From the NCBI GenBank assembly GCA_028715625.1, contig JAQURL010000001.1, positions 36,345 through 100,344 on the forward strand: a stretch of DNA of 64,000 nt. The letters run 5' to 3'. A program made the translations under genes and the position numbers. Shown piece after piece: positions 1 through 64,000 of the stretch. How positions within the stretch are numbered: position 1 is the first letter of the stretch; every line of letters begins with the position of its first letter. The notes under the pieces were generated by a model. The model was not told the origin of the DNA, ran no database searches, and saw only the letters and a program-made list of their open reading frames with translations. Origin of the DNA: Candidatus Margulisiibacteriota bacterium. Lineage in GTDB: Bacteria > Margulisbacteria > Riflemargulisbacteria > GWF2-35-9.

Positions 1-22
1 TGCGCAAAAAACTTTTAATGCC

Positions 23-1501
23 ATGATTGATTTTCTTAATACCTATATTATTAAAAAACAAAGCGATATAACTCTTGAAGCTTATAAAAATTCACAAAAA
101 ACTTATCAGGCTAATCTTTTCCTGCTGGTTTTTGTTTCTCTTACCGCAATGTGTTTCCTGGTTGTTTTCATCTATTTAATTATTAAAAGTATTCTTGAAC
201 CTTTATTCTTGTTTTCATCGAATGTCGATAAAATAATTAAAACCGGCGATTTTTCAATTCAAATTGATTACAAAAATAATGATGAATTCAAGCAAATAAT
301 CAATGCTTTTAATGTCTTTATGAACAATCTGAAGCTGGCCGTTTCGGGTGTAAATCAGGTTATGGAAGCATTGGCACATGGTGATTATTCTAAAAGAGTT
401 TTTATAGATTTAAAAGGTGACTTACATACTATGAAAACCAATATCAATTCTACAGTCGGCGACCTTGGTTCGGCAATAACTTCAATAAATGAAGTAATGG
501 AAGCCGTGGCTCAAGGTGATTTCAAACAAAAAATTATGGTTTCTTTGAATGGTGAGCTTGATATATTGAAAGAAAACATAAATAGTTCGATAGAGATGCT
601 CGGTGTTAATATTGATAGTATCAATGTAGTCATGGACGCTGTATCTAAAAATGATTTAAAACAAAGGATATGTTCTAATTCTTATGGGGATATTAATAAA
701 CTTATCCAGAATATTAATAACTCCCTGGAAACTCTGGCCAGTTCATTACAAAACATTGCGAATTATTCCATCTCCGTAGTCAATTCTACTGATCTTTCCA
801 ATCAGGTTGTAGGTGAAATGGTCCAATCGGCAGATATATTGATCCGGTCAATTTCCGATATAAAGGAAGCAACCAACGACGCGCATAAATCAATTGAATA
901 TATTGTTGATAATGCTTCTACAGCAAATGCCGTAAGTGAAGAAACATTTCAACTTGTAAAAAAAGGACAAAATAAAATATCCGGCATGGTGAATATAATT
1001 CAGTCCATATCTGAAAATAGCCTGAAAATCAGCAAAATTACAGATGTTATTGGAGAAATTGCCAATCAGACCAATCTTTTATCCTTGAATGCCGCCATTG
1101 AGGCAGCAAGGGCTGGAGAACACGGCAAAGGATTTGCTGTAGTTGCTGATGAAGTCAGGAAACTGGCAGAAAATGTTTCCAGTTATGTTAAAGAGATTTC
1201 TGATCTCGTATCCAAAGCGGTTAAAGAAATAGAGATCGGAGTAGCGTCCGCCACCGAAGTTCATGAAGATATGGGCAATATGACTGATTCCGTTTCCAAA
1301 AACAGCAGCATGATTCAGAGTATATCATCCCTGATTAATCAACAAAAAGTTGTAATTGAGGGAATACAGAATAACGTGATTAACTTAAGTCAATTTGCCG
1401 ATAAAAATAATTCCATAGCAAAAACTATTACCAGTTCTTCACGTGAACTTTCAACACTGGCTAAAAAAACAATGACAGAAGTTAAAAAATTTACAATTTA
1501 A
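23..1501 (+). CDS. Methyl-accepting chemotaxis protein with poly-HAMP array (possibly 5'-partial; reading frame is open to window start)
   Basis: One TM helix, then 4+ HAMP-like repeats ([15 protein letters not shown]..., [15 protein letters not shown]..., [15 protein letters not shown]...). MCP signalling domain motif [32 protein letters not shown]. No in-frame stop between position 2 and the ATG at 23. Confidence 0.8.
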
Positions 1502-1504
1502 CTG

Positions 1505-2347
1505 TTATATCAGTTTATCGTTATTAAGAATATAATCCTGATATAAAATTACTTTACGGCCTTCTTCCTGAACTTTTTCAATAACCAAATGTTTGTCTAA
1601 CAATTTTGCATCGATAATCTTTATGCGCTTATTATTCTTTATTGTGTATACTCCAGGCCAAGGATGATAGGCGCGGATTTTTTTGATAATTATTTCCGGG
1701 TCGTCCTTAGTCAAATCTACATACCCGTTTTGTTTTTCAATCTTTTTCGTATAGCTGGCTTCAGTCTCATCCTGTCTCACAAATTTCCAATGTACCAAAT
1801 CTATATCTAATTGCTGTAAGAGCATGCTGATACTTAATTGTTCCAGCTTTTCCGATAATGTTGAAAAATTCTCCTTTTCATCAATTTTTATTTTTTTCAT
1901 ATTTATAATATCCCCGTTATCCACCTTCTCCTCTATTCTTATCAAAGTTACACCGGTTTCTTTGTCATCACCAAGAAGAACAGTCTGTATAGGAGAAGGT
2001 CCTCGATATTTGGGAAGCAGTGAGGCGTGAATATTAACAAGTAAATAATTTTGGACTATTTCTTTGGAAAATATCATACCAAAAGCAACAACTATAGAAA
2101 GGTCAGGAGATTCGTCTTTAAATAGATTTTGCAGTTCGGTTTTATTGGTTGGCTGATATACAGGTAATTTATTTTTTTTTGCTATTCTTTTTACTTCCGA
2201 TTCTTCCAGATTATATCCTCTACCCTTGCAACGGTCTGGCTGTGTAACAACCCCGTCAATCCTGATTTTTCCATTCTTAACAATTGAGTCTAAAATATTA
2301 GCCGCGAATAAGGGGGTCCCAAAGAAAAAAACTTTTTGAAAAGACAT
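1505..2347 (-). CDS. fmt: Methionyl-tRNA formyltransferase
   Basis: N-terminus MSFQKVFFFGTP..., formyltransferase fold motifs, immediately downstream of def with ATGA overlap (conserved def-fmt pair). Confidence 0.85.
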   Translation of the reverse strand: MSFQKVFFFGTPLFAANILDSIVKNGKIRIDGVVTQPDRCKGRGYNLEESEVKRIAKKNKLPVYQPTNKTELQNLFKDESPDLSIVVAFGMIFSKEIVQNYLLVNIHASLLPKYRGPSPIQTVLLGDDKETGVTLIRIEEKVDNGDIINMKKIKIDEKENFSTLSEKLEQLSISMLLQQLDIDLVHWKFVRQDETEASYTKKIEKQNGYVDLTKDDPEIIIKKIRAYHPWPGVYTIKNNKRIKIIDAKLLDKHLVIEKVQEEGRKVILYQDYILNNDKLI

Positions 2348-2832
2348 TACATATCTCTCATGTCTTCCACTGTCTTCAATGAACCCTGTTCAACTTTATC
2401 AATGTATAAGACACCGTCCAGATGATCAAGCTCATGCTGAATTACACGTGCCAGATAATTTTCCGCTTCTACAGTAATATCCTCAAAATGAATATCTTTT
2501 GCTTTCAAGGTAATCTTCCTGCCTCTTCTTACTTCACCTTCAAACTTTGGTACGCTCAAACACGCTTCCGGTCCGATTATTTCCCCCTCCTTGGCAACAA
2601 TTCTTGGATTAATAAATACCTGCAATGAATCTTTCTTTTCAGAAATATCTAGGATAAAAATCCTTGTTAATTCTCCTATTTGTATAGCAGCCAGACCAGC
2701 GCCATTATTCTCGTACATTGTATCTGCCATGTCGTGTACAAGCTTTTTCAGGGCTGGTGTGATATTTTTAACAGCTTTACTCTTCTTTCTTAACAATGGA
2801 TTATTATAAATCAATATTTTTTTTGAACTCAT
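2347..2832 (-). CDS. def: Peptide deformylase
   Basis: Motifs GLAAIQIG, EGCLSVP-like (EACLSVP) and HELDHLDG metal-binding motif. Confidence 0.9.
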   Translation of the reverse strand: MSSKKILIYNNPLLRKKSKAVKNITPALKKLVHDMADTMYENNGAGLAAIQIGELTRIFILDISEKKDSLQVFINPRIVAKEGEIIGPEACLSVPKFEGEVRRGRKITLKAKDIHFEDITVEAENYLARVIQHELDHLDGVLYIDKVEQGSLKTVEDMRDM

Positions 2833-3575
2833 TTACTGAATTTCCTTTTTTCCATTATTTTAAAAATAACCAACGCACCCGCAACAGAAGCGTTTAAAGA
2901 GTCAATCACATCCGTAGCCATTGGTATTTTTATCAAATAATCACAATTTTCAGTTAACAACCGGCTCATTCCTTTCCCTTCATTACCGATAATCAAAACT
3001 AATGGTATCTTGTAGTCAATTTCTAAATAACTTTCTTTAGCCATTTGATGTGTGCCGATAATCCATAATCCCTTATCTTTTAATTTTTGTACACAGTTTA
3101 CCAAGTTTGAAGTTTTGGCGATCAAAATATTATCAACAGCTCCGGTACTGACCTTAACAACTGTCGGAGACAGTTCTGCCTGTTTTTTCGCCGGAACAAT
3201 AATTCCATGAACCCCAGCAGCAACTGATGTTCGGATTAATGACCCGAAATTATATGGGTCTTCTATTTCGTCCAGCATAAGAATAAAGGGCTGCTCATTT
3301 TTCTCCTCAGCCAGATCTAAAATATCCTCCACTTCTACAAACTGATAAGGAGGTACATATGCCAAAACTCCTTGATGGCTATCCGTCGAGCTTATCTTTT
3401 CAATCTCTTTTTTATCCGCATATACTATAGGTACCCTGTTATAATGAGCTAAAGAAATAAGATCATTTATTTTGTTATCATGTTGGAAACTCTTGCTTAT
3501 CAAAATCCTGTGGATTCTTTTTCCGTTTTTTAAAGAATTTAGAACTGCGTTACGTCCGTATATAAAATTAGTCAC
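2829..3575 (-). CDS. SpoU/TrmH-family RNA 2'-O-methyltransferase (RlmB-like)
   Basis: N-terminal substrate-binding-like region then SPOUT motifs (LILMLDEIEDPYNFGSLIRTSVAAGVHGIIV, IGNEGKGMS). Confidence 0.75.
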   Translation of the reverse strand: MTNFIYGRNAVLNSLKNGKRIHRILISKSFQHDNKINDLISLAHYNRVPIVYADKKEIEKISSTDSHQGVLAYVPPYQFVEVEDILDLAEEKNEQPFILMLDEIEDPYNFGSLIRTSVAAGVHGIIVPAKKQAELSPTVVKVSTGAVDNILIAKTSNLVNCVQKLKDKGLWIIGTHQMAKESYLEIDYKIPLVLIIGNEGKGMSRLLTENCDYLIKIPMATDVIDSLNASVAGALVIFKIMEKRKFSK

Positions 3576-4854
3576 CGGCTGCTTCCCTGATCGAGTCTAA
3601 AAATATTCCGATTGCGGTTTTAATTTCCTCTTTTTTAATGATTAACGGTGGAATCAATCGAATAACTTGGTCATTTTCTCCGCAACTTATTAGCAGTAAT
3701 CCCTTTACTAAAGCAATATTTCGGACACTTTTCACAAACTCAGGGTTCGGTTCCTTTGTCCCCGGCTTAATGAATTCCACGCCTATCATCAGCCCAAAGC
3801 CTCTAACATCGCCTATTTGCTGGTACTTTTTTTGTGCATCTTTTAGTAAAGATTTCATATATTGACCTGTTTCATAAGCATTATCCAGCAGCTTTTCCTT
3901 ATCAATAGTATCAATTGTTGCCAGGCTTGCTGCGCAGGCCACCGGATTTCCGGGGAATGTACCTCCATGTGCTGATGTGGTCCATTGATTCATTAAATCA
4001 GCACGTGCTACACAGGCTCCCAGGGGCAATCCGGAGGCAATAGCTTTAGCCAGCGCGATTACATCAGGCTGAACCTCGTAATGCTCCTTGGCGAACATTT
4101 CACCTGTTCGACCGAATCCTGACTGAATTTCGTCAAATATTAAAATAATATTATGTTCATTAGTGATGTAGCGTAATTCCTGTATAAACTCTACCGGGGC
4201 CGGGATATAGCCACCTTCACCTAAAACCGGTTCAATAATCACAGCTGCAAGGTCATCTTTATTTTTAATAATTTTCTCTTTCATATCAGTTATGCATTGA
4301 AATTTACATTTTCCATAAGTTTGATCATAGGGACATCGATAACAATAAGGAAAATTCGCTGTAATTACGCTATTTATTAGCCAGTCCTCATATCCTTTTT
4401 TATATTTTTCCTTATAAGTAATCGATAATGCTCCTAATGTTCTTCCATGAAACGCCCCGCTAAAAGCCAGCAATTTCTTCTTTTTTGAAACGTACCGTGC
4501 TAACTTAAGGCTTGCCTCAATGGCTTCAGACCCACTCTGAGTAAAAAAAACCGATGCCTCTTTAAATCCGGTTATCTTGACAATTTTTTCAGCCAAATTG
4601 CTATGTGGTGCATAATATGCAATTCCCGCTGCAATATGGATCAACTTTTTTGTCTGCTCACAAATCGCCTTATATATATTCGGATGAACATGACCTGTAT
4701 TAACTACCCCTATACCAGATGTAAAATCAATATACTTCTTGCCATCAACAGTGTATAGGTATAGACCTTCTGCGTGATCCACTTCTAATCTTGTAAAGTG
4801 GCTCAAGACCGGGGATATATATTGATCCGCTTTTTTTAATATTTCGTGGTTCAT
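3568..4854 (-). CDS. Class III pyridoxal-phosphate aminotransferase (acetylornithine/GABA aminotransferase family)
   Basis: DEIQSGFGRTGEMFA PLP-lysine region, GGTFPGNPVACAA, overall AT-III architecture. Confidence 0.75.
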   Translation of the reverse strand: MNHEILKKADQYISPVLSHFTRLEVDHAEGLYLYTVDGKKYIDFTSGIGVVNTGHVHPNIYKAICEQTKKLIHIAAGIAYYAPHSNLAEKIVKITGFKEASVFFTQSGSEAIEASLKLARYVSKKKKLLAFSGAFHGRTLGALSITYKEKYKKGYEDWLINSVITANFPYCYRCPYDQTYGKCKFQCITDMKEKIIKNKDDLAAVIIEPVLGEGGYIPAPVEFIQELRYITNEHNIILIFDEIQSGFGRTGEMFAKEHYEVQPDVIALAKAIASGLPLGACVARADLMNQWTTSAHGGTFPGNPVACAASLATIDTIDKEKLLDNAYETGQYMKSLLKDAQKKYQQIGDVRGFGLMIGVEFIKPGTKEPNPEFVKSVRNIALVKGLLLISCGENDQVIRLIPPLIIKKEEIKTAIGIFLDSIREAAGD

Positions 4855-5692
4855 GTTTCTATTATACCTGAATTTATTTACTAGCTGTACCGATAATTTT
4901 ATAGGAATGTTTAATAAGCTTATTTCTTTTTCTTATAATCTGCGAGAATATTTGGCCGGGTTCAAGGATTTGGAAAAGAACCCCGGAATTATAAATATGT
5001 CTACGTTTGATTATTTACATAACAAGCATCATTTTGATTTAACAAATTTCTTTTCAAACACTTTGAGCACACATGAACTCAGGCAAACTGAATTTACTTT
5101 GGATAATGAAACTTTTGTATTTTATTTTCATCAGCTACCCCATGAAAATTGCATTTTATGGCATATTGGGGCTTATGAAAAAAATCCGGCTTTAGAGGGT
5201 TATGAGTTGGCCAGCCTAGGTTATGCACTATCCGAGAAACAACTTCTTGAACAACAAAATTTATATAAAGCCAGCCATATGGAATGTATAATCATGAATA
5301 ATGTCCCCTCTATACGCAGAATCCCTTGGCACAGGCTTAATTTACCAAAAAATGAAATAATACATCGCTTTAAGGCACTAAATGATTTCGTTCCTTCCTT
5401 AGACCCCATGTACACCCGGTCAAGATACCAGCGTAGAGGTTTCGTTAATTTTTCTTTAAATTTATTTCTGCTAAGGGCCTGGCTGTTTAATTTTGAGTAT
5501 TTATCTTTTCAGGCAGTATCGGTTTATGCCGATACTTTAACCAAATTGAGCGGCTTCAAAACCAATAGCGGAGATACAGGTAATCGTCAATTTTTAAATG
5601 CCGGTCTGCTTAGAGCAGAACAAGAACCACCAGATAAATGGCATGCTCTTTCTCAACTTGAGCTCGACAAAAATTATATGCAATCATTTTGA
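4853..5692 (+). CDS. Hypothetical protein (start uncertain; internal Met at about 4997 possible)
   Basis: Long ORF with no recognisable motif; sits divergent from the aminotransferase and upstream of glnN. Confidence 0.3.
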   Translation: MFLLYLNLFTSCTDNFIGMFNKLISFSYNLREYLAGFKDLEKNPGIINMSTFDYLHNKHHFDLTNFFSNTLSTHELRQTEFTLDNETFVFYFHQLPHENCILWHIGAYEKNPALEGYELASLGYALSEKQLLEQQNLYKASHMECIIMNNVPSIRRIPWHRLNLPKNEIIHRFKALNDFVPSLDPMYTRSRYQRRGFVNFSLNLFLLRAWLFNFEYLSFQAVSVYADTLTKLSGFKTNSGDTGNRQFLNAGLLRAEQEPPDKWHALSQLELDKNYMQSF

Positions 5693-5760
5693 TATCTTGT
5701 ACGAACCTTGTCCCATATATTACAATAGGTTCATAGTTTACTAGTAAATTAGGAGAAAAA

Positions 5761-7869
5761 ATGTCAAAAACAATGGACATCTTCGGCGAATTGGTTTTCA
5801 ACAAAGAAGTAATGAAAAATCGTTTAAGCAAGAACGCTTATACTCAACTGATTGATATTATAACCAAAGGTGAATCACTGGAAAAAGAAATAGCCGGAGA
5901 AATTGCACACAGCATTAAAGAATGGGCTATTGAAAACGGTGCAACTCATTATACCCACTGGTTTCAACCGCTCCGGGAAGGTACAGCTGAAAAACATTAT
6001 GCTTTTCTCAGCTACAACGAAGAGGAAGAAATTATCGAACGTTTATCCGCAGAACAGCTTATTCAATCCGAACCTGATGCGTCGTCTTTTCCTTCCGGAG
6101 GTATAAGGTCTACCTTTGAGGCCAGGGGTTATACAGCGTGGGACCCCACATCCCCTGTTTTCCTTATGGAAAGCAAAAACACAAAAACTCTTGTAATTCC
6201 ATCTGTATTTCTGTCCTGGACAGGGGAGGTGCTTGATCAAAAAACCGCCTTGTTAAGATCAAAAAAAGCCCTGAACAATGTATCCATGAAAATCCAAAAA
6301 TTGCTTGGTAACCGCAACGCCAAGAGAACACAGGTATGGCTTGGTATAGAACAGGAATATTTCTTGATACCTAAAGAACATTATACAAATAGACTCGATA
6401 TAAAAATTTGCGGTAAAACATTGTTTGGCACCAAACCGGCCAGAGGTCAGCAATTAAAAGAACATTATTTCGGCGCTATCAAAGAAAATATTTTAAATTT
6501 TATGGAAGATCTGGACACCGAATTATATCGTCGCGGTATACCGGCCAAAACAAGACACAATGAAGTTTCTCCAAACCAGTTTGAAATAGCTCCTTTGTAT
6601 GAAGAAATGAACCTGGCTGTTGACCATAATTTGCAAACAATGTCTATTATGAAAGATGTTGCCGAAAAACATGGCTTGGTAGTTTTGCTCCACGAAAAAC
6701 CTTTTAAGGGTGTTAATGGTTCCGGAAAACATTTGAACTGGTCTATTGGCGACAATACTGGTGTAAATTATCTGGAACCATCCGCATCTCCGTTACGCAA
6801 TGTTACGCTGTTAATGACGGTCGTTTCTATAATGTTGGGAGTTAAAAAATACGGCGCTCTATTAAGAGCTACAGTTTCCGATGCTGGCAACGATGACCGT
6901 CTTGGTGGAAGTGAAGCTCCACCTAATATTATGTCAGTATATTTAGGCGAATATCTGTCATCTCTTCTTAATGAGATTGAAAACATAAACAAGATGACTG
7001 AAAAAAAGATGGCTGAAATCAGCCTGGGGATCAGACAACTTCCCTCCATAACCAAAGATATATCAGATAGGAACAGAACTTCACCTATTGCTTTTACCGG
7101 CAACAAATTTGAGTTTAGAGCTGTAGGTTCTTCTCAAAATTGCTCGGAAGCAGCAACTGTATTGAACCTGATTGTTACATATGGATACGAAATTATTCAC
7201 GATCGCCTGGATAAAATGAAAGGTGATCCCAGAACAAATGCCCTGCTAATTATTAAAGACCTGTTAAAAGAAACAAAGGGAATCCATTTCGAAGGCAACA
7301 GTTACACGGAAGATTGGCACAAAGAAGCACTGAAAAGAGGTCTTCCTAACATTAAAGATACACCATCAGCGCTAAAACATTTAACTGAACATGATAATAT
7401 TAAACTTTTCACAGACTTCCATATATTGTCTGAAAGAGAAATAAAAGCCAGGCAATATATAAAATATCAAAAATACATAGACACAAAACAAATTGAGTTG
7501 AAAATAGCTTGTGAGATAGCACAAAAGCAAATCCAACCTGTCCTGATAAAACAAATGGTATTATTAGGAAAAAGCGCAGAAACACTCAAGGAAAACGATA
7601 TTAATTCAAAAACAATAATAGAAGAACTGAAGAATCTTGAAGAAATCTATAGTAACATTCATAAAACAACCTCACAAATACAAGAGCAAATCAATAAAAA
7701 TAATTCAATAAATAGTAATGACAGCCTGGAAAAATTAGCTTCCAGCTATGCACAAATTTCAGATAAAAGTTTATATGAATTAAGGTCATTAATAGATTCC
7801 GCTGAAAATTTGATAGCTAAAGAGCTCTGGCCCCTTATCGGATATCAGGATTTATTTACTTCACTATAA
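5761..7869 (+). CDS. glnN: Glutamine synthetase type III
   Basis: About 700 aa, N-terminus MSKTMDIFGELVFNKEVMKNRL... typical of GSIII, AGGAG RBS upstream. Confidence 0.8.
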   Translation: MSKTMDIFGELVFNKEVMKNRLSKNAYTQLIDIITKGESLEKEIAGEIAHSIKEWAIENGATHYTHWFQPLREGTAEKHYAFLSYNEEEEIIERLSAEQLIQSEPDASSFPSGGIRSTFEARGYTAWDPTSPVFLMESKNTKTLVIPSVFLSWTGEVLDQKTALLRSKKALNNVSMKIQKLLGNRNAKRTQVWLGIEQEYFLIPKEHYTNRLDIKICGKTLFGTKPARGQQLKEHYFGAIKENILNFMEDLDTELYRRGIPAKTRHNEVSPNQFEIAPLYEEMNLAVDHNLQTMSIMKDVAEKHGLVVLLHEKPFKGVNGSGKHLNWSIGDNTGVNYLEPSASPLRNVTLLMTVVSIMLGVKKYGALLRATVSDAGNDDRLGGSEAPPNIMSVYLGEYLSSLLNEIENINKMTEKKMAEISLGIRQLPSITKDISDRNRTSPIAFTGNKFEFRAVGSSQNCSEAATVLNLIVTYGYEIIHDRLDKMKGDPRTNALLIIKDLLKETKGIHFEGNSYTEDWHKEALKRGLPNIKDTPSALKHLTEHDNIKLFTDFHILSEREIKARQYIKYQKYIDTKQIELKIACEIAQKQIQPVLIKQMVLLGKSAETLKENDINSKTIIEELKNLEEIYSNIHKTTSQIQEQINKNNSINSNDSLEKLASSYAQISDKSLYELRSLIDSAENLIAKELWPLIGYQDLFTSL

Positions 7870-8007
7870 CGCTTAAATCATATCCAATAAAAGATTATGT
7901 ATTTTTAAATATAATATTATCCAACAAACTTTTAACATAAGCTATTAAGCTCGTTTCAAATAATAAGATAATTTATTACTTATTTTAGGATTATGCTAAA
8001 TAACGTA

Positions 8008-9945
8008 TTAGTTCTGAGGACTACCTATACCTAGTCTTTGCTCTGTTGCTTCTAATATTGCAGTAATCATTTCTGGATAATTTATGCCTGCGAATTTCGC
8101 CATTCTGGCCAAATGGCCATCCCAGCACCAACCGGGATTCGGATTTACTTCCAGCAATTTCGGGTTACCCTGTGCATCTAAACGCCAGTCGAAACGACTA
8201 TAATCTCTAACTTCCAATCGTTCATATAATTTTAAGCAACTTTCAATAACCATTCTTTCTGTATCAGCAGGTAAATCAGCCGGGATTGAAGTAATACTAA
8301 AATAAGGTGACTCCGGTTGCCACTTTGCTTCATAGCCACATATTTTTGGCAAGTCAGGAGGCAATGAAGAATAGTCCTCCTCAATAATCGGTAGCACTTT
8401 ATATGATTCCGGCGGGTTTCCTATTATCCCTACGCTTATATCCTTACCGGTAAGAAATTCTTCAACCAGAATCGGCTTTTCATAGCCGAATTTTTCCCTG
8501 ATGCCCGATATCGCATAAGTTAGTTCTTCTATATTATTGGCAACACTTTTTTGCGTTATCCCAAAACTTGAGTCACCTGAATTGGGTTTAACTATAACAG
8601 GAAATGGGAATGATAAATCAAAGGTAGAATCTTCTGGTTTTACAAAAAAAGCTTCGGAAACGGGTATGCCCATTTCTTTAGCGATACCTCTCACCAGCGA
8701 TTTATCATAACAATAAGCGAGCGCCTGAGGCCCTGAACCTGTATAAGGCACTCCAAGTACTTCCAAAATTGAAGGAACATGCAGTTCCTTTCGCGGATCG
8801 TTGTTAAACCCTTCATCACAAAGATTAAACACATAATCAATTTTAATTTTTTGTTTTATTTTATTTAAATCATTAATTAACAAATCATGGTTGCTTATAT
8901 AAGTAAATTGATATCCGTTTAATTTTTTTAAAGCGTCTTTCAATTGATCAATAGTATAAAAATCATCATCATCAAATATACTCGATGGTTTTAAGTTGTC
9001 AGGCTTGGATGGATCACCAAGAATAACAACCACATTTTTTTCTATCTGTTTTTTCTTGGTTATAGGAGTCCATTCTTTGCGTACTATACATTTCATTATC
9101 AGTCTTTGCTGCATCATACCCAAGTCTTGGTTTCTAGCAGAATTGGTAGCAATTTCACCCATTACGGAAATATCTGAGAAACCTGCCTTTTTTAATAATT
9201 CCGTAGATTTTTCCTGATTGTAAAGACGAACAGCGTAAAATTGATCAGCAATAACGCCTTTATCAATATGTGAAACCAGCTCTCTGGATATCAGTTTGTT
9301 TGTATCCAGGGATAATGACCTTTCCCTGCAAACAAAATATTTTTTATCTATCCATTCCCAAGACCTGGCTTGAAAATTCTGTTTTAAAAATTCACCGTTG
9401 GCTACATCTATCAATACACGTCCCCACGGTTTCAATACTCGGTGAACTTCCTTAAGAACTCTTAAATCATCTTCCAGAGTTTCAAAATACCCGAAACTAT
9501 TCCCTAAAATCATTACTACGTCAAAGCTGTCCGATAAATAGGGAAGTTTGCGGGCATCGCCTTCGCGAAACTTGATATCAAGTCCTTCTTTTTTGCTTCT
9601 CTCTTTTGCTTTTTGAATTAAATAATGTGATCTGTCGATCCCTTTGATATTCTTGTAGCCGCGTCGCGCTATTTCCATGGAATGCCGTCCCTGGCCGCAA
9701 CAAAGGTCCAAAATGGAATCACTTGGGTTTAATTTTAATATATCAATAAACTGATCAACTTCCTGTTGGGTTATACTGTTATCTTCAACTATATCTGCAT
9801 CGGTCTTCAGATAATTGAAGTTAAATATACTTTTCCACCATTCAGGGGACACATGTTCTTCGAGGTTTATTACGGGGCCCAATACTTTGTTTTTTGTTTT
9901 ACTTTTTTTTATCGGCGGCTGTTTTGAGCTTTCTTTCACTTTCAA
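8008..9945 (-). CDS. Fusion protein: N-terminal class I SAM-dependent methyltransferase plus C-terminal D-Ala-D-Ala-ligase-like ATP-grasp domain (TTG start)
   Basis: MTase motif I ILDLCCGQGRH, motif II FDVVMILGNSF, motif III LKPWGRVLIDV. Ddl-like motifs VPSILEVLGVPYTGSGPQALAYCYDKSLVRG, PVIVKPNSGDSSFGI, ILVEEFLTGKDISVGIIGN, RFDWRLDAQGNPKLLEVNPNPG. AGGAG RBS upstream of the TTG. Confidence 0.7.
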   Translation of the reverse strand: MKVKESSKQPPIKKSKTKNKVLGPVINLEEHVSPEWWKSIFNFNYLKTDADIVEDNSITQQEVDQFIDILKLNPSDSILDLCCGQGRHSMEIARRGYKNIKGIDRSHYLIQKAKERSKKEGLDIKFREGDARKLPYLSDSFDVVMILGNSFGYFETLEDDLRVLKEVHRVLKPWGRVLIDVANGEFLKQNFQARSWEWIDKKYFVCRERSLSLDTNKLISRELVSHIDKGVIADQFYAVRLYNQEKSTELLKKAGFSDISVMGEIATNSARNQDLGMMQQRLIMKCIVRKEWTPITKKKQIEKNVVVILGDPSKPDNLKPSSIFDDDDFYTIDQLKDALKKLNGYQFTYISNHDLLINDLNKIKQKIKIDYVFNLCDEGFNNDPRKELHVPSILEVLGVPYTGSGPQALAYCYDKSLVRGIAKEMGIPVSEAFFVKPEDSTFDLSFPFPVIVKPNSGDSSFGITQKSVANNIEELTYAISGIREKFGYEKPILVEEFLTGKDISVGIIGNPPESYKVLPIIEEDYSSLPPDLPKICGYEAKWQPESPYFSITSIPADLPADTERMVIESCLKLYERLEVRDYSRFDWRLDAQGNPKLLEVNPNPGWCWDGHLARMAKFAGINYPEMITAILEATEQRLGIGSPQN

Positions 9946-9996
9946 TATTTACCCTTCTCTCCTTCTTTGTGTAGCCGATCCTACTTCTGTTAGGTA

Positions 9997-10035
9997 AAAC
10001 TCAGAAGATGTGTAAAATACCCATCTTCTGAGTTT
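9997..10035 (-). terminator. Rho-independent terminator hairpin downstream of the lipoprotein gene
   Basis: 11-14 bp perfect inverted repeat aaactcagaagatg...catcttctgagttt, followed on the minus strand by TTTTA. Confidence 0.5.
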
Positions 10036-10057
10036 AATTCCATATTTATTTGCAAAT

Positions 10058-18580: not shown

Positions 18581-18925
18581 TTGAATAAGAACCTTAAACT
18601 TAAAACAAGTAAAGAATACGCTGATACATTAAATCATGGTAAAAAGTTAACAGGAAAAGGGCTTGTTATCTATTTTAAACAATCAGAACAACTAAAAGTA
18701 GGAATAATAGCCAGTAAAAAAGTAGACAAACTAGCTGTAGGGCGTAATAAAATAAAAAGAACGGTGAGAGAAATTTTCAGGTTAAACAAACCGTTTGTGG
18801 TTGGGGACTATGTAATCATCGCCAAATCTAGCATACTGAAAATGAGTTACCGTGACATAAAAGAAGATTATGAGAATATTTTAAATAGAATAGACCAAAA
18901 AAATGTTAAGACTAATTATAATTAA
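18581..18925 (+). CDS. rnpA: Ribonuclease P protein component (TTG start)
   Basis: Size and basic composition fit, and it sits in the canonical rpmH-rnpA-yidD-yidC order. Confidence 0.7.
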   Translation: MNKNLKLKTSKEYADTLNHGKKLTGKGLVIYFKQSEQLKVGIIASKKVDKLAVGRNKIKRTVREIFRLNKPFVVGDYVIIAKSSILKMSYRDIKEDYENILNRIDQKNVKTNYN

Positions 18926-19109
18926 AATCCTGCGTTCCTATCAATTTTTGTCTGCGTTCACTATTAAAAAATGCAGATTCATGCCGACTTGTTCCGAATA
19001 TTCAATACTAGCCCTGGAAAAATATGGATTATTTCAAGGCTTAAAAAAATCTGTGATACGTATCAGCAAATGCCATCCCTGGAATCCTGGCGGATACGAT
19101 CCGGTATAG
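18903..19109 (+). CDS. yidD: Membrane protein insertion efficiency factor YidD
   Basis: Conserved FMPTCSEY...KCHPWNPGGYDPV. Confidence 0.8.
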   Translation: MLRLIIIKILRSYQFLSAFTIKKCRFMPTCSEYSILALEKYGLFQGLKKSVIRISKCHPWNPGGYDPV

Positions 19110-19124
19110 TATAAGGAGTTAGCT

Positions 19125-19778
19125 ATGCATCCTATTAAATATCTGGTTGACCACATGATGCTTCCCATACTGCAATTTTTTTATCAGTTTTCCGGAAATT
19201 ACGGGACAGCTATTATACTGCTTACCATCACTTTAAAATTAATATTATTCCCCCTAACTGTGAAACAAACAAAATCAATGTCGGAAATGAAAAATATTCA
19301 ACCGAAAATGAAGGAAGTACAGACGAAATATAAAGATAACCCGCAAATGATGCAGATGAAAATCATGGAATTATATAAAGAACATAAGGTAAATCCGTTT
19401 GGAGGTTGCCTGCCTACCCTTATTCAGCTACCGTTTTTTATAGCTATATTTGTAAGCTTGTCCAGTCCTCAATTTAAAAGTTTAATAACTGCCGAAGGGG
19501 CCAAGGCTACTTTCTTCTGGATTAACAATCTCGGTGGTCCGGACAAAACCATGATATTACCTTTGCTTGTAGCTCTTTCAACCTATTATTCACAAATGAC
19601 CATGAGTCCCGGACTTTCCAAAGATGACCCTCAAATGAAAATGTTTGCCTATATGCCTTTTTTGATGTTTTTCATTGCTATGAGCATGCCCAGCGGGGTA
19701 CTGATTTACTGGGCATTGTCTCAATTTATTACAGCTGTTCAGCAATACTTTCTGAATTTGAAGCCAATAAAAAAATAA
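19125..19778 (+). CDS. yidC: Membrane protein insertase YidC/Oxa1 family (short form)
   Basis: 5-TM 60-kDa-IMP core, position after yidD. Confidence 0.8.
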   Translation: MHPIKYLVDHMMLPILQFFYQFSGNYGTAIILLTITLKLILFPLTVKQTKSMSEMKNIQPKMKEVQTKYKDNPQMMQMKIMELYKEHKVNPFGGCLPTLIQLPFFIAIFVSLSSPQFKSLITAEGAKATFFWINNLGGPDKTMILPLLVALSTYYSQMTMSPGLSKDDPQMKMFAYMPFLMFFIAMSMPSGVLIYWALSQFITAVQQYFLNLKPIKK

Positions 19779-19782
19779 CTTT

Positions 19783-20334
19783 TTGAAAGGAGATATTAAT
19801 ATGGGTTTATTTGACATTTTTAAAGGATCGGAAGAAAAAACAGAAAACAATCAGATTTCGGAGGATTCCGGAAACACCATCAATGATGATATGCATAACA
19901 TCGCTAAAGATACGTTAACTGAAATTTTAGACCTGATGGGATTTTTTAATGTAGTAAAAATACTGAATTTTGATACAACTTTTGTATCGCTGGAAATCAA
20001 AGGAGATGATTTGGGCAGGATAATAGGCAAAGAAGGCAACACCTTATATGCTCTGCAATATTTATTAAAAAATATATTAAGTAAAAAATATAAACGTCCT
20101 GTTAACGTACAGTTAGATGCCAATAATTACAGGGAAAAAAGAACTAACTCTATAACCAATATGGCTCTTGAAGCCGCACAAAAAGCTATAGCTGAAAACA
20201 GAGAGATTTTGATGCCAGCCATGAACGCCTGGGAACGCAGGATAGTTCATACCACTCTGATGGAAAATGGTAAAGTCAAAACAGAAAGCATAGGCAGAGA
20301 ACAGGACAGAAAAGTTATTGTCTCTCCAAAATGA
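19783..20334 (+). CDS. jag: Jag/KhpB RNA-binding protein (KH + R3H)
   Basis: Position after yidC. C-terminal R3H-like region (RRIVHTTL...). Confidence 0.7.
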   Translation: MKGDINMGLFDIFKGSEEKTENNQISEDSGNTINDDMHNIAKDTLTEILDLMGFFNVVKILNFDTTFVSLEIKGDDLGRIIGKEGNTLYALQYLLKNILSKKYKRPVNVQLDANNYREKRTNSITNMALEAAQKAIAENREILMPAMNAWERRIVHTTLMENGKVKTESIGREQDRKVIVSPK

Positions 20335-21716
20335 CCCTGGCTCCTTTTGCTGACACTATAGCGGCTATTTCCACACCGTTGGGGATTGGGGGAATAGCTG
20401 TTATAAGGATCAGCGGTCCTGATACTGTAAAAATTGTTAAACAGGTTAGCTCCCTGAATAAACCTGTTCCTAATCAGATTCGTTTTACATCTTTTTTTAG
20501 TCCTGATAAAAATAAAATAGATGAAGGGCTGCTTTCATTTTTTAAAGGGCCTTTTTCTTTTACCGGCGAAGACATGGCTGAACTCAACTGCCATGGAGGG
20601 TATGTGGTTGCTCAAAAGCTTATAGATACGCTCCTTCGGCTAGGCGCCAGGCAGGCAGACAAAGGCGAGTTTACCATGCGGGCTTTTATTAACGGCAAAA
20701 TAGATCTGATGCAGGCCGAGTCGGTGATCGATTTAATTGAGGCCAAAACAGAAAAAGCTTCCGGCATTTTCGTCCATCAGCTGGAAGGCAGATTGTCCAA
20801 AAAAATTCAGACTATCCGCGAGCAGTTACTCAAACTTATAAGTCATCTTGAGGTTCATCTTGATTATCCTGAAGAAGAAGATTTAAAAAAACCCTCTGAC
20901 TATGCAAATATTATTAAGGACCTGGTCAGCCGAATAGACCACTTGTTAGCTACATATAACACCGGCCGGCTGCTCAAAGAGGGCATTTTAACGGTTATAG
21001 CAGGTGCGCCAAATGTCGGTAAATCCAGCCTTCTTAACGCGCTTTTAAAAGATAACCGGGCAATAGTAACTGATATTCCCGGGACAACCAGAGATACAAT
21101 CGAGGAATGGATGCAATTGGAAGGTATCCCCTTTAAATTTGTGGATACTGCCGGTTTGCGGAACAGCCAGAATAAAATAGAAATAATCGGTATGGGCAAA
21201 ACTAAAAAATTAATAAACAAGGCTGATCTGGTTTTATTGATGTTAGATGCCGGAAGAGATCTGAATAAAGATGACCAGGCCATTTTAAAAAAACTTGATC
21301 CTAAAAAAACCGTCGTTATTATCAACAAAATTGATCTTCCTAAAAATTGCTCGAAAAAAATTACCGAGCTCCCCTCCCTGAAATTTTTTTCTTCTAATAT
21401 TTATCAGTTATCGGTTAAAAAAAGAAAAGGGCTGACAGCTCTGGAAAAAGGCCTGGTCAAATTCGCTCAAAAAAATTTTCTGACAGCTAGCGAACAAAAG
21501 GACGCGATTATCAGTAATGACAGACAAAAAGAACAGCTCATCAGCGCTAAAAAAACTTTATCCTCGGCTTTGAAATCAATAAAAAAGGGCCTTTCCGAGG
21601 ACCTCTGGTTGATTGATCTCCGTCTGGCATTAAGCACCCTAGGCTCCATAATCGGTGAAGATATCAGCGAAGAAGTGCTAAATGATATTTTTTCCAGATT
21701 TTGCGTGGGAAAGTAA
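20331..21716 (+). CDS. mnmE: tRNA modification GTPase MnmE
   Basis: G-domain motifs GAPNVGKSSLLN, DTAG. C-terminal CxGK tetrapeptide (CVGK). Confidence 0.9.
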   Translation: MTLAPFADTIAAISTPLGIGGIAVIRISGPDTVKIVKQVSSLNKPVPNQIRFTSFFSPDKNKIDEGLLSFFKGPFSFTGEDMAELNCHGGYVVAQKLIDTLLRLGARQADKGEFTMRAFINGKIDLMQAESVIDLIEAKTEKASGIFVHQLEGRLSKKIQTIREQLLKLISHLEVHLDYPEEEDLKKPSDYANIIKDLVSRIDHLLATYNTGRLLKEGILTVIAGAPNVGKSSLLNALLKDNRAIVTDIPGTTRDTIEEWMQLEGIPFKFVDTAGLRNSQNKIEIIGMGKTKKLINKADLVLLMLDAGRDLNKDDQAILKKLDPKKTVVIINKIDLPKNCSKKITELPSLKFFSSNIYQLSVKKRKGLTALEKGLVKFAQKNFLTASEQKDAIISNDRQKEQLISAKKTLSSALKSIKKGLSEDLWLIDLRLALSTLGSIIGEDISEEVLNDIFSRFCVGK

Positions 21717-21720
21717 AAAA

Positions 21721-21876
21721 TGGCGGGCGCTTTGCGCCAAAATCCGAATGGAATGGGCCTAAACGGGCGCGGCTGGGGCACTCCGCGGGGCAGCCGCGCC
21801 CTCGAGTGACGACTACGACGATTTCAAGGTTTTCGGGTCAGCGTTGCTGACCTGTTGGCTCTCGGGGAGAGCCAAA
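21721..21876. other. GC-rich cluster of four consecutive hairpins directly downstream of mnmE
   Basis: ggcgc-ttt-gcgcc (21726-21738). gggcgcggctg/cagccgcgccc, an 11-bp stem (21765-21801). ggtcagc-gtt-gctgacc (21836-21852). ttggctctc-ggg-gagagccaa (21855-21875). Confidence 0.5.
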
Positions 21877-21922
21877 CCCTTGCGGCAAATTCTTTTGAAT
21901 TTCTTGAAGTCCTCAGTATACT
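21855..21922 (+). promoter_or_regulatory. Operator-like palindrome plus promoter (module copy 1): TTGGCTCTC-N3-GAGAGCCAA, then -35 TTGAAT / -10 TATACT
   Basis: Perfect 9-bp inverted repeat. -35 at 21895-21900, 16-nt spacer, -10 at 21917-21922. ATG at 21930 is only 7 nt past the -10 (near-leaderless). Confidence 0.45.
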
Positions 21923-21929
21923 AAAAGGT

Positions 21930-22142
21930 ATGACAAACCTCCCACAAGTTGTATCTAATATTCCCCCGTCCGTTCAATGGCTCATCGACACCATTTGTAA
22001 CGAAATCGAGCACGGCAAGAAACTCACCTACTGGAATATCGGCAAGCATATCAAGGAACATAATACCTTCAAAAAAGGATGTCAGAATTTAACAATCTCA
22101 GAAGAAAAGAAGCATACCAAAATCGATTTGAAAGATATCTAA
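21930..22142 (+). CDS. Small hypothetical protein (70 aa); the ORF-track start at 21855 lies inside the hairpin and is rejected
   Basis: ATG follows the duplicated promoter module. MTNLPQVVSNIPPSVQWLIDTI.... Confidence 0.4.
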   Translation: MTNLPQVVSNIPPSVQWLIDTICNEIEHGKKLTYWNIGKHIKEHNTFKKGCQNLTISEEKKHTKIDLKDI

Positions 22143-22279
22143 AAGAATTGAACAGCGAAAACAAATGGAAGTTGCTTGATGAGTTTTTTCAAAAGAACCT
22201 AGATCAAATCGATGTTTTAAATGAGCAGAAGATGAATGAAAGCATAAACAATTTACTTCAAGACATATATTCAAATTAG
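22079..22279 (+). CDS. Small hypothetical helical protein overlapping the previous ORF in another frame (possible frameshifted continuation)
   Basis: 66-aa ORF with non-low-complexity sequence. Overlaps 21930..22142 by 64 nt. Confidence 0.25.
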   Translation: MSEFNNLRRKEAYQNRFERYLKELNSENKWKLLDEFFQKNLDQIDVLNEQKMNESINNLLQDIYSN

Positions 22280-22297
22280 ATTGGCTGGTCAGTTGGC

Positions 22298-22361
22298 GCT
22301 CTAAGAGAGCCAAAACCTTGTGTAAATTCTTTTGATTTATTTGAGCTGGGAGTATAATCAA
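22298..22361 (+). promoter_or_regulatory. Operator-like palindrome plus promoter (module copy 2): TTGGCGCTCT-AA-GAGAGCCAA, then -35 TTGATT / -10 TATAAT
   Basis: About 80 bp, roughly 75% identical to copy 1 (gagagccaaaaccttgtgtaaattcttttgatttatttgag...agtataat). ATG at 22362 is 7 nt past the -10. Confidence 0.45.
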
Positions 22362-23003
22362 ATGAGAATGACAGGCATTAAATATGTAATTGAACATTAT
22401 CCAGCGGTAATTGCAATACTTGGCACTTTGTCTGGACTTGTTTCGGTGTTACTGGGTGCAATAATATCAGCAAATGGAAATAAGATAAAACAGAAAGAGT
22501 TACAGCTTACAGAACAACAATTTATCTCGGACAAAAAACATCAGATCTCAAAGGAAAAGTATCAGAAATTGTTTAAGGAAAGGATTGAGGTTTACAAACA
22601 AATATTTATTGAGCTTAAGAAACTAAGTAAAAACCTGCGTGTTGTAGGGAATGCCCTATATAGGGTTGATCAATTTGGTTGTGATAGAACCGAAGTAATC
22701 ACCACAGAAAAGGTTAACGTAAAGACTTTGCAAACCCTTTTCAAATTAATTGAGGATAATAGTTTTTTGATTTCAGAAAAAACCCTTGAGTTAGTTAAGG
22801 GTCTTGAAGATTTTTACTGGAAATACAGAGCTGAAACGGATTCTTTGTATGATGTAGGGGCAATTGGCCCTGATGATATTGATGATGCGATAGAAAGCGA
22901 TCATAAGAAATTTTATGAGGAACAGGTCAACAGAATAAAAGAGTTCTATATACAGATCGAACAAGAAATATCATCAATGAAAAAGGATATGGGGTTTAAC
23001 TGA
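22362..23003 (+). CDS. Hypothetical membrane-anchored coiled-coil protein
   Basis: N-terminal TM helix (AVIAILGTLSGLVSVLLGAIIS), then heptad-rich coiled coil. No known motif. Confidence 0.45.
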   Translation: MRMTGIKYVIEHYPAVIAILGTLSGLVSVLLGAIISANGNKIKQKELQLTEQQFISDKKHQISKEKYQKLFKERIEVYKQIFIELKKLSKNLRVVGNALYRVDQFGCDRTEVITTEKVNVKTLQTLFKLIEDNSFLISEKTLELVKGLEDFYWKYRAETDSLYDVGAIGPDDIDDAIESDHKKFYEEQVNRIKEFYIQIEQEISSMKKDMGFN

Positions 23004-23113
23004 TAACAACGGGTGCAATATTCGTTACAATCTATTATCAAGAGCAGTGTTCGAATTAAGCATTTACCTGCTGACACTTGAGTAATATTAGTTGAAGGAA
23101 TAAAGTATATAAT

Positions 23114-23497
23114 ATGGATGCAGCAATAATTAAAATATTTTTTTGCATCGCTTATATAAAGGGCCTTATGCCTTCGCCTATCGTTTTATTAGTACTATTA
23201 GGGCTTGTATTATTTTACCCTCTTCGAAACAATAAAAGAGTTCTATTTCGAATATTGACTTGGGCATTTTTTGTTCCACTATCGTTTAACTTAATGACTA
23301 TGTCTGCTGGACTAACCTATAATGAGACCGAAAGTAGACTTATATCGCTTATTGTTTCTTTAGTAGTAGGCGTCATATATATTGCGGCACCACTTTTAAT
23401 TAATAGACTACAAAAATTTAAGCTTAAATTTATTGTTATTGGCGTATTATTAATATTCATTTTGGTTATCCCTGTATTCATCAAGTATGTGTTTTAA
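23114..23497 (+). CDS. Hypothetical small integral membrane protein (3-4 TM)
   Basis: Hydrophobic segments throughout. Confidence 0.4.
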   Translation: MDAAIIKIFFCIAYIKGLMPSPIVLLVLLGLVLFYPLRNNKRVLFRILTWAFFVPLSFNLMTMSAGLTYNETESRLISLIVSLVVGVIYIAAPLLINRLQKFKLKFIVIGVLLIFILVIPVFIKYVF

Positions 23498-23500
23498 GGT

Positions 23501-23722
23501 TTAGCTAAGAAAATTTTCACATTTTTTTTTATAAATCTTAGCAAAATCCATCATTTCAATGACATCTAGACGACGTTCTCCAGATTCTATTTTAGAAATG
23601 TATGATTGTGGTTTATTTAACAAGAGGGCAACATCAATTTGCTTTAGATTAGCCTCACTTCTAGCTTGTTTAAGCCTATCAATAAGCTTTAAGTACTTTT
23701 CTTTATAAATTGTTTTAGCCAT
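23501..23722 (-). CDS. XRE-family helix-turn-helix transcriptional regulator (Cro/CI-type)
   Basis: HTH: [39 protein letters not shown]. Confidence 0.8.
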
Positions 23723-24002
23723 AAATAGTTTGAAACCCCGATAATTTTATGATATATTCCAAATCAGGATATACCATAATGGAATATTAACTCAATGCGC
23801 AAAATTTTGCTTTTCTTCAAAATGAAATTCGAGCCGATTTTTCGTGACGTAGCTAAAAACTTAGACAGGAGCAAGGTGAGATAGTGGGCTGGCTTGCCGA
23901 GTCGAAGCTTTGCGACAACTATCTTTTACTTGTCCGCCTTCACTATGTTTCGGCGTGACAGTCTTCGCTAATCTCCTCGACTTCTCGTCGCTAAGCGAAG
24001 AC

Positions 24003-24091
24003 TGGCGGAGAGAGAGGGATTCGAACCCTCGATACCTTGCGGTAAACCACCTTTCCAGAGTGGCGCCATAGACCAACTAGGCGATCTCTCC
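24003..24091 (-). tRNA. tRNA-Ser (anticodon GGA)
   Basis: Reverse complement GGAGAGATCGCCTAGTTGGTCTATGGCGCCACTCTGGAAAGGTGG...GAGGGTTCGAATCCCTCTCTCTCCGCCA: long variable arm, anticodon loop CTGGAAA, encoded CCA. Confidence 0.8.
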
Positions 24092-24145
24092 TTAATCGAA
24101 TAAAGGCAATTATATCAACGAATACTTCTATTTGCTATAATATTT

Positions 24146-24871
24146 TTGCCACTTGGACAGAAAATACCTTGGCAAATAAACAACCTGTTCAAAATTAACA
24201 ACAGCATGCTAAAATTAGCACGGATTATGAAATTTAACATCTTTGATTTTTTACTACCCAGAGAAACCAAATTTTTTCATTACATGCTGGACCACGCGAA
24301 CTGCTTTGCAGAAGCATCAGTGCTTTTCAGAGACCTGTTAGCTAATCTGGAAACTATGAAAGAAGACGAAAAAAAATTGCTGCTTTTATCAATTAAAGAA
24401 TGCGAAAGCCGCGGGGATTCCATAGAAAAGAAAATGATCGATGAACTGAATCAGACTTTCATCACCCCGATCGATCGGGAAGATATTCACACTCTTGCTA
24501 TTAAACTCGACAGAGCTATTGATATTTTGAACAATCTTGCTAAAAAAATAGATATTTATAAAATCAATAAAGTCCCAAGTAATGCAAACAAATTCGCTGA
24601 TATTATTATTGCAATCGGACAATTAATGGTTTTACTCATCAAAGAACTGGAAAACAAAAGAAATGTCGAACAGATACAGGTAAAAATGCACTTTCTGGAA
24701 AATGAAGCTGACGACCTGTTTCATACTTCCATAGCAGAGTTGTTTAGCCTGAAACATGCACCAATTGATATTATCCGTTACAAAGAATTATATGAACATC
24801 TTGAGTCTATTGTGGACGCGGTAGACTATGTAGGCAAAATTATTCGCGGCATTAAAGTAAAACAAGCTTAA
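24146..24871 (+). CDS. DUF47-family (PhoU-like) phosphate-transport regulator (true start probably 24206-24227)
   Basis: Helical PhoU-like protein directly upstream of a PiT transporter (conserved pairing). Confidence 0.65.
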   Translation: MPLGQKIPWQINNLFKINNSMLKLARIMKFNIFDFLLPRETKFFHYMLDHANCFAEASVLFRDLLANLETMKEDEKKLLLLSIKECESRGDSIEKKMIDELNQTFITPIDREDIHTLAIKLDRAIDILNNLAKKIDIYKINKVPSNANKFADIIIAIGQLMVLLIKELENKRNVEQIQVKMHFLENEADDLFHTSIAELFSLKHAPIDIIRYKELYEHLESIVDAVDYVGKIIRGIKVKQA

Positions 24872-24903
24872 CAGATTGTTAAGTGAAAAATGTTAGGTGT
24901 TAA

Positions 24904-25893
24904 ATGTTGACTCTCGTTATTATTATTGTCGTTTTCGCTTTGATTTTCGATTTCATTAACGGTTTTCATGATGCCGCTAATGCAATTTCAACAATTGTCG
25001 CTTCCAAAACTTTAACACCCTTACAAGCTGTCTTTCTGGCTGGTATCTCAAACTTTATCGGTTATTTCACTTTCGGTACCGCTGTAGCAAAAATGGTGGG
25101 AAAAGGTGTGGTAAATATTGATTTCATAACCTTACACATAATATTGGCAACTATTGTCGGGGCAATTATCTGGAACCTGATTACCTGGTTTTTTGGTATA
25201 CCCACATCCAGCAGCCACGCTTTGATAGGAGCCTTGATAGGCGCAGGGATAGCTTCCGCTGGGATCCAGGTTATAATTGTCAGCGGGCTAATGAAGATCT
25301 TTCTATTTATTTTTATAGCACCTTTATTGGGAATGCTCGGTTCAATTGTTTTTACCATAATTATTATTCGATTAGCAAAAAAGTTAAAACCACAAAAAGC
25401 TACAAAAATATTTAAAAGATTGCAACCGATAGCTACAACATTTTATAGTATCGGGCACGGCACCAATGATGCGCAAAAAACTATGGGTATAATAGCTTTA
25501 ACTTTGTATACCTCTGGAATAAATAAATCTTTCATAATAAATGATTGGGTGGTGTTGGCTTGTTATAGTGCAATCTCTATGGGAACTCTGTTCGGAGGTT
25601 GGAGAATTGTTAAAACCATGGGAACAAATATAATAAAAATCCGCCAGATGGAAGGCTTTTGTGCCGATACAGCCGCTGCTTTTGTTTTGTTAGGTACAGC
25701 GCATGCGGGAATACCGGTAAGTACAACCCATGTTATTGCCGGTTCAATTATGGGTGTTGGAACTGTTGAACATGTGAATAATGTACGCTGGATCACAGCC
25801 AGACAAATAATATGGGCCTGGTTGATTACAATTCCAATTGCGGCTCTTTTTTCCAGCATCACCTATTTTCTGTTTTCCTTTTTTATTCAGTAG
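24904..25893 (+). CDS. pit: Inorganic phosphate transporter, PiT family
   Basis: GFHDAANAISTIVAS motif. Repeated PHO4 halves. Multi-TM. Confidence 0.85.
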   Translation: MLTLVIIIVVFALIFDFINGFHDAANAISTIVASKTLTPLQAVFLAGISNFIGYFTFGTAVAKMVGKGVVNIDFITLHIILATIVGAIIWNLITWFFGIPTSSSHALIGALIGAGIASAGIQVIIVSGLMKIFLFIFIAPLLGMLGSIVFTIIIIRLAKKLKPQKATKIFKRLQPIATTFYSIGHGTNDAQKTMGIIALTLYTSGINKSFIINDWVVLACYSAISMGTLFGGWRIVKTMGTNIIKIRQMEGFCADTAAAFVLLGTAHAGIPVSTTHVIAGSIMGVGTVEHVNNVRWITARQIIWAWLITIPIAALFSSITYFLFSFFIQ

Positions 25894-25897
25894 TGTC

Positions 25898-26356
25898 ATG
25901 AATATCCTGATTATTTACAAATCTGTTCATCATAAAAATACTGAAAAACTTGCACAGGTTCTTGCCGAACAACTGAAAGCCGACCTAAAACAACCGCAAG
26001 AAGTGAAAGCGGAACAGCTAAGTTCTTACGATATTATAGGGTTCGGTTCTGGGGTCTTTTTCAGCCAATTGCATCAAGACCTTTTAAAATTGGTTAAATA
26101 TCTGCCTGAATTAAACAAAAAAGTGTTCATATTTTCGACCCGAGGAACTGTTGTTGATTTTTTTTATCACTCCTCTCTAAAAAGTCTATTAAGAAACAAA
26201 GGCGCAGAACTTGTCGGGGAATTTTCGTGTAGAGGATATGATACATTTGGATTATGGAAATTTTTCGGTGGAATTGCCAAGGGTCACCCTGATACAAAAG
26301 ATATTAAATTAGCCATTAATTTCGCTGAAACATTAAAAAGTAAATTAAAAGTTTAA
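25898..26356 (+). CDS. Flavodoxin-like protein
   Basis: MNILIIYKSVHHKNTEKLAQVLA... flavodoxin fold (FMN-binding loop T/S-x-T...). Start moved to the internal ATG at 25898. Confidence 0.55.
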   Translation: MNILIIYKSVHHKNTEKLAQVLAEQLKADLKQPQEVKAEQLSSYDIIGFGSGVFFSQLHQDLLKLVKYLPELNKKVFIFSTRGTVVDFFYHSSLKSLLRNKGAELVGEFSCRGYDTFGLWKFFGGIAKGHPDTKDIKLAINFAETLKSKLKV

Positions 26357-26423
26357 AAATTCTTTTGATAATGTAAAATTCTAGGTTATGATTATAGGCA
26401 TAACTGATCACCCGGTATAAAAA

Positions 26424-27704
26424 ATGATTATAAAAAAAATCAGGATAAAAAATTATAAATCTATTTATAATTCAGGCCTTATCGAAGTTGGGGCATTAAA
26501 CTGTTTAATAGGCAAGAATAACTCAGGCAAATCAGCGTTCCTGGAAGCCATACATAAAATTAATCCTTATTTACCATCCTCTTCAGCCAGCCTTTATGAT
26601 ATTCTTGACGCCCCTAAAAACAAAACAGATTTTGTTAATGAATCCACAGTTATTGTTGAGGCGGAATTCGAACTCTCCAAGGAAGAAACTGAAATTATTT
26701 ACCTGAAATTCGGAAATCATTGCTTAAAATCAAACCTAATAAAAATTACTAAAAACTACAGCAATCAGTTTGTTTGGGATTTTGAGGTTGATGAGAACGT
26801 TTATATCAATCATATTATTTTTAAACGTCAATTACCTGTAGAATTTGGCAACCTGCTCAAAGATATCGCTACTATTGAAGAATGCCTGACAGAGGCCAGA
26901 AAATTCGAGAACCCGCCTAAAACAGTTACATCCTTTATTAATCAACTGGAAATTCTGCAACTCCGGTCTATGAAAGAAGAAATAATAGATGGATATCTTT
27001 CCTCTTTCCTGCCTAAAATTCATTATTTAAAAACCATACCTGATTTTAATAATAATCTTTCTCTTAAATACATTAATAAAGATCTTTATAGCGATATGAA
27101 CAAGGAGAGCGTCAATCCGTCGACCGCTTTTTGTAAGCTTATAAATGCTGATATTGATGAATTAATTTTCGGAGATGCTACAGAGGTGAAACTAAAGCTG
27201 GAACAAATGGCCGACCAGATTAATAATGAGCTGTTTCATTTATTCCCCGATTTCAAATCATACAGACTTCGCTTTGATAACAAGTACATTGTTGTTGATA
27301 ACAACATAGTAGACTCAATGTTTAAAATTTTTGTAATTGATACATCTAATAATGTTGAAATCCCTATAGAAAAATTCAGCAGTTCGTTTGTCTATATCCT
27401 ATCTTTTATAAGTACTTTACAGTTCTTTAAATTTAAAAGTAAAAACACAATAGTCCTAACAGAAAATCCCGCGCTTATTTTGCACCCTGAAAATCAAAAA
27501 ATTTTCAGAGAAATAATGGAAACAAAAACATCCGAGCAATTCCAGATTTTTTATACCACCCATTCTCCCTTTATGCTTAATAAAAATTCTAAAAATATCT
27601 ATGCTGTTTATCATTCCGCCCAAGATGGAACAACGGTTACCCAAAACGTTGATAAGAAAAATGATGACGGAACGTTAAGGTTGCTGGATTTTGCTGAGAT
27701 TTAA
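26424..27704 (+). CDS. Orphan AAA_21/ABC-type ATPase of the OLD/abortive-infection ATPase family (no Toprim or other nuclease domain)
   Basis: Walker A GKNNSGKSAFLEAI. C-terminal IVLTENPALILHP (OLD-like Walker B/D-loop region with TENP replacing DEPE). H-loop TTHSPFML. Confidence 0.6.
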   Translation: MIIKKIRIKNYKSIYNSGLIEVGALNCLIGKNNSGKSAFLEAIHKINPYLPSSSASLYDILDAPKNKTDFVNESTVIVEAEFELSKEETEIIYLKFGNHCLKSNLIKITKNYSNQFVWDFEVDENVYINHIIFKRQLPVEFGNLLKDIATIEECLTEARKFENPPKTVTSFINQLEILQLRSMKEEIIDGYLSSFLPKIHYLKTIPDFNNNLSLKYINKDLYSDMNKESVNPSTAFCKLINADIDELIFGDATEVKLKLEQMADQINNELFHLFPDFKSYRLRFDNKYIVVDNNIVDSMFKIFVIDTSNNVEIPIEKFSSSFVYILSFISTLQFFKFKSKNTIVLTENPALILHPENQKIFREIMETKTSEQFQIFYTTHSPFMLNKNSKNIYAVYHSAQDGTTVTQNVDKKNDDGTLRLLDFAEI

Positions 27705-27719
27705 AAATCTTGAGGTGTT

Positions 27720-28145
27720 TTAGTTTTTAAATATTCTTCTCAAAACTACGTAAAAAGTTTCTTTTCTGAACGGTTTGACAATATAATAATGTGCACCCAT
27801 CTGCATTGCCTGTATCACTCTGTTCTTGTCTCCAAGAGCTGAAACCATTACTATCTTTGTTTTTGGCTTCATTTTCACCAATTCTGGCAAAACGGCAAGC
27901 CCGTCTTTCTTGGGCATAGTTATATCAAGGGTAATCAGGTCCACATCTTCTGTTATTTTATTCAAAACATCAATAATTTCCTCACCATTGCTGGCTGAAC
28001 CTAAAATATTAAACCCGAAATCACTCAATGTTCGGCTGACTATCTTAACCATAGCCATGGAATCATCTACAATAACGGCAGTTAAGGGTTGACCATTTTC
28101 CTTGGTCCCAATATATTGTATTTCATCGTTAGTATTGATTAACAT
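27720..28145 (-). CDS. CheY-like single-domain response regulator
   Basis: Receiver motifs DDS..., LITLDITMPKKDG, KIVMVSALG. Confidence 0.8.
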   Translation of the reverse strand: MLINTNDEIQYIGTKENGQPLTAVIVDDSMAMVKIVSRTLSDFGFNILGSASNGEEIIDVLNKITEDVDLITLDITMPKKDGLAVLPELVKMKPKTKIVMVSALGDKNRVIQAMQMGAHYYIVKPFRKETFYVVLRRIFKN

Positions 28146-28307
28146 CGTTTCCCCTCTGTTTAGAATATATATTTTTTATAGGTTAACATTAAATTTCATA
28201 TTTTGTCTACATTCTGGAGCATTAAAATTCTTAAAAATTTGATATATTAAAATTTAATAAAGTATGTGCTATGATTAGGTAAATTTCGATAAAATTCATA
28301 AAATAAA

Positions 28308-28904
28308 ATGAAAAAAATATTATTCCTGCTTTTTTTAATTGTCCTATCCTCATCCTTTGGTTTCGTGCATCCCAGACAAGTTAAAATAAAAACCCTTGCA
28401 GAGATGCAAAAAGAACAAATGAATAAACGTATTTTAAGTTCCTATTCTGTCTTTGCCTTATCCGCCGGCAACCTGTTTTATCCGGGCTTTTCCATACAGG
28501 AAGGATTTTATAGCCTTGAGTACGGCCTTATAACCAAAGATTTATTCAGTTATAAATTCAGTTTAGGAGCAGGTTCCAACAAGGATAGCGCCGGCAACAT
28601 TATGAAAACTTATCCGCTGGATTTTGACATTTTAGTCGGTTATGGGATTATGTCTCGAATTGATACTTATTTGGGAGCGGGAGCGGGCTATACAATAATT
28701 CAGGATTATATCAATAAACAGGGACTTAATTACCATTTTATCGGAGGTCTTAACTTTTCTCTTTCCCAACAGTCTTCTTTTTTTATTGAATACAAAAGAT
28801 ATTTTCTAAATATAGATGCTGTTGATTTAAATTCCGAATTACTGAAATTCGGGTTTACTTTTAAATTCTATCCTCAGGCTAATACAATAAATGGTGAAAA
28901 CTAG
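28308..28904 (+). CDS. Putative outer-membrane beta-barrel protein
   Basis: Signal peptide MKKILFLLFLIVLSSSFGF. Alternating hydrophobic beta-strand pattern with Gly/aromatic richness. Confidence 0.4.
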   Translation: MKKILFLLFLIVLSSSFGFVHPRQVKIKTLAEMQKEQMNKRILSSYSVFALSAGNLFYPGFSIQEGFYSLEYGLITKDLFSYKFSLGAGSNKDSAGNIMKTYPLDFDILVGYGIMSRIDTYLGAGAGYTIIQDYINKQGLNYHFIGGLNFSLSQQSSFFIEYKRYFLNIDAVDLNSELLKFGFTFKFYPQANTINGEN

Positions 28905-28959
28905 TTATTCATATCCTTATATGATATGATAAAATAAAATAAAAAGGGGTGGTGATTAA

Positions 28960-29331
28960 ATGGTTCTTGATTTAAATGTGTCCATGAGAGAGAAAAACAA
29001 TATACCGATTATAGACCTGGAGGGTGAGATTGACGTTTATACCTATCCAAAGTTAAGTGATGCCTTGAAAATAATTTTTGAGAAATATCCAAGCACTAAA
29101 GATTTGATAATTAACCTGGGGAATGTTCGTTATATAGACAGTACCGGGTTGGGCGTAATTGCCAATGGGGCCAGTCAAATCTCAAAAATATCCAACGGTT
29201 ATGTTACTATCATCAATGCAACCCCGCAAATACGAAAAATATTTGATGTGTCAGGTCTGATATCGACGAACTTTAATCTTTATGACAATGAAGATACAGC
29301 TCTAAATCAAATCAACAGCAAGAACAGTTAA
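28960..29331 (+). CDS. STAS-domain anti-sigma-factor antagonist (SpoIIAA/RsbV-like)
   Basis: YIDSTGLGVIANG phosphorylatable Ser/Thr region. Confidence 0.8.
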   Translation: MVLDLNVSMREKNNIPIIDLEGEIDVYTYPKLSDALKIIFEKYPSTKDLIINLGNVRYIDSTGLGVIANGASQISKISNGYVTIINATPQIRKIFDVSGLISTNFNLYDNEDTALNQINSKNS

Positions 29332-29346
29332 AAAGGAGGGGCCAGC

Positions 29347-29775
29347 ATGGTTGAACCGATAAAAATTGAGTTATCTATCCCCAGTTTATCTGATTACGTA
29401 GGAGTAGCTCGTTTGGCTGCCTCCGGTATTGCAAATCGTATGAAGTTTACTCATGAGGATATTGAAGATATAAAGATCGCTGTTTCTGAAGCTTGCACCA
29501 ATGCCGTGCAATATGCCTACGGAGACAAAATTGGGGAAATTAAAATTATTTTCCTCATCCACGATGACTTTCTGGAGATAAAGGTTGTCGATCACGGAAG
29601 AGGATTTGAGGTAAATGAACAGTCTGAAAATAATTTATCTGACCCCGATAAAATCGGACTGGGACTGGGAATTGTATTCATGCGCAGTTTAATGGACAAA
29701 GTCACCCATACCTCTACGCCGGACAAGGGAACTGAAGTCATTATGATCAAAAAACTCCCTGTCAAAAATGACTGA
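29347..29775 (+). CDS. Anti-sigma regulatory factor, Ser/Thr kinase (SpoIIAB/RsbW-like HATPase_c)
   Basis: N-box EACTNAVQYAY. G-boxes HGRGFE, GLGLGIVFM. Confidence 0.75.
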   Translation: MVEPIKIELSIPSLSDYVGVARLAASGIANRMKFTHEDIEDIKIAVSEACTNAVQYAYGDKIGEIKIIFLIHDDFLEIKVVDHGRGFEVNEQSENNLSDPDKIGLGLGIVFMRSLMDKVTHTSTPDKGTEVIMIKKLPVKND

Positions 29776-29791
29776 TTAGTCCATAGCTTTA

Positions 29792-29977
29792 ATGTTAGTT
29801 GTTATTGGTCTTCTTAATTTAATCGCAATTGGTATAGGAACCATGCTGATTAATCTCTCCGAAGGAGAGTCTATTATAAGCATGGTTTCTTTCTGGATAG
29901 GCATAGTAATAATCATTGGTAGTTTGTATTTTTTCGGACTTTCCATCTTTGCTCCAAACATAGCGGGAATATCATAA
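29792..29977 (+). CDS. Small hydrophobic membrane protein (2 TM)
   Basis: Entirely hydrophobic 61-aa ORF following the partner-switch pair. Confidence 0.3.
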   Translation: MLVVIGLLNLIAIGIGTMLINLSEGESIISMVSFWIGIVIIIGSLYFFGLSIFAPNIAGIS

Positions 29978-30163
29978 ATTTTCATTAAAAATTTAATACC
30001 TCACTATTGGCGAATTAAGCCTGCCGTGCTAAACTATGACCTAATTTTTTAAAGCTCTAAGGAGCTAAATACACATATTTACCCTTTGTTAAATAGCGTG
30101 TGGCAAAAATTGCTGCTGTTTAAACCAGGTAAATAGAGGAAAAACAAAATCGGAGGTTTTTAA

Positions 30164-31147
30164 ATGACAGAGAAAAATGTAACGGAAGAAATTAAGGAAA
30201 ACGAAAAGGAACAGGAAAAGGTTGCAAAAAAAGAAGCAGTACCCAGTATAGCTCCCAAAAAAATCATCCCGGAAAAAGTCGTTTCCATGAGGCAACTCCT
30301 GGAAACCGGAGTTCATTTCGGGCATCAGACCAGACGCTGGAACCCAAAAATGAAACCTTATATTTATACTTCACGTAATGATATACATGTTATAGATTTA
30401 CAAAAAACATTGGTTTATATTAATAAAGCTTATGATTTTATCAAGGAAAAAGTTTCCAAAGGCGCTACAATTTTATTTATCGGCACCAAAAAACAGGCAC
30501 AATCCGCAATAGAAGAAGAAGCAAAGCGTTGTGGTATGCCCTATGTCAGCAACCGCTGGCTGGGTGGAATGCTTACGAATTTCGAAACAATAAAAAAATC
30601 AGTAAATAGAATGAAAGAAATAGAAACCTGGAAAGAAAACGGCTTGTTTGATTCATTGGCTATTAAAGAACAGTCTGTATTATCAAAAAAATGCAGTAAA
30701 ATTCAGTTCCATCTTAATGGCATGAGAGAAATGGTCAAATTGCCGGACATAGTCTTTATCGTAGATACAAAAAAAGAAGAAATTGCCGTTCATGAAGCTA
30801 ATGTTTTAAAAATTCCTATTGTCGGCATTGTAGATACTAACTGTGATCCGGATTTAATAAACCATCCTATCCCAGCTAATGATGATGCAATTAGAACAAT
30901 TAAGCTTCTGGCCAGTATAATTGCCAATGCTGTGCTGGAAGGAAAGAAGCTTCTGCCTGTGACCGGCGACGAAGCAATAACCAAAGAACTGGAAAATGTT
31001 TTAGTTTCTGCTGCGCCTGAGGCATCTGTGCCAGCCGAAACTGCTGCAGCACCTTTGGCTGAGGAAGTGCCTATGGACCAGGATGACTTTGAAAAAAGTC
31101 TTGAATTACAGGAAATGTATGAAGACATGAATGTAGTGGAGGATTAA
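30164..31147 (+). CDS. rpsB: 30S ribosomal protein S2 with Lys/Glu-rich N-terminal extension and acidic C-terminal extension
   Basis: Core LLETGVHFGHQTRRWNPKM. GGAGG RBS before 30164. Alternative internal start at 30287. Confidence 0.85.
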   Translation: MTEKNVTEEIKENEKEQEKVAKKEAVPSIAPKKIIPEKVVSMRQLLETGVHFGHQTRRWNPKMKPYIYTSRNDIHVIDLQKTLVYINKAYDFIKEKVSKGATILFIGTKKQAQSAIEEEAKRCGMPYVSNRWLGGMLTNFETIKKSVNRMKEIETWKENGLFDSLAIKEQSVLSKKCSKIQFHLNGMREMVKLPDIVFIVDTKKEEIAVHEANVLKIPIVGIVDTNCDPDLINHPIPANDDAIRTIKLLASIIANAVLEGKKLLPVTGDEAITKELENVLVSAAPEASVPAETAAAPLAEEVPMDQDDFEKSLELQEMYEDMNVVED

Positions 31148-31151
31148 GCAA

Positions 31152-32003
31152 ATGGCCAATATAACTAACGCTCAAATACAGGAATTAAGAGTTAAAACAA
31201 ATGCCGGAATGATGGATTGCAAAAGAGCTCTTCAGGAATGCAACGGAGACATGGAACAGGCTGCAGACCTTTTGCGTAAAAAAGGAATTGCTAAAGCCTC
31301 GAAAAGAAGCGAACGCGAAGCCAGAGAAGGTATTATTAAAATTCTTCTGAACACCTCTAAAGATGAAGCTTATATGGTCGAATTGAATTCTGAAACCGAC
31401 TTTGTTTCCAGAAATGAAAATTTCCAAAATCTGGCAGGTGAGTTATTGAAATTGTTGGAAAAAAATAAAAGCAAGGATATGGAAACATTTGCTGCTGTTA
31501 AATATGACTCCAAGAAAACTGTAAAGGACGCAGTTGATGAGCTTGGTGGTGTTATTGGGGAAAAAATAATTTTAAACAGGATCTACTCAACAAACGTAAG
31601 CGCTAATGATTGTTTGGGTGCTTATGTACATTCCAACAATAAAATCGGTGTAATTGTAAACTTAATAAACGGCAAAGGCAATGAAGACCTTGCCAAGGAT
31701 ATCAGCATGCATATAGCCGCCTCCAACCCAAGCGGTATTAGTGTTAATGATATACCTGCAGCTGATATTGCCAAAGAAAAGGAAGTTTTAAGGACACAAA
31801 TTATTAATGAAGGCAAGCCGGAGAATATGGCAGACAAGATAGTTGAGGGAAAAATCAGAAAATATTACGAGGAAGTTTGTTTGCTGGAACAAAATTTTGT
31901 TAAAGACCCCAATGTTAAAGTTAAAGATATACTTGCTGAAGCCAGCAAAAAAGCAGGTAAAAATGTATCGGTAAAAAGTTTTATTCGTTTTGCTATCGGT
32001 TAA
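31152..32003 (+). CDS. tsf: Elongation factor Ts
   Basis: N-terminal UBA-like LRVKTNAGMMDCKRALQECNGDMEQAADLLRKKG; follows rpsB. Confidence 0.9.
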   Translation: MANITNAQIQELRVKTNAGMMDCKRALQECNGDMEQAADLLRKKGIAKASKRSEREAREGIIKILLNTSKDEAYMVELNSETDFVSRNENFQNLAGELLKLLEKNKSKDMETFAAVKYDSKKTVKDAVDELGGVIGEKIILNRIYSTNVSANDCLGAYVHSNNKIGVIVNLINGKGNEDLAKDISMHIAASNPSGISVNDIPAADIAKEKEVLRTQIINEGKPENMADKIVEGKIRKYYEEVCLLEQNFVKDPNVKVKDILAEASKKAGKNVSVKSFIRFAIG

Positions 32004-32022
32004 ACAAGTAAAGGACATTAAT

Positions 32023-33183
32023 ATGGAATCGCTAAGTAAATATAAAAAAGTTCGCAGAGCTTACGGATTAGATGAAATTGCCCTCGTTCCCCAAAAAACA
32101 ACAATTGATATGAATGATGTAGATATCTCGGTAAAAATAGCCGGATTAGAATTAAAGGTACCTATTATCGGTTCGGCAATGGATGGCGTTATTGATACCA
32201 AAACAGCAATACTTATGGGCAAACTCGGCGGATTGGGCATTTTAAATCTGCATGGTGTCCAAACCCGTTACGATAATCCGGATCAGATACTGGAAAAAAT
32301 TTCTTCTGTTTCCAATACTGAATATGTGGAATTAATGCAAAAAATATATCAGGAACCCATTAAAGAAGAACTGATTACTAAAAGAATAAAAGAAATTAAA
32401 TCTAATGGCGCTTATGCTGTTGTCAGTTCAATTCCACAAGATGCCGATCGTTTTGGTAAAATCGCAGAAAAGGCTGGGGCTGATGCTTTTCTTGTACAGT
32501 CAACAGTCGTTTCCGTTGAACATTTTTCAACTCATTATGGCGCCCTTGACCTTTCCAGACTAGTCAAAGAGCTCAAAATACCGGTTATGGTCGGTAATTG
32601 TACTGCCTACGAAACGACACTAAGCCTTATGAAAACAGGTGTGGCTGCGATATTTATAGGTGTAGGCCCAGGAGCAGCATGTACATCCCGTGGAGTATTG
32701 GGAATCGGGGTACCTATGGCTACTGCGGTTGCTGATGCCACTGACGCAAGGACAGATTATTTCAGAGATACGAATCGTTATGTACCTATTATTGCTGATG
32801 GTGGTATTGCTACCGGCGGAGATATTTGCAAAGCTATTGCCTGTGGAGCTGATGCCGTTATGATCGGTTCTCCACTGGCTAAATCAAAAGAAGCTCCCGG
32901 ACGGGGCTATCACTGGGGTATGGCAACACCCAATGCTACCCTGCCCCGTGGCACCAGAATAAAAGTAGGGACCATAGGCTCCCTGGAATCAATTATCCAT
33001 GGACCTGCGGTTTATGATGACGGTACCCAGAACTTTTCCGGTGCGCTAAAAACATCAATGGGAACTTTAGGTGCAAGAAATATTAAAGAAATGCAGGATA
33101 TAGAAATTATTATCGCTCCTTCTCTGCTTACCGAAGGAAAAGTTTATCAAAGAGCTCAGCAGTTAGGGATGTACCATAAATAA
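32023..33183 (+). CDS. guaB: IMP dehydrogenase/GMP reductase family protein lacking the CBS subdomain (guaB-like)
   Basis: [11 protein letters not shown] (= FDDVLLVP). Catalytic Cys loop region. Directly upstream of and overlapping guaA. About 387 aa with no room for the CBS pair. Confidence 0.7.
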
Positions 33184-34718
33184 TGCTATTAATTCTTGAT
33201 TTCGGTTCTCAATATTCAAAACTTATAGCCAGACGTGTCAGGGAATGTAAAGTTTATTGCGAAATCATTCCCGGAGATTCTTCTCTGGAAAAAATAAAAG
33301 CTCATAACCCCGAAGCTATTATTCTTTCAGGTGGACCATCTTCAGTTTATGATGATAATGCTCCCAAATGCGATAAAGAAATTTTCAAATTGGGCATACC
33401 AATTTTAGGCATCTGTTATGGTCTGCAGTTAATGGCTTATTTGTTAGGTGGAGAAGTTGTTCATTTTAAAAAACATGAGTATGGAAAAACAGAGTTGATT
33501 ATCGATGACAGCTCAGACCTTTTTTCGGGAATTTGGGAAAATATTACTGTATGGATGAGCCATGGTGACAGTGTTACCAAACTCCCGCCAGGCTTCGGGA
33601 AAATCGCCCATTCCGATAATACTCCTTTTGCCGCTGTTGCCAATAAAGAAAAAAAATTCTATGGTGTTCAGTTCCATCCTGAGGTTGTGCACACTCAGCA
33701 GGGGACGGATATTATTAAAAATTTTGTTTATAATATTTCCGGACTATCTCCATCCTGGAACATGAAAAATTTTGTTGAAGAAACAATTGAAGAAATCAGA
33801 CAAACAGTAGGTAAAGAAAAAGTTTTGTTAGCTTTGAGCGGAGGTGTAGACTCCACCACCACAGCTGTCCTTTTGCAAAAAGCTATAGGAGACCAGTTGG
33901 TTTGTATGTTTATAGACCAGGGATTTATGCGAAAAAATGAAGCGCAAAAAATTGTTGAACTGTTTAATAAACATTTTAAAATCAGACTTATACACATTGA
34001 TGCTTCCATACAATTCTTTGAAAAAATCAAAGATGTTATTGATCCGGAGCAAAAAAGGAAAATTATCGGGCATGAATTTATTCATACTTTTGAGGTGGAG
34101 GCAAAAAAACTTAAAGGCAATATTCCTTTTCTAGCACAAGGCACTTTATATCCTGATGTTATTGAAAGTGCGACAACTGGTGTTTCTAAAAACGCAGCTA
34201 AAATAAAAACGCATCATAATGTTGGCGGTTTGCCTGAAAAAATGAATTTCAAAATAATCGAACCTTTAAAAAAACTTTTTAAAGATGAAGTACGACAAGT
34301 AGGAGTTGAACTGGGGGTCCCTGAAACTATTGTTTTTCGTCAGCCCTTCCCGGGCCCTGGCTTAGCCATCAGGATTATCGGCGAAGTTACACCCGAAAGA
34401 GTTAAAGTTGTTCAGGAAGCTGATGACATAGTAATGGCTGAAATCAAAAAAGCCGGACTATATCGCAAGCTCTGGCAGGCCTTTGCGGTCCTGCTGCCTA
34501 TCCGTTCAGTGGGTGTAATGGGTGATAAACGTACATATTTAAGCACTATTGCTGTTCGTGTGGTAACGAGTGAAGACGCCATGACTGCTAATTGGGCTCA
34601 TCTGCCCTATGATGTGCTGGGAACGATATCTAACCGGATCATAAACGAGATCCCGGAGGTAAATCGCGTAGTATATGATATCACCTCCAAGCCACCTTCC
34701 ACTATTGAGTGGGAATAA
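33183..34718 (+). CDS. guaA: GMP synthase (glutamine-hydrolysing)
   Basis: GATase [12 protein letters not shown]-loop [12 protein letters not shown]-terminal dimerisation domain ending PPSTIEWE. Confidence 0.9.
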
Positions 34719-34733
34719 AAACTATCAATTACC

Positions 34734-35495
34734 TTATTCAGCTTTTACATCGCCTTCTAAAGTAATAACCAGCTTTCTGATTGCTATATCTTTGCCTGAC
34801 AACTTAACCGCTTCTTCAGCTATTCTATACAAGCCTGAACAGCAGGGAACAATCATAATCGCTACGGTTAATGAATAGATCACGTTTTGTTTGATTATCT
34901 CAGCTATTTTCGTAATATAACTCTCACTGTTATCCAGCTTCGGACAGGCAATTACCAGCTTTTTGCCTTTTAATAACTTGCCGTGAAAATTATTCAGGGC
35001 AAAAGCTGTACAATCAGCAGCAATCAACAGGTCCGATTTATTGAAATATGGCGCTTGCGGTGAAACCAACTGAAGTTGTATCGGCCACTGGCTAAGTTCG
35101 GACATTAAATTATCATTACCGTTACTATTTTGTTCAGTAGAAACCTTCTTTTTGATTTCTTTGGCCATAGTACCGGGGCATCCGCAAGCCAGTTTCGGTG
35201 ATTCTTTCTCTTGCGCTCCATGAACAAGTTTGGCCGCAGCTTCTCCCTGCGATTTCAAGACATGCTCATATGTTATTTGAGGATTGTAATCCTCGCTATC
35301 TCTTTCCACCACTTTTAGGGCTCCTGTGGGGCAAACATCAAGGCAGGCACCCAGCCCATCACAAAAAATCTCCCTTATAAGTACTGCTTTGCCTTCATTA
35401 TCAAGCTCAAGAGCTCCCTCTGCACAAGCTTTAGTACATAATCCACAGCCATTACAACTATCCCGGTCAATTTCAATAATCTTTCTCAGGCCCAT
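34734..35495 (-). CDS. 4Fe-4S dicluster domain protein with C-terminal Cys-rich domain
   Basis: Two CxxCxxCxxxCP ferredoxin motifs (CNGCGLCTKACAEG, CDGLGACLDVCPTG), with additional Cys pairs downstream. Confidence 0.6.
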   Translation of the reverse strand: MGLRKIIEIDRDSCNGCGLCTKACAEGALELDNEGKAVLIREIFCDGLGACLDVCPTGALKVVERDSEDYNPQITYEHVLKSQGEAAAKLVHGAQEKESPKLACGCPGTMAKEIKKKVSTEQNSNGNDNLMSELSQWPIQLQLVSPQAPYFNKSDLLIAADCTAFALNNFHGKLLKGKKLVIACPKLDNSESYITKIAEIIKQNVIYSLTVAIMIVPCCSGLYRIAEEAVKLSGKDIAIRKLVITLEGDVKAE

Positions 35496-35530
35496 AATCT
35501 CACTCCTGTTAGCGAGCGCATCAGCTGATG

Positions 35531-35737
35531 CTACTTTTTCTTGCTTGCCAGGGTCAAATCTTCAATTTCTTTTAATACAGCGTCAACATCCAGACCATGA
35601 GCGGCCAAGCCCTCACCGATTGTTTCAGAATGTGCCAGCATACAACCCAAGCATCCAACTCCATGCTTCTGCATAATCGAAATTGAATCGGGATATTCGT
35701 TTAACATATCTATAATCTTCATATCTTTAGAAATCAT
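35531..35737 (-). CDS. DUF1858 (hybrid-cluster-protein-associated redox disulfide) domain protein
   Basis: ...GVGCLGCMLAHSETIGEGLAAHGLDVD... matches the DUF1858 CxxC core. Confidence 0.65.
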   Translation of the reverse strand: MISKDMKIIDMLNEYPDSISIMQKHGVGCLGCMLAHSETIGEGLAAHGLDVDAVLKEIEDLTLASKKK

Positions 35738-35833
35738 GCTGTAACCTCCTTTCAGGTGAGTATATTATAAAAGCTTTAAAAATAAATTCAATAAAAATTA
35801 TCAATTACAGTAAATTTTGTACGATAATATATT

Positions 35834-36322
35834 ATGAAATATAAAATTATCGGACTGCTAAATTCCTCTTTACCTTTTATACCTGAAAAAACCAGGATAA
35901 TTATTAAACCCAACGAAATAAAATGGCTTTTCGGACAAATTACCAATAAACATCCTGAAAATGTTCATTTCATATATACAAACATTTCAGGCTATCTGTT
36001 CCTGATTATAAAGGATGAGCAAATCTGGTTAAACTTGCATAAAAAAATATCTTTTCGCTATCGACATCTGATTGCTCCAAACACCGGTGATAATGAACCT
36101 ACTGTGGAAAATAATGAAGGCTACATTTATTGCACTAAAAAAAGCAAGAATCAGGCTTTAAAAGAAAAAATGGAACGTTTTGACTATACAATCCATAAAC
36201 CTGTTTTCCCTCAAGTCCTTGCCCCCGGTATTTGGTTTGTTCCCGGAATGCTGCTAAGTGAAAAGGAAATAAATATTCAAAAAAATTTATTAAAGTTCTT
36301 AAGTAATAACCTCGGAATATAG
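35834..36322 (+). CDS. Hypothetical protein
   Basis: ORF only; no motif recognised. Confidence 0.3.
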   Translation: MKYKIIGLLNSSLPFIPEKTRIIIKPNEIKWLFGQITNKHPENVHFIYTNISGYLFLIIKDEQIWLNLHKKISFRYRHLIAPNTGDNEPTVENNEGYIYCTKKSKNQALKEKMERFDYTIHKPVFPQVLAPGIWFVPGMLLSEKEINIQKNLLKFLSNNLGI

Positions 36323-36354
36323 CAAGCATTCTTCTTACCGTCTATAATATAACT

Positions 36355-37758
36355 GTGAAAAATTTTTCTTCAACCTGGTTAATAATAAGTATAGCAATAT
36401 TTTTTCGGCTTTGCCTGGCCTTTCTTATACCTCCTTCAGCCGATGAAAGCTATTACCTGTTATGGGCCAAACATCCGGCATTATCTTATGTGGATCATCC
36501 TGGCATGATTGCCTGGATCAATATTCTTTTTATCTTCATTTTCAGGGAACCATTATTTGCTATACGCTTAGCCTCCTTATTTTGCCTTGGCAGTACACTT
36601 TTTTTTATATACAAAAGTTCTTTTTTATATAGTGGGAATAAAGAAAACGCCGCTCAGACAACTTTGTTTTTCCTTTTAATACCATATATTTTTATTGTTG
36701 GAATAACCATGCAGGTAGAACAACCCCTCCTTTTATTTTCTTCCATGATCATTTACTTCTTTTTAAAGCTTGAACAAACACTCAATGTCAGGTACTGGTA
36801 CATCTTGGCTATGGTATCCGCTTTGTGCTTGCTGAGCAAATATACAGGTGTTTTACTTATAGTTTTTCTTTTTGGTTACATACTCTATAAAAAAGAGCTT
36901 AGGCAGCTTGTCCGCTCTAAAGAGTTTCTGATTTCGTTAGTTTTGTTCTTTCTTGCCTTATTACCCCTGATATTATGGAATATGCAAAATCAATTCATTT
37001 CCTTAAGCTTTCATGCAGCAAGACTTGGTACTCAGCTTAATTTTTCCGGTTCAATAGATTTTCTGTTGGAACAAATACTTTATTTTTCTCCATTTGGTTT
37101 GTTTTATTTAATAAAAGCAATAAAAAAACAACCCAAACATCTGTTTCTTATTTTAGGGTTATTTATTTTTATCTCTTTTCTTTTTTTAAGTATGTATACC
37201 AAGGTTTGGGGGCACTGGACTGCTATCATGTATATACCCCTTGCTATTTATATTGGCATAATCTTAAACGGCATATTAATAAGAGCTAATATTTTACAAG
37301 GTTTCTTCACAATACTTCTCGTGGTAATTCTTCTGTTTACAGGACCGGCAGTACTTATACACTACCCCAAAATAATGAAAAATTATAGTCTGGGAAAAAA
37401 CCTCGAACCTATTATTTATTCTTTATCCGACAACCTGTCAATAATTTCCGACTTCCATGGCTCTGTAGGACAATTGTCCTATTATTTAAATAAAACTGTC
37501 TATTTCCCCCAAGGCGAGTTCAAAAACCCCGCAGCTTGGGGCTCAAAACAATTCAGCCTTTGGTTTATGCCAAAAATTAAAACGAATGATAATGTTTTAT
37601 TTTTTACTAAACCAGATGAAGAAAAAATTGCGCATCTAAAAAAGATATTTAAAGAGGTGGAAGTTTTACCTAATCCAGTGCTGACGGTTATGGAAGGTCA
37701 TATTAATGAAAAACGCTTCCTGCTATGTAAATCCGCTAGATTTGACTTCATTTTTTAG
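36355..37758 (+). CDS. GT-C glycosyltransferase, ArnT/PMT (GT39/GT83-like) family
   Basis: Multi-TM. N-terminal loop PPSADESYYLLWAKHPALSYVDHPGMIAW typical of the ArnT/PMT DE-containing first loop. Confidence 0.6.
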   Translation: MKNFSSTWLIISIAIFFRLCLAFLIPPSADESYYLLWAKHPALSYVDHPGMIAWINILFIFIFREPLFAIRLASLFCLGSTLFFIYKSSFLYSGNKENAAQTTLFFLLIPYIFIVGITMQVEQPLLLFSSMIIYFFLKLEQTLNVRYWYILAMVSALCLLSKYTGVLLIVFLFGYILYKKELRQLVRSKEFLISLVLFFLALLPLILWNMQNQFISLSFHAARLGTQLNFSGSIDFLLEQILYFSPFGLFYLIKAIKKQPKHLFLILGLFIFISFLFLSMYTKVWGHWTAIMYIPLAIYIGIILNGILIRANILQGFFTILLVVILLFTGPAVLIHYPKIMKNYSLGKNLEPIIYSLSDNLSIISDFHGSVGQLSYYLNKTVYFPQGEFKNPAAWGSKQFSLWFMPKIKTNDNVLFFTKPDEEKIAHLKKIFKEVEVLPNPVLTVMEGHINEKRFLLCKSARFDFIF

Positions 37759-37861
37759 TCTAAATCCTTCATCCTTCCTTCTTAACCTTTCTTTTCTATT
37801 CCCTCTCATCTGGCCGTTATGATAATTGACATCCAACTTGTTAATATGTTGTAATGTTCTC

Positions 37862-39247
37862 ATGATAAAAACAATCATTTTGGCTGGTGGCAGCGGTACC
37901 CGACTGTGGCCTTTATCACGCACTACTTACCCCAAGCAATTTATTCAACTTTTCGAAGATAATAGCTCTTTGTTTCAGAAAACATTATTACGTAATAAAA
38001 ACAGTGAATTTTTAATTGTGACTAATGAAACTCAGTATTTTTTGGTAATTGATCAGGCGGCCGATATTGGTGTCAAGCAGTTATCTTTTGTGCTGGAGCC
38101 TGTCGGCAGGAATACTGCCCCGGCTATTGCTTTGGCTTGCTTATCATTGAAACAGGATGACATAGTTCTCGTGACCCCGTCTGACCATTTGATTAATAAT
38201 ATTGACAACTATCAACGTCTGTTGCTCAAAGGTCAAACCCTTGCCGAAAAAGGGTTTTTGGTAACATTTGGGATAACACCTGACTACCCTGCCACAGGCT
38301 ACGGCTATATTGAAGCAGAAGGTGAAAATGTATCGTCTTTCAAAGAAAAACCCGATATTAAGCAGGCGCAATCCTATCTTAAAAAAGGGAATTTCTTTTG
38401 GAACAGCGGTATGTTTATGTTTCAAGTCAGCACTTTTTTGAATGAATTAAAAGAATATGCTCCCGACATATATGAATACTCAAAAGATGCATTTAAAAAA
38501 GGTATTTATGAGCCAACTCATAAGACAACCCGCATACTGGAGTCGGATATGAAAAAAATTCCGGCAAACAGCATAGATTATGCCATAATGGAAAAAAGTA
38601 ATAAGGTGAAAATGGTCAAAGAAGATATAGGCTGGTCAGATCTGGGCAGTTTTGATGAATTATTTAAAATTATTAAAAAAGATGAATCAAATAACGCTGT
38701 AATCGGCAAGCATGTCTGTATAGATTCAGAGGATAACCTGATAATTTCCAAAGGCAATAAACTTATAGCCACTATAGGGTTAAAAGACATTATTATAACC
38801 GAGACAGCGGATGCGATTCTTGTTGCCAAGCGAGGAGATTCTCAAAAAGTAAAAGAAATTGTTCAACTTTTGGGCCAGGACAAATCACCGCTTCTGGATG
38901 CGCATCTTACCGTGCACAGACCATGGGGCTCTTATACTGTTTTGCTGGAGGAGCCCAACCGCTATAAAATAAAAAAAATTGTAGTTAAACCAAAAAATAA
39001 ACTATCCTTGCAAAAACACTTCCATCGTAATGAGCATTGGGTTGTAGTAAGTGGTACAGCTAAAATTCAAAACGGCAAAAAAAAGTTAATTCTTCGGGAA
39101 AATGAATCAACCTATATTCCCATGGGGCAGACACACAGATTGGAAAATCCCGGCAAAATTGATTTGGTAATGATTGAGGCGCAAGTAGGTCAATATCTAA
39201 ATGAAGATGATATAGTACGGCTCGAAGATGAATTTAACAGGGTTTAG
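37862..39247 (+). CDS. manC: Mannose-1-phosphate guanylyltransferase / mannose-6-phosphate isomerase (bifunctional, cupin C-terminus)
   Basis: ILAGGSGTRLWPLSR...PKQF NTP-transferase motif. C-terminal cupin PWG...HRxEHW. Start set at the internal ATG. Confidence 0.8.
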   Translation: MIKTIILAGGSGTRLWPLSRTTYPKQFIQLFEDNSSLFQKTLLRNKNSEFLIVTNETQYFLVIDQAADIGVKQLSFVLEPVGRNTAPAIALACLSLKQDDIVLVTPSDHLINNIDNYQRLLLKGQTLAEKGFLVTFGITPDYPATGYGYIEAEGENVSSFKEKPDIKQAQSYLKKGNFFWNSGMFMFQVSTFLNELKEYAPDIYEYSKDAFKKGIYEPTHKTTRILESDMKKIPANSIDYAIMEKSNKVKMVKEDIGWSDLGSFDELFKIIKKDESNNAVIGKHVCIDSEDNLIISKGNKLIATIGLKDIIITETADAILVAKRGDSQKVKEIVQLLGQDKSPLLDAHLTVHRPWGSYTVLLEEPNRYKIKKIVVKPKNKLSLQKHFHRNEHWVVVSGTAKIQNGKKKLILRENESTYIPMGQTHRLENPGKIDLVMIEAQVGQYLNEDDIVRLEDEFNRV

Positions 39248-39264
39248 GGTTCCCTTTTAATACT

Positions 39265-40392
39265 ATGATTTCCGGCACTTTCTATATATTTACTTATGGT
39301 TGTCAAATGAATAAAAATGATTCCGAGCTTATGGCTGGAATCCTTACAGAGGAGTGTTTACTACAGCAAACAGATAAAGCGGATCAGGCTGATTATCTGA
39401 TATTTAATTCCTGCGCCGTTCGAGAAAATGCTGAAACAAGGGTATTTGGTCGTATCAGAGAATTTGCCGGTAGAAGAAAAAAACAAAAATCTTCACAAAA
39501 AATAATTCTGGCCGGCTGTATACCGCAATATGAAAAAAACAATATCTTTAAAAAGCACCCATATATAGATTATATAGTAGGAGTTAATTCCATTGAATTT
39601 TTACCTCAACTACTCTCTTCGAATACAGAACGCATAAGCCTTTCAGTTAATAAGGATACAAATTTTGTGTTCAAAAATATTCTTAGGGATAGTCGAAAAC
39701 AGGCCTGGATCCCAATCATGTTTGGATGTGACAATTTTTGTTCTTACTGCATAGTGCCTTATACACGAGGCCGTGAAAAAAGCAGGAAAAAAGAAGACAT
39801 TTTTAAGGAAATAGAATCTCTTCACTCTTCTAAATACACAGAAATATTTTTACTCGGACAGAATGTTAACTCCTATGGCAAAAACCTGTACATGGATTAT
39901 GATTTTACCGATCTATTAACTGATATTCATAAGTATTCCCATATATCGAAAATTGATTTTCTTACTTCACACCCCAAGGATATATCTGAAAAACTTATTA
40001 GAATAATTGCCAAAAGCCCCAAAATAAATAAAGAAATCCATTTTCCTCTTCAGGCTGGCGATAACGAAATCCTGAAAAAAATGAACCGGGGTTATAGCTA
40101 TGAACAGTATAAGAACCTGGTTCTGCTTATTAAAAAAATCATCCCCGATGTTAAAATTTCTACAGACTTGATTGTTGGCTTTCCCGGGGAAACGGAAAAA
40201 CAGTTTCAAAATACTGTAAAAGCAGTCCAGGAACTGGGATTTTACAGGGTTAATACCGCTGCTTTTTCTCCCAGAAAAGGCACTAAAGCAGCTGAAATGG
40301 ACAAACAGATTGATGAAAAAACCAGACATACAAGGCTTCTGCTTTTACAGAAGGCTGTAGACGAGTATGCTTTCTCCAAAAATACGGGTTGA
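39265..40392 (+). CDS. Radical-SAM methylthiotransferase (MiaB/RimO family) lacking a C-terminal TRAM domain
   Basis: MTTase N-domain FYIFTYGCQMN...FNSCAV. Radical SAM GCDNFCSYCIVPYTRG. Ends at about aa 375. Confidence 0.7.
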   Translation: MISGTFYIFTYGCQMNKNDSELMAGILTEECLLQQTDKADQADYLIFNSCAVRENAETRVFGRIREFAGRRKKQKSSQKIILAGCIPQYEKNNIFKKHPYIDYIVGVNSIEFLPQLLSSNTERISLSVNKDTNFVFKNILRDSRKQAWIPIMFGCDNFCSYCIVPYTRGREKSRKKEDIFKEIESLHSSKYTEIFLLGQNVNSYGKNLYMDYDFTDLLTDIHKYSHISKIDFLTSHPKDISEKLIRIIAKSPKINKEIHFPLQAGDNEILKKMNRGYSYEQYKNLVLLIKKIIPDVKISTDLIVGFPGETEKQFQNTVKAVQELGFYRVNTAAFSPRKGTKAAEMDKQIDEKTRHTRLLLLQKAVDEYAFSKNTG

Positions 40393-40450
40393 AAAAACAA
40401 GCTTTTCGTAGTTTAATTTAGGGGTCATGATTAGCCCTTCTGGTAGAAAA

Positions 40451-41380
40451 ATGAAAATATTTTCTGGCAGTTCTCATCCCAAACTGGGAGACGAAATTGC
40501 TCAATACCTTGGCATTTCTTTAGGTGATATCAAATTCTTCCGTTTCAGCTGTGGCGAAATCTTTACAAAAATTAATGAAAGTATTCGCGGAGTTAATGTA
40601 TTTTATATTCAGACTGCGTCTGACAATGTTAATGATAATTTAATGGAACTTTTTATTACTATTGATGCCATTCGCAGGGCCAGCGCCAGAACAATATCAG
40701 TAGTTATCCCTCATTTCGGCTATGCCAGGCAGGATAAAAAATCCAGTCCAAGAGAACCGATTTCAGCGAAGCTAATGGCCAATTTGATCACTACCGCGGG
40801 AGCCACCAGAGTTATAACCATGGACCTGCACGCCGACCAGATCCAGGGCTATTTCGATATCCCGGTGGACCACATAACAGCTTTACCTTTGTTTGTAAGA
40901 TATTTTGAAAACAAAAAATTAAATAATGTTGTTGTGGTTGCACCTGATACCGGCAGAGCAAAAACCGCTAAAAAATTTGCAGACCGCATCAAAGCAGAGC
41001 TGGCTATTTTGCATAAAACCAGGCCGGAACATAACAAGGCTGAAATAATGCATGTTGTTGGTGATGTTAAAGATAAAACCGTTATTTTATTTGATGATAT
41101 GGTTGATACTGGTGGTAGTGTTACACAGGGACTCGATGCGCTTAGGAAAAATGGTTGCAATCAAGAAATGTACCTGGCAGCCACCCATGCTGTTTTCTCA
41201 GGGCCGGCAATAGAACGTTTAAGTAACGCCGGATTTAAAGAAGTTGTAGTTACAAATACTATTCCGATTCCCAAGGAAAAAAAATTCCCGGGCCTAAAAA
41301 TATTATCAACAGCACCGCTTTTTGCCGAAGCTATAAGCAGAAATCATAACAATCTTTCCATCAGCGAAATTTTTAACTGA
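40451..41380 (+). CDS. prs: Ribose-phosphate pyrophosphokinase
   Basis: MKIFSGSSHPKLGDEIA.... PRPP-binding loop DDMVDTGGS. Confidence 0.85.
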   Translation: MKIFSGSSHPKLGDEIAQYLGISLGDIKFFRFSCGEIFTKINESIRGVNVFYIQTASDNVNDNLMELFITIDAIRRASARTISVVIPHFGYARQDKKSSPREPISAKLMANLITTAGATRVITMDLHADQIQGYFDIPVDHITALPLFVRYFENKKLNNVVVVAPDTGRAKTAKKFADRIKAELAILHKTRPEHNKAEIMHVVGDVKDKTVILFDDMVDTGGSVTQGLDALRKNGCNQEMYLAATHAVFSGPAIERLSNAGFKEVVVTNTIPIPKEKKFPGLKILSTAPLFAEAISRNHNNLSISEIFN

Positions 41381-41382
41381 AC

Positions 41383-43509
41383 TTATTGTTCTAAAAACTC
41401 TTTAACCCAACCACCATTTTTATTCTCTAGAGAAACTGGTGCGGCAGGATCATTTTCACGACTGCTGTCAGGACCATGAATATCACAATAATCTTTGGGG
41501 TCATGTCCAGGCCAGTATTTTTCAGTTGAGGTAACCGGACAATAAGCTGTGGCTCTTTTACCTGATGTCCAGCAGATATTCACAGGAATTAAACCTTGTG
41601 GCTTTGGGAATTCCATCTGTGGAACATTTATTAAGGCAACCTTCATAAACTCTTTCCATATTGAAGCCGGAACCATACCACCGGTAACTTTACGCATTGG
41701 CGTGCCATCATCATTGCCCACCCAGGTGGAAACCACCATTTGTGGGATATAACCTATAAACCAGGCATCTTTATAATCACTGGTAGTTCCTGTTTTTCCG
41801 GCCATAGGTCTGGGAAGTTTGGCAGCTTGCCCGGTACCGTTCTCAACAACGCCCTTCATCATATCAACCAGCGTATAAACCAGATTGGAATCGAAAACTT
41901 TCTTGCTTCTGATGTCTTCACGATACAAAACAACACCATTACGATCTTCAATTTTCTTGATAAACACAGGTTTGAAAAGAGTACCACCATTGGCAAACGC
42001 TCCATAGGCCGCGGTAAGTTCGGTCATGGAAACCTCCTGGGTACCCAGAGCCAAGGATAAAACCGGCATAAGCGGAGTTGTTATACCAAATAAACGTGCT
42101 GTTTCTATAACACTCTCTGGCCGAACCATACTCACCATCTTTACCGCCACAACATTAATAGATTTTTCTAAGGCTGCCCTCATAGGTAATCGTCCTTCAT
42201 AAGTAAGAGTGTAGTTAGTAGGAGCATAAGGTCCCATAATGGTATTGAAAACTACCGGGGAATCGTTAAAAATCGTGCCTGGTGAAAGCTGTTTGGACAG
42301 GGCAGTTAAATATACGAAAGGCTTAAAGGCAGAACCTGGTTGCCTTCTGGCTTGGGTTACCTTGTTAAACTGATTATTTAAAAAATCGTAACCCCCTACC
42401 ATGGCAATCACATAGCCGGTATTCGTATCCATAGCCAGCAATGCACCCTGGCTATAGTTAAGGCTTGCTGCTTTGCCATCTTCTATCGCTTTATCCACTG
42501 CCTTTTCAGCTGCCATCTGCATTTTATAATTAATTGGAGTATACACCTTTAAACCACTATTATAAGCAGCCTCTTCTCCATATAGCCCCACCAACTTATC
42601 AATTATCATACTGGTTACGTATGGAGCCTTGTATTTTAATTTCCTGCGTGGTGAGATTATCAGCGGTTCCTTCATTGCCTCCAGATATTCCGCACGATTT
42701 ATTAGATGTGTTTTGTAGATTCTTTTTAAGACAACATCCTTGCGTGATAAAGTGTCCTTAAGATTTCGATAAGGCGAATAGAATTCCGGGGCTCGCAACA
42801 TGCCTGCCAACATAGCGCTTTCGGCAACAGTCAGTTCTTCGGAGTGCTTATTGAAATACTGCATGGATGCGGATTCTATTCCATAACAATTATTACCCCA
42901 ATAAACCTGGTTCAGGTACATTCCCAGTATTTCATCTTTGGTATAGTGTCTTTCAATTTTAATGGCTAAAAGAACTTCAGCTATTTTTCGTTGTAATCTT
43001 TTTTGTTTAGTTAGAAATAAATGGCGCGCTAACTGTTGGGTAATTGTGCTGGCACCCTGAGCTTTTTCATGTTTGATTATATCCACTACAAGAGCGCGCA
43101 TAATACCAATCGGATCTATACCATGATGACGATAAAAACGTGCATCTTCCAGAGCCACAACCGCTTTTTTCATTGTTAAAGAAATCTTTGAAAATGGAAC
43201 AACCACACGGTTTTCTTCTTTATGCAAATCAGCAAGTATCACTCCGTCTGCCGAATATATCTTGGTTGTTTCGTTGGGTAATGTGTTAGAAATCACAGTA
43301 ACATCGGGTAATGTATACATTAAATATATAACATTAATTATTATAAACAGAGAAACAATAGCAACTATAACCGCCACAACTTTCCAGAAATTGTTAACAA
43401 ATCGTTCTACTTTTTCGTTCCTTTTTTTTCGTCTGTATTTCTTCTGGGGTAACCTTGACCGGCCGGTTTTCAAGCCACTTTTTATAGGCACTCTTCTTTC
43501 AAAGACCAC
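41383..43509 (-). CDS. mrcA: Bifunctional class A penicillin-binding protein (PBP1A: GT51 transglycosylase + transpeptidase)
   Basis: GT51 EDARFYRHHGID. Transpeptidase SAFKPF (SxxK), SxN, KTG-like motifs. N-terminal TM anchor. Confidence 0.85.
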   Translation of the reverse strand: MVFERRVPIKSGLKTGRSRLPQKKYRRKKRNEKVERFVNNFWKVVAVIVAIVSLFIIINVIYLMYTLPDVTVISNTLPNETTKIYSADGVILADLHKEENRVVVPFSKISLTMKKAVVALEDARFYRHHGIDPIGIMRALVVDIIKHEKAQGASTITQQLARHLFLTKQKRLQRKIAEVLLAIKIERHYTKDEILGMYLNQVYWGNNCYGIESASMQYFNKHSEELTVAESAMLAGMLRAPEFYSPYRNLKDTLSRKDVVLKRIYKTHLINRAEYLEAMKEPLIISPRRKLKYKAPYVTSMIIDKLVGLYGEEAAYNSGLKVYTPINYKMQMAAEKAVDKAIEDGKAASLNYSQGALLAMDTNTGYVIAMVGGYDFLNNQFNKVTQARRQPGSAFKPFVYLTALSKQLSPGTIFNDSPVVFNTIMGPYAPTNYTLTYEGRLPMRAALEKSINVVAVKMVSMVRPESVIETARLFGITTPLMPVLSLALGTQEVSMTELTAAYGAFANGGTLFKPVFIKKIEDRNGVVLYREDIRSKKVFDSNLVYTLVDMMKGVVENGTGQAAKLPRPMAGKTGTTSDYKDAWFIGYIPQMVVSTWVGNDDGTPMRKVTGGMVPASIWKEFMKVALINVPQMEFPKPQGLIPVNICWTSGKRATAYCPVTSTEKYWPGHDPKDYCDIHGPDSSRENDPAAPVSLENKNGGWVKEFLEQ

Positions 43510-43587
43510 TCTTTGCTCCTTGCTTTAAAACTTTCCAATATGATATATTATCAAAGATTACCTATTCATTAAAGGACTTTTCACACA

Positions 43588-44766
43588 ATGGACGAAGATT
43601 TACTTAAAGGTATTGAAGAAATAATCAGTTTGGAAGAACTTGAAAATCTTCTGAAAAACAATAAAAAATTAAAAATCAAATGGGGTGCCGACCCCAGTGC
43701 TCCTGACCTGCACCTCGGCCACACGGTCGTTCTTAGAAAACTCAAACGTTTTCAGGATTTGGGTCATGAAATAATCTTTCTAATCGGAAACTTTACCGCG
43801 ACAATAGGTGACCCATCCGGCAAGTCTAAAACAAGAAAACCTTTAACTGACGAAGAAGTATTAAGAAACGCCAAAACATATCAGGAACAAGTTTTTAAAA
43901 TTTTAGACAAAAAAAAGACGGTTGTGGTTTATAATGCCGACTGGCTAAATAAGCTGACCTCCAAAGATTTGATTTTATTAACAGCCAAGTATAACGTAGC
44001 CCGCATGCTGGAAAGAGATGACTTTAAGCAGCGTTTCAAAAAAAACCAGTCTATCAGCTTGCATGAATTTATTTATCCGTTATTACAGGGTTATGACTCT
44101 GTCCATTTAAAAGCGGATATAGAAATCGGCGGTACTGACCAGAAATTTAACCTGCTGGTAGGCAGGCACTTGCAGAAAGAATACGGACAAAAATCTCAGG
44201 TCGTAATAACTATGCCGATTTTAGAAGGACTGGACGGTACAGAAAAAATGAGCAAAAGTCTGGGCAATCATATCGGTCTGACAGACACTCCCAGAGAAAT
44301 GTTCGGCAAAATAATGTCCATACCCGACAAATTGCTGGTTAAATATTATGAATTGCTTACTGACTACTCCGCTTTGGAAATAAAAACCATGCAAAAAGAT
44401 ATACAATCCGGAAAAATTAACCCCAGAGACCTTAAGGTAGCTTTAGGCAAAATTATTGTGGAGCAATACCACGACAAGGCCGCTGCAGCTCAAGCTGAAC
44501 AGGATTTTATCCAGATGTTCCAAAAAAAAGAAATCCCTGATGAAATAGCGGTAATCGAATTAAAAAAGGACGAATATAATGTCAGCAGCTTGTTGCTGTC
44601 CTGCGAGTTAGTTGCCAGTAACAAAGAAGGCCGCAGAATGATTGAACAAGGTGCGGTATCAATAGACGGACAAAAAATAACCGATCCTCTTTTCAAGATT
44701 TCAACAAAAAACGATTGCGTTTTGAAGGTAGGCAAACGTAAGTTTGCCAGAATCAAATGGCAATGA
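43588..44766 (+). CDS. tyrS: Tyrosine--tRNA ligase
   Basis: HLGH and KMSKS motifs. C-terminal S4-like domain. Confidence 0.9.
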
Positions 44767-44767
44767 T

Positions 44768-45775
44768 CTAGTTGAGGTCAGAAAAACTGGCAAATGGTTT
44801 GGCAGACAGCGGTGTCGAAAATCCCTTTTTATAACGATAATATCCGGCCGAAGCAATCATTGCTCCGTTATCGGTACAGTACTTTAAGGCAGGAAGTGCT
44901 ATTTCATAACCGCTTCTTTTTGTAATCTCCTCACGTAATAATGAATTCGCAGAAACTCCGCCTGCAACAATTATATGCTTGACCTGAAACTGCTCAGCAG
45001 CCAAAAAAGTTTTTTGGACCAACTCCTGAATAAGCTTGTTTTGCAAAGACGCGCAAAAATCCTTGATAATTTGCGAATCTTTGGGTTTATCGACAAGATT
45101 ATATTCTTTGGCTAGTCTGATAACGGCGGTTTTTAGCCCACTGAAGCTGAAATCAAGTGGCGCCGGTGTTTTTACGCTGGGAAATTTGAAAGCTTTCTTG
45201 TCGCCTTCTTTTGCCAGTCTGTCTATAATCTGACCTCCGGGATAGCCCAAACCTATTACCCGGGCAGATTTGTCAAAAGCTTCTCCTATGGCATCGTCCA
45301 GTGTATTGCTTATTAACTGATATTTAAACTCCTTTTTTATCAGGATTAACTGGGTATGCCCGCCTGATGCAATCAATGCCAGCGCAGGGAATACAAATTC
45401 TTTCTCTTCATCACAGAGATTGGCATAAATGTGCCCCTCAATATGGTTCACTCCAATAAAAGGAAGGTCCAATGTATAGGCCAATGTCTTCCCGGCTGTA
45501 AAGCCTGTGCTCAAAGCTCCCAAAAGCCCCGGCCCCTGAGTAGCCGCAATTAAATTAATATTTTTAAAAACAATTCCTGCCTTTTTTTGCGCTTCTTCCA
45601 AGACGGGGATAATTTTTAGGACATGCAGACGGGAGGCCATTTCCGGAACAACTCCGCCATATTTTTTATGAAACTTAATTTGTGACGATATAATATTAGC
45701 CAAAACCTTTCGGCCGTTTTCAATAATCCCAATCGAAGTTTCATCACAAGACGATTCTATACCAATGGTTATCAT
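44768..45775 (-). CDS. tsaD: tRNA N6-adenosine threonylcarbamoyltransferase TsaD
   Basis: MITIGIESSCDETSIGI.... Kae1/Gcp metal-binding H..H and YPGGQ-like regions. Confidence 0.9.
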   Translation of the reverse strand: MITIGIESSCDETSIGIIENGRKVLANIISSQIKFHKKYGGVVPEMASRLHVLKIIPVLEEAQKKAGIVFKNINLIAATQGPGLLGALSTGFTAGKTLAYTLDLPFIGVNHIEGHIYANLCDEEKEFVFPALALIASGGHTQLILIKKEFKYQLISNTLDDAIGEAFDKSARVIGLGYPGGQIIDRLAKEGDKKAFKFPSVKTPAPLDFSFSGLKTAVIRLAKEYNLVDKPKDSQIIKDFCASLQNKLIQELVQKTFLAAEQFQVKHIIVAGGVSANSLLREEITKRSGYEIALPALKYCTDNGAMIASAGYYRYKKGFSTPLSAKPFASFSDLN

Positions 45776-45816
45776 TTTTCTGGTTAAATCATATTGGGAA
45801 ATAAATATTCTGTAAA

Positions 45817-46212
45817 TTGATATTTTCCAGACAACATATTAAAATAAACTTAATCATGAAACCTTTCTTTCTTTTTTTGGTTTTGTGCCTGGGTTTTTGT
45901 TTTTCTATTTCAACCGATAAATATGAGGCGTATAACAAGACTAAATCCGACCTGCTTATTCTCACCAACAAAAAAATCAGCCTTGCCGATAAAATCTTTG
46001 AATCAAAGAAACTCCTGGCCAAGCTTAATTTTGCATCTGTAGCCAATAACTATAATTCGGAAGATAATCAGGAGCACAAAAAGTCTATGCATGTGGAAGA
46101 ACGAAGATCAGACCTTTTAAGCCAAATAAAAAACTGCGAACTGGAAATGGATAATATTGAAAAACGTATTAACCTTTTAAATCAGAATTTAAGATATTAT
46201 CTGTCTAAATAG
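45817..46212 (+). CDS. Hypothetical secreted coiled-coil protein (start probably 45856)
   Basis: Signal peptide MKPFFLFLVLCLGFC, then charged coiled-coil. Confidence 0.35.
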   Translation: MIFSRQHIKINLIMKPFFLFLVLCLGFCFSISTDKYEAYNKTKSDLLILTNKKISLADKIFESKKLLAKLNFASVANNYNSEDNQEHKKSMHVEERRSDLLSQIKNCELEMDNIEKRINLLNQNLRYYLSK

Positions 46213-47398
46213 CATTCAGTCTTCTCAGAACCTCTTCTTTTCCCAGATAATAAAGGAGTGAGAATAAATCCAGTGATTTCTCCTGCCCGGTTAAAATTTT
46301 TCTTAAAGGAGCAGCAATAAGTTTGAGTTCTTTTTGCTGTGCACACAACCATATATTTATACTTTCTTCAATAGTTTTTATTGACCATTCTTTTATGTTT
46401 CTGATTAGTACTGCCAAATCCTTACTTATTTCTCCAAACTCATCCTGAAAGTATTGTGCTGCCTCAAATCCGGGCAAAAAAGGAACAGTCAGCTTATCAA
46501 GCTCAGCCAGGTCATAAGCCTTCTGTTGTAGCTGTAACAGCAAGTTTTTTTTATCACCATCCTTATCTGCCAATGTTATAATCTGTGAAATATGTTCAAA
46601 AGGATATTCTTTAAGCTGTTTTATGTCAGCTTTCTTCAGATATTGTGTGTTCAGCCAGTTAAGTTTTTGATTGTTAAGTTTGGCCGGATTTTTTGAAATC
46701 TTCTGAATATCAAAAAGCTCTATCAATTCCTCTTTGGAAAAAATTTCCTGGTTCTGATAGCCCCAACCAAGCCTGGCCAGAAAATTTAATACAGCTGCGC
46801 TGAAATAAAATTTTTCCCTGTAATAAAAAACATTAGTATCGTTGCTTCTCTTGCTGAAAGGCTGACCGTTTTCATCAACAATTAAAGGAAGATGAAAATA
46901 TTTTGGTTTGGGTAGTTCCAGATATTTATAAAGCAACAGGTGTTTCTGCGTATTGCTTAAATGATCGTTGCCACGAATAATAGTATTTACGCCCATTTCA
47001 TGATCATCAATGACTACAGCGAAATGAAAAGTCGGTAAACCGTCGGATTTCTTGATTACGAAATCCTCGATATCTTCTTGTCCCTTGAGATAATAAGCTC
47101 CATCTTTAAGGTAGGCAAATCCTTTGTTTATCAATTTTTGCAGATAAGGCTCATATACTTTGAGCCGTTCCGATTGGAAGGGAATAAGGGAATTGTCCCA
47201 TTCAATCCCGACCCATAGCAAGTCTCGCATAATGCTGTCGGCATATTCGCGGCTGGAACGAGCGATGTCCGTATCCTCCATGCGTAAAAGGAATTGCCCT
47301 CCATGATGCCTGGCATGCAGATAACTGAAAAGAGCGGTCCTGGCTCCTCCGATATGCAAATGTCCGGTCGGGCTTGGAGCAAAACGAGTAATAATCAT
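46205..47398 (-). CDS. gltX: Glutamate--tRNA ligase (short form, 397 aa)
   Basis: HIGH region RFAPSPTGHLHIGGARTALFSYL. KMSKS-like LSKR region. Confidence 0.7.
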   Translation of the reverse strand: MIITRFAPSPTGHLHIGGARTALFSYLHARHHGGQFLLRMEDTDIARSSREYADSIMRDLLWVGIEWDNSLIPFQSERLKVYEPYLQKLINKGFAYLKDGAYYLKGQEDIEDFVIKKSDGLPTFHFAVVIDDHEMGVNTIIRGNDHLSNTQKHLLLYKYLELPKPKYFHLPLIVDENGQPFSKRSNDTNVFYYREKFYFSAAVLNFLARLGWGYQNQEIFSKEELIELFDIQKISKNPAKLNNQKLNWLNTQYLKKADIKQLKEYPFEHISQIITLADKDGDKKNLLLQLQQKAYDLAELDKLTVPFLPGFEAAQYFQDEFGEISKDLAVLIRNIKEWSIKTIEESINIWLCAQQKELKLIAAPLRKILTGQEKSLDLFSLLYYLGKEEVLRRLNAI

Positions 47399-47609
47399 AG
47401 TAATTTCAAATTATGCTTGAGATGCTTAAAAAAAGCAATCCGCGATCCCATTGTATAAAAAATATACATATTAAAGATTTCTTGTACTCTCCGGTCTATG
47501 GTAATTAGCTGTAGAATCATTCAATTTCTTAAGTGGTCACTAGAAAAAATTTAATGTTTTCTCTTCTGGCAACAATATTGCGTTTCACATGATAAGAAAG
47601 GGTAATATT

Positions 47610-47747
47610 ATGGAAAAAACCAAAGAGGAAGTTTTGAAAAAGATGTTTGAAGAAGCTGTGAAAATAGATAAACCTATTTATTCACCTATAAGTGTTGTCC
47701 TGACAATTGAGAATAAACAATTTATGTTGTTGTTTAGTAACAATTAA
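47610..47747 (+). CDS. Very small hypothetical ORF (45 aa)
   Basis: ATG with AAGGG RBS. Immediately followed by a terminator. Not in the ORF track. Confidence 0.2.
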   Translation: MEKTKEEVLKKMFEEAVKIDKPIYSPISVVLTIENKQFMLLFSNN

Positions 47748-47775
47748 GTAAAGGGAGGCTTAAGCCTCCCTTTAC
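47748..47775. terminator. Bidirectional rho-independent terminator (perfect 28-nt palindrome)
   Basis: gtaaagggaggcttaagcctccctttac followed by TTTTA on plus. On minus it sits just after the pckG stop with ttaattgtt following. Confidence 0.6.
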
Positions 47776-47784
47776 TTTTAGAAA

Positions 47785-49557
47785 TTAATGTCTGAAGTGT
47801 TTCTCAACTTTATTAAATTCCTGCCAAATGCCATCAGGTATATGCCCTTCAAACTGGTTGAAGAACTTTTCCACATCCTGTAGTTCCGCCTGCCATTCAT
47901 TTTTGTTGATCTCAAAAATTTTTTCCATTTTTTCTTCAGGAATATTCAGGCCTTTCAGGTCCAGGTCTTTAATATTAGGAATAAGCCCTATTGGTGTTTC
48001 ATTCGCCTGCACTTTATTATCAATCCTGTCCAATATCCATTTCAAAACGCGCATATTATCACCGAAACCCGGCCAAATATATTTGCCGTCATCATCGGTC
48101 CTGAACCAGTTAACAGTGTAAATTTTGGGAGGATTGGTCAGTTTTTTACCAACCTTCAACCAATGATTAAAATAATCTCCCATGTTATAGCCACAAAAAG
48201 GTATCATAGCCATTGGGTCTCTTCTTAATTGACCTTCTTTATGAGTTGCGGCCGCTGTAGTTTCTGAGCCTGTTCTTGCACCCAGGAAAACACCATGCTG
48301 CCAGTCAAAAGCCTCGAGCACCAAAGGAATAAGCTTAGCCCTTCTTCCTCCTAATATAATCGCGGATATAGGAACGCCGTGGGGATTGTCTGCTTCCGTA
48401 GAAAGCGTGGGACAATTATAAATGGAAGCTGTAAACCTGGAATTGGGATGAGCTGCTTTGGTATTTAAAGACTTATCCCAGGGTTTACCTTGCCAATCAA
48501 TCATGTTTTTTGGCATTTCGCCATCCAAACCTTCCCACCATGGTTCATTTTTATCAATATCTATAGCGGTATTGGTATATAAAGTCGGGAAATATTTGTC
48601 GGCTTTCAATGTTCTCATCATGTTAGGATTGGTCTTCATGGAAGTACCAGGAGCAACGCCAAAAAATCCTGATTCCGGATTTATGGCGTAAAGCCTTCCG
48701 TCTGGCCCTACGTTCAACCAAGCTATATCATCGCCTAATGTCCAGATTTTATAACCGGGCAAAGCTGATTGCAGCATGGCCAGATTTGTCTTGCCACAAG
48801 CTGAGGGCATGGCCGCTGTTATATAGGTTACTTTGCCTTGCGGGTCTTCAATGCCCATTACCACCATATGTTCTGCCAGCCAGCCTTCTTTGTAGCCCTG
48901 CCAGGAAGCTATTCTCAATGAAAAACACTTTTTACCCAGAAGTGCATTACCCCCGTAACCCGATCCTATGCTCCACACAAACTGTTCATCAGGAAAATGC
49001 ATGATAAATCTTTTATTGGGGTCGAAATCGCCAACCGAATGTAACCCTTTAACAAATTTATCTGAATTCCCTATCTTGTCCAGAATTTGCTTACCCATGC
49101 GAGTCATTATCCTCATGCTCACCGCAACATAGCTCACATCGGTCAGCTGTACACACATCTTGGCATAAGGTGAATCCGGGTGGCCCATCATATAGGGCAT
49201 AACATACATGGTCTTACCGCGCATGCAACCATCGGAAAGCTGGGTCATCATTTCTTTGGCCTCTGCGGGATCCATCCAGTTGTTGTTAGGCCCGGCTATA
49301 TCTTTATTCTTATGACAAACAAATGTCAGATGTTCGGTACGGGCTACATCTGTCGGATGACTTTTATGATAATATGAATTTGGCCAGCTTTTCTGGTTAA
49401 GTTCACGAAAAATAGGTGTATCTCCAATTTTTTCCTCTTTTATTCCAATTTCAATGAGTTTCCGTGCTTCTTCTTCTGAACCGTCGCACCAGTAAATCTT
49501 ATCCGGCTTGGTTAAAATTGCCTGCTCCTCTACCCATTTCTCCAACGGTGTTGCCAT
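47785..49557 (-). CDS. pckG: Phosphoenolpyruvate carboxykinase (GTP)
   Basis: About 590 aa GTP-type PEPCK: kinase P-loop region, PEPCK-specific motifs. Confidence 0.9.
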   Translation of the reverse strand: MATPLEKWVEEQAILTKPDKIYWCDGSEEEARKLIEIGIKEEKIGDTPIFRELNQKSWPNSYYHKSHPTDVARTEHLTFVCHKNKDIAGPNNNWMDPAEAKEMMTQLSDGCMRGKTMYVMPYMMGHPDSPYAKMCVQLTDVSYVAVSMRIMTRMGKQILDKIGNSDKFVKGLHSVGDFDPNKRFIMHFPDEQFVWSIGSGYGGNALLGKKCFSLRIASWQGYKEGWLAEHMVVMGIEDPQGKVTYITAAMPSACGKTNLAMLQSALPGYKIWTLGDDIAWLNVGPDGRLYAINPESGFFGVAPGTSMKTNPNMMRTLKADKYFPTLYTNTAIDIDKNEPWWEGLDGEMPKNMIDWQGKPWDKSLNTKAAHPNSRFTASIYNCPTLSTEADNPHGVPISAIILGGRRAKLIPLVLEAFDWQHGVFLGARTGSETTAAATHKEGQLRRDPMAMIPFCGYNMGDYFNHWLKVGKKLTNPPKIYTVNWFRTDDDGKYIWPGFGDNMRVLKWILDRIDNKVQANETPIGLIPNIKDLDLKGLNIPEEKMEKIFEINKNEWQAELQDVEKFFNQFEGHIPDGIWQEFNKVEKHFRH

Positions 49558-49574
49558 TATTGCTCCTCCTTAAT

Positions 49575-50297
49575 TTAATAGATTTCGCCAACACTTATTT
49601 CTTCAAGTGTCCCGCTATCAGTTAATAATATTAATTCTCCATTATCGGTGAGACTTTGAGCTATTCCGCTCTTTATATCTTCACCACATTTTACATTAAC
49701 TTTTTCTCCTATAAAAGAACTTTTTTTAATATATTCCTTTTTAATAATCGGAAACCCGGTTTCACAATATTTGTCATAGCATTCAAAAAATTTATTGAGA
49801 AAGCTTGTAATAAAAAAATCCCTGTTAACCTCTTTTCCCTGGAGCAGATTAAGAGAGGTGGCCGAACGATTTATCCTTTTGGGGAACTCTTGCGGCATAT
49901 TCAGGTTCACCCCTATGCCCATTACCAAGCCTAAAAATTGCTGTCCGCTAAAAGATGACTCGGCAAGTATGCCGGCAATTTTCTGCCCTTTTACCAATAT
50001 ATCATTTGGCCACTTGATGTTTGCTCGCACTTTGTACTCTTCAAGAGTGCGACAAATTATAATCGCTGTAAAATGGGACAGTGCGCTGATAATAAAACGG
50101 TTTGTATCTTTTGGCTTTAAAATTATAGACAGGTAAACATTGCCTGGTATATCGGAAAACCACTCACGGTTGAACCTGCCCCGACCGGCGGTCTGTTTAT
50201 CAGCGACAACAACCTGTTTGTCCGAGAGTTTCGCCAAATTTTGCAAGGCATATGTATTAGTAGAAGGAAGTTCCTTGAAGCTCTGCAAAGAGTACAT
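49575..50297 (-). CDS. birA: Biotin--[acetyl-CoA-carboxylase] ligase (BirA catalytic domain, no HTH)
   Basis: GRGRFNREWFS (GRGRxGRxW) biotin-binding motif. Confidence 0.8.
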   Translation of the reverse strand: MYSLQSFKELPSTNTYALQNLAKLSDKQVVVADKQTAGRGRFNREWFSDIPGNVYLSIILKPKDTNRFIISALSHFTAIIICRTLEEYKVRANIKWPNDILVKGQKIAGILAESSFSGQQFLGLVMGIGVNLNMPQEFPKRINRSATSLNLLQGKEVNRDFFITSFLNKFFECYDKYCETGFPIIKKEYIKKSSFIGEKVNVKCGEDIKSGIAQSLTDNGELILLTDSGTLEEISVGEIY

Positions 50298-50355
50298 TAT
50301 AAAAGTTATTTTACTTTAAAGCCGGTTTGATAACAATAAAGTTAAAAAATCCAGG

Positions 50356-50958
50356 TTATTCAACATCAATATTGAAAAGAGCTCTGATATATACCTGCTT
50401 ATCATCGCCTATTCTGAAGACACCGGCGAAAACAGGTTCTTTGTCCTGGATATCTTTTTGCGAAACAAATAAAGAACCGGTAAGCGGTCCTCTCTTCACA
50501 TTATGATAGGCATATGAAGTATAACTTGTTTGCATATTGCCGGAAATCATTGCCTTATACTTGTTTATTACCATGTATATGCCGGGAGTATAATGCTCAG
50601 AATCCAATATTGTGTTCCAGTCAAAGTCCGAAGAAAAGTCAGACATGACACAAAGAAATTTATCCTTGAATTTCTCGGGATTATTCAATATTTGGAATAA
50701 TTTGATTATTTCTTTTTTTTTCACATTATTTATGAAAACTCCCTGAAAAATATCAGTTGTTATTTGCGGAATACTATCAGAATTCGTTGAAATCGTAAGC
50801 ACTTTTTTTAATTGTGTACCAATAATCGGCAAGGTTACATTAAGCCTGTCAGCTATTATTGTAAGGGAACCATTCTTAATAGCCGCATAAGATTCTATCG
50901 GCACTATTAAAGATAGGGGTTTTCCTTTCTTTACATTAATACTTAATATTTTATTCAT
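50356..50958 (-). CDS. Hypothetical protein
   Basis: ORF only. Confidence 0.3.
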   Translation of the reverse strand: MNKILSINVKKGKPLSLIVPIESYAAIKNGSLTIIADRLNVTLPIIGTQLKKVLTISTNSDSIPQITTDIFQGVFINNVKKKEIIKLFQILNNPEKFKDKFLCVMSDFSSDFDWNTILDSEHYTPGIYMVINKYKAMISGNMQTSYTSYAYHNVKRGPLTGSLFVSQKDIQDKEPVFAGVFRIGDDKQVYIRALFNIDVE

Positions 50959-51064
50959 TATGGACTCCTGAATAGTTACATTTCAAACAATATTTCGTCA
51001 GTTAAATAAAAAAATCCCACCACAAAATTAAAAAATAATTTATAATAAACAAAAAGGAGCAGAC

Positions 51065-51901
51065 ATGAACTTCACAAAAATGCAGGGAACAGGTAATGAC
51101 TTCATTATCATTAACGGCTTTAAGGAGCTGGTAAACGGCATCAATTGGCCTGCATTATCCAGGAAACTCTGTGACCGGCATTACGGGATAGGTGCTGACG
51201 GAGTTATTCTCGCTTTACGTTCAAAAAAAGCTGACCTTTTAATGAAAATTTATAATGCCGATGGTTCGGAGGCGGAGATGTGCGGTAACGGGATACGCTG
51301 TTTCGCTTTTTTTGCCTGGAAGAAAAAACTTGTTACAAAGAAATCTTTTTCAGTGGAAACACTGGCCGGATTAATGAAACCAGAAATTGTAGAAATGGCT
51401 GACAACAAAGCCTTGGTTAAGATAGACATGGGCCAGCCCAGGTTTAACCCCAAAGAAATTCCCGTTAACCTGGATAAACAGTTCCCGATCAAGCTGGCAG
51501 AAGCACGACTAAAGAATAAAACTATTACTTTTACTCCTGTAGGTATGGGGAACCCTCATGCAGTGGTCTTTGTGGAAGATACCGACAACTATCCGGTTCG
51601 GGAAATCGGTGAAGAAATGGAAACCAATAAACTTTTCCCCAAAAGAACAAATGTAGAATTTATCGAAATACTTTCCAAAAAGGAAATCAAAATGCGGGTC
51701 TGGGAACGTGGGAGCGGAGAGACTCTGGCTTGCGGAACAGGAGCTTGCGCATCGGTTGTTGCAGGCATATTGTTGGAAAAGTTAAACAATCTGGTAAAAG
51801 TTCATCTTCTGGGTGGGGACCTGAATATCGAATGGCATGATGGCAAATCGGTATTTATGACCGGACCTGCTGAAACAGTTTTTGACGGAAAAATAAAATA
51901 A
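51065..51901 (+). CDS. dapF: Diaminopimelate epimerase
   Basis: MNFTKMQGTGNDFIIING. Two catalytic Cys (MCGNG, LACGTGAC). Confidence 0.9.
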   Translation: MNFTKMQGTGNDFIIINGFKELVNGINWPALSRKLCDRHYGIGADGVILALRSKKADLLMKIYNADGSEAEMCGNGIRCFAFFAWKKKLVTKKSFSVETLAGLMKPEIVEMADNKALVKIDMGQPRFNPKEIPVNLDKQFPIKLAEARLKNKTITFTPVGMGNPHAVVFVEDTDNYPVREIGEEMETNKLFPKRTNVEFIEILSKKEIKMRVWERGSGETLACGTGACASVVAGILLEKLNNLVKVHLLGGDLNIEWHDGKSVFMTGPAETVFDGKIK

Positions 51902-52067
51902 TCCATACAAAAACAGTAATGGTTTTCAGTTTAAATGCAACATACTCGACGCAAAATTGAATTTCGGCGAGGCGCCAAGAAGCGAACAGCGGAAGTGTAC
52001 TTACAGGTACATTGAGCAGTGAGCGACGCAGGCAACAATGCCGAAAACCATTTTGCTAAGAGTATAT

Positions 52068-52364
52068 CTAGACTCTGATAAGGGTTTCTTTCATGAACAG
52101 GGCTGCATAATCGGAAGGCAATCTTTTAATAATCTCAGCCTGTTTTTTGGTTTCTATAAGTTTAAAAACCTCTATAGCTTTGGTGTGAGAAAGTTTCAGC
52201 ATTAAATTACTAACGCTCTTTACATCAAATTGCACGAGAACTTTGGCTAAAAGATTAGAATCAATTTTGTTTATTTCCTTAATATATTTATCGCTGTGAT
52301 TCTCCATATACAGAAGGACCATTTCATCCGGATTCTTTATAACTTTCTTTTTGTTGAAAAACAT
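52068..52364 (-). CDS. Hypothetical small helical protein
   Basis: ORF only. Confidence 0.3.
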   Translation of the reverse strand: MFFNKKKVIKNPDEMVLLYMENHSDKYIKEINKIDSNLLAKVLVQFDVKSVSNLMLKLSHTKAIEVFKLIETKKQAEIIKRLPSDYAALFMKETLIRV

Positions 52365-52501
52365 CTCACTGCCCCCTTTTAATAAACCCTTATATATTAT
52401 ATTATATCTTTTAATTCAAATGACAAGTGGTCAATTTTTGAACTTATAATAATATATCGTGTAAAAAGGCCGAAAATTTCAGGGAATTTAAGGAGAATTT
52501 A

Positions 52502-53674
52502 ATGGTAACCACATCAAAAAAATTTAAGCATGTTCCACCCTATTTGTTCGCAGAAATCGACAAGAAAAGAGCGCAGGCCATTGCCGGAGGTGTGGATATT
52601 ATCAACTTAGGGATTGGAGACCCGGACCAGCCTACATTCCCACATATTGTGGCTGCCATGCATAATGCCATTGATAATCCCGCAAACCACAATTATCCTC
52701 CGTACGAAGGGACTAAAAATTTTCGGGAAGCCGTCGCATCTTGGTATAAAAAACGGTTTAACATTGATTTGAATCCCGATACTGAAGTTTTGTCCTTAAT
52801 CGGCTCCAAAGAAGGGATAGCACATCTGCTAAGCGCTTATATCGACCCTGGAGATATTGTCCTGGTACCCAGCCCTGGCTATCCGGTTTATAAAATGGGA
52901 ACAATTCTTACCGGCGGAACACCTTTTTTTGTGCCTTTGACAACTGAAAATAATTTTTTACCTGATCTGGACAGCATCCCGGCTGATGTTGTAAAAAAAG
53001 CTAAAATACTTTATGTAAATTATCCCAATAATCCCACAGCCGCTATAGCTGAAATCCCCTTTTATAAAAAGGTTGTAAAATGGGCAAAGAATAATAACAT
53101 CCTGATAGCTTCCGACCTGGCTTATAGCGAAATGACTTATGATGGTTATAAAGCCCCGAGTATTTTGGAAGTGGATGGTGCCAAGGATGTAGCTATAGAA
53201 TTTCATTCTTTATCCAAGTCATTTAATATGACGGGGTGGCGTATAGGTATGGCCGTGGGCAATAAGGATGCTATTAATGCTCTGGGTGTAATAAAAACCA
53301 ATATTGATTCGGGAATATTTAAAGCCATACAAGAGGCCGGCATTGTCGCGCTTACACAGCCTGCGCCACAAATCGAATTAACTAATAATCTTTACAAAGA
53401 ACGACGGGATGTTTTGACAAAAGGATTAAATGAGCTGGGGTGGAACTTGAGACCGATTAAAGCTACTTTTTATGTTTGGGCACCTGTTCCTAAAAAATAT
53501 ACCTCGGCAGAATTTGTGACCAAGGTACTTGATGAATGTGGTATTGTAATCGTTCCTGGCAATGGTTACGGTCCAGAAGGAGAAGGATATTTCCGTATTG
53601 CGCTAACAGAAACCAAGGAAAGAATTACCCAGGCTTTACAAAGATTAAAAGATAAAAATATAAGTTATAAATAA
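52502..53674 (+). CDS. dapL: LL-diaminopimelate aminotransferase (class I aminotransferase)
   Basis: N-terminus ...HVPPYLFAEIDKK.... PLP Lys region SLSKSFNMTGWRIG. Genomic context with dapF. Confidence 0.75.
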   Translation: MVTTSKKFKHVPPYLFAEIDKKRAQAIAGGVDIINLGIGDPDQPTFPHIVAAMHNAIDNPANHNYPPYEGTKNFREAVASWYKKRFNIDLNPDTEVLSLIGSKEGIAHLLSAYIDPGDIVLVPSPGYPVYKMGTILTGGTPFFVPLTTENNFLPDLDSIPADVVKKAKILYVNYPNNPTAAIAEIPFYKKVVKWAKNNNILIASDLAYSEMTYDGYKAPSILEVDGAKDVAIEFHSLSKSFNMTGWRIGMAVGNKDAINALGVIKTNIDSGIFKAIQEAGIVALTQPAPQIELTNNLYKERRDVLTKGLNELGWNLRPIKATFYVWAPVPKKYTSAEFVTKVLDECGIVIVPGNGYGPEGEGYFRIALTETKERITQALQRLKDKNISYK

Positions 53675-54399
53675 TGCTTAACCATCAGCGCATTGAGCAT
53701 CTTCGGACACTGGAAAAAATACTAAACATTTATTTTGATCAGTTGTCTTTGCTTTCTCAAGCTCTGACGCACAGTTCCTATACCTATGAAGGCAATCTGC
53801 CTGATAAATTCAGCAATGAACGTCTGGAATTTCTTGGCGATTCTATTCTAAAGTTTGTCATTACAGAGTACCTCTATAAACAATACCCGGACCAGAATGA
53901 GGGTGACTTGGCTCAGCGCCAGGCAATAATGGTTAGTGATGCTACGCTGGCTCAAAAAGCACTGGAGATATCCCTGGGCAATTATCTGCTCTTGGGCAAA
54001 GGTGAACAAAAAAATCTCGGTGCAACCAATGAGTCTAACCTTGCTAACGCTCTGGAGGCTTTATTCGGTGCTTTTTATCTTGATCAGGGAATGGATGCAA
54101 CCAGAGCTTTTATTTTAAATATTTTACACACTGTTCTTTCAAAAAATTTCTCAGAGGAGGACCTCAAAGACCATAAGACCAGGCTACAGGAATACACTCA
54201 AAGCCAGGGGCTGGGACTACCTGAATATCAGTTACTGAAAGAAGCAGGACCTGATCACGCCAAAAAATTTACAGTTAAAACTATTCTTCTTACTCATAAA
54301 AAAGAATTAATCGGAATAGGCATGGGGTCATCAAAAAAATCAGCTGAATCAGCTGCTGCACAGGATTTGCTGCAAAAATTGGGAAAAGATATTAAATAA
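53674..54399 (+). CDS. rnc: Ribonuclease III
   Basis: Signature ERLEFLGDSIL. C-terminal dsRBD. Confidence 0.9.
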   Translation: MLNHQRIEHLRTLEKILNIYFDQLSLLSQALTHSSYTYEGNLPDKFSNERLEFLGDSILKFVITEYLYKQYPDQNEGDLAQRQAIMVSDATLAQKALEISLGNYLLLGKGEQKNLGATNESNLANALEALFGAFYLDQGMDATRAFILNILHTVLSKNFSEEDLKDHKTRLQEYTQSQGLGLPEYQLLKEAGPDHAKKFTVKTILLTHKKELIGIGMGSSKKSAESAAAQDLLQKLGKDIK

Positions 54400-54409
54400 A
54401 TTTTTGCTG

Positions 54410-55513
54410 CTAAATCAGGGCCATCTTGGTCTTGCTGTCGAACATATGCATGTTTTTCAGGAAAAAACCCAATTCAATCGTTTGTCCAAGTTTGAAGTCA
54501 AAAGCAGGGTCTACTTCTCCTAAAAACTTGGTTCCGCCGATGGATAAATGTAAAAATGTTTGCGGGCCTAAAAGTTCGGCAAAATCAATTTTTGCTTCCA
54601 CTTTTTCCTCAGTATACTTTTTGCGCAGAGCTTTCTGGTAATCTACGATATCTTCCGGACGAACACCAAGAATAACATCAATTTCTCCCATTTTTTTAAA
54701 TTCATCATTTAATGTATCTGGTAATGTCAGCTTAAAGTTGCTACTCTCGAAATAGAATTTTCCTTTACGCTCCATAACTTTACCGTCAAAAAAATTCATC
54801 GAAGGTGAACCTATAAATCCTGCTACAAATGTATTATTCGGTTTATCGTATACCTCCAAAGGTTTGTCGAACTGCTGTATCTCTCCTTCATTCATAACCA
54901 CAATTCTGTTCCCCAGAGTCATAGCTTCTATCTGGTCATGTGTTACATAAACAAAAGTAGCTTTGAGCATTTCATGAATATTTTTTAACTGACCTCTGGT
55001 CTGAACCCTTAGCTTGGCATCCAGGTTAGAAAGGGGTTCGTCCATTAAAAATACCTTTGGCTGTCGCACGATTGCCCGGCCTAAAGCGACTCTCTGGCGC
55101 TGACCTCCGGAAAGTTCCTTGGGTTTTCTCTCCAGATATTTTTTCAACCCCAGGATTTCCGTTGCTTTTTCAACTCTTTGCTCAATTTCATGTTTGGAAT
55201 GTTTACGAATCTTTAAGGCAAATTCCATGTTTTCACGAACTGACATGTGCGGATATAAAGCGTAATTCTGAAAAACCATGGCGATATCACGGTCTTTTGG
55301 CGGTGTGAAAGTAACATCTTCATCACCGATATAAATTTTACCTGAAGTTACTTCTTCCAGGCCAGCTATCATACGCAAGGTTGTTGTCTTGCCGCAACCT
55401 GAAGGTCCAACAAGAACTACAAATTCATGAGGTTGTATATCTAAATTAATACCTTTAACAACTTCAACTTTTCCAAAATTTTTGACAACTTGCTTTAGTA
55501 CAACTCCGGACAT
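54410..55513 (-). CDS. ABC transporter ATP-binding protein, MalK/UgpC/PotA-like with C-terminal TOBE-like domain
   Basis: Walker A GPSGCGKTT. Signature LSGGQRQR. Walker B FLMDEPLSNLD. Confidence 0.8.
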   Translation of the reverse strand: MSGVVLKQVVKNFGKVEVVKGINLDIQPHEFVVLVGPSGCGKTTTLRMIAGLEEVTSGKIYIGDEDVTFTPPKDRDIAMVFQNYALYPHMSVRENMEFALKIRKHSKHEIEQRVEKATEILGLKKYLERKPKELSGGQRQRVALGRAIVRQPKVFLMDEPLSNLDAKLRVQTRGQLKNIHEMLKATFVYVTHDQIEAMTLGNRIVVMNEGEIQQFDKPLEVYDKPNNTFVAGFIGSPSMNFFDGKVMERKGKFYFESSNFKLTLPDTLNDEFKKMGEIDVILGVRPEDIVDYQKALRKKYTEEKVEAKIDFAELLGPQTFLHLSIGGTKFLGEVDPAFDFKLGQTIELGFFLKNMHMFDSKTKMALI

Positions 55514-55544
55514 GCTTTCAGCTCCTTTTATACTAGAGAAATCT

Positions 55545-56003
55545 TTATTTAATTTTTGCTTTTAAATCAATCATTTCCAAGGCGTTAACCGCTGCTTCCC
55601 AGCCTTTGTTGCCGGATTTAGCGCCAGCTCTTTCTATTGCCTGTTCAATAGATTCGGTGGTCAGAACTCCAAAAATTATAGGAGTCTTTGTAGTCAGCGC
55701 AATGCTGGCTACACCTCTGGACACCTGAGAAGCAACATACTCGAAATGCGGAGTGGCCCCCTTTATCACAGCGCCCAGGCAGATGATGGCATCATACCCT
55801 TTTTCCTTTATCAGATTTAAAGTATAAGGTATCTCAAAGGCACCAGGCACTTTATAGATATCAATATTTTTTTCGTCCACTTCATGACGAACCAGAGCGT
55901 CTTTGGCGCCTTCCAGTAGTTTAGTCCCTATGAACTCATTGAACCGGCTCCAAATAAGAGCTATCTTTTTGCCTTTTCCATTAATTTTTCCTTCGTAAAT
56001 CAT
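55545..56003 (-). CDS. ribH: 6,7-dimethyl-8-ribityllumazine synthase
   Basis: Size (152 aa) and lumazine synthase fold motifs ([15 protein letters not shown]). Confidence 0.9.
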
Positions 56004-56070
56004 GCCAGCATCAGCTCCTTGTTTTTTGCCTATTATAAAATTTTTTAGCTGAATTGGAAACCACTATTTC

Positions 56071-64000: not shown

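What the first reader, a model, noticed from the sequence alone, without database searches (positions are those of the whole stretch)
8008..9945. Single-polypeptide fusion of a SAM-methyltransferase and a D-Ala-D-Ala-ligase-like ATP-grasp domain
The 645-aa protein carries a complete class I MTase motif set (DLCCGQGRH / FDVVMILGNSF / LKPWGRVLIDV). It is followed by all hallmark blocks of a Ddl-family ATP-grasp ligase (VPYTGSGPQALAYCYDKSLV, VIVKPNSGDSSFGI, LVEEFLTGKDISVGIIGN, LEVNPNPG). I do not recognise this domain pairing as a described architecture. A ligase+methylase fusion suggests one enzyme that makes and N- or O-methylates a small amide or dipeptide-like product (cell-wall precursor variant, osmolyte or signalling molecule). 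It sits next to a repeat lipoprotein and a BT1 transporter, which could be substrate or export related.
Basis: partly seen in the sequence, partly recalled or inferred. Interest (0 to 1): 0.6.

Follow-up and report, generated by a model that had tools for sequence, protein, structure and literature searches.

The report
Uncharacterised methyltransferase–Ddl-like ligase fusion enzyme
The gene is real and encodes one protein joining an amine-type methyltransferase to a ligase built like the cell-wall enzyme Ddl but lacking Ddl's D-alanine-binding residues; the fusion is widespread in bacteria, archaea and some fungi, and no function could be found for it.

Summary
A 645-aa ORF lies at 8008-9945, but on the minus strand. 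Its N-terminal half is an intact class I SAM methyltransferase. Its C-terminal half is a complete three-domain Ddl-fold ATP-grasp ligase.

It is not a D-Ala-D-Ala ligase. The ATP and catalytic residues are kept, but the D-Ala-specific residues are replaced, and it scores far below the curated Ddl cut-offs.

The methyltransferase half is closest to NmbA, the bacillithiol N-methyltransferase, and to other enzymes that methylate amines.

The fusion is common, not rare. It occurs in at least 231 GTDB species across many phyla, in archaea and in zoosporic fungi. Sources give it only generic names, and I found no paper on it. The two halves also occur as adjacent or overlapping separate genes, which supports a functional link.

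The neighbours in this window (repeat lipoprotein, BT1 transporter) are not conserved elsewhere. The only neighbour that recurs across phyla is the Mg2+/Co2+ channel CorA.

Best reading (about 0.45): a self-contained two-step enzyme that ligates an amino-acid-type carboxylate to an amine and N-methylates the free amino group, giving a small N-methylated dipeptide-like metabolite. A protein- or peptide-modifying role is the main rival. The substrates are unknown.

The parts
8008..9945 (-). Complete CDS of the methyltransferase/ATP-grasp fusion protein. 645 aa from the TTG at 9945; an alternative GTG start at 9939 would give the 643-aa NCBI version; the stop codon is at 8008-8010.
   Evidence: ORF list; translation; 100% identical database protein P0001 from a Candidatus Margulisbacteria MAG.
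9880..9945 (-). N-terminal basic tail (aa 1-22). Its sequence is poorly conserved but it is always Lys/Arg-rich, and it is predicted to be disordered.
   Evidence: Across 81 homologues the tail averages K+R 28% and D+E 8%. pLDDT is below 50 for aa 1-24. Mean column conservation is 0.52.
9736..9879 (-). Conserved segment before the methyltransferase core (aa 23-70), motif LGPVxNLEEHVxPEWWxxIFxxxYLKTDxDVV. It probably forms the N-terminal part of the substrate cap, as in NmbA.
   Evidence: Invariant residues W36 W37 F41 Y45 T48 D49 D51 D55. The segment is kept in the second subclade, the fungal proteins and the stand-alone methyltransferases. The NmbA cap uses N-terminal strands (PMC12719100). 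The cap role is inferred.
9397..9735 (-). Class I SAM-methyltransferase Rossmann core (aa 71-183). It contains motif I ILDLCCGQGRH, acidic D104 after strand beta2, GDARK, and LGNSFGYFE.
   Evidence: Pfam Methyltransf_25/31/11 E 1e-20 to 1e-22. Invariant D80 G84 G86 D104 D130 N149 S150 G152 Y153 F154. Y153/F154 align with NmbA Y134/F135, which that paper assigns to adenine stabilisation.
9079..9396 (-). Methyltransferase cap and C-terminal strands (aa 184-289): one helix plus four beta-strands, with family motifs SWEWID, FVCRERSLS, LISRE, FYAxRLY and RNQDLGMMxxR.
9043..9078 (-). Inter-domain linker (aa 290-301).
   Evidence: Lowest conservation in the protein (0.64). pLDDT is about 63 while both flanks exceed 90, and pTM is only 0.60. 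In split versions the gene boundary falls here (L087, L093).
8746..9042 (-). Ligase N-terminal domain, Ddl-like (aa 302-400). LGDPxKPDxLKP replaces Ddl's GGxSxExxVS motif; an acidic F-D-D-D-D patch and NLCDEG replace Ddl's HGxxGEDG.
   Evidence: Family alignment. The fold matches Ddl over about 290 residues. D311 is invariant and is the likely counterpart of DdlB E15; that assignment is inferred.
8026..8745 (-). Ligase central and C-terminal domains (aa 401-640) with the ATP-grasp catalytic set and family-specific pocket residues: CYDK, VKPNxGDSSFGI, an omega-loop with GYEAKW, RDYxRFDWR, and NPNPGWCWDGH.
   Evidence: Pfam Dala_Dala_lig_C. The family-HMM alignment to E. coli DdlB shows K415=K97, K453=K144, S459/S460=S150/S151, E495=E180, K541=K215, R584=R255, D586=D257, E599=E270, N601=N272, G605=G276, and the changes W542 for Y216, G610 for S281, H611 for L282.
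9996..10033 (-). Context only: a 14-bp hairpin followed by TTTT, between the small lipoprotein ORF and the fusion gene. It looks like a terminator for the lipoprotein ORF.
   Evidence: RNA fold of the intergenic stretch, -27.8 kcal/mol. No promoter-like site was found between it and the start codon. The best promoter-like site is at 10443-10470 (-), upstream of the lipoprotein ORF.

Best explanation
The gene encodes a self-contained bifunctional biosynthetic enzyme acting on small molecules. The C-terminal Ddl-fold ATP-grasp domain would use ATP/Mg2+ to turn the carboxylate of an amino-acid-type substrate into an acyl phosphate, then condense it with an amine to form an amide (dipeptide-like) bond. 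The substrates are not D-Ala + D-Ala. The N-terminal NmbA/GSMT-like class I methyltransferase would then use SAM to methylate an amino nitrogen of the same molecule, most plausibly the free alpha-amino group of the newly made aminoacyl-amide. That is what NmbA does to the cysteinyl amine of bacillithiol after the ligase step of that pathway. The product would be a small N-methylated dipeptide-like metabolite made from common precursors, which would explain why the gene needs no conserved partner genes. SHOWN: both folds, both intact catalytic motif sets, loss of the D-Ala-specific residues, and conservation of the pairing whether fused or split. INFERRED: the small-molecule nature of the substrates, N- rather than O-, C- or S-methylation, the order of the two steps, and any physiological role. 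Linkage to CorA in several phyla hints at cation or stress homeostasis, but I cannot explain it.
Against: No substrate or product is identified, and nothing here distinguishes a small-molecule acceptor from a macromolecular one by direct test. Subclade 1 is unusually conserved across phyla (mean 69% identity), which is more typical of enzymes that handle conserved macromolecules. That set consists of the top hits, however, and the whole family spans 33-100% identity. The basic, disordered N-terminal tail is unusual for a metabolic enzyme. Halves of the protein are found fused to protein- or peptide-oriented domains: SET, LRR and prolyl oligopeptidase. Several of the closest methyltransferase relatives act on peptides: CypM and the daptide methyltransferase. 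AF2 does not predict a fixed inter-domain arrangement (pTM 0.60), so there is no evidence of channelling between the two sites.
Confidence: 0.45

Rival explanations
1. It is a post-translational (or peptide) modification enzyme. The ligase half attaches an amino acid to an amine or carboxylate of a conserved protein, for example a ribosomal or translation component, and the methyltransferase half methylates an amino group of that protein or of the added residue.
For: Cross-phylum conservation is high (mean 69%), and archaeal copies are nested among bacterial ones. The N-terminal tail is basic and disordered. Relatives of the methyltransferase half are fused to SET domains (P0259, P0176). The ligase half is fused to LRR repeats in Lokiarchaeia and to a prolyl oligopeptidase in Monosiga. 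Close methyltransferase relatives include the peptide N-terminal methyltransferase CypM and the daptide methyltransferase. A RimK-family gene lies directly downstream (gap 5 and -3 nt) in L008 and L047. In Phycisphaerae the gene sits between trmD and rplS.
Confidence: 0.2
2. It makes a low-molecular-weight thiol or similar redox metabolite: the ligase couples cysteine (or a Cys-containing unit) to an amine and the NmbA-like domain N-methylates the cysteinyl amine. This would be a one-protein analogue of BshC + NmbA, and is a specific sub-case of the best explanation.
For: NmbA is clearly the best solved sequence relative of the methyltransferase half, cap included. From my own knowledge, GshF shows that a Ddl-like ATP-grasp can be fused into thiol biosynthesis. 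Many carriers are anaerobes; that their major thiols are unknown is an assumption from my own knowledge, not something checked here.
Against: Identity to NmbA is modest (26% over 189 structurally aligned residues). GshF does not appear among the listed PDB sequence hits. According to PMC12719100, the bacillithiol pathway is absent from archaea and eukaryotes, which do carry this fusion. No residue evidence points to cysteine.
Confidence: 0.08
3. It is a peptidoglycan-related ligase, either a variant Ddl making an alternative dipeptide or a stem-peptide ligase, with the methyltransferase modifying the precursor.
For: Stand-alone ligases carrying the full family signature occupy the ddl slot after mraY..murD-ftsW-murG in two CPR-like contigs, with no canonical Ddl motif within 6 kb on either side. 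The fold and catalytic machinery are Ddl-like.
Against: The counterparts of E15, Y216, S281 and L282 are replaced. Scores are about half the NCBIfam Ddl cut-offs. The fused form occurs in Methanosarcinales, Altiarchaeota, Lokiarchaeia and fungi, which lack peptidoglycan. A canonical Ddl (GGRSGEHEVS) lies next to the fusion in Atribacterota locus L065. An N-methylated dipeptide amine could not be joined by MurF (inference).
Confidence: 0.07
4. The two domains are active but functionally unrelated, or one merely regulates the other, so no single ligated-and-methylated product exists.
For: AF2 gives no confident inter-domain packing (pTM 0.60, linker pLDDT about 63). Ligase-only genes with no adjacent methyltransferase exist in CPR and DPANN-like contigs.
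Against: The pairing is kept across two subclades, three domains of life and two independent split-gene arrangements with overlapping or abutting genes. Both active-site motif sets are under equally strong constraint.
Confidence: 0.07

Closest known systems
D-alanine--D-alanine ligase / VanA family (Ddl, EC 6.3.2.4)
   Different: 23-27% identity. NCBIfam Ddl models score 127-133 bits against cut-offs of about 243-246. The GGxSxExxVS (E15) motif is replaced by LGDPxKPD, with Y216->W, S281->G and L282->H/K. It is fused to a methyltransferase, occurs in organisms without peptidoglycan, and coexists with a canonical Ddl.
NmbA, bacillithiol N-methyltransferase (PDB 9RI2; PMC12719100)
   Same: Best solved sequence relative of the N-terminal half: 90.7 bits, aa 72-266 against NmbA 55-243, spanning the Rossmann core and the cap. 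Shared SFGYFET, ER[ST]LS and R[IL]Y motifs. The cap has one helix and four strands.
   Different: About 26% identity over structurally aligned residues. Here it is fused to a ligase. The paper finds no bacillithiol pathway in archaea or eukaryotes, both of which carry this fusion. No bsh genes were seen near the gene (the whole genome was not available).
Ngg, the bifunctional N-acetylglutaminylglutamine synthetase (GNAT + ATP-grasp; NCBIfam TIGR03103). Comparison from my own knowledge.
   Same: One polypeptide combines an N-capping domain with an ATP-grasp dipeptide ligase to make an N-capped dipeptide from common amino acids.
   Different: The cap is an acetyl group from a GNAT domain, not a methyl group from a class I methyltransferase. 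From my own knowledge its ATP-grasp is RimK/cyanophycin-like rather than Ddl-like; this was not tested here. Ngg works with the amidotransferase AsnO, and no such partner was seen here.
GshF (GshA fused to a Ddl-like ATP-grasp glutathione synthetase). Comparison from my own knowledge.
   Same: A Ddl-like ATP-grasp domain fused C-terminally to the enzyme of an adjacent step in making a small peptide metabolite.
   Different: The partner domain is a glutamate-cysteine ligase, not a methyltransferase. GshF structures are not among the listed PDB sequence hits of this protein.
Peptide and natural-product N-methyltransferases with a four-beta-strand cap (CypM, daptide methyltransferase, DesVI, CcbJ, GSMT/SDMT)
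   Different: All scores are far below the curated cut-offs (for example 59.6 against 350 for GlySarMtaseBact). The family-specific cap motifs (SWEWID, FVCRERSLS, RNQDLGMM) are not features of those enzymes.

Membership tests
D-alanine--D-alanine ligase (Ddl/Van) | Three-domain ATP-grasp fold of the Ddl type | tested here: met
D-alanine--D-alanine ligase (Ddl/Van) | ATP/Mg2+-binding and acyl-phosphate catalytic residues (DdlB K97, K144, E180, K215, R255, D257, E270, N272) | tested here: met
   All are aligned to conserved residues K415, K453, E495, K541, R584, D586, E599 and N601.
D-alanine--D-alanine ligase (Ddl/Van) | D-Ala1 site: E15 within the N-terminal GGxSxExxVS motif | tested here: not met
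   The motif is absent and LGDPxKPDxLKP stands in its place. The HMM alignment to DdlB starts only at DdlB residue 73.
D-alanine--D-alanine ligase (Ddl/Van) | D-Ala2 site: Y216 (or Van-type His/Phe) in the omega-loop and S281/L282 binding the carboxylate | tested here: not met
   W542, G610 and H611 (K611 in subclade 2 and fungi).
D-alanine--D-alanine ligase (Ddl/Van) | Score at or above the curated NCBIfam Ddl/Van model cut-offs | tested here: not met
   Best scores are 132.8 bits against a cut-off of 243 (NF002378) and 126.6 against 245.65 (TIGR01205).
D-alanine--D-alanine ligase (Ddl/Van) | Sole or housekeeping Ddl of a peptidoglycan-containing organism | tested here: inconclusive
   The window holds no other Ddl-like gene, but only 64 kb is available. 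A canonical Ddl is adjacent to the fusion in L065. Archaea and fungi carry the fusion. Stand-alone relatives sit in the ddl slot in two CPR-like contigs.
Class I SAM-dependent methyltransferase | Rossmann core with motif I (D/E)xGxGxG, an acidic residue after beta2, and motifs III-VI | tested here: met
   Pfam Methyltransf_25/31/11 above cut-offs. Invariant D80, G84, G86, D104, D130, Y153 and F154. AF2 pLDDT exceeds 90 over the core.
NmbA (bacillithiol N-methyltransferase) | Orthology criteria of PMC12719100: E below 1e-20, identity above 25%, coverage above 80%, similar length | tested here: not met
   The E-value (8e-25) and identity pass, but the match covers NmbA residues 55-243 of 266 (71%) and the protein is 645 aa.
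NmbA (bacillithiol N-methyltransferase) | Co-occurrence with BshA, BshB and BshC | not testable with these tools
   Only a 64-kb window is available. Indirectly against: the paper reports no bacillithiol pathway in archaea or eukaryotes, yet both carry the fusion.
NmbA (bacillithiol N-methyltransferase) | Methylates an amine nitrogen of an aminoacyl-amide substrate | not testable with these tools
   Inferred only, from the predominance of N-methyltransferases among sequence and structural neighbours.
Ngg-type bifunctional N-capping / ATP-grasp dipeptide synthetase | GNAT acetyltransferase domain fused to the ATP-grasp ligase, with an AsnO partner | tested here: not met
   No GNAT domain is present. 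TIGR03103 is not among the listed NCBIfam hits. No amidotransferase neighbour recurs. The resemblance is in logic only.
DsyGD (bifunctional DMSP synthesis enzyme) | N-terminal S-methyltransferase plus a C-terminal DsyD decarboxylase (PF04115, ureidoglycolate-lyase-like) | tested here: not met
   The C-terminal half here is PF07478 ATP-grasp, not PF04115 (PMC11306096).
Anti-phage defence system components (PADLOC) | Full-length match to a defence protein model | tested here: not met
   Only a methyltransferase-core match to mad2, aa 59-190.

The most novel reading that the evidence does not exclude
The fusion makes a so-far undescribed N-methylated dipeptide-like metabolite, or installs an undescribed aminoacyl-plus-methyl modification on a conserved protein. 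Either would be shared by many uncultured anaerobic bacterial phyla, several archaeal lineages and zoosporic fungi, and would be tied to Mg2+/cation homeostasis, as the repeated linkage to CorA suggests.
Probability: 0.25. Interest if true: 0.8.

Novelty: new variant of a known kind. Interest (0 to 1): 0.5.

Why it matters
The family is large, strongly constrained and found in all three domains of life, yet it has only generic names and no reported function. It is especially common in uncultured subsurface and sediment lineages: Atribacterota, Aminicenantes, Sedimentisphaerales, WOR-3, Aerophobetes and Lokiarchaeia. Because one gene appears to carry the whole activity, the function can be tested directly by expressing that gene and looking for a new metabolite or a modified protein. 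Identifying the product would annotate thousands of genes. It could reveal a new widespread metabolite or modification and explain the link to the CorA magnesium channel. It would also stop these genes being mislabelled as 'D-alanine--D-alanine ligase', a name that wrongly implies peptidoglycan synthesis, including in archaeal genomes.

Tried and rejected
1. DsyGD of DMSP synthesis. I recalled it as a methyltransferase + ATP-grasp enzyme, but the paper shows its C-terminal domain is PF04115, ureidoglycolate-lyase-like. Rejected.
2. A functional link to the adjacent AP-repeat lipoprotein and BT1 transporter. Neither recurs in about 170 related loci.
3. A conserved operon partner. Systematic neighbour clustering in 85 loci and in 80 further metagenome loci of the second subclade found only lineage-level synteny: ffh-rpsP-trmD in Phycisphaerae, aldo-keto reductase in Atribacterota, and RluD, RsmB..guaA, APC permease and Orn/DAP decarboxylase in single lineages at 74-96% pairwise identity. 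CorA is the one cross-phylum exception.
4. A diphthamide link. The ORF after the stand-alone ligase in two DPANN-like loci matches only positions 1-58 of 302 in the Diphthamide_syn profile, and in one lineage only.
5. The SET-domain lead. The SET-methyltransferase fusion P0259 is a singleton with no ligase nearby.
6. A glycine-betaine-type role, tested through the tandem double methyltransferase P0240. It is instead closest to the daptide methyltransferase model.
7. A defence-system role. Only a generic methyltransferase-core hit.
8. Carriage on mobile elements. No plasmid or phage record holds the fused gene.
9. RiPP biosynthesis. No recurrent small precursor ORF was seen next to the gene.
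10. A channel between the two active sites. This could not be examined, because the tools return no coordinates. The model gives no confident inter-domain geometry (pTM 0.53 and 0.60).
11. Five literature searches found no paper on this fusion.
Full report
OBSERVATION

The coordinates 8008..9945 hold an ORF of 645 codons, but on the minus strand, starting at a TTG at 9945. The plus strand is full of stop codons. A GGAGAGAAGGG Shine-Dalgarno-like stretch precedes the start. The identical NCBI protein, from a Candidatus Margulisbacteria MAG, is 643 aa, which fits a start at the GTG two codons downstream.

Pfam scores both halves well above threshold: Methyltransf_25/31/11 at aa 74-190 (E 1e-20 to 1e-22) and Dala_Dala_lig_C at aa 423-632 (E 7e-28).

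The stated neighbours are real. A 62-aa ORF at 10058-10246 (-) has a signal-peptide/lipobox-like start and an Ala/Pro repeat (my reading; no Pfam hit). The ORF at 10564-12162 (+) is a BT1-family transporter.

THE LIGASE HALF

A family HMM aligned to E. coli DdlB shows every ATP-binding or catalytic residue conserved: K97, K144, S150/S151, E180, K215, R255, D257, E270, N272 and G276. The residues that define D-Ala recognition are replaced: Y216 by Trp, S281 by Gly, L282 by His or Lys. The N-terminal GGxSxExxVS (E15) motif is replaced by LGDPxKPDxLKP.

NCBIfam Ddl and Van models score 127-133 bits against cut-offs of about 243-246 or more. The protein is therefore an active-looking carboxylate-amine ligase of the Ddl clade, but not a D-Ala-D-Ala ligase.

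The family signatures are NLCDEG, CYDK, GYE(A/S)KWxPxSPYW, RDYARFD(W/F)R and NPNPGWCWDG(H/K). They persist down to about 40% identity, including in the fungal members.

THE METHYLTRANSFERASE HALF

The SAM-binding motifs are intact and invariant. The best solved relative by sequence is 9RI2: 90.7 bits over aa 72-266, covering the Rossmann core and the cap. All other methyltransferases score 59 bits or less.

9RI2 is NmbA, which methylates the cysteinyl amino nitrogen of bacillithiol (PMC12719100). The shared SFGYFET motif contains the Tyr/Phe pair that paper assigns to adenine stabilisation. The model's cap has one helix and four strands, like the four-strand caps discussed there.

DISTRIBUTION

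The fusion is common.
- The word-indexed search returned 5391 hits. The best 120 all carry both domains, at 67-74% identity, and come from Thermotoga, Synergistetes, Syntrophobacter, WOR-3, Aerophobetes, Phycisphaerae, Anaerolineae, Actinomycetota and a Methanosarcinales archaeon.
- 231 stretches in GTDB species representatives encode it.
- The exhaustive search of 50%-identity representatives found 854 clusters at E<=1e-30.
- A second fused subclade, 46-50% identical, includes the cultured halophilic methylotroph Methylohalomonas lacus.
- Fused members occur in the zoosporic fungi Gonapodya, Paraphysoderma and Blastocladiella.
- Names are only 'methyltransferase domain-containing protein', 'D-alanine--D-alanine ligase' or 'hypothetical'.
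- Five full-text literature searches found nothing on the fusion.
- No plasmid or phage record carries it.

Within subclade 1, identity between phyla averages 69% (range 60-81), against 74-86% within phyla. Archaeal copies are most similar to bacterial ones. This indicates strong constraint plus horizontal spread. These loci were the top hits, however, so the figure is selected; the whole family spans 33-100% identity.

IS THE PAIRING FUNCTIONAL?

Unfused forms exist: ligases of about 340 aa and methyltransferases of about 280-330 aa carrying the same signatures. In two independent contigs the two genes are adjacent in the fusion order, overlapping by 29 nt in L087 and abutting in L093. Both halves are equally conserved.

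AF2 gives no confident relative orientation: pTM 0.60, with linker pLDDT about 63.

GENOMIC CONTEXT

In Thermotoga, Methanosarcinales and Phycisphaerales the gene stands among unrelated genes. Clustering all flanking ORFs of 85 loci showed only lineage synteny, such as ffh-rpsP-trmD-[gene] in Phycisphaerae/Sedimentisphaerales.

Pfam scanning of 137 flanking genes from 44 non-Planctomycete loci gave one cross-phylum signal. CorA lies next to the gene in Thermotoga, Atribacter (two loci), Clostridia, Aminicenantes (two loci) and Spirochaetes. It is upstream in some and downstream in others. These CorAs pass the NCBIfam CorA equivalog cut-off. CorA appears again in 2 of 80 loci of the second subclade. 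Since genomes usually carry only one to a few corA genes (general knowledge), this linkage is very unlikely to be chance. I cannot explain it.

Other neighbours:
- A UPF0316/DUF2179 membrane protein recurs in two phyla.
- A RimK-family ligase lies directly downstream in L008 and L047.
- A canonical Ddl lies next to the fusion in an Atribacterota locus.
- The window itself has no CorA and no other Ddl-like gene.
- The lipoprotein and BT1 genes of the window do not recur anywhere.

LEADS POINTING AWAY FROM A SMALL-MOLECULE ROLE

- The N-terminal 22-25 residues are disordered and basic (K+R 28%).
- The methyltransferase domain occurs fused to SET domains in two rare proteins.
- The ligase domain occurs fused to LRR repeats in a Lokiarchaeon and to a prolyl oligopeptidase in Monosiga.
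- Stand-alone ligases occupy the ddl slot of the cell-wall gene cluster in two CPR-like contigs, with no canonical Ddl motif nearby.
- In two DPANN-like contigs a stand-alone ligase is followed by a fragment-like Diphthamide_syn ORF.

LEADS POINTING TOWARDS A SMALL-MOLECULE ROLE

- The ligase belongs to the Ddl clade and retains the omega-loop lid.
- The invariant D311 is the likely E15 counterpart for an alpha-ammonium group (inferred).
- Conserved Arg and Lys/His residues line both presumed pockets. The pocket location is inferred from the alignment.
- No substrate gene is linked.
- Sister-clade ligases (29-33% identity) lie in diamino-acid operons: DABA transaminase-SbnA-SbnB-ligase on a Thioflavicoccus plasmid, and ligase-hypothetical-MFS on a Sinorhizobium plasmid.

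MOST LIKELY MECHANISM (confidence about 0.45)

The ligase half activates the carboxylate of an amino-acid-type substrate as an acyl phosphate and joins it to an amine. The NmbA-like half then N-methylates the free amino group of the product with SAM. This repeats, in one polypeptide, the ligase-then-NmbA order of N-methyl-bacillithiol synthesis, and it resembles the logic of Ngg and GshF (my own knowledge).

Shown: the folds, the intact catalytic sets, the loss of D-Ala specificity, and the conservation of the pairing. Inferred: the substrate class, the atom methylated, the order of the steps, and the physiological role.

Rivals:
- Protein or peptide modification, 0.2.
- A thiol-type product, 0.08 (a sub-case of the best explanation).
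- A peptidoglycan role, 0.07.
- Uncoupled domains, 0.07.

VERDICT

This is a new variant of known enzyme kinds: a widespread, uncharacterised family whose function should be testable by expressing a single gene. Interest 0.5.

Noticed in passing
L086:6001-7017 and L088:6001-7008 (CPR-like contigs): Stand-alone ligases with the full family signature sit directly after mraY..murD-ftsW-murG, in the slot usually held by ddl. They are followed by unknown ORFs and an 807-aa double ATP-grasp protein (ATP-grasp_4 + LAL_C2 + Dala_Dala_lig_C). No canonical GGxSxE[RH]xVS Ddl motif lies within 6 kb on either side.
   Followed up: partly
L001, L029, L041, L056, L078, L080, L082 (subclade 1); L146, L158 (subclade 2): A bona fide CorA Mg2+/Co2+ channel gene lies next to the fusion gene in five phyla, upstream in some and downstream in others, and again in two loci of the second subclade. 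The CorAs are 46-66% identical to each other across phyla. The reason is unexplained.
   Followed up: partly
L089:7077-7403 and L090:2066-2374: In two DPANN-like archaeal contigs the stand-alone ligase is followed about 30 nt later by a 102-108-aa ORF. That ORF matches only the first 58-67 positions of the 302-position Pfam Diphthamide_syn (Dph2) profile.
   Followed up: partly
L095:3689-9170 (Thioflavicoccus mobilis plasmid pTHIMO01): A sister-clade Ddl-like ligase (29% identical) sits in an apparent operon with a diaminobutyrate transaminase, SbnA and an SbnB-like cyclodeaminase. A KamA-family radical SAM gene lies alongside on the opposite strand. This looks like an uncharacterised diamino-acid peptide pathway.
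   Followed up: no
window 10058-10246 (-): A 62-aa ORF with a lipoprotein-type signal (..LMVSVMGCGKK) followed by an Ala/Pro/Glu/Gln-rich repeat (APAPAAAPAEQAAPAAAPADQAPAAPAEAPAAPAPAK). It has no Pfam hit. A strong promoter-like site (TTGACA-16-TAAAAT) lies at 10443-10470, and a 14-bp hairpin plus T-run follows the ORF.
   Followed up: partly
window 5761-7869 (+): A type III glutamine synthetase (GSIII_N, Gln-synt_C, Gln-synt_C-ter) converges on the fusion gene, with 138 nt between the two stop codons. No GS neighbour was seen in related loci.
   Followed up: partly
window 12519-13820 (-) and 4853-5692 (+): Two sizeable ORFs (433 aa and 279 aa) near the fusion gene have no Pfam match at E<=0.001.
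   Followed up: no
L054:5267-7444: A 725-aa protein fuses a Ddl-like ligase (158 bits to the Ddl subfamily model, below its cut-off) to an M20/glutamate-carboxypeptidase-like hydrolase. It lies 1.8 kb downstream of the fusion gene in a Gemmatimonadales MAG.
   Followed up: no
P0253 (Monosiga brevicollis XP_001745658.1), P0145 (Lokiarchaeia HMF33764.1), P0259/P0176, P0240: The two halves occur in other architectures: ligase + prolyl oligopeptidase in a choanoflagellate, LRR repeats + ligase in an Asgard archaeon, methyltransferase + SET domain in either order, and a tandem double methyltransferase scoring just under the daptide methyltransferase cut-off (170.7 against 175 bits).
   Followed up: partly
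L008:2042-2941 and L047:7962-8858: A RimK-family alpha-L-glutamate ligase gene lies immediately downstream of the fusion gene (gap 5 nt, or a 3-nt overlap) in a Sumerlaeota MAG and an unclassified MAG. This suggests an operon of two amino-acid ligases plus the methyltransferase.
   Followed up: partly

Follow-up and report, generated by a model that had tools for sequence, protein, structure and literature searches.

A locally duplicated promoter-like region with an inverted repeat precedes two accessory genes in a Candidatus Margulisbacteria genome

The window analysed here, a stretch of 64,000 nucleotides from a MAG of an uncultured Candidatus Margulisbacteria host, contains a direct repeat of two copies, each about 90 nucleotides long, located at 21846-21935 and 22284-22373 with an offset of 438 nt. 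The explanation we favour, with a probability of roughly 45%, is a local duplication of a 5' regulatory region, whose copies would serve as promoters and head two accessory transcription units, ORF1(/ORF2) and ORF3(/ORF4), in an islet of 2.3 kb. Each copy would most likely be a sigma-70-type promoter, with the transcript starting at the start codon or within 3 nt of it, so that the transcript from copy 1 would be leaderless and that from copy 2 would have a leader of 0-3 nt. The 21-bp inverted repeat (dyad) in each copy could most simply be a site for a dimeric DNA-binding protein, in an upstream activator-type or modulatory role. A regulatory duplication of this kind before accessory genes is plausible, but ordinary.

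Organization of the repeat and of the islet

The two copies are identical in 69 of 94 alignment columns (73%, or 80% when gap columns are excluded). Their Smith-Waterman score is 53, while shuffled sequences score 18.7±2.4 with a maximum of 29 (n=300); the duplication of this module of about 90 nt is far above chance. It bears out a preliminary description, which had reported an element of about 80 bp in two copies, about 75% identical. From left to right, the locus contains the following features:

20331-21716, + strand: mnmE, conserved, bounding the islet on the left (Pfam TrmE_N, MnmE_helical and MMR_HSR1; name from PGAP)
21721-21850, no strand: string of GC-rich non-coding hairpins, about 75% GC, the highest in the window, adjoining copy 1
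21846-21935, + strand: repeat copy 1, with dyad, promoter-like boxes and ATGACA
21855-21875, no strand: dyad 1, TTGGCTCTC-ggg-GAGAGCCAA, with perfect 9-bp arms (9+9 palindrome)
21895-21922, + strand: -35-like TTGAAT, 16-nt spacer, -10-like TATACT, from the promoter scan (9/12 matches)
21930-22142, + strand: ORF1, 70 aa, PGAP PHV30_00305, an orphan of uncertain coding status
22079-22279, + strand: ORF2, 66 aa, called in the Logan assembly only, in another frame and overlapping ORF1
22284-22373, + strand: repeat copy 2, with dyad, promoter-like boxes and ATGACA
22293-22313, no strand: dyad 2, TTGGCGCTC-taa-GAGAGCCAA, with one arm mismatch (G6·A16)
22332-22358, + strand: -35-like TTGATT, 15-nt spacer, -10 TATAAT, read from the sequence
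22368-23003, + strand: ORF3, 211 aa, PHV30_00310, with an alternative ATG at 22362
23114-23497, + strand: ORF4, 127 aa, putative multi-pass membrane protein, an orphan
23501-23722, - strand: XRE-family HTH regulator, 73 aa (HTH_3, E=3.9e-10)
23754-23787, no strand: inverted repeat ATATTCCA-N18-TGGAATAT upstream of the XRE gene, different from the TTGGC dyads
24003-24091, - strand: tRNA-Ser(GGA), bounding the islet on the right, with its 3' end toward the islet

The order within both copies is the same, the 21-bp dyad being followed by the -35-like hexamer, the -10-like hexamer and ATGACA. The arms of the dyad (17/18 identical), AAATTCTTTTGA at the -35, AGTATA at the -10 and the initial ATGACA are the most conserved parts, and the spacer between the hexamers is the least conserved (9/17 identical), a distribution that supports the duplication of a regulatory region, although with two copies constraint is inseparable from shared descent and arms conserved at 17/18 have a P of about 0.1 at a background identity of 80%. 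Both copies keep 65 nt between the centre of the dyad and ATGACA, internal indels notwithstanding, which also speaks for this reading. Perfect inverted repeats had been described in both copies; dyad 1 is indeed one, while in dyad 2 the G at position 6 faces an A. Perfect 9+9 palindromes are present at four loci in the 64 kb, so a single one is not rare. Dyads of the GAGAGCCAA type are located, within the window, at the two module sites only. Readings of the dyad as a sigma-54, parS or LysR-box site were considered and do not fit on reading the sequence.

No third copy of the module is found by word-7 blastn of both copies against the 64-kb window and the fetched loci, nor do further palindromes of the module type, for which the preliminary description had suggested a search, exist in the 64 kb. 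With two copies in the window and no true copy in the collections scanned by strict patterns, the repeat does not look like one of the many-copy dispersed elements of the REP or MITE kind. The pattern TTGGCNCTCNNNGAGAGCCAAANCCTTG has no match in genome contigs, the pattern GTTGGCNCTCNNNGAGAGCCAAA has three in metagenome contigs, all with unrelated flanks and none a true copy, and two patterns scanned in viral contigs have none and four, the flanks of the four being unrelated; the matches in these collections are due to chance only. When 21717-21940 is compared with plasmids and phages by blastn, the best matches are no longer than about 30 nt, with an E of about 0.7. A 28-nt likeness between the first bases of one fetched locus (L001) and the start of copy 2 is out of register and sub-threshold in blastn, and was rejected as chance.

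The modules are located in a lineage-specific islet reaching from mnmE to tRNA-Ser(GGA). In Marinamargulisbacteria relatives the linkage of these two flanks is kept and the intervening content is different, which indicates that the islet is variable. Rfam searches of the whole window (gathering threshold) and of 21600-24200 (E<=10) reveal no RNA family, either for the modules or for the GC-rich hairpins.

Behind copy 1, ORF1 has no homologues and a codon score of 0.18, at the low end among the genes of the window; both points weaken the favoured reading. If the A6 run at 22071-22076 had one more A, ORF1 and ORF2 would be joined into a product of 116 aa. Its identification as a frameshifted known gene was rejected, the fusion having weak matches to PADLOC PDC-S02 (E=0.005-0.012) and in Pfam; among 5.8 billion clusters it has no homologue but itself. 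Neither ORF1 nor ORF2 is similar to ORF3.

Behind copy 2, ORF3 is a real, conserved gene, with a family of about 60 cluster representatives (at 50% identity) that carry no annotation. Its predicted structure is all-helical and confident (pLDDT 91), with a membrane helix at the N-terminus and a bundle of helices; comparison with the PDB returns generic helical bundles only (OspC, the Tsr ligand-binding domain; E>=0.016). The family is associated with defence islands and prophages: relatives are located between the halves of split BREX PglX genes, beside a TIR protein and at prophage ends. The N-terminus of ORF3 aligns with those of its relatives, which confirms the coding start and puts it no more than 9 nt after TATAAT. 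The sequences upstream of the relatives are in every case other than that of ORF3 and none contains the module, so the module would be a local acquisition, as expected when a gene in a new site needs a promoter.

Promoter-like boxes and start codons

Sigma-70-like boxes had been reported in both copies. The pair in copy 1 is detected by the promoter scan, in which the -35 and -10 hexamers must each match at >=4/6 positions with a spacer of 16-18 nt, and this detection supports the favoured reading. In copy 2 both hexamers also match at >=4/6 positions, but the pair is absent from the scan output because its sub-optimal spacer of 15 nt is outside the range. This spacer weakens the case for a duplicated promoter, as does the frequency of promoter-like sites in the AT-rich region, which is that of chance (9 found, 9.4 expected from shuffled sequence).

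The start codons had been placed 7 nt after the -10 box in both copies. This is the case in copy 1 (ATG at 21930); in copy 2 the ATG at 22362 is 3 nt after the box and the ATG at 22368, which is aligned with that of copy 1 and is the start chosen by PGAP, is 9 nt after it. These gaps are too short for a Shine-Dalgarno sequence, and neither start codon has such a motif at a suitable distance; in copy 1 an AAGG ends 1 nt before the ATG. An AUG without a Shine-Dalgarno sequence, at a start supported independently by the ORF3 relatives, is what a leaderless gene would have; the start of ORF1, which lacks homologues, has no such support. A Shine-Dalgarno-like motif is missing from about 56% of the window's genes, so its absence alone does not imply a leaderless mRNA, and translation of ORF1 and ORF3 from longer transcripts started upstream could occur. 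A -10-like hexamer (>=5/6 matches to TATAAT) ends 4-6 nt before the start in 5 of the 55 long ORFs of the window, where about 1.5 are expected at the background rate, and in three of these five it is a perfect TATAAT. From their sequence, it is plausible that the modules contain a promoter giving a leaderless or near-leaderless mRNA.

Both dyads span about -75 to -55 from ATGACA, with their centre at -65 and their end 18-19 nt before the -35 hexamer. This would be an upstream position of the activator type, from which a bound protein would not occlude RNA polymerase. The dyad cannot be linked with any candidate regulator, which weakens the favoured reading further.

Other explanations of the dyads and of the repeat

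A different, unlikely explanation is that the hairpins act in RNA, as terminators, insulators or stabilisers at the 3' ends of the mnmE (copy 1) and ORF2 (copy 2) transcripts, each 3' structure being joined directly to the promoter of the following unit as in moron-like terminator-promoter junctions. The position of the dyads is in keeping with this, dyad 2 beginning 14 nt past the ORF2 stop codon and dyad 1 closing the run of GC-rich hairpins downstream of mnmE, and the ORF3 family resembles a moron or defence cargo gene in its behaviour. The predicted stems are stable, with -13.6 kcal/mol for dyad 1 and -9.2 kcal/mol for dyad 2, which folds as (((((.(((...))).))))), and the copies differ mostly at loop positions. 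However, the single arm substitution in dyad 2 is uncompensated and the folding z-scores are unremarkable (-0.6 to -0.9). Neither stem-loop has the immediate U-tract of an intrinsic (Rho-independent) terminator; there is no T-run within 2 nt, the closest is 12-14 nt off, and the terminator scan finds nothing on the + strand at either dyad. Terminators with U-tracts, which the preliminary description had named as the identity of the palindromes that would speak against it, are not what is found.

That description had proposed a compact switch, in which the 73-aa XRE protein represses both promoters with the dyads as its operators; this we consider quite unlikely. The regulator gene is present as described, 1.2 kb off and on the opposite strand, within the same islet as the modules, and the best PADLOC matches of its product are HTH regulators of defence islands and control proteins of restriction-modification systems. 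A dyad of 21 bp whose half-site centres lie about 11 bp apart would suit an HTH dimer, and the confinement of the dyads to the two modules would agree with such a role. The proposal fails to convince on geometry: a protein bound so far upstream of the -35 hexamer would leave the core promoter free, and the dyads do not overlap the core promoter or the start site as operators of the Cro/CI type do. It is also at odds with the gene arrangement. The XRE gene is convergent with ORF4, neither divergent from nor adjoining the genes that the modules head, its supposed targets, and the Cro/CI-type combination of an operator at its own promoter with an adjacent or divergent regulator gene is not seen there. 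No TTGGC..GCCAA dyad is found upstream of the XRE gene; the different inverted repeat at 23754-23787 is a candidate autoregulatory site. XRE relatives on viral contigs have no such dyad nearby either, weak evidence at their distance of 30-43% identity. Nothing ties the module to the nearby XRE regulator, and the repressor-operator reading of the dyads is a weak one.

It is likewise improbable that the repeat is neutral, left behind by a tandem duplication or by insertion of the ORF1-ORF2 segment through recombination, with the dyad and the promoter-like hexamers now functionless, at least in copy 1. Two tandem copies at 73-80% identity, two orphans whose coding statistics are marginal and which may be frameshifted, promoter-like sites at chance frequency and the lack of any module copy in the scanned collections are all compatible with such an origin. 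It does not account for the blocks relevant to a promoter being the best conserved or for the constant distance from dyad to start, and the conserved ORF3 needs some promoter, for which the module is the sole candidate directly upstream.

A recombination or cassette junction, in which the module is a recombinase or transposase site, comparable to attC sites or the end hairpins of IS200/IS605-type elements, that builds up accessory genes at a tRNA-Ser hotspot, would agree with the small gene segment flanked by similar hairpins in direct orientation, the variable gap by a tRNA gene and the unexplained GC-rich hairpin cluster at the islet boundary, but is very improbable, since the stretch from mnmE to tRNA-Ser encodes neither an integrase nor a transposase, no att-like direct repeats link the islet's left end with its tRNA-Ser flank, no other module copy is found in the collections or fetched loci, and the similarity extends 60 nt past the hairpin, via the promoter-like boxes, to the start codon. 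Integron attC sites, imperfect palindromes 57-141 nt long, carry R''/R' core sites and lie near an integron integrase gene; at 21 bp the dyad falls well short of this length, its GTTGGCT does not fit GTTRRRY, and the interval from mnmE to tRNA-Ser, which the recombinase check covered, contains no recombinase. Just as far-fetched is a portable junction, composed of the module and the 75%-GC hairpin cluster, in which a structured site with an outward leaderless promoter recruits and expresses defence or moron cargo at tRNA-Ser; if true, this Margulisbacteria lineage would have a cassette system that lacks any recognisable integrase.

Comparison with known systems and significance

Class I sites of CRP are centred at -61.5 and the recognition sites of LysR-type regulators at about -65. 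Similarly, the module dyad is at about -62 to -65 from the presumed transcription start, upstream of the -35 and -10 boxes. Unlike in these promoters, no activator gene of the CRP/FNR or LysR families is near the modules, and the dyad, a putative binding site, fits neither the T-N11-A LysR box nor the TGTGA-N6-TCACA box.

The controller (C-protein) systems of restriction-modification loci have C-box promoters and leaderless C mRNAs (PMC2632904; PMC2175313). Their C-boxes are double operators of 35 bp, typically about 18 nt from the C gene start and usually without a recognisable -10 box (PMC2632904). The locus shares with them a small XRE-family HTH protein, which matches the PADLOC 'Control_protein' model with E=4e-4, palindromic sites and start codons at the presumed transcription start. 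It differs in that the dyad is single, 21 bp long and ends 54 nt before the ATG, in that the -10-like boxes are strong, and in that the modules precede genes other than a C gene, with products that are not HTH proteins. No restriction enzyme or methyltransferase domains are encoded in the islet, so the double C-box, C gene and restriction enzyme gene of a controller system are not found together.

Phage morons were reportedly defined by Hendrix and colleagues in 2000. Like morons or defence cargo with their own promoter and terminator, the units described here are self-contained and have been inserted into a gap of variable content, the ORF3 family is present at prophage ends and in or beside defence systems, and the hairpin and promoter of the module recall a terminator-promoter boundary. 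Unlike in morons, the hairpins are not followed by a U-tract, and the islet contains neither phage genes nor an integrase.

Margulisbacteria are, to our knowledge, a candidate phylum with neither a cultured model nor promoter data. Should the modules prove active as promoters, Margulisbacteria would provide a clean natural case in which accessory genes, probably defence-related ones, are expressed from leaderless mRNAs, and the modules would form a two-site regulon for a DNA-binding protein. The ORF3 family is a more useful by-product of the analysis than the duplicated 5' region itself.

Organisation of the locus

The window (37% GC) belongs to a Candidatus Margulisbacteria MAG, in which proteins of the region are tagged PHV30_00305 and PHV30_00310 (PGAP), on a contig of 109 kb. 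The Logan assembly of run SRR22315506, made independently, is base-for-base identical over positions 21171–24014, so the region is no assembly artefact.

Features of the region (position, strand, description)
19125–19778, +, yidC
19783–20334, +, jag/khpB
20331–21716, +, mnmE
21721–21850, no strand, non-coding hairpin string, 75% GC
21846–21935, +, repeat copy 1
21930–22142, +, ORF1
22079–22279, +, ORF2
22284–22373, +, repeat copy 2
22368–23003, +, ORF3
23114–23497, +, ORF4
23501–23722, −, XRE gene
24003–24091, −, tRNA-Ser(GGA)
from 24146, +, PhoU_div/DUF47 and PiT genes

The two closest genomes available are Marinamargulisbacteria, with MnmE proteins 51–54% identical. In both, tRNA-Ser(GGA) again follows mnmE, 0.2–2 kb away, with different intervening content or none; the 2.3-kb interval thus forms an islet specific to this lineage, at a variable spot flanked by a tRNA gene. 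ORF and domain searches found no integrase encoded in the islet, and no att-like repeats were found for it. In one of these relatives (locus L007), the 5' part of tRNA-Ser(GGA) is present as a partial copy just after mnmE (7411–7440), with the intact tRNA (7568–7657) about 150 nt downstream; the partial copy hints at an earlier integration or recombination event at this tRNA.

The hairpin string abutting copy 1 is 130 nt long and, at about 75% GC against 37% for the genome, is the GC-richest part of the window. Its hairpins are GGCGC-ttt-GCGCC, a perfect stem of 11 bp (GGGCGCGGCTG..CAGCCGCGCCC) and GGTCAGC-gtt-GCTGACC. It has no match in Rfam, plasmids or phages, and is not present after mnmE in related genomes. 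A local GC-rich patch, at 10058–10246 (minus strand), was rejected as an RNA gene: it is due to GCTGGTGCT-type tandem repeats coding for the Ala/Pro-rich tail of a 62-aa lipoprotein-like ORF, whose signal peptide ends in Cys. Elsewhere, a perfect, GC-containing palindrome with 15-bp arms (47746–47777, AAGTAAAGGGAGGCT-ta-AGCCTCCCTTTACTT), located just 3' of where the minus-strand gene 47785–49557 ends (stop codon at 47785), is probably that gene's transcription terminator.

The duplicated module

Both copies are recovered by repeat search and by MAFFT. The duplication exceeds chance: a local alignment spanning 90 nt of each copy, with 69 of 94 columns identical, scores 53, compared with 18.7±2.4 (maximum 29) for shuffled sequence, which bears out the two related copies of the preliminary description. 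Promoter-like sites alone occur at chance level (9 in 2.8 kb, versus 9.4 in shuffles), and a lone 9+9 palindrome is not beyond chance in a scan of the window.

In copy 1, the dyad TTGGCTCTC-ggg-GAGAGCCAA forms a 9+9 palindrome without mismatch (fold −13.6 kcal/mol), and a promoter scan detects TTGAAT and TATACT, separated by 16 nt and followed after 7 nt by ATG. The preliminary description is largely confirmed, its outline being right and three details, all in copy 2, wrong. Dyad 2, TTGGCGCTC-taa-GAGAGCCAA, had also been called perfect; a G·A mismatch in it is uncompensated, and its fold is weaker (−9.2 kcal/mol). The boxes TTGATT and TATAAT stand, with a corrected spacer of 15 nt. Instead of one ATG at 7 nt, the first ATG lies 3 nt and ATGACA 9 nt after TATAAT, the latter aligning with the copy 1 start and being the PGAP start codon.

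Conservation between the copies (identical positions)
Dyad arms, 17/18
Dyad centre, 0/3
−35 block, 6/7
−35/−10 spacer, 9/17
−10 hexamer, 5/6
ATGACA, 6/6

The distance from dyad centre to ATGACA is 65 nt in either copy, compensating 1-nt indels notwithstanding. This pattern of conservation agrees with a promoter that has a protein site 5' of it. We infer, at every functional step, a duplicated sigma-70-type promoter whose mRNAs would be leaderless or nearly so, the dyad being a putative site for a dimeric factor, and judge this reading slightly below even odds. With TATAAT as the −10 and the ORF3 start fixed by alignment with relatives, the leader would be at most a few nucleotides. The earlier interpretation is partly supported, in that the promoter module and a short or absent leader stay plausible. 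The feature adds one more example to a kind already known.

An SD-like motif is missing from about 56% of the long ORFs in the window, so SD-independent translation from longer transcripts is also possible. With two copies, the repeat could be a neutral relic of duplication. The dyads might instead be RNA hairpins forming terminator–promoter junctions, for which their positions are suitable, one just past the stop codon of ORF2 and the other behind the hairpin string that follows mnmE; however, a terminator scan finds no U-tract behind either stem, and the arm change of copy 2 is uncompensated.

The preliminary description had suggested a possible repressor-controlled switch with an XRE regulator nearby; operators repressing through that XRE protein are a weak alternative that is left unsupported. 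The dyads occupy about −75 to −55, 18–19 nt 5' of the −35, in the geometry of an upstream activator rather than of an operator occluding RNA polymerase. The XRE gene is 1.2 kb off and convergent with ORF4, and upstream of it a dyad search finds no TTGGC..GCCAA dyad and a different inverted repeat, ATATTCCA-N18-TGGAATAT. For a recombination site or cassette junction there is no positive evidence.

The XRE-upstream repeat (23754–23787) contains inner half-site-like copies, GGATATA and ATATACC, and is likely an XRE autoregulatory site. One more exact copy of its 8-mer lies within ORF1 (22032–22039, minus strand). Restriction-modification controller proteins invite comparison, being small members of the XRE family that have palindromic C-boxes and whose mRNAs are leaderless (PMC2632904). 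A C-box, however, is a double site of 35 bp, placed about 18 nt from the C gene's own start codon and usually without a recognisable −10 (PMC2632904); the dyads differ in these defining features and no restriction or modification genes were found, so C-box identity was rejected.

A third copy is absent from the 64 kb in exact, 1–2-mismatch and gapped dyad searches and in word-7 blastn, confining the element to two places. Pattern scans of public collections returned no true copy: there were 0 matches in the species-representative genome collection, 3 in the JGI metagenome collection, and 0 and 4 in IMG/VR, all with unrelated flanks.

The associated genes and translation starts

ORF3 is a real gene, with about 60 cluster representatives in an exhaustive profile search. 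Its AlphaFold model, built on 28 relatives (pLDDT 91), predicts an N-terminal membrane helix continuing as a long helix, a helical bundle and a small beta-hairpin, and has no significant match in the PDB. At three independent loci (among L001, L018, L019 and L020), the closest relatives (about 208 aa, unannotated, with a membrane helix and a helical bundle) sit precisely where the N-terminal and C-terminal halves of a split PglX, the BREX methyltransferase, meet, and their start and stop codons overlap with those of the genes on either side. Neither PADLOC nor Pfam covers this small gene. At one locus (L017), a relative (183–803) precedes a TIR_2 protein (892–1692), and at two others (L021, L022) relatives occupy the end of a prophage, with tail genes and a Dam-type methyltransferase as neighbours. 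In character, the family resembles an accessory gene for defence or superinfection exclusion. The module is absent from all ORF3-relative loci examined, several of which have a GGAG Shine-Dalgarno sequence in its place; it is therefore local and does not travel with ORF3.

A homologue search found none for ORF1 or ORF2, and their codon statistics are marginal. One A added to the A6 run at 22071–22076 would fuse them (70 and 66 aa) into a 116-aa orphan product; the arrangement may stem from a frameshift mutation or a sequencing error, or there may be two distinct small genes. ORF4 appears to be an orphan membrane protein.

The genes at 4854 (minus-strand start), 35834, 36355 and 24146 have a −10-like hexamer 4–6 nt before the start and no Shine-Dalgarno sequence; the hexamer is TATAAT, or GATAAT at 35834. 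Among the 55 long ORFs of the window, five have such a hexamer ending 4–6 nt before the start codon (TATAAT without mismatch in three), where the background rate predicts about 1.5. Leaderless initiation elsewhere in the genome is therefore possible, and starts that are leaderless or independent of an SD may be common in this member of the Margulisbacteria.

Follow-up and report, generated by a model that had tools for sequence, protein, structure and literature searches.

Small membrane effectors are known from abortive-infection systems, such as lambda RexB and the transmembrane (TM) effectors of CBASS and Pycsar. BREX loci can also carry embedded genes, which have been described as auxiliary or backup effectors (PMC12839542); among these modules are, for example, BrxU/GmrSD, PD-(D/E)XK, HEPN and OLD-ABC (PMC12839542, PMC8565348); the word 'transmembrane' is never used in the NAR 2026 BREX survey. 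The islet described here lies between mnmE and a tRNA-Ser gene of a Candidatus Margulisiibacteriota bacterium and carries a gene, ORF C, whose homologues recur inside such operons elsewhere. The window is the whole stretch of DNA that was analysed (64,000 nucleotides), and all positions refer to it.

The islet is bordered on its left by the conserved rpmH-rnpA-yidD-yidC-jag-mnmE block, in which rpmH is represented by an L34-like reading frame and of which mnmE, ending at 21716, is the last gene. The order after mnmE is GC-rich hairpins, overlapping ORFs A and B, ORF C, ORF D, the convergent XRE gene ORF E and tRNA-Ser(GGA), and the layout given in the earlier note (the block ending at 21716, then hairpins, small ORFs, XRE gene and tRNA-Ser) was recovered feature by feature:

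20331 to 21716, plus strand: mnmE (Pfam TrmE_N, MMR_HSR1 and MnmE_helical), the left anchor of the variable interval
21726 to 21875, plus strand: four successive GC-rich hairpins, GC up to 69%, the last hairpin being palindrome 1
21846 to 21935, plus strand: repeat copy 1, with the palindrome TTGGCTCTC-GGG-GAGAGCCAA at 21855-21875
21930 to 22142, plus strand: ORF A, 70 aa, NCBI PHV30_00305, no homologues
22071 to 22076, plus strand: A6 run inside CAAAAAAGG (22070-22078), from the three-frame translation
22079 to 22279, plus strand: ORF B, 66 aa, no homologues, no usable ribosome-binding site
22284 to 22373, plus strand: repeat copy 2, with the palindrome TTGGCGCTCT-AAG-AGAGCCAA at 22293-22313
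22362 (or 22368) to 23003, plus strand: ORF C, 213 aa (Logan gene call) or, from 22368, 211 aa (NCBI)
23114 to 23497, plus strand: ORF D, 127 aa, hydropathy profile with four to five hydrophobic segments
23501 to 23722, minus strand: ORF E, 73-aa XRE-family HTH protein, Pfam HTH_3 at E = 3.9e-10
23860 to 24002, minus strand: spacer bordering the 3' end of tRNA-Ser, GC-rich and structured, z = -2.1
24003 to 24091, minus strand: tRNA-Ser(GGA), by ARAGORN and Rfam, 3' end toward the islet

Comparison with two Marinamargulisbacteria MAGs (L002 and L003), distant relatives whose mnmE products are 54% and 51% identical to that of the window, indicated that the genes upstream of mnmE are collinear and that tRNA-Ser(GGA), found near mnmE in both, is the sole element of the variable interval common to these relatives. 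Since both keep mnmE and tRNA-Ser while the contents between them differ, a gap of 190 bp in L002 and, in L003, genes for a PAS sensor and a GIY-YIG protein, the mnmE-tRNA-Ser interval is variable and its contents here are a small lineage-specific gene islet, in agreement with the accessory nature proposed earlier. None of the islet proteins matched a housekeeping family, as that proposal also implied. Shared synteny with L002 and L003 restarts only at 28960, and the larger variable interval, 21717-28959, surrounds tRNA-Ser(GGA). An OLD/AriA-like ATPase was recorded by PADLOC elsewhere in this larger interval. Exact-protein look-ups with mnmE and a PhoU-like gene, made for strain variants of the site, returned no match on record. 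The interior GC of the islet (33-34%) is host-like, and for the genome as a whole the islet is an ordinary, small variable region beside a tRNA gene.

Only ORFs C and E of the islet have recognisable relatives, and E is a generic XRE regulator. The gene of ORF C is real and belongs to a rare unannotated family, with a host-like codon score (0.273) and 45% identity to P0002 over 202 aa. Searches with hmmsearch yielded 60 family representatives at E <= 1e-3, of which 32 had E <= 1e-10, and most span nearly the whole profile. Members are very rare and of patchy occurrence (about 60 clusters); the family is absent from the two nearest genomes and from Pfam, NCBIfam and PADLOC, its PHROG matches are weak and non-significant, and no homologue was found in phage records, plasmid records or IMG/VR viral contigs. 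Two family alignments conserve the motif K(K/R)HQISKEKYQxLFxxKIxxY (ORF C residues 56-76), with the conserved helix KHQISKEKYQxLF, and the family alignment contains no invariant catalytic-looking residues.

Hydropathy analysis of ORF C revealed a single TM helix at residues 15-33, and the AlphaFold model (pLDDT 94) consists of one TM helix, a bundle of four helices and a beta hairpin. The earlier description of a TM plus coiled-coil protein thus holds for the membrane part, as one segment, while the coiled coil gives way to the predicted bundle. One side of the protein is Lys-rich and hence probably cytoplasmic, and ORF C is modelled as a membrane-tethered protein with a probably cytoplasmic four-helix bundle. 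Foldseek returned no specific fold match for the model but generic helical bundles (E of at least 0.019, TM of at most 0.37), the best being chemoreceptor/sensor ligand-binding bundles, Hpt domains and OspC-like bundles.

The neighbourhoods of ORF C homologues were examined at 17 other loci. At eight of these (L009, L016, L017, L018, L020, L025, L026/27 and L028/29) the homologue sits at the junction of a split pglX in a BREX operon of type-1-like composition; the junction separates a PglX N-half, which carries the Eco57I/N6_Mtase domain, from a PglX C-half, at which the PADLOC PglX model exactly begins. A further homologue lies by a type I restriction-modification (RM) system plus a serine recombinase (L015), another adjoins an N6_N4 methylase (L024) and another a TIR_2 gene (L010), so that a BREX, RM/methylase or TIR context is found in 11 of the 17. 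The other six have no recognisable defence neighbour, and many of these contigs are just 1-4 kb long. At L021 the neighbours are a MocR-like gene (by eye) and a PNPOx-like gene.

None of this surrounding machinery is present in the window. When BrxA, BrxB, BrxC, PglX-N, PglX-C, PglZ and BrxL of L020 were compared with the whole window by tblastn, ORF C was the only match, and neither relatives of BREX, TIR or HEPN proteins nor a PglX remnant were found elsewhere in it; as BREX and RM partner genes are missing from the window, this copy of ORF C is an orphan. ORFs A, B, D and E showed no similarity to the neighbours of ORF C homologues, and the A-B-C-D-E arrangement occurs in no other homologue locus and is not conserved as a unit. 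The defence module suggested in the earlier note is thus retained for ORF C, by the genomic association of its homologues with BREX, RM and TIR loci, and not for ORFs A, B and D. Because ORF C homologues lie inside BREX and RM operons elsewhere, a defence role of the islet is plausible on grounds of genomic association.

The remaining reading frames are more difficult to place. ORFs A-D matched no Pfam or NCBIfam family, gave no significant PADLOC or PHROG match and matched no toxin or Abi model. ORF A has a leaderless-type start without a Shine-Dalgarno sequence and an intermediate codon score (0.144); ORF B overlaps it by 64 nt and scores 0.162 overall. Both outscore 96% of spurious ORFs on codon usage; where they overlap, the score is 0.267 for frame A against -0.013 for frame B. 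The two frames would be fused into a 116-aa product by a -1 shift at CAAAAAAGG, and such a frameshift is possible: the sequence C AAA AAA G (22070-22077) lies in the zero frame and leads into frame B. Compared with the slippery pattern X XXY YYZ, however, it has a mismatch at the first position, and the codon scores of the overlap are in favour of frame A. The Logan contig does not differ from the window here. Neither ORF A, ORF B nor the -1 fusion has a homologue among 5.8 billion proteins or a Pfam family. ORF A was considered as the N-terminal remnant of a DUF1016/YhcG protein and this was rejected, with no Pfam DUF1016_N or YhcG_C match even at E <= 10; the alignment of its YWxIGK motif with L017 DUF1016 proteins over 13-23 residues (pairwise E 0.004-0.006) is a faint lead, and its PADLOC match to PDC-S02 (E = 0.011) is not significant. 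The idea that the A/B or D/E DNA derives from a further, decayed ORF C gene was rejected, as six-frame hmmsearch was negative.

ORF D found only itself among the 5.8 billion proteins and has a low codon score (0.050), which 13% of spurious ORFs exceed; its coding status is uncertain. ORF E has a host-like codon score (0.250), matches the XRE-like structure PDB 3f6w at 2.4e-14 and is convergent with ORF D, with 3 nt between the stop codons. Its PADLOC matches are restricted to weak generic HTH and RM Control_protein models, those to HipB/Y4mF-type antitoxin models are weak as well (21.5 bits vs a cut-off of 71.65), and it is the sole islet ORF with PHROG hits of note, namely to phage repressors.

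ORFs A and C are each preceded by a copy of a direct repeat of about 90 nt (21846-21935 and 22284-22373), with an offset of 438 bp between the copies. This repeat was absent from the earlier description. In copy 1, TTGAAT (21895-21900) is followed after 16 nt by TATACT (21917-21922) and after 7 nt more by ATGACA, the start of ORF A. In copy 2, TTGATT (22332-22337) is followed after 15 nt by TATAAT (22353-22358), and ATGACA at 22368 is the start of ORF C. Eight GC-rich segments, from the mnmE side, the Ser side, the inserts at tRNA-Gly and tRNA-Leu, L002 and L003, were aligned on both strands; the repeat pair, with a local alignment score of 53, was the sole pair at or above 30, and the segments showed no similarity to one another beyond this local repeat. 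No further copy of the module or of the palindrome was found within the window. The palindromes follow the 21-bp pattern TTGGC-N11-GCCAA, which has only these two sites in the window and is by itself not significant, since 9 of 100 shuffles yield two or more. The promoter scan matches the copy 1 module; however, the counts of promoter-like sites in the promoter/terminator scan are at chance level, and the scan therefore carries no weight alone. A -10-like hexamer 6-9 nt ahead of ATG is also seen at other genes of the genome. GGGAG at 22348 is an alternative candidate Shine-Dalgarno sequence for the ATG at 22362, a role that would conflict with that of TATAAT as -10 element.

The GC-richest 100-nt stretch of the window (0.69 vs a mean of 0.37) lies at 21684-21901, and this region folds into four GC hairpins with an MFE of -87 kcal/mol (z = -2.7). 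The hairpin cluster is genome-specific, being absent 3' of mnmE in L002 and L003, and Rfam gave no family for 21716-21900 at gathering score or at E <= 10. An integron attC reading of the hairpins was rejected by eye, as the 21-bp hairpin is too short and there is neither a GTTRRRY core nor IntI. The promoter/terminator scan also listed a terminator-like site on the minus strand at 21738-21726. On the tRNA side, the spacer at 23860-24002 matched no Rfam family above threshold, and the tRNA-adjacent GC-rich inserts gave no match in Rfam at gathering score or at E <= 10.

Taken together, our tentative reading is that of an ordinary accessory islet in the variable interval around tRNA-Ser(GGA), in which an orphan defence-island gene, ORF C, would be under local XRE control. 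ORF C may be expressed from its own leaderless-type promoter, of a kind that looks common in the genome, and ORF D would probably be co-transcribed with it. The likeliest binder of both candidate palindromes, whose centres lie about 62-64 bp upstream from where transcription is presumed to start, would be ORF E, and its binding there could control both promoters (those of A and C). The function would be that of a portable membrane-associated accessory defence module, abortive-infection-like or 'backup'.

The same features could be those of a decaying relic of a defence island or mobile element, an account we consider possible but on the unlikely side, according to which only ORFs C and E are intact, A/B is a frameshifted pseudogene, D has arisen by chance in T-rich DNA and the module is a duplication or insertion scar. 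The lack of homologues of A, B and D among the 5.8 billion proteins is consistent with it, as are the out-of-frame overlap of A and B with an A6 run where frame B opens, the missing ribosome-binding site of ORF B, the low codon score of ORF D (0.050), the lack of the BREX or RM partners usual for ORF C homologues and the absence of any integrase or att repeat. Decay is less easily reconciled with the intact frames and fully host-like codon usage of ORFs C and E, with the hexamers and ATGACA start kept in both module copies, with codon scores of A and B above those of 96% of spurious ORFs, and with an open frame of 127 codons that occupies precisely the space from C to E, unlikely by chance in DNA of 30% GC. 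Least probable among the readings considered is that a prophage or integrative element left a remnant at the tRNA-Ser 3' end. Duplicated tRNA 3' ends flank short inserts at tRNA-Gly and tRNA-Leu in the window and at tRNA-Ser in L003, so tRNA genes are insertion sites in the lineage; moreover, the 3' end of tRNA-Ser points toward the islet and ORF E matches phage repressor PHROGs. However, blastn-short and Smith-Waterman alignment did not find the tRNA-Ser 3' end repeated anywhere in 21700-24000, where TGGCGG (6 nt) at 21721 was all that is shared. The observation in the earlier note that no integrase remains proved correct, as no recombinase family was matched among ORFs A-E and no integrase or recombinase domain was found in any ORF of 21717-24002. 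With ORF C homologues in none of the phage, plasmid and viral-contig collections searched, PHROG hits confined to the XRE protein, and host-like interior GC and C/E codon usage, the prophage remnant proposed in that note finds no backing.

A different function altogether is conceivable for the membrane proteins: ORFs C and D could be lineage-specific proteins of cell-envelope or signalling function under XRE, outside phage defence. The resemblance of the ORF C bundle to chemoreceptor/sensor, Hpt and OspC-like bundles, the non-defence neighbours of some homologues (L021) and the host-like codon usage point in this direction, yet the fold matches are weak and generic, 11 of 17 homologue loci are BREX, RM or TIR contexts and the family is very rare, patchy and missing from the two nearest genomes, and we regard the proposal as improbable. 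Very improbable in our view is a type II toxin-antitoxin (TA) or Abi pair in which a small membrane toxin (D, or C together with D) is held in check by ORF E as antitoxin or repressor. The islet is accessory, ORF D is small and very hydrophobic, and ORF E, an HTH_3 protein of 73 aa, weakly matches HipB/Y4mF-type antitoxins and RM control proteins, but the antitoxin matches fall far under their cut-offs and ORF E lies on the opposite strand, convergent with D, where a co-directional operon would be expected of such a pair. No toxin, Abi or PADLOC model was matched by ORFs A-D (Pfam, NCBIfam, PADLOC), no ORF C homologue locus has an XRE or D-like neighbour, and the five-gene module is not conserved, all of which speaks against the earlier interpretation of XRE-controlled small membrane proteins as a TA/Abi module.

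We keep to the accessory islet with an orphan defence-island gene as the working interpretation. A wider proposal, speculative and in itself unlikely, is that the ORF C family is an undescribed phage-defence part, a membrane-tethered four-helix-bundle protein functionally tied to split-PglX BREX. Such a protein would either serve the two PglX halves as membrane anchor or adaptor or act as a backup abortive effector, and it could also travel and work as a portable single-gene module; the islet copy would then be a stand-alone one under XRE control. What gives the family its interest is that it recurs at one precise site, the split pglX junction, and also beside other methyltransferase-based or TIR defence genes. 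Should the family turn out to be a working accessory of BREX or a membrane effector in its own right, it would supply a membrane-linked element for BREX, whose restriction mechanism is still unresolved, and a new defence-island marker for annotation pipelines; were it just a passenger that is often carried along, little would follow.

Compared with known systems, the islet resembles tRNA-linked genomic islets in its site directly 3' of a tRNA gene and in an interval content that differs between relatives, but its tRNA-Ser site has no integrase or att duplication. ORF E, as a 73-aa HTH_3 protein with weak Control_protein/HTH matches and with candidate operator palindromes upstream of two promoter-like sites, recalls the XRE/C-protein controllers of RM and defence operons; unlike these, it is convergent and neither upstream of nor within the operon it would control, its own gene has no such palindrome upstream, and no RM genes are present. 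With lambda RexB and the effectors of CBASS and Pycsar, ORF C shares the character of a small membrane-anchored protein in defence islands without enzymatic domains, but there is no sequence or fold similarity and no sensor or cyclase partner at the islet. The BREX-embedded auxiliary genes differ from ORF C in that the latter has no nuclease or NTPase domain, is a predicted single-TM four-helix bundle and has no BREX system in the window; like them, ORF C homologues lie inside operons, tightly packed with or overlapping core genes, and beside them is cargo such as the DUF1016/YhcG nuclease, SIR2_2, RhuM, AAA_14 and DUF87 ATPases. ORF C is not homologous to PglX (BrxX), of which the window holds no remnant, but the junction between the N-half and the C-half of split PglX in type-1 BREX is the commonest site of the ORF C family.

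The window comes from a 109-kb contig of a Candidatus Margulisbacteria MAG, and its conserved block runs in the order L34-like frame, rnpA, yidD, yidC, jag and mnmE (Pfam for rnpA to mnmE). The islet of five predicted genes, ORFs A to E, lies between mnmE and tRNA-Ser(GGA); NCBI names ORF A PHV30_00305 and ORF C PHV30_00310.

Features of the interval from mnmE to tRNA-Ser(GGA)
mnmE, 3' end at 21716: last gene of the conserved block
After mnmE: GC-rich segment with the window's highest GC peak (0.69 per 100 nt), giving four hairpins on folding
21930-22142: ORF A, overlapped by ORF B
22079-22279: ORF B, overlapping ORF A
22362 or 22368 (start) to 23003: ORF C
23114-23497: ORF D
23501-23722, convergent: ORF E, XRE family (HTH_3, E = 3.9e-10)
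23860-24002: second GC-rich spacer
24003-24091, minus strand: tRNA-Ser(GGA)

All features that the earlier note had described in the block and the islet were found, and a Logan contig from SRR22315506 was identical to the window across 21171-24014. This assembly breaks off within mnmE on one side and ~10 nt into the tRNA-Ser 3' end on the other, bracketing the islet, and strain heterogeneity (alternative junctions) could be the cause at the tRNA end. The first GC hairpin after mnmE (21726-21738) has, in the minus-strand reading, a T-run behind it (GGCGCAAAGCGCC CGCCATTTTT) and could be the terminator of a minus-strand transcript across the GC-rich cluster, which would then be an unannotated antisense or non-coding RNA.

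The nearest genomes in a GTDB-based collection were two Marinamargulisbacteria MAGs, L002 and L003, which are distant relatives (mnmE identities of 54% and 51%). The genes from 17005 up to mnmE were collinear in both. The tRNA-Ser(GGA) of L002 lies 190 bp past mnmE on the opposite strand, and the corresponding interval of L003 carries a convergent PAS sensor gene, tandem tRNA-Ser 3'-end fragments and a GIY-YIG gene, with which shared synteny does not restart before the STAS gene (28960). In both relatives, distant as they are, the anchors mnmE and tRNA-Ser are retained and the content between them differs; the islet had been proposed to be accessory, and the comparison supports this, the same genes not recurring across these genomes. 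The variable interval 21717-28959, to which the islet belongs, also contains an orphan AAA_15/OLD-family ABC ATPase at 26424-27704 (PADLOC AriA 3.7e-25, Old 3.7e-23) with no Toprim or nuclease partner and followed by a response regulator gene in the reverse orientation; this gene mildly supports a defence-island character of the region.

GC-rich inserts were also observed on the 3' side of tRNA-Gly(GCC) (12175-12437) and tRNA-Leu(TAG) (16211-16493), each of about 130-180 nt and ending in a direct repeat of the tRNA 3' end. At tRNA-Gly, 12175-12213 repeats 12344-12382 (39 nt including 19 nt of flank); at tRNA-Leu, 16211-16232 repeats 16412-16433 and identity stops in the T-loop. The two inserts share GCTTCG...ACTAGCTC, gave no Rfam match and resemble att-type scars or miniature integrated elements. 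Within 10800-11460 of L003, the GIY-YIG gene adjoins the real tRNA-Ser(GGA) and is surrounded by two or three tandem copies of flank plus the 15-nt tRNA-Ser(GGA) 3' end, and L002 (9410-9588) has a second copy of the first ~20 nt of tRNA-Ser, located 157 nt upstream of the gene. In this lineage, tRNA genes seem to be targeted by insertions repeatedly. Elsewhere in the window, the GCTGGTGCT repeats and a GC peak of 0.64 are explained by a small minus-strand ORF at 10050-10246, which encodes Ala/Pro-rich repeats (APAPAAAPAEQAAPAAAPA…) behind a lipoprotein-like signal peptide (…LMVSVMGC).

ORF C is the informative gene of the islet. A word-indexed search returned one homologue only (45% identity), and exhaustive profile searching across 1.84 billion representatives returned 60 proteins at E <= 1e-3, nearly all of ~200 aa and matching end to end. 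They have in common a TM helix at the N-terminus and a K(K/R)HQISKEKYQxLFxxKIxxY helix that is strongly conserved; the family has no invariant catalytic-looking residues, and no members were found in phage records, plasmid records or IMG/VR contigs. Seventeen distinct loci were recovered besides the window, and at eight of them the homologue occupies the split pglX junction of a BREX operon, directly after PglX-N (Eco57I/N6_Mtase domain), directly before PglX-C, or both. Three others lie in different defence contexts, and the remaining six are short or lack a recognisable defence neighbour.

Gene order at loci with ORF C homologues
L018: PglX-N, RhuM, homologue, PglX-C
L020: BrxA, BrxB, BrxC, AAA_14, PglX-N, homologue, 435-aa protein, SIR2_2, PglX-C, PglZ, BrxL
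L016: PglX-N tail, AAA_14, homologue
L026/27: BrxA, BrxB, BrxC, 34-aa PglX-N tail (inside a 58-aa ORF), homologue, DUF87 ATPase, PglX-C
L017: homologue, duplicated first 48 aa of PglX-C, DUF1016, PglX-C, DUF1016, PglZ, BrxL
L009 and L025: homologue, PglX-C
L028/29: PglX-N, homologue, protein DUF2971-like by eye
L015 (other defence context): type I RM operon, then serine recombinase
L024 (other defence context): N6_N4 DNA methylase
L010 (other defence context): TIR_2 protein

Loci L016-L020 and L025-L029 represent a BREX variant whose pglX is divided at a constant position, giving a methylase N-half and a C-half beginning M(P/A)TYIRLTDYKSSD. The cargo at the junction varies (RhuM, DUF1016, SIR2_2, AAA_14 or DUF87 ATPases); in L017 the duplicate of the first 48 PglX-C codons flanks a DUF1016 gene, and in L026 the N-half is reduced to its 34-aa tail.

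No BREX, PglX, TIR or related genes were detected anywhere in the 64-kb window, the flanks of ORF C show no remnant either of PglX or of a second ORF C copy, and none of ORFs A, B, D and E resembles the neighbours of ORF C homologues. This makes ORF C an orphan copy of a defence-island gene, standing in a small regulatory context of its own. The suggestion of a defence candidate is supported for ORF C, purely by genomic association. The earlier proposal of a TA/Abi pair under XRE control found no support in gene order and no family match, and no positive evidence was obtained for a prophage remnant.

Alignment of 21846-21935 with 22284-22373 revealed a duplicated module of ~90 nt that had previously escaped notice. 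Both copies carry a 21-bp palindrome (TTGGC-N11-GCCAA), then a conserved AAAYCCTTG..AAATTCTTTTGA, then -35/-10-like hexamers (TTGAAT/TATACT in copy 1, TTGATT/TATAAT in copy 2), and end with ATGACA, at which ORF A and, in the NCBI call, ORF C begin; no further copies of module or palindrome occur within the window. Promoter-like matches are in themselves no more frequent than chance. A Shine-Dalgarno site is absent in 18 of 42 genes checked, and in several genes without one a TATAAT-like hexamer precedes the ATG by 6-9 nt (e.g. 4854 on the minus strand, 16583, 35834, 21930 and 22368), so that leaderless-type promoters at the module are plausible; the pattern suggests that this Margulisbacteria genome commonly produces leaderless mRNAs. 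Alternatively, the ATG at 22362 could have its ribosome-binding site in GGGAG at 22348. Relative to the presumed transcription starts, the palindrome centres lie ~62-64 bp upstream, and the XRE protein E would bind both as candidate operators.

The explanation we tentatively prefer is an accessory islet with an orphan membrane-tethered defence-associated protein, ORF C, which is probably co-expressed with D and controlled by E by way of the duplicated palindromes. Somewhat less likely is the main rival, a relic in decay with C and E as its only intact genes. A codon-usage log-odds model, for which 34 long window genes served as the training set, placed C (0.273) and E (0.250) in the typical host-gene range; D was low (0.050), and A (0.144) and B (0.162) were intermediate, higher than 96% of spurious ORFs. 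Searches of 5.8 billion clustered proteins with A, B and D returned zero homologues besides their own records, and none matched a Pfam, NCBIfam or PADLOC family or, significantly, a PHROG. A -1 shift at C-AAA-AAA-GG (22070-22078) is mechanically possible and would fuse A to B into a 116-aa product, for which neither homologue nor domain was found; the overlap has a better codon score in frame A than in frame B. The A/B pair could be a pseudogene, two genes or a case of recoding.

According to a recent comparative survey (PMC12839542), genes embedded in BREX core loci are auxiliary or backup effectors; nucleases and OLD-ABC modules are among those it names, and a transmembrane component is nowhere mentioned. 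The ORF C family, with its fixed position at the junctions of split pglX, appears to be undescribed and merits a short follow-up; the novelty overall is modest, and the islet itself is a known kind of thing.

What the first reader, a model, noticed from the sequence alone, without database searches (positions are those of the whole stretch)
26424..27704. Orphan OLD/AAA_21-type ATPase with non-canonical Walker B and no nuclease partner
It has a clear Walker A (GKNNSGKS) and the OLD-family C-terminal block (IVLTENPALILHP ... TTHSPFML). There is no Toprim, HNH or other effector domain. Neighbours are a flavodoxin and a convergent CheY. AAA_15/21 ATPases normally work with a nuclease partner (Gabija GajA-GajB, Septu PtuA-PtuB, PARIS AriA-AriB). 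The Walker B acidic pair is replaced (T-E-N-P instead of D/E-E-P-E). A stand-alone version is either a degenerate relic, a sensor whose effector is encoded elsewhere, or a single-gene system.
Basis: partly seen in the sequence, partly recalled or inferred. Interest (0 to 1): 0.55.

Follow-up and report, generated by a model that had tools for sequence, protein, structure and literature searches.

The report
Nuclease-less, hydrolysis-dead OLD-family ATPase
This intact, selectively maintained gene of an uncultured Margulisbacteria bacterium descends from an OLD-type anti-phage ATPase-nuclease, but it has lost the nuclease domain and the residues needed to burn ATP, so it probably acts as a nucleotide-binding switch or scaffold rather than an enzyme.

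Summary
ORF 26424-27704 (+) encodes a 426-aa AAA_15/AAA_21 (OLD-type ABC) ATPase. It has an intact P-loop, Walker B reads T-E-N-P, there is no Toprim or HNH domain, and its neighbours are a flavodoxin and a convergent CheY.

It is not a relic. A 77%-identical orthologue has the same truncated length and dN/dS is about 0.08. An exhaustive search places it in a monophyletic clade of six Toprim-less proteins of 426-446 aa (one a 368-aa fragment). Two carry Candidatus Margulisbacteria names. Three or four lineages keep the gene in the same core-genome neighbourhood.

All six lack the catalytic Glu after Walker B and the signature-motif Gly. Four lack the D-loop His and four the H-loop His. The P-loop Lys is kept in all five that cover it. 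In 138 full-length relatives (about 620-660 aa, ATPase plus Toprim, some on plasmids) these residues are 96-99% conserved.

No OLD-type Toprim or defence gene lies in the 64-kb window, and none lies in the available flanks of the orthologous loci. The predicted fold is an ABC/SMC-type head with a helical insert and no hidden effector.

Best reading: an OLD-derived pseudo-ATPase that binds nucleotide but barely hydrolyses it. Whether its role is cellular or anti-phage is unresolved. It is a new variant of a known kind, of moderate interest.

The parts
26424..27704 (+). Complete gene for the 426-aa Toprim-less OLD-family (AAA_15) ATPase. It is NCBI MDD5455459.1, 'AAA family ATPase', from a Candidatus Margulisbacteria MAG.
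   Evidence: ORF. Pfam AAA_15 E 7.7e-21. Exact match to the NCBI protein. dN/dS 0.08 against orthologue L001.
26365..26392 (+). Promoter-like site TTGATA-16 nt-TATGAT. It lies inside a 66-nt intergenic stretch (26357-26423) that is nearly identical in orthologue L001. This suggests the gene is its own transcription unit.
   Evidence: Consensus scan, 10 of 12 matches. Conservation in L001 although synonymous sites are saturated. Function is inferred, not shown.
26511..26534 (+). Walker A / P-loop GKNNSGKS (residues 30-37), intact.
   Evidence: Translation. The P-loop Lys is kept in all 5 clade members that cover it and in 136 of 138 relatives.
26793..27242 (+). Helical insertion in the ABC head (residues about 124-273). 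It corresponds in position to the dimerization domain of Class 1 OLD.
   Evidence: AF2 model: helices at 124-195 and 214-273, pLDDT mostly 80-90. Ts OLD architecture. The correspondence is inferred.
26931..26996 (+). Clade-specific conserved motif SFINQLEILQLRSMKEEIIDGY (residues 170-191) within the helical insert. It is a candidate new interaction surface.
   Evidence: S170, L178, R181, M183, E186, G190 and Y191 are invariant in all six clade members. The same residues occur in 0-13% of 138 full-length relatives.
27375..27389 (+). Degenerate ABC signature position: FSSSF here, RS[KR]GF in relatives.
   Evidence: The signature Gly is present in 0 of 6 clade members and 137 of 138 relatives.
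27447..27470 (+). Walker B strand TIVLTENP. E347 is the retained metal-binding acid. N348 replaces the catalytic Glu.
   Evidence: Alignments. The catalytic Glu is present in 0 of 6 clade members (N, N, T, T, D, N) and 134 of 138 relatives. Equivalence to Ts OLD E276/E277.
27483..27485 (+). D-loop-equivalent His354 (LHP). It is retained here and in P0001 and lost in the other four clade members.
27555..27569 (+). H-loop TTHSP (His380). It is retained here and is Gln in four of the six clade members.
27720..28145 (-). Convergent single-domain CheY-like response regulator. It is a conserved neighbour in three of the four loci with readable flanks. A functional link is not shown.
   Evidence: Pfam Response_reg E 4e-25. 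It is 98% identical in L001 and 71% identical in the Margulisbacteria GWF2_35_9 locus L085, in the same convergent position. It is replaced by ABC-2 transporter genes in the P0012 locus.
25898..26356 (+). Flavodoxin-like gene upstream. This neighbour is variable and is not part of the unit.
   Evidence: Pfam Flavodoxin_5/_3. It is absent in L001, where the PiT gene is followed directly by the ATPase.

Best explanation
The gene encodes an ATPase-domain-only descendant of single-gene (Class-1-like) OLD ATPase-Toprim nucleases. An ancestor of a small clade lost the Toprim nuclease domain by a clean truncation just after the ATPase-Toprim linker; two of the six members carry Candidatus Margulisbacteria names. 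The clade also lost the residues that make an ABC ATPase turn over. These are the catalytic Glu after Walker B, the signature Gly and, in most members, the D-loop and H-loop His. It kept the P-loop Lys/Ser and the Walker B metal-binding acid. The gene then stayed in the core chromosome with its own promoter, under purifying selection.

Shown: identity, truncation, motif pattern, monophyly, synteny and selection.

Inferred: the protein still binds ATP but hydrolyses it slowly or not at all. It dimerizes through the helical insert as Ts OLD does. It would then act as a nucleotide-occupancy switch or scaffold that uses the clade-specific conserved surface (residues 170-191) to engage a partner, either protein or DNA. 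It does not act as a nuclease. The conserved core-genome context makes a lineage-specific cellular role (as for Cran1) somewhat more likely than a classical mobile defence role.
For: AAA_15 matches over the full length, with no other domain. The nearest relatives outside the clade are 620-660-aa proteins with PF20469 OLD-like Toprim. The query ends where their Toprim begins.

The exhaustive search finds a short clade: P0001, P0012, P0013 and P0015 at 429-446 aa, plus the P0014 fragment. It is monophyletic in 100 of 100 NJ bootstraps.

Motif counts, clade against 138 relatives: catalytic Glu 0/6 against 134/138; signature Gly 0/6 against 137/138; D-loop His 2/6 against 135/138; H-loop His 2/6 against 133/138; P-loop Lys 5/5.

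dN/dS is 0.08 (pN 0.118, pS 0.658) against the 77% orthologue.

Synteny: the same block (196/198-aa gene, STAS, anti-sigma kinase, rpsB, tsf, IMPDH-like gene, guaA) lies downstream in the P0012 locus. The same convergent CheY (71% identical) is found in Margulisbacteria GWF2_35_9.

The window holds housekeeping genes and a few unannotated ORFs; no defence gene was found. A Toprim HMM built from 110 relatives hits its positive control at 1e-78 and nothing in the window or the orthologous loci. No neighbour matches PADLOC.

The AF2 model (pLDDT 78, pTM 0.78) matches PtuA, SMC, Rad50, GajA, AriA and Ts OLD heads only. Clade-specific invariant residues cluster at 170-191.

Precedents: E. coli YbjD keeps its phenotype without Toprim and with a Walker A mutation (PMC13261556). 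Cran1 is a vertically inherited OLD that appears not to act in defence (PMC12796447). From established knowledge of heterodimeric ABC transporters (TAP1/2, CFTR, TM287/288), their degenerate sites carry the same kinds of substitution (catalytic Glu lost, H-loop His to Gln, altered signature) and bind ATP without hydrolysing it.
Against: There is no biochemical evidence; ATP binding and lack of hydrolysis are inferred from motifs only. Ts OLD itself has low turnover, and signature motifs are said to be degenerate in Class 1 OLDs in general, so motif loss is not absolute proof of inactivity. This window's protein keeps E347, H354 and H380, so some residual hydrolysis is possible. dS is saturated, so the dN/dS value is approximate. 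Only six 50%-identity clusters are known, and two of them (P0014, P0015) have little or different context. The ATPase diverges much faster than its neighbour (35% against 71% for CheY), which would also fit an arms-race gene. Only 64 kb of the genome is visible, so an effector encoded in trans cannot be excluded.
Confidence: 0.55

Rival explanations
1. It is a single-gene anti-phage or toxic module that works without a nuclease. The OLD ATPase head alone would sense a phage cue and cause growth arrest, as reported for E. coli YbjD lacking Toprim.
For: YbjD residues 1-377 (Toprim deleted) and the K35A mutant both keep anti-phage phenotypes (PMC13261556). The best profile matches are defence ATPase models. 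The protein diverges fast relative to its neighbours, 35% against 71% for CheY. About 20% of full-length relatives already carry a non-Glu residue at the Toprim catalytic position, so the nuclease may often be dispensable in this branch.
Against: The gene holds a conserved core-genome position in several lineages of one phylum. It is not in a defence island, and no mobile-element genes are adjacent. The clade is not found in phage, plasmid or viral collections. The YbjD phenotypes needed induced over-expression.
Confidence: 0.2
2. It is the sensor or scaffold half of a split system like PARIS or Septu, and its nuclease effector is encoded elsewhere in the genome.
Against: By sequence the nearest relatives are fused OLDs, not AriA or PtuA. 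No partner lies next to the gene in any of the three orthologous loci with readable flanks, and none lies in the window. The clade's catalytic residues are lost, and from general knowledge of PARIS and Septu (not checked here) those systems need an active ATPase. Split defence systems are almost always operonic.
Confidence: 0.15
3. It is a decaying relic or pseudogene of an OLD nuclease, or a truncation caused by assembly or frameshift.
For: The nuclease domain is lost, several catalytic motifs are lost, and the branch in the tree is long.
Against: pN 0.118 against pS 0.658 over 425 codons. Intact ORFs of 426-446 aa occur in independent assemblies from four or five lineages. The promoter region is conserved. 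New clade-specific invariant residues have appeared. The CheY gene starts 15 nt after the stop codon, which leaves no room for a frameshifted Toprim.
Confidence: 0.04

Closest known systems
Class 1 OLD family nucleases (P2 Old, Thermus scotoductus OLD 6P74, Vibrio cholerae OLD, E. coli YbjD/OldB)
   Same: N-terminal ABC-type ATPase head with a helical insertion. AAA_15/AAA_21 profiles match. The motifs shared with these proteins include LPxxxY, Walker B hhhh[DE], LHP and TTHSPFM. It is a stand-alone single gene. The nearest sequence relatives (25-28% identity) have this ATPase plus Toprim architecture.
   Different: There is no Toprim domain at all. The catalytic Glu and the signature Gly are lost. 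The gene sits in conserved core genome rather than on mobile elements. It forms a separate long-branch clade.
Cran1 (Sulfolobales OLD clade U11; PMC12796447)
   Same: An OLD-family member that is inherited vertically within one lineage and appears not to act in defence. This is a precedent for domestication of the family.
   Different: Cran1 keeps an active ATPase and an active Toprim nickase, is archaeal and is shown to be essential. This protein has neither activity predicted, and nothing experimental is known about it.
AriA (PARIS, Class 4 OLD) and PtuA (Septu / retron Ec78, Ec83)
   Different: Those proteins are always encoded next to their nuclease (AriB Toprim, PtuB HNH). No partner is found in any orthologous locus here. 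By sequence this protein is closer to fused OLDs.
Degenerate nucleotide-binding sites of heterodimeric ABC transporters (TAP1, CFTR NBD1, TM287) - analogy only, from established knowledge
   Same: The same pattern of substitutions: catalytic Glu replaced, H-loop His changed to Gln, and an altered signature, with an intact P-loop. In those proteins this pattern gives ATP binding without hydrolysis.
   Different: The family and architecture are different. Here both sites of a presumed homodimer would be degenerate.

Membership tests
OLD family nuclease (Classes 1-3, fused) | N-terminal ABC-type ATPase domain of the AAA_15/AAA_21 type with a helical insertion | tested here: met
   Pfam AAA_15 E 7.7e-21 over residues 1-384. 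The AF2 model matches OLD, GajA and PtuA heads.
OLD family nuclease (Classes 1-3, fused) | C-terminal Toprim nuclease domain with catalytic acidic residues | tested here: not met
   The protein ends at residue 426, at the linker. The Toprim HMM finds nothing in six frames of the window, while the positive control scores 1e-78.
OLD family nuclease (Classes 1-3, fused) | Competent ATPase catalytic set: P-loop Lys, Walker B acid plus following Glu, D-loop His and H-loop His | tested here: not met
   K36, E347, H354 and H380 are present, but the Glu after Walker B is Asn348. That position is never Glu in the clade (0/6) and is Glu in 134 of 138 relatives. Activity itself was not measured.
Gabija GajA (Class 2 OLD) | Fused Toprim plus an adjacent UvrD-like helicase gene, gajB | tested here: not met
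   There is no Toprim. The neighbours are a flavodoxin and CheY, and no helicase is present.
PARIS AriA (Class 4 OLD) | Adjacent AriB (DUF4435 / Toprim) gene | tested here: not met
   No Toprim-like ORF was found in the window or in loci L001 and L083-L088. No neighbour matches PADLOC. The rest of the genome was not testable.
Septu PtuA | Adjacent PtuB HNH nuclease gene | tested here: not met
   Pfam and PADLOC scans of the neighbours in three loci show no HNH. The NCBIfam PtuA model scores 20.5 bits against a cut-off of 500.
Housekeeping SMC / RecF / RecN / Rad50 ATPases | Score above the family cut-off, with coiled-coil or family-specific domains | tested here: not met
   RecF scores 27 bits (cut-off 172) and Rad50 24 bits (cut-off 700). 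SMC_N scores 31.9 bits, below its cut-off of 40, and covers only the N-terminal 45 residues.
Toprim-less OLD-derived clade (proposed here) | About 430 aa; ends at the ATPase-Toprim linker; no Glu after Walker B; no signature Gly; motif QLE(I/L)L.(L/I)R.M..E(I/M)I.GY | tested here: met
   Shared by the window protein and P0001, P0012, P0013, P0014 and P0015. Monophyletic in 100 of 100 bootstraps.

The most novel reading that the evidence does not exclude
An anti-phage OLD nuclease was domesticated in Margulisbacteria into a nuclease-free pseudo-ATPase with both sites degenerate. It would now serve a core cellular function, such as a nucleotide-sensing scaffold in chromosome or cell-cycle processes, or in the adjacent CheY and partner-switching signalling neighbourhood. 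It would be the first bacterial, catalytically dead counterpart of archaeal Cran1.
Probability: 0.3. Interest if true: 0.65.

Novelty: new variant of a known kind. Interest (0 to 1): 0.45.

Why it matters
OLD-family proteins are defined and studied as ATP-powered nucleases of phage defence. This clade is conserved under purifying selection, yet it has shed the nuclease and the hydrolysis residues while keeping the P-loop. That would be natural evidence that the OLD ATPase head has a biological activity of its own, which recent YbjD data also hint at. It would also be evidence that defence ATPases can be exapted as non-catalytic switches. The clade offers a compact 49-kDa natural separation-of-function variant for asking what the OLD head senses or binds. 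The practical limits are a tiny family and an uncultured host.

Tried and rejected
1. Pattern-based scans for relatives of the ATPase found nothing: GTDB genomes, JGI metagenomes with the single sequence and with the two-sequence alignment, and viral contigs. The family is rare, and only the exhaustive HMMER search recovered it.

2. The genome scan with the PiT neighbour gave only matches of 55% identity or less, from many phyla. It was no use for synteny or taxonomy. Taxonomy came from exact-sequence look-up instead.

3. The word-indexed profile search with the clade alignment missed even known members, so it added nothing.

4. The short hits P0017 and P0028 (397 and 442 aa) were considered as further Toprim-less members and rejected. 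They keep the canonical LLLDEPG and RSRGF motifs and end abruptly or with frameshift-like tails, so they look like fragments of full-length genes.

6. The 165-aa ORF upstream in L085 was tested as a possible partner. It shows no similarity to the flavodoxin, no Pfam hit, no PADLOC hit and no Toprim hit.

7. No intrinsic terminator was found between the convergent ATPase and CheY genes.

8. tblastn against phage genomes gave no match.

Full report
**Observation.** The ORF lies exactly at 26424-27704 on the + strand: ATG start, 426 codons, TAA stop. Pfam AAA_15 matches residues 1-384 against almost the whole profile (E 7.7e-21, 75.6 bits, cut-off 32.1), and AAA_21 matches the C-terminal half. 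NCBIfam gives only sub-threshold hits to defence ATPases, RecF and Rad50. PADLOC gives generic ATPase-part hits: AriA 3.7e-25, Old 3.7e-23, then HEC-01A, GajA and PtuA. The quoted motifs are present: GKNNSGKS, TIVLTENP..LHP and TTHSPFML. The neighbours are a flavodoxin (25898-26356, +) and a convergent CheY-type receiver (27720-28145, -) that begins 15 nt after the stop codon.

**What it descends from.** The word-indexed search found one close orthologue, P0001 (77% identity, 429 aa). After that came only proteins of 634-738 aa that carry PF20469 OLD-like Toprim after the AAA_15 domain. In the alignments the query ends at the linker just before their Toprim motif, LLVEGxSD. The best solved-structure hit by sequence is the Class 1 OLD of Thermus scotoductus, 6P74.

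That alignment equates query E347, N348 and H354 with Ts OLD E276, E277 and H283. The Ts OLD paper states that E276 replaces the Walker B Asp, H283 is the D-loop residue and H310 the H-loop residue. It also reports that K34A, E276A and H310A abolish ATPase activity (PMC7049728). So the window protein keeps the P-loop Lys, the Walker B metal acid, the D-loop His and the H-loop His. It has Asn where ABC ATPases carry the catalytic Glu.

**A small family, not a one-off.** The exhaustive HMMER search of 1.84 billion cluster representatives found four further short relatives besides P0001:
- P0012, 433 aa, 40% identity
- P0013, 429 aa, 35%
- P0015, 446 aa, 30%
- P0014, a 368-aa N-terminally truncated fragment, 39%

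All the remaining top hits are OLDs at 30% identity or less, most of them 620-660 aa, together with fragments such as P0017 and P0028.

I aligned the window protein with the 143 best hits and counted motif residues.

| Position | Short clade | 138 other relatives |
|---|---|---|
| Glu after Walker B | 0/6 (N, N, T, T, D, N) | 134 |
| Signature Gly | 0/6 | 137 |
| Signature Ser | 4/6 | 135 |
| D-loop His | 2/6 | 135 |
| H-loop His | 2/6 (Gln in the other four) | 133 |
| P-loop Lys | 5/5 covered | 136 |
| Walker B acid (D or E) | 6/6 | 138 |

The six form a clade in 100 of 100 neighbour-joining bootstraps, on a long branch. Long-branch attraction is a caveat for the tree. However, the shared truncation point, motif pattern and synteny argue the same way.

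The clade has also gained its own invariant residues. K95, Y127, S170, L178, R181, M183, E186, G190, Y191, K215, D297 and L326 each occur in 0-13% of the relatives. Seven of them fall within residues 170-191 of the helical insert.

**Is it alive?** Against the L001 orthologue, pN is 0.118 and pS 0.658 over 425 codons, giving dN/dS of about 0.08. dS is saturated, so the ratio is approximate. The flanking CheY and PiT genes give 0.008 and 0.05. The 66-nt upstream intergenic stretch is almost identical in the two genomes despite saturated synonymous sites. It contains a TTGATA-16-TATGAT promoter-like site at 26365-26392. The relic reading is therefore rejected.

**Where it lives.** Exact-sequence look-up identifies the window protein as MDD5455459.1, 'AAA family ATPase', from a Candidatus Margulisbacteria MAG. 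P0013 is OGI07527.1 from Candidatus Margulisbacteria bacterium GWF2_35_9.

Every annotated gene in the 64-kb window is a housekeeping gene. They include an MCP, fmt, def, GSIII, MetRS, YidC, Jag, MnmE, PhoU/PiT, rpsB, tsf, an IMPDH-like gene, guaA, PBP1, TyrRS, TsaD, GltX, PEPCK, BirA, DapF, RNase III, ribBA and accC. Synteny with the other loci is as follows.
- In the P0012 contig the ATPase lies upstream of the same block as in the window: a 196-aa gene, STAS, an anti-sigma kinase, rpsB, tsf, an IMPDH-like gene and guaA. PiT/PhoU and GSIII are nearby. CheY is replaced there by an ABC-2 transporter pair.
- In the GWF2_35_9 loci the ATPase is again convergent with the orthologous CheY, which is 71% identical while the ATPase is 35%.
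- In L001 the flavodoxin is missing and PiT is followed directly by the ATPase.

**Partner search.** No neighbour in any locus matches a PADLOC model. A Toprim HMM built from 110 relatives hits its positive control at 1e-78. It hits nothing in six frames of the window or of L001 and L083-L088 (an earlier smaller model gave the same result).

The short clade is absent from viral contigs, phage genomes and plasmids. Full-length relatives at about 25% identity occur on 78 plasmids, for example next to IS66 on a conjugative Octadecabacter plasmid. The picture is a mobile OLD nuclease lineage from which one branch became a fixed chromosomal gene in one candidate phylum.

**Mechanism.**

Shown:
- It is an OLD-derived ATPase head without a nuclease.
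- It carries a clade-wide loss of the hydrolysis and trans-acting motifs but retains the P-loop.
- It is under purifying selection in conserved core-genome context.

Inferred:
- It binds nucleotide but hydrolyses it little or not at all. The degenerate sites of TAP1, CFTR and TM287 (established knowledge) carry the same kinds of substitution and behave this way.
- It dimerizes through the helical insert, as Ts OLD does.
- It uses the new conserved surface at residues 170-191 to bind a partner.

Two published precedents make a functional nuclease-free OLD head plausible. E. coli YbjD keeps its anti-phage phenotypes after deletion of Toprim and with K35A (PMC13261556). Sulfolobales Cran1 is a vertically inherited OLD involved in the cell cycle (PMC12796447). 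I cannot decide between a cellular and an anti-phage role. Context favours the cellular role, and the fast divergence relative to CheY leaves the anti-phage role open.

**Comparison and novelty.** The protein fails the defining test for OLD nucleases because it has no Toprim. It fails the tests for GajA, AriA and PtuA because it has no partner genes. It is best described as a new Toprim-less, catalytically degenerate variant derived from Class-1-like OLDs. A full-text search found no paper that describes Toprim-less OLD proteins. NCBI names it only 'AAA family ATPase'.

**Verdict.** This is a real, functional and unusual but small family. It is a new variant of a known kind, interest 0.45.

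Noticed in passing
window 21887-21898, 22324-22335, 26357-26368 (+): Three exact copies of the 12-mer AAATTCTTTTGA. Each is followed about 17 nt later by a TATAAT-like hexamer. One lies upstream of the ATPase and two lie upstream of orphan ORFs. This looks like a shared promoter or regulatory element and may point to co-regulation.
   Followed up: partly
window 21846-21895 and 22284-22333; whole gap 21720-24000: A 50-nt direct repeat (72% identity) contains the hairpin GTTGGC.CTC...GAGAGCCAA. It sits in the 2.3-kb gap between mnmE and tRNA-Ser(GGA). That gap holds only orphan ORFs (about 70, 66, 223 and 127 aa, the last predicted to be membrane-spanning) and an XRE-type HTH gene (23501-23722, -). 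GC there is about 0.33. It may be a small accessory or integrated islet at the tRNA.
   Followed up: partly
window 25898-26356 compared with L001 1-449: The flavodoxin gene between PiT and the ATPase is absent in the 77%-identity relative, where PiT is followed directly by the ATPase. This is a recent gene-sized insertion or deletion.
   Followed up: partly
relatives P0016, P0019 and 21 others (alignment A6): About 20% (23 of 113) of the full-length relatives have a non-Glu residue at the Toprim 'VEG' catalytic position. These include two of the closest ones (P0016 LMVNY, P0019 VLVRS). Nuclease inactivation may recur in this OLD branch and may precede outright domain loss.
   Followed up: partly
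window 27705-27719: Only 15 nt separate the stop codons of the convergent ATPase and CheY genes, and no terminator-like hairpin was found. The transcripts may overlap at their 3' ends. The spacing is similarly short (13-41 nt) in L001 and L085.
   Followed up: no
window 28308-29775: A 198-aa protein with a weak, sub-threshold Pfam match to outer-membrane beta-barrels is followed by a STAS anti-sigma antagonist and a HATPase_c_2 anti-sigma kinase. This trio is conserved just upstream of rpsB-tsf in both the window and the P0012 genome.
   Followed up: no
protein database, cluster 6: The 426-aa window protein is filed in a 90%-identity cluster whose representative is a 43-aa partial 'S1 RNA-binding domain' protein from a Clostridia MAG. 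This is evidently a clustering artefact, and it may explain why the first search did not return the protein itself.
   Followed up: no
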